IMG/VR virus record: IMGVR_UViG_3300035698_008634 | DNA length: 13,566 nucleotides | Source of the DNA: a virus | Strand: one strand, 5' to 3' | Shown: positions 1-13,566 of the stretch, one piece after another | Layout: each line of letters opens with the position of its first letter | Numbering within the stretch: position 1 is the stretch's first letter | Position numbers and translations under genes: made by a program | The notes under the pieces: model-generated | What the model was told of the DNA's origin: nothing | What the model saw: only the letters and a program-made list of their open reading frames with translations | Database searches by the model: none

Positions 1-465
1 CAATATAATCTTTCCATTTTGTAAGTTTTGCATAACGATTATTTATAGAAAAACATAATGTATCTATTTTACCTAATATAATTTCATTTTCAATTGGCAA
101 TTGATGATCCAACCCGTCATAATCAATCTTACAAATTATCATATCGGTTGAATTATCAAAATTCTGTACAATAGTTTCTAAATAATTTGGATATAGAACA
201 TTATCATCGTCTAAATAAATTAAATATTTTCCTTTTGATATATTGTTTGTTAAATAGTTTCTTTGACTAGATCCTCCATCATTTTTCATATCAATATAAT
301 AATACTTGATATTTTCTTTTCTGAAACTATCTATTATATTTTTTACATTTTCATCGTGACCATCCGAACATATTAACATTTCCCAATTTGTATAAGTTTG
401 ATTAAGTACAGAATTAATTGCTCTTGTTAATTCTTGTGGTCGTTTATATGTTGGTGTTATAATAC
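1..465 (-). other. Family-2 glycosyltransferase domain (C-terminal domain of the minus-strand protein, truncated by the window edge).
   Basis: LISIITPTYKRPQELTRAINSVLNQTYTNWEMLICSDGHDENVKNIIDSFRKENIKYYYIDMKNDGGSSQRNYLTNNISKGKYLIYLDDDNVLYPNYLETI matches the GT2 consensus (ITPTYNR...L.S...QTY...E.I..DDGS...DADD). Confidence 0.7.
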
Positions 466-2824
466 TTATTAATGGATTTATATCATCACGATAATCTTCT
501 GGTGGGATTGGGATGTAATAAAGACCCAAATTTTTTGGTGAATAAAAATTATAAAAGTTATTAGGGGTTGAATTTATCCATTTTTCACACTTAATGCGAA
601 TCCACAATTTGACATCATAGGGTTCTTTTTCTTTTTCAAAAGTTGGATATTCTAATTTTTGAATATGATTTGAATTTGACCACCAAAAATTACCGGTATA
701 AATTGGAACTTCTGGATTATAATTGTATAAAGAACCAACAGTATCATACCCTTCATTTAATTTATCAACACAATCGTACCATCTTTCGATATTGAAATAT
801 TCTAAACATTCTCTCCATTTTTTTATGGACTCTAAATTTCTCATTGTCTCATTAGGATCATATTCATCGTTGTTGTTTATTTGCAAATTATGTTCACTCC
901 ATACACCTTTTAAATGAAAATATAAAATATATGATTCCTCGATATTTTGACAAAAATCCCACAAATGTTGTAATGTGTAATATTCATAGAAATTATTTTC
1001 AAATCTTTTTATTATTATTTTTTGATCAACATCATAATCTTTAATAATTTGTGTGAACAACATCCATTGTTCATCATCTCCAAAGGAATTCAAAAATATC
1101 AAACTAGAATTATTATACAAACCAGAAGATTTTAATTTATTTAATTGATGGGTTAATATTTCTAACCAATTATTAATTAAATAATTGTGACCAAAAATAT
1201 ATATGTTTTTTTTCTTTTCTTTTCTAAAAACGAAATGATTAGATTGTTCTATTAATTTATAATCATTATCAACCATATAAGGTAATAAAAATTTTCCATT
1301 ATTTAAATTTTGTTCAATCGTATCATTTATGGTAATATATTTGTAATAATTTATTTTATCATCTTTTATTACTTGTGAATATGGGATATTTTTTTCATTT
1401 TTCATAAAATATTCCAATAATTCTAATTGTTTTATTTTTAGTTGTTCTAAATCTGTTTCATTTATATTTAAATCTATATTTAATTTTTCATTATCTATAA
1501 CATTAATAGAATGAATATATCTTTTGACATAATCTTGAAATAGAAGTTTACTATAAGTATTATAATGTTCGCCTGCTCTATGTTCTAAATTCCAATCACT
1601 TAAACGTTCATATTTTTTTCTAGATTTTTCTGTAAGAATTTCATATGATAACCATTTATATTGCAATAATTTTATTTCTTCTTTTTCACTCCATTTGACA
1701 TTTCCTTTTGGTTCACATTTATGACATCCCATATGATAATTTATATCAATTACTGGGTTGAAAATAGCATTTTTATTTAAATATTCTGAATCTTTAGTGC
1801 CCCTTTTTATGATTTGGGGTAAATATTTTCCTTTTTCAAATATTGGATATTCCATTGATATCATATCAAAACCTTCGATTAATGGAATAGTAATACCATT
1901 TTCTTTATATTTTTTTAATTTTTCTTTTAAATTTGGATGATACAAAAATTCATCCATATCACAAACTATCATCCAATCATAATCATTTCTATATTTCTTC
2001 CATTTTTCATTCCATATACTAACCGCCCATCTGGTATCTGTTTTTTCGTTTATTTCAACAATTAATTCGGCCACAGGACATTGACGGATAATTTCTTGTG
2101 TCCCATCATTAGAACCCCCATCGAAAAATAAAATTTTATCAACACCAACAAAATTAACATAATAATCTATCCAAAATGGAATAATTTCAATTTCATTATA
2201 ACACATAGTTGATACACAAATTTTCATATCTTTCTTTTCAAATTTTTCTTTTTCAACATACCAAGACCAAGTGTCCTTTTTGACAATTTCTATATTTTTA
2301 TCAAAGAATTCGTTTACTGCCCTGACAACACCCGGCCAGTCACCTTGATTATAATCATGACCACCTATCACACCATTATCTTTGACTTTAGGATACCAAT
2401 CTTGAATATCTCTTTTTACCGATTCATAATCATGTGCACCATCAATAAAAACAAAATCTAATGATTTATCCTTATAATTTTGAACAACATCGAAAGACCA
2501 TCCATGAACAGGATTTATATAATCTTTAATAGGATTTATATTATCTAAAAAATCATCGTATAAAGTTTTATCTAAACTTTTTATGATATCATCATGTAAA
2601 GACTGATCATTTCCACCACCTTTTGATCCTTCCCAAGTGTCTATCGCGTCAAATTTTATTTTTTTCCCTGAATTTAATATTTCAACCCCCATATATGATG
2701 TAGATTTTCCCATCCAAGAACCAATTTCAACAAAATGAGAACCATCAGGAAATTTCTCAACCATTTGTTTATAAATTGATTCGAAATCAAACCAACCATC
2801 TATATTCTGATAAAAATGATCCAT
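1..2824 (-). CDS. Large multidomain glycan-modifying protein, 3' end of the gene lies beyond the window start. Domains: N-terminal class I SAM-dependent methyltransferase, GT-A-like glycosyltransferase, an unclassified middle region, and a C-terminal family-2 glycosyltransferase.
   Basis: I reverse-complemented and translated the full 2824 nt; the frame stays open from ATG at 2824-2822, with an in-frame TAA immediately upstream, to position 1 (at least 941 aa). It is absent from the ORF track because no stop falls inside the window. N-terminus MDHFYQNIDGWFDFESIYKQMVEKFPDGSHFVEIGSWMGKSTSYMGVEILNSGKKIKFDAIDTWEGS...LDFVFIDGAHDYESVKRDIQDWYPKVKDNGVIGGHDYNQ is a Methyltransf_24/TylF-MycF-like class I methyltransferase (glycine-rich SAM motif VEIGSWMG, acidic FIDGAHDY, GHDY). 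The second domain ICVSTMCYNEIEIIPFWIDYY...ILFFDGGSNDGTQEII...YDWMIVCDMDEFLYHP carries a DXD motif in a GT-A context. The C-terminal domain LISIITPTYKRPQELTRAINSVLNQTYTNWEMLICSDGHDENV...YLIYLDDDNVLYPNYL is a textbook GT2 N-terminus with a DXD motif. Confidence 0.85.
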   Translation of the reverse strand, partial: MDHFYQNIDGWFDFESIYKQMVEKFPDGSHFVEIGSWMGKSTSYMGVEILNSGKKIKFDAIDTWEGSKGGGNDQSLHDDIIKSLDKTLYDDFLDNINPIKDYINPVHGWSFDVVQNYKDKSLDFVFIDGAHDYESVKRDIQDWYPKVKDNGVIGGHDYNQGDWPGVVRAVNEFFDKNIEIVKKDTWSWYVEKEKFEKKDMKICVSTMCYNEIEIIPFWIDYYVNFVGVDKILFFDGGSNDGTQEIIRQCPVAELIVEINEKTDTRWAVSIWNEKWKKYRNDYDWMIVCDMDEFLYHPNLKEKLKKYKENGITIPLIEGFDMISMEYPIFEKGKYLPQIIKRGTKDSEYLNKNAIFNPVIDINYHMGCHKCEPKGNVKWSEKEEIKLLQYKWLSYEILTEKSRKKYERLSDWNLEHRAGEHYNTYSKLLFQDYVKRYIHSINVIDNEKLNIDLNINETDLEQLKIKQLELLEYFMKNEKNIPYSQVIKDDKINYYKYITINDTIEQNLNNGKFLLPYMVDNDYKLIEQSNHFVFRKEKKKNIYIFGHNYLINNWLEILTHQLNKLKSSGLYNNSSLIFLNSFGDDEQWMLFTQIIKDYDVDQKIIIKRFENNFYEYYTLQHLWDFCQNIEESYILYFHLKGVWSEHNLQINNNDEYDPNETMRNLESIKKWRECLEYFNIERWYDCVDKLNEGYDTVGSLYNYNPEVPIYTGNFWWSNSNHIQKLEYPTFEKEKEPYDVKLWIRIKCEKWINSTPNNFYNFYSPKNLGLYYIPIPPEDYRDDINPLISIITPTYKRPQELTRAINSVLNQTYTNWEMLICSDGHDENVKNIIDSFRKENIKYYYIDMKNDGGSSQRNYLTNNISKGKYLIYLDDDNVLYPNYLETIVQNFDNSTDMIICKIDYDGLDHQLPIENEIILGKIDTLCFSINNRYAKLTKWKDYI
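1690..2220 (-). other. GT-A-like glycosyltransferase domain (second domain of the minus-strand protein).
   Basis: ICVSTMCYNEIEIIPFWIDYYVNFVGVDKILFFDGGSNDGTQEIIRQCP ... RNDYDWMIVCDMDEFLYHPNLKE. Nucleotide-sugar transferase-like layout with a DXD motif (CDMDE). Family uncertain (GT2, GT92-like or DUF23-like). Confidence 0.55.
2281..2824 (-). other. Methyltransferase domain (about aa 1-185) of the minus-strand multidomain protein. Paralogous to the stand-alone methyltransferase at 7856..8734.
   Basis: HFVEIGSWMGKSTSYMGVEILNSGKKIKFDAIDTWEGS aligns with [66 protein letters not shown] aligns with [28 protein letters not shown]. About 50% identity by eye. Confidence 0.75.
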
Positions 2825-2924
2825 ATATTAATCTTTTTTTTAATGTATTGAATTAAACATCCATTGTTTTATTTTTAAACATTCTTTTAATTATTTTTTA
2901 TATAGAAAAAAATAGGTGATCGAA
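2825..2924. promoter_or_regulatory. Divergent intergenic region between the minus-strand multidomain gene and the + strand gene array. Presumed bidirectional promoter region.
   Basis: About 100 nt of AT-rich non-coding DNA separates two divergently oriented starts (2824 minus, 2925 plus). It contains tatataga at 2899-2906, and GGTGA at 2915-2919 sits 5 nt before ATG 2925 (Shine-Dalgarno-like). Confidence 0.35.
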
Positions 2925-3368
2925 ATGTTACATTTTAAAGAATTGAATTATCTGAATATTATAAAATTGTATTACTTTCTGGTGAGAAACAAAAACGATT
3001 TTAATTTATTTCATCCACACGAATATAATATGAATTCTTTATTCAGAAATATTCACAACAAAAAAGATTTTTTTGTTTGTTTATTTTATAAAAATAAAAT
3101 TGTTGGTTATGGTATGCTAAGAGGATGGAAGGAAGGATATGATATACCCTCTTTAGGGATAATGATAGATAAAGATTATAGAGGAATGGGTTTATCAAAA
3201 ATTTTGATGGAATATTTACACATAATTTGTAAATTTAAGAAATGTGATCGTGTTATGTTGAAAGTTGCAAAAAATAATGAAAGTGCCATAAATTTATATA
3301 AAAAATTAGAATATGAACTTGATAATTATAATGAAGTATTTATGATTGGGTACAAAAAAATAAAATAA
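2925..3368 (+). CDS. GNAT-family N-acetyltransferase, probably a sugar N-acetyltransferase.
   Basis: The ORF track starts at GTG 2916; the in-frame ATG at 2925 (MLHFKELNY...), preceded by GGTGA, is preferred. Acetyl-CoA binding motif A region VGYGMLRGWKEGYDIPSLGIMIDKDYRGMGLSKILMEYL (R-G-x-G-x-S) is followed by a C-terminal AINLYKKLEY, the typical GNAT beta-alpha C-terminus. About 147 aa, a normal GNAT size. Confidence 0.75.
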   Translation: MLHFKELNYLNIIKLYYFLVRNKNDFNLFHPHEYNMNSLFRNIHNKKDFFVCLFYKNKIVGYGMLRGWKEGYDIPSLGIMIDKDYRGMGLSKILMEYLHIICKFKKCDRVMLKVAKNNESAINLYKKLEYELDNYNEVFMIGYKKIK

Positions 3369-3370
3369 AT

Positions 3371-4405
3371 ATGAATAAAAATTGTATAATCATAACATCT
3401 TATCCATCAACTGAATATAAACTAAATGTTTTGAAAAAATCTTTGAATTCTATAAAGATTTTGAAAGATAAATTTGATATCGTTTTGTGTTCACAATATC
3501 CCGTCACGGATAAAGAAATTCTTTCCTCTGTTGATTATTTTTTATATGATAATGATGATATTGAAAGTTTTTATAATTACGGTGATGTACATACCTACGA
3601 TTTTCATTGGCGATTTGGTATAGATAATATACAATTTACGGATATTTTTGATAATACATATCATTTTATGTTATGGAAATTAATATACATGGGATTGAAT
3701 TTCTCAGATTCTATGGGGTATGATTTTTTCTACTATATGGAAGGTGATTTTGAAATATTGTCAGAAAATTTTTCGGATAAAATTATAAAATTGAAACAAA
3801 ATATGATTGAAAAAGAAAAAGAAATTATTTTGTTTAATTTGCAACACGATAAAGATGAAGATATAGATTTTTTTCTGGGTGTTTTATGGGGTGGTAAAAT
3901 TAAAAGATTCTTGAAAAATGATATTCCCATTAATAAAGAAGATTGGGTAAATGATAATTTTTATACATCTCACCCACTTGAATATATAATGTATCAAAAA
4001 ATTTATCAAAAATCAAAAGATAAAATTGACAAAATTTATTTTGAAGATGGATTATCTATTCTAAGAGATGATGAAATTATTTTAAATAAATTACATTGTT
4101 TAAGTGGATTGAAAACTTTATTTTATTTTGATAAAACACAACCAGAAATATTGTATGTTTTTTTGAATAACAATCAACCAAATAAAAAAACAATAAAAAT
4201 TTATTTTGATGATCTTCTATTTTTGGATAAGGTTTTTAACCCCAATGAATATTATTCGAATGTTGTGTCCATAAAAGATGTCCTGAATAAACAAGTGAAA
4301 TGGACTATATATGATGATGATGTGATATTTTTTGAGAAATCTTTTTATTTGGATGAAAATAGACTTGAAAATGTTAAAAGAAAGGGGTTAATATTATATA
4401 TTTAA
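3371..4405 (+). CDS. Hypothetical protein, 344 aa. Possible GT-A-fold glycosyltransferase.
   Basis: Long ATG-initiated ORF that starts 2 nt after the GNAT stop. Its N-terminus NCIIITSYPSTEYKLNVLKKSLNSIKILKDKFDIVLCSQ resembles the first beta-alpha-beta of nucleotide-diphospho-sugar transferases, and several acidic DxD-like motifs are present (YDNDD, YDDDV). I recognise no firm family. Confidence 0.6.
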   Translation: MNKNCIIITSYPSTEYKLNVLKKSLNSIKILKDKFDIVLCSQYPVTDKEILSSVDYFLYDNDDIESFYNYGDVHTYDFHWRFGIDNIQFTDIFDNTYHFMLWKLIYMGLNFSDSMGYDFFYYMEGDFEILSENFSDKIIKLKQNMIEKEKEIILFNLQHDKDEDIDFFLGVLWGGKIKRFLKNDIPINKEDWVNDNFYTSHPLEYIMYQKIYQKSKDKIDKIYFEDGLSILRDDEIILNKLHCLSGLKTLFYFDKTQPEILYVFLNNNQPNKKTIKIYFDDLLFLDKVFNPNEYYSNVVSIKDVLNKQVKWTIYDDDVIFFEKSFYLDENRLENVKRKGLILYI

Positions 4406-4449
4406 AACATTTACCTCATTCTTTTTTATAAATAAAAACAATAAATAAA

Positions 4450-4752
4450 ATGGCTGATACATTAGGTGGTTTAATTGATAAATTATTAACCGTTGATTTA
4501 AAAATGTGGAATAATCAAGAGACATTATATCAAATAAGAAAAATGACTTTTGATGAATATAAGACGAAATATTTCGACACTGAAGATGGTGCGAAAATTT
4601 TATGGGAACAATTAAAAAAAGCAACAGATCTTAATTTTCAAAGGAATCAATTAATTGATGAAATCGATGATTTAATTGTCACTATGATTGAGAAAGGTGC
4701 CGATAAAGAAAGTTTGGAACCTTTTATCCAACGAAAACATAAGACATATTAA
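4450..4752 (+). CDS. Hypothetical small acidic protein, 100 aa.
   Basis: ATG-initiated ORF that fills the gap between neighbouring genes on the same strand. Predicted helical (LIDKLLTVDLKMWNNQETLYQIRKM...). No family recognised. Confidence 0.5.
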   Translation: MADTLGGLIDKLLTVDLKMWNNQETLYQIRKMTFDEYKTKYFDTEDGAKILWEQLKKATDLNFQRNQLIDEIDDLIVTMIEKGADKESLEPFIQRKHKTY

Positions 4753-4786
4753 AACTTGGACTTGGATGAAAAAATGATAAATTTTA

Positions 4787-5866
4787 ATGATACCGATATA
4801 TAAACCATATTTGCCTGATCACGTAACAAAATATGCACACGACGCAATAGATTCGACATGGATATCAAGTAGTGGTGATTATTTAAATAAAACAACAAAT
4901 AAAATAAAAGAGTTATTTGGATATAAATATGTTCTATTAACAAATAATGGCACAACAGCCTGTCATCTAATGTCAATTGGGTTGAAATATAAATATCCAA
5001 ATATAGAGGAAATTATAGTTCCCAACAACGTATATGTTGCTGGTTGGAACGCGTTTAAAATGAATCCCGTATACAAATTCACACCAATCGATTCTGATAT
5101 AAATACTTGGAATTGTGATTATAATTCGATTGATCCAAAAGGTGAGTATACATTTCTAATAATTCATAATATAAATTCTATAATAAATGTTCCATTGTTA
5201 AAAGAAAAATATCCAAATAGTATAATTTTAGAAGATAACTGTGAAGGGTTTTTGGGGAAATATAATGGAAAATATACAGGTACAGAATCTCTAATATCAA
5301 CAGTCTCTTTTTTTGGAAATAAAAATATAACATCTGGTGAAGGGGGTGCGGTCATGTTTTCTGATCCTGATCTTTTTGATTATTTAAATTCTGTTAGGTG
5401 TCAAGGTTGTACAGATAAGAAGTTTATATTTGATAAATTGGGGTATAATTATAGAATGACTAATGTTCAGGCAGCTCTTATTTATGGTCAATTGTTGAAT
5501 TTGGAAGAAATAATTGAGAGAAAACAGAATATTATCGATTCATATAATAAACATTTAAATCACGAAAAAATAGTTTTTCAAGAAACTGATAAAAATACTG
5601 ATAGATCAAATTGGATGTGTGGGGTGAGATTTGAAGGTTTTGAAGAAATAGATTTGAAGAAATTGGAATTGATATTGTTTGAAAACGGTATAGAGACAAG
5701 AAGAATGTTTCCACCAATTAATTATCACAAACATTATGAAAAAGAGGTTAGTATAAATGATAATTCTAAAATCATATATGATTCGAGTTTAATTCTTCCT
5801 AGTTATCCAGAATTAAATGAATATCAGATAAGTAAAATATGTGATATTATAAAAAAACAATTATAA
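4787..5866 (+). CDS. DegT/DnrJ/EryC1/StrS-family PLP-dependent sugar aminotransferase. Candidate GDP-4-keto-6-deoxy-D-mannose 4-aminotransferase (GDP-perosamine synthase-like).
   Basis: The N-terminus MIPIYKPYLPDHVTKYAHDAIDSTWISSSGDY...KELFGYKYVLLTNNGTTACHLMSIGL matches the family pattern (IP...P.L...E..A...VL.SGW...G....FE..FA...G.KYA..V.SGT.AL.LAL). SFFGNKNITSGEGGAVMFSD contains the catalytic Schiff-base lysine (SFxxxKxxxxGEGG). YNYRMTNVQAALIYGQL matches the family's NYRM...AA.G..QL motif. 359 aa, the usual size. Confidence 0.85.
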   Translation: MIPIYKPYLPDHVTKYAHDAIDSTWISSSGDYLNKTTNKIKELFGYKYVLLTNNGTTACHLMSIGLKYKYPNIEEIIVPNNVYVAGWNAFKMNPVYKFTPIDSDINTWNCDYNSIDPKGEYTFLIIHNINSIINVPLLKEKYPNSIILEDNCEGFLGKYNGKYTGTESLISTVSFFGNKNITSGEGGAVMFSDPDLFDYLNSVRCQGCTDKKFIFDKLGYNYRMTNVQAALIYGQLLNLEEIIERKQNIIDSYNKHLNHEKIVFQETDKNTDRSNWMCGVRFEGFEEIDLKKLELILFENGIETRRMFPPINYHKHYEKEVSINDNSKIIYDSSLILPSYPELNEYQISKICDIIKKQL

Positions 5867-5937
5867 AATGATATCATGTAGATAAATAAAACAAATCTCT
5901 GTTTTAGATATAAATAAGAAAAAAACAATCAATTAAG

Positions 5938-6237
5938 ATGGAAACAGAAAAAATTAAGAATGGACTTCCAGATATTAAAGTTTTGGAAATAAACAAGGAA
6001 TATTTGATAATAGATAAGCTCAAAAATAAAACAACTAGAGAGGTGCAAAAAATCAAATTAGTAAGAGAATCGAAAACCTCTTTTCTTATATCATTTAAAC
6101 CTGATAACCTTTTCGGTATTGTAATTGATGAGGATGAATGGTTGTTAAAACATGAATTTTTTGAAAGATATCAAATAGTTGAAGAATTGAATGCCGGGAA
6201 TTATGTTGTGACTGATACAAATGTTGTTGATATGTAA
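5938..6237 (+). CDS. Hypothetical protein, 99 aa.
   Basis: ATG ORF. Its stop overlaps the next start as TAATG (6235-6239). No family recognised. Confidence 0.45.
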   Translation: METEKIKNGLPDIKVLEINKEYLIIDKLKNKTTREVQKIKLVRESKTSFLISFKPDNLFGIVIDEDEWLLKHEFFERYQIVEELNAGNYVVTDTNVVDM

Positions 6238-6557
6238 TGAAACCACTAAAAAATGAATTAACGGTTGTTGGTACAATAACATCGAAACAAATCAGAGATT
6301 GTTTGGTTGATTTGGCCAGACAACCATTTGGTTGTTGTGTTAGATATAAAGATGGGACATTTCATCAGGTTACAATAGATTCAAATGATGAAATAAAAAT
6401 AGAAGATTATGATCCTTGGTTTGAATGTGAAAATGAAAACGAATTGAAAAAATACATAGAAACAAACAATGAGGAATTTTATAATTTTGTAAGATGGCAA
6501 GAGTTACAGAACATATTTGATGATGAGGAAATAAATGATGACATTTTTGAAAAATAA
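6237..6557 (+). CDS. Hypothetical acidic protein, 106 aa.
   Basis: ATG ORF translationally coupled to the upstream ORF through a TAATG overlap. Glu/Asp-rich C-terminus. No family recognised. Confidence 0.45.
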   Translation: MKPLKNELTVVGTITSKQIRDCLVDLARQPFGCCVRYKDGTFHQVTIDSNDEIKIEDYDPWFECENENELKKYIETNNEEFYNFVRWQELQNIFDDEEINDDIFEK

Positions 6558-6720
6558 ATATAGTATGGATAAAAATTTTACACCATATTGGGATATTGTA
6601 GAGAAGAAATCAGAATTTATCCCTTTTATAAAATTATCATCATTACCAAAAAAGGTAAGAGTGGGTTTCGGGGGAGGATATTTCTCACGAAGAATTAAAA
6701 AACAAGAATCAGATGAATGA
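6535..6720 (+). CDS. Small hypothetical ORF, 61 aa, uncertain.
   Basis: ATG ORF that overlaps the previous ORF by 23 nt. Its stop overlaps the GMD start as ATGA (6717-6720). Basic, Gly-rich tail ([15 protein letters not shown]). It may be real or may only fill the gap. Confidence 0.3.
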
Positions 6721-7859
6721 AGAAAGCATTAATTACAGGAATAACAGGACAAGATGGGAGTTATCTCGCAGATTTACTGTTAGAAAAAGGTTATGAAGTA
6801 CATGGAATAATCAGACGTTCTAGTTCTTTTAACACACAAAGATTGGAACATATTTATCATAATCCAAACTTAAAATTACATTACGGGGATGTTACTGATA
6901 GTATATCTTTAGATAGCATCATAAGTAAATTAAAACCAGAAGAAATTTATAATTTATCTGCACAATCACATGTTGCTGTTAGTTTTGAAATTCCCGAATA
7001 TACTGGTCAGGTTGATGCACTCGGTGTACTGAAATTATTGGAAATTGTTAAAAAACATTGTCCCACAGCAAAAATTTATCAAGCTTCAACAAGTGAATTG
7101 TTTGGTAAAGTTCAAGAAGTTCCCCAAAAAGAAACTACACCATTCTATCCACGTAGTCCTTATGGTGTTGCAAAACTATACGCATATTGGATATGTAGAA
7201 ATTATAGAGAGTCATATGGTCTTTTTATATCAAATGGTATATTATTTAATCACGAATCAGAAAGAAGGGGTGAAACGTTTGTCACAAGAAAGATAACAAA
7301 GGGGTTGACGAATTGGTATAAGACAGGTGAACCAATTAAACTTGGTAATTTAGATGCACGAAGAGATTGGGGATACGCGAAAGAGTATGTTGAGGTTATG
7401 TATTTGATGTTACAACAGGATGAACCTGATGATTTTGTAATATCGACAGGAGAAGCACATTCTAACAGAGAATTTGTAGAAGAAGCATTCCAATATATGA
7501 ATCATGGAAAACTAACATGGGTGGGTGAAGGTTTAGATGAAAAGGGTGTTGATGAAAAAGGGAATGATGTTGTGTTAACAGATCCCAGATATTTGAGACC
7601 ATCTGATGTGGAATTGTTAGTGGGAGATTCTACTAAAATAAAAGAAATGTTGGGTTGGGAAGCGAAAGTTAAATTTAAAGAGTTGGTTAAAATTATGATG
7701 TTACATGATCTGGGTGATATTGTTAAAAACAATGAAGAAAATAAATCATGTGATGATTATAGAGAAACCATGTTTAATGCATGGAAAAATAAAGAAGGAG
7801 ATAAATTTGAAGAGTTGGTTAAAGGGTGGATAAAAAAAGAGAAAGAGGAAAATAAATGA
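6717..7859 (+). CDS. gmd: GDP-mannose 4,6-dehydratase (EC 4.2.1.47).
   Basis: The N-terminus [48 protein letters not shown] is the near-invariant GMD Rossmann/TGxxGxxG signature. The catalytic SDR triad region is conserved (STSELFG ... [22 protein letters not shown] with YxxxK), followed by [18 protein letters not shown]. It carries a C-terminal Lys/Glu-rich extension of about 45 aa and a 15-nt tandem duplication at 7536-7565. Confidence 0.95.

Positions 7860-13566: not shown

Follow-up and report, generated by a model that had tools for sequence, protein, structure and literature searches.

Organization of the locus

The window (the whole stretch of DNA that was analysed, 13,566 nucleotides) contains a long minus-strand gene, here referred to as the megaenzyme gene, and a divergent sugar-pathway operon. 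The two are separated by an A/T-rich intergenic region at which the GC skew switches sign. The features are as follows.

2..2824, minus strand: multidomain methyltransferase/glycosyltransferase ORF, N-terminal 941 aa, running off the left window edge
2237..2824, minus strand: module A, aa 1-196, Methyltransf_24 class I SAM-dependent (sugar O-)methyltransferase (Pfam)
1490..2227, minus strand: module B, aa 200-445, GT-A glycosyltransferase, PF13704 Glyco_tranf_2_4 (Pfam)
1214..1489, minus strand: linker element of about 90 aa, aa 446-537, between modules B and C (homologue breakpoints, model)
479..1213, minus strand: module C, aa 538-782, DUF8361 (PF27674), putative A064R-D2-type glycosyltransferase
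2..469, minus strand: module D, aa 786-941, N-terminal two-thirds of a GT2 domain (Pfam PF00535, PDB)
2825..2915, no strand: A/T-rich intergenic region
2916..3368, plus strand: GNAT N-acetyltransferase (Pfam Acetyltransf_1, E 1e-15)
4787..5866, plus strand: DegT/DnrJ/EryC1 sugar aminotransferase (Pfam, E 5e-54)
6717..7859, plus strand: GDP-mannose 4,6-dehydratase, GMD (TIGR01472, 505.6 bits against an equivalog cut-off of 415)
7856..8734, plus strand: second, stand-alone Methyltransf_24 methyltransferase (Pfam, E 1.8e-17)
9456..9884, plus strand: conserved ORFan of 142 aa in the glycan island (synteny)
10373..10894, plus strand: conserved ORFan of 173 aa (huge phages)

Reading the minus strand of window 1-2824 yields 941 stop-free codons. 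The frame starts at the ATG at 2824-2822, with a TAA two codons upstream, and base 1 of the window is a leftover partial codon. The preliminary description of this DNA was therefore right to report a single uninterrupted ORF of at least 941 aa that is open at the window edge. At the composition of the coding strand (A 0.41, T 0.33), stops would make up about 10% of random codons, which puts the probability of finding none in 941 codons at about 1e-43. Elsewhere, such modules are also found as separate proteins, for instance as stand-alone DUF8361 proteins of ~220 aa, and the ORF could in principle be a chimeric assembly or the result of a frameshift joining separate genes, a concern raised when the ORF was first described. 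Such an artefact is extremely improbable given the lack of internal stops, the uniform composition, and the presence of collinear fused orthologues both in LR756501.1, a 735-kb genome deposited as 'uncultured phage', and in independent assemblies from ENA, Logan and JGI.

The 1,755-aa ORF of LR756501.1 and the metagenomic proteins P0001-P0013 hold a GT2_4 - DUF8361 - GT2 core at 42-67% identity, around which the accessory modules vary (methyltransferases differ in position and number, and an additional N-terminal GT2 or a second DUF8361 can be present). The megaenzyme is 58% identical to the collinear P0004 over aa 2-940, and collinearity extends to P0002 and P0003. Full-length homologues range from 1,400 to 1,750 aa, with modules shuffled and duplicated, and possess further modules beyond the point corresponding to the window edge, including a conserved C-terminal domain of unknown function; their conserved C-terminal tail had no match in Pfam or PDB. 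By comparison with these proteins, the ORF in the window would represent the first ~60% of an enzyme of about 1,500 aa, the C-terminal ~570 aa of which would lie past the window edge. No transmembrane segment was found in the window protein or in its full-length homologues.

Homologue breakpoints divide the megaenzyme into four independently folding modules, aa 1-196, 200-445, 538-782 and 786-941+. These breakpoints and the Pfam matches uphold the four segments that had been distinguished earlier, and since the breakpoints set the module limits, the third segment spans aa 538-782 rather than aa 520-740 as first given.

The methyltransferase and DXD-containing modules

Module A matches Methyltransf_24 (PF13578) over aa 32-158 with an E value of 1.7e-20 and 74.3 bits against a curated cut-off of 26.3, and it contains a SAM-binding glycine-rich loop (E33-IGSWMGKS-41) as well as the motif D128-G-A-H131-D132. 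Its closest PDB match is 6g7d (E 2.9e-6), which we take to be the mycobacterial MeT1 sugar 1-O-methyltransferase. The match above the curated cut-off agrees with the sugar-type SAM methyltransferase proposed for the N-terminus. Calling it TylF/MycF-like was only loosely right, as TylF (PF05711) appears only below threshold in orthologues.

Modules B and D were both anticipated as glycosyltransferases, the former with a CDMDE DXD motif and the latter as a GT2 domain continuing past the window edge, and both have clear Pfam matches. Module B matches Glyco_tranf_2_4 (PF13704) over aa 210-299 (E 5e-16, 59.4 bits against a curated 27.5). Its DXD is D289-M-D291 within CDMDEF at aa 288-293, and D291, E292 and F293 are invariant in an alignment of 20 homologues. 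The module is GT92-like in orthologues, with a GT92 match in P0001, and its predicted model has a pLDDT of 85-92. The linker that follows (aa 446-537) is modelled as one long helix plus beta-hairpins; it is conserved only in close orthologues and is absent where modules B and C directly abut. Module D matches PF00535 over aa 787-905 (E 2.2e-28, 99.7 bits against a cut-off of 23.3), covering profile positions 1-120 of 168 with the domain open at the window edge. It has the DXD D872-D-D874 and matches the chondroitin synthase structure 2z86 (K4CP) in the PDB with an E value of 4e-16.

Module C and domain 2 of A064R

The chlorovirus protein PBCV-1 A064R (638 aa) consists of a beta-L-rhamnosyltransferase (D1), an alpha-L-rhamnosyltransferase (D2) and a 2-O-methyltransferase (D3) (reviewed in PMC9614988), which is the domain order given in the preliminary description. 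D2 was shown in vitro to be an inverting, cation-independent alpha-1,2-L-rhamnosyltransferase that adds a single residue, and the active construct spans A064R 213-438 (PMC9614988). The D2-like protein A071R is only predicted to use D-rhamnose. For comparison with the megaenzyme, a PBCV-1-type A064R was taken from a 330,611-bp chlorovirus contig by means of PCR primers printed in PMC8530361.

Module C carries the motifs by which the third segment was originally recognized, YFHLKGV at aa 635-641 and GNFWW at aa 711-715. Its conserved residues are H546, S567-G-L-Y570, Y635-x-H637-x-K639-G640, W670, D694, G711-N-F-W-W715 and E747, and the family residues (F/I-x-H after beta1, SGLY, Y-x-H-x-K-G, D-x-x-G at D694/G697, GNFWW and E-x-W) are all present. 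Homologues of module C bear a precomputed PF27674 annotation, and the invariant residues of DUF8361 are common to module C, A064R and a family member from a giant-virus MAG. When module C and its homologues were made into a profile, it matched A064R aa 218-438 with 163 bits and an E value of 4.6e-52 (8e-43 after scaling to 1.8e9 sequences). A direct BLASTP comparison gave an E value of 3.5e-8, and hhalign against D2 gave 99.9% (E 4e-36, 208 columns). In BFVD, module C matched a 638-aa protein (E 5.6e-15, TM 0.70); a PDB sequence search with the module returned no match, and PHROGs and NCBIfam returned nothing useful for module C or the ORFans of the window. These alignments show that module C and domain 2 of A064R are homologous. 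The sugar specificity of module C may nevertheless differ from that of D2, because the two are only ~25% identical.

The predicted structure of module C is a GT-A fold without a DXD metal site, and in this model of DUF8361 the Y-x-H-x-K-G motif takes the place of the DXD. The cation independence of D2 fits the absence of a DXD in module C. Within the DUF8361/A064R-D2 family, inverting, cation-independent transfer of a 6-deoxyhexose is known only for A064R-D2, and the same activity would be expected of module C by analogy. Structure prediction and domain searches thus bear out the transferase fold suspected for this segment, which is no longer unclassified, as it belongs to Pfam DUF8361. A sugar nucleotidyltransferase or some other non-glycosyltransferase enzyme could also have a GT-A fold, but the N-terminal G-x-G-x-R/K loop is missing from the module C alignment, and the strong and specific homology is to an enzyme that is active in vitro and whose cation independence fits the missing DXD, which together make this identity very unlikely. 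Because module C matches the active domain D2, the count of two or possibly three glycosyltransferase modules can be set at three, alongside one methyltransferase.

With 6,665 cluster representatives at 50% identity, DUF8361 is a large family, and phages commonly carry it. It occurs in phages, bacteria and NCLDV as stand-alone proteins of ~220 aa and as Methyltransf_24+DUF8361 fusions of ~435 aa, and its members are repeatedly fused or adjacent to a Methyltransf_24/CmcI-type (rhamnosyl O-)methyltransferase. No mention of DUF8361 was found in the literature. A large protein search started from a DUF8361 protein of a giant-virus MAG gave no named chlorovirus protein. The best bacterial homologue of D2 is reported to be from Lacipirellula parvula (PMC9614988); this species was not among the 80 GTDB loci listed, which did include an uncultured Pirellulales genome.

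Specific homology to A064R is confined to this one domain. A Pfam scan of A064R found GT34 (E 1.7e-10) and a weak, sub-threshold match to Methyltransf_24. In hhalign comparisons, modules A, B and D reached at most 5% against D1 and D3, with 3% for module A against D3, suggesting that similarity of the megaenzyme to these domains is only at the level of fold or motif. The likeness to A064R that was drawn at the outset therefore stands for the third segment and D2 and falls for D1 and D3. With its PF13704 and GT2 modules and its methyltransferase in first position, the megaenzyme is not an orthologue of A064R as a whole.

Source of the locus

Synteny with LR756501.1, at 52-74% identity, extends over the GMD gene, the stand-alone methyltransferase gene and two ORFans, and the 1,755-aa relative of the megaenzyme is located ~7 kb from the syntenic block in that genome. 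GMD is 74% identical to its syntenic counterpart. The methyltransferase at 7856..8734 is likewise syntenic and has a 63% identical counterpart in L011. The ORFan at 9456..9884 is syntenic in LR756501.1 and in the P0004-bearing contigs (70% and 68% identity), and the ORFan at 10373..10894 was found, within the phage collection, only in huge phages of 735, 642 and 634 kb. A vault-like protein encoded in the window is 67% identical to one encoded elsewhere in LR756501.1. Homology also links the window to the records LR756500/02 and LR745206, which together with LR756501.1 are probably huge-phage genomes of Al-Shayeb et al. (2020, PMC7162821). Neither a phage hallmark gene nor a tRNA was found in the window. 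On the basis of its synteny and homology with phage-deposited records, the window most likely derives from a huge bacteriophage.

The locus had instead been framed as giant-virus glycosylation machinery. The homology of module C to A064R-D2, the presence of DUF8361 in Klosneuvirus, Harvfovirus, cedratvirus and giant-virus MAG contigs, and the low GC content and many ORFans of the window would all be compatible with a rearranged A064R from a eukaryote-infecting giant virus of the chlorovirus/NCLDV type. Such an origin is highly improbable in light of the synteny, the vault-like protein and the ORFan restricted to the largest phages. In addition, A064R D1 and D3 lack specific counterparts, and the Mimivirus early promoter motif AAAATTGA is not enriched in the window (2 matches versus 6.9 expected). 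The megaenzyme could not be linked to a chlorovirus or NCLDV genome, its synteny and ORFans being shared with huge phages. Nor is the architecture rare outside giant viruses, as had been supposed, since dozens of metagenomic clusters have shuffled MT24/GT2_4/DUF8361/GT2 architectures and sugar/GT clusters of jumbo phages have already been described.

Sugar pathway and proposed function

GMD catalyses the first step toward GDP-6-deoxyhexoses. The closest solved structures to the aminotransferase are the GDP-perosamine synthases 3bn1/3dr4/3dr7 (E ~1e-35), and the GNAT protein probably N-acetylates the amino sugar. For the GNAT gene, the in-frame ATG at 2925 is the likelier start. No match to u344 (3371-4405) was found in the PDB, the phage collection or Pfam. 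The divergent operon, in which GMD, the perosamine-synthase-like aminotransferase, the GNAT and the second methyltransferase are encoded, probably supplies a GDP-6-deoxyhexose donor. Assignment of that donor is tentative because several ORFs in the operon are unannotated and no reductase or nucleotidyltransferase was recognized in it.

The megaenzyme is likely to be a soluble, modular glycan-assembly enzyme, of which the window holds the N-terminal ~60%, from a huge bacteriophage related to LR756501.1. The operon would yield a GDP-4-amino-4,6-dideoxymannose (perosamine) derivative that is probably N-acetylated. Metal-independent transfer of this derivative or of another 6-deoxyhexose may fall to the DUF8361 module, each of the two DXD modules may add a further sugar with Mn2+ or Mg2+, and the methyltransferase would O-methylate, and possibly cap, the product. 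By analogy with A064R, the domains would work in succession on a single growing glycan. Alternatively, the megaenzyme could be a polymerase in which alternating glycosyltransferase modules build a long repeat-unit polysaccharide that the methyltransferase caps, ending the chain, as WbdD does (compare the bifunctional chondroitin/heparosan synthases and the ABC-transporter-dependent O-antigen enzymes WbdA and WbbB). This seems rather unlikely: GT-A fold matches do not separate polymerases from single-addition enzymes, the only characterized relative of module C adds a single residue, and the window has no gene for an ABC transporter, a polyprenyl-phosphate glycosyltransferase or a ligase.

Candidate acceptors for stepwise assembly are a lipid-linked polysaccharide of the host envelope that is remodelled on infection, or a virion protein. 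It is possible, though we lean somewhat against it, that the acceptors are virion structural proteins (capsid, fibres), as in chloroviruses, mimiviruses and some mycobacteriophages, rather than the host envelope. A064R acts on a capsid protein glycan, the window has no transmembrane segment, lipid-carrier enzyme or flippase, and in jumbo-phage locus L072 DUF8361 is near a tail/tropism gene (Mtd_N). Sugar clusters of jumbo phages, however, are usually read as remodelling host surface polysaccharide, and no structural gene was identified next to the megaenzyme in the window.

Implications

DUF8361 gains, by analogy, an experimentally grounded function as an A064R-D2-type cation-independent glycosyltransferase. 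Although first described from a chlorovirus, this glycosyltransferase family is abundant in bacteriophages, among them the largest known ones, and is often tied to rhamnosyl-type O-methyltransferases. The taxonomic framing of the locus is corrected from a chlorovirus-type giant virus to a huge bacteriophage. In huge phages a conserved glycan island combines GMD and methyltransferases with a megaenzyme whose GT/MT modules are shuffled. Biochemical studies of what uncultivated phages glycosylate can draw on this island for defined constructs and candidate donors.

A bolder scenario, which is doubtful at present, is that huge phages have near-autonomous glycosylation in which a GDP-N-acetylperosamine (or related 6-deoxyhexose) pathway feeds the ~1,500-aa enzyme to place a methylated hetero-oligosaccharide on the virion, and that chloroviruses and other NCLDV acquired their copies of the A064R-D2 family from phages. 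If so, phages would be the main home of this family, which has been regarded until now as a chlorovirus oddity, and the phage system would be comparable to those of giant eukaryotic viruses.

Comparison with known systems

Like the megaenzyme, A064R is one polypeptide with several glycosyltransferase domains and a sugar-acting SAM methyltransferase, and its D2 is homologous to module C along the ~220 residues of the active D2 construct, neither having a DXD. A064R differs in having a GT34-like D1 where the DXD modules of the megaenzyme are PF13704 and GT2, in placing its methyltransferase last rather than first, and in its size of ~640 aa compared with ~1,500 aa and extra modules for the full megaenzyme. 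It is found in a chlorovirus rather than a huge bacteriophage, and its pathway is based on UDP-L-rhamnose, whereas the pathway neighbouring the megaenzyme is based on GDP-mannose. The stand-alone DUF8361 proteins and the ~435-aa fusions align with module C end to end and have all the conserved residues in common with it. In the megaenzyme, unlike in these proteins, the domain lies between two DXD glycosyltransferases in a protein of four or more modules.

K4CP, PmHS2 and WbbB/WbdA-WbdD resemble the megaenzyme in being soluble and having several GT-A modules, some with terminal methylation, but they lack an A064R-D2-type module and are chromosomal and export-coupled. The sugar-modification clusters of jumbo cyanophages (Iyer et al. 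2021, PMC7824862) share with the window NDP-sugar dehydratases, aminotransferases, methyltransferases and several glycosyltransferase families; they consist mostly of single-domain genes, and the link between DUF8361 and A064R-D2 is not described there. The 1,755-aa ORF of LR756501.1 and P0001-P0013 have the same GMD/methyltransferase/ORFan neighbourhood as the megaenzyme.

The megaenzyme gene and its modules

The gene at the left edge of the window is, as the preliminary description proposed, one uninterrupted minus-strand ORF: 941 stop-free codons at window 1-2824 (-), with an ATG start at 2824-2822 and a TAA two codons 5' of it. The ORF is interrupted by the window edge, and base 1 is part of an incomplete codon. 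With 75% A+T on the coding strand, stops would make up about 10% of random codons, and the computed chance of an open frame this long is ~1e-43. Its GC content (21-28%) is like that of the remaining window, and GC skew switches sign at ~2,800-2,900, the point of transcriptional divergence. No transmembrane segment is predicted in this fragment or in its full-length relatives.

Three domains pass the curated thresholds in a Pfam scan, which supports the proposed class of methyltransferase plus glycosyltransferase enzyme. Alignment breakpoints among 107 homologues (BLAST and phmmer) delimit independently mobile modules.

Modules of the target ORF from homologue breakpoints, with Pfam domains
aa 1-196: module A, Methyltransf_24 (aa 32-158, E 1.7e-20)
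aa 200-445: module B, Glyco_tranf_2_4 (aa 210-299, E 5e-16)
aa 446-537: linker between modules B and C
aa 538-782: module C
aa 786 onward: module D, Glycos_transf_2 (aa 787-905, E 2.2e-28, profile positions 1-120 of 168)

Module A carries a SAM loop (E33-IGSWMGKS) and D128-G-A-H-D, and module D carries D872-D-D874. The earlier reading of module B as a GT-A domain agrees with its Pfam match and its D289-M-D291 motif, D291-E-F being invariant in 20 homologues. An AlphaFold model of the full-length fragment contains four alpha/beta domains whose mutual arrangement is not fixed (pLDDT 75.9, pTM 0.41), the linker forming a small element of helix and hairpin.

The full-length relatives measure 1,400-1,750 aa, so the window lacks ~570 residues of the protein. 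These relatives, for which no source looked up gives a functional name, have a common core of GT2_4 - DUF8361 - GT2 with variable extras (methyltransferase copies at differing positions, an N-terminal GT2, a second DUF8361). Every one ends in a conserved domain of ~340 aa (aa 1177-1514, 1181-1523 and ~1240-1577 in the metagenomic homologues P0002, P0004 and P0001) with the motifs SHPNxKxSEDIT, CTNFDxVF, EGxHYKTIFFIT and WFSSANS and with no match in Pfam or in PDB sequences. The window's protein presumably continues beyond the edge into this domain.

Module C and the second domain of A064R

Precomputed annotation places the module C region of the homologues in PF27674/DUF8361; the assignment was made through this annotation, as PF27674 is absent from the Pfam and NCBIfam sets scanned. 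A PDB sequence search with the family gave no match, and no mention of DUF8361, PF27674 or the GNFWW motif was found in the literature. A confident model built from a 53-sequence alignment (pLDDT 88.5, pTM 0.87) has GtrB as its top PDB match (Foldseek, E 6e-6). At the post-beta4 position where GT-A enzymes have DXD, DUF8361 has a conserved Y-x-H-x-K-G; H546, SGLY, D694-x-x-G, GNFWW and E747 are also near-invariant.

Among predicted viral structures, the model matches small Caudovirales proteins (TM 0.86 over the target), proteins of Klosneuvirus, Harvfovirus and cedratvirus, and the 638-aa protein M1IF74 (E 5.6e-15). The chlorovirus enzyme A064R is 638 aa long (PMC9614988, a review of giant-virus glycans). 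Its domain D2 is an inverting alpha-1,2-L-rhamnosyltransferase that does not need a cation and is active as constructs 191-438 and 213-438; it resembles no annotated glycosyltransferase and 'represents a new GT family' (PMC9614988). The A064R sequence was located in IMG/VR via two PCR primers for the homologue of virus CA-4B (PMC8530361): one 330,611-bp contig matches both, with the separation expected from the published 835-bp amplicon, and the ORF at this site is 638 aa.

The DUF8361 profile matches residues 218-438 of this A064R with 163 bits (E 4.6e-52 as a single comparison, 8e-43 rescaled to 1.8 billion sequences). BLASTP aligns aa 551-729 of the window protein with A064R 230-384 (E 3.5e-8), and hhalign aligns module C with D2 over 208 columns (99.9% probability, E 4e-36). 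A stand-alone DUF8361 member from a giant-virus MAG is 35% identical to D2 (E 2.5e-37); this member, module C and D2 have every invariant residue in common. Because of these profile, BLASTP and hhalign matches and the shared residues, module C, previously left unclassified as a possible transferase, is assigned to the A064R-D2-type glycosyltransferases. Its lack of DXD fits the reported cation independence of D2. DUF8361 can now be annotated from A064R-D2 biochemistry.

Distribution of DUF8361

The preliminary description held such an architecture to be rare outside giant-virus glycosylation machinery, which is contradicted by the varied modules of the full-length relatives. The DUF8361 family is large: with a cut-off of E <= 1e-3, 1.84 billion sequences yield 6,665 representatives, many with 2-4 copies per protein. 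Confirmed loci number at least 560 in IMG/VR and 109 in GTDB (185,579 species genomes), an apparent viral enrichment that is approximate because the search patterns differed slightly. The GTDB loci lie mainly in Prevotella/Segatella, planctomycetes, chlamydiae and actinobacteria. The human-gut Prevotella/Segatella copri group often carries such genes, which occur also in Acetobacteraceae, Thermoactinomycetaceae and myxobacteria (loci L092-L170). A Methyltransf_24/CmcI ('rhamnosyl O-methyltransferase') domain and DUF8361 are joined in many proteins of ~435 aa. In locus L089 (4621-5994), from a giant-virus MAG, an ORF adjoining a stand-alone DUF8361 gene has a (TNT)n low-complexity insert and by eye looks like an ornithine/arginine decarboxylase.

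Genome of origin

In a collection of 50,697 phage records, 81% of the target ORF aligns at 43% identity with a 1,755-aa ORF of the 'uncultured phage' record LR756501.1 (735,411 bp). Within this collection, homologues of u173, a 173-aa ORFan, occur only in the records of 735, 642 and 634 kb. By local tblastn, a conserved block adjoins the megaenzyme gene in LR756501.1 and in ENA contigs with the orthologue P0004.

Conserved block adjoining the megaenzyme gene
GMD (GDP-mannose 4,6-dehydratase): 74% identity
Methyltransferase: 63% identity
9456-9884, ORFan u142: 70% identity
10373-10894, ORFan u173: 52% identity

The largest genome of Al-Shayeb et al., at 735 kb, belongs to the Mahaphage clade and has Bacteroidetes as predicted host (PMC7162821); LR756501.1 is probably this genome. 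An origin in a giant virus, as first considered, is disfavored by the synteny and by the sharing of u173 with huge phages, and the window shows no enrichment of the Mimivirus early promoter motif. The carrier is most probably a huge phage, an assignment drawn entirely from homology and synteny because the window holds no phage hallmark gene; it also holds no tRNA.

The P0004 contigs (L001/L002) have two further genes at 22620-24572 and 17879-18430, one a methyltransferase split by an intein that carries a LAGLIDADG homing endonuclease, the other encoding a NusG-like protein. The window also encodes an 822-aa vault-like protein at 11023-13491 (+) (MVP_shoulder E 7e-26, Vault_3 E 3e-11), 67% identical to an ORF of LR756501.1 and 49% to one of the 462-kb phage LR756500.1. 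A 2023 preprint (10.1101/2023.11.10.566534) described MVP homologues of phages, from gut Caudoviricetes; vaults are unmentioned in the huge-phage paper (PMC7162821).

The divergent operon and proposed pathway

Other features of the window
2916-8734 (+): operon, divergent from the target (GNAT, 344-aa protein, aminotransferase, three small ORFs, GMD, stand-alone Methyltransf_24 enzyme)
8646-9404 (+): 252-aa ORF with a TTG start
9940-10353 (+): 137-aa ORF

The operon GMD scores above the NCBIfam equivalog cut-off, and the closest solved relatives of the aminotransferase are GDP-perosamine synthases (E ~1e-35). GMD and a C4 aminotransferase together yield GDP-perosamine, which a GNAT could N-acetylate. 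Judged by its gene content, the operon looks like a GDP-N-acetylperosamine pathway. Searches of Pfam, NCBIfam, PDB and the phage collection gave nothing for its 344-aa protein (3371-4405). An 89-nt overlap between the 252-aa ORF and the methyltransferase gene at 7856-8734 (+) makes a real start farther downstream probable; this ORF has no match in the phage collection. The 137-aa ORF, with no homologue in the compared loci, has one strongly hydrophobic C-terminal segment (aa 115-137), the sole predicted membrane anchor in the window.

The domains of A064R have been demonstrated to act in succession (PMC9614988), and by this precedent those of the megaenzyme may do so as well. Module C would use the operon's donor or another 6-deoxyhexose donor, the DXD modules B and D would add one further sugar each, and the methyltransferase module would decorate or cap the product, which could be a short glycan or a polymer. 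It is possible that the acceptor is a lipid-linked host polysaccharide, the usual reading of jumbo-phage sugar clusters (PMC7824862). Alternatively, virion proteins could be the acceptor, as chlorovirus precedent would suggest.

Comparison with A064R

The target ORF is a new architectural variant of known domain families, carried by a putative huge phage. The resemblance to A064R noted earlier reflects a real evolutionary link for module C but does not extend to the other A064R domains. D1 is a GT34, and D3 matches Methyltransf_24 only below threshold. In hhalign, modules A, B and D reach no more than 5% probability with D1 or D3, neither of which is specifically related to the window's modules. 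GT34, DUF8361 and methyltransferase occur as adjacent genes or domains in a 217-kb T4-like contig (L009, 4314-8985) and a 323-kb jumbo-phage contig (L072, 3503-7011). A064R unites just these three activities in one protein, and the recurrence suggests a functional triad common to phages and chloroviruses.
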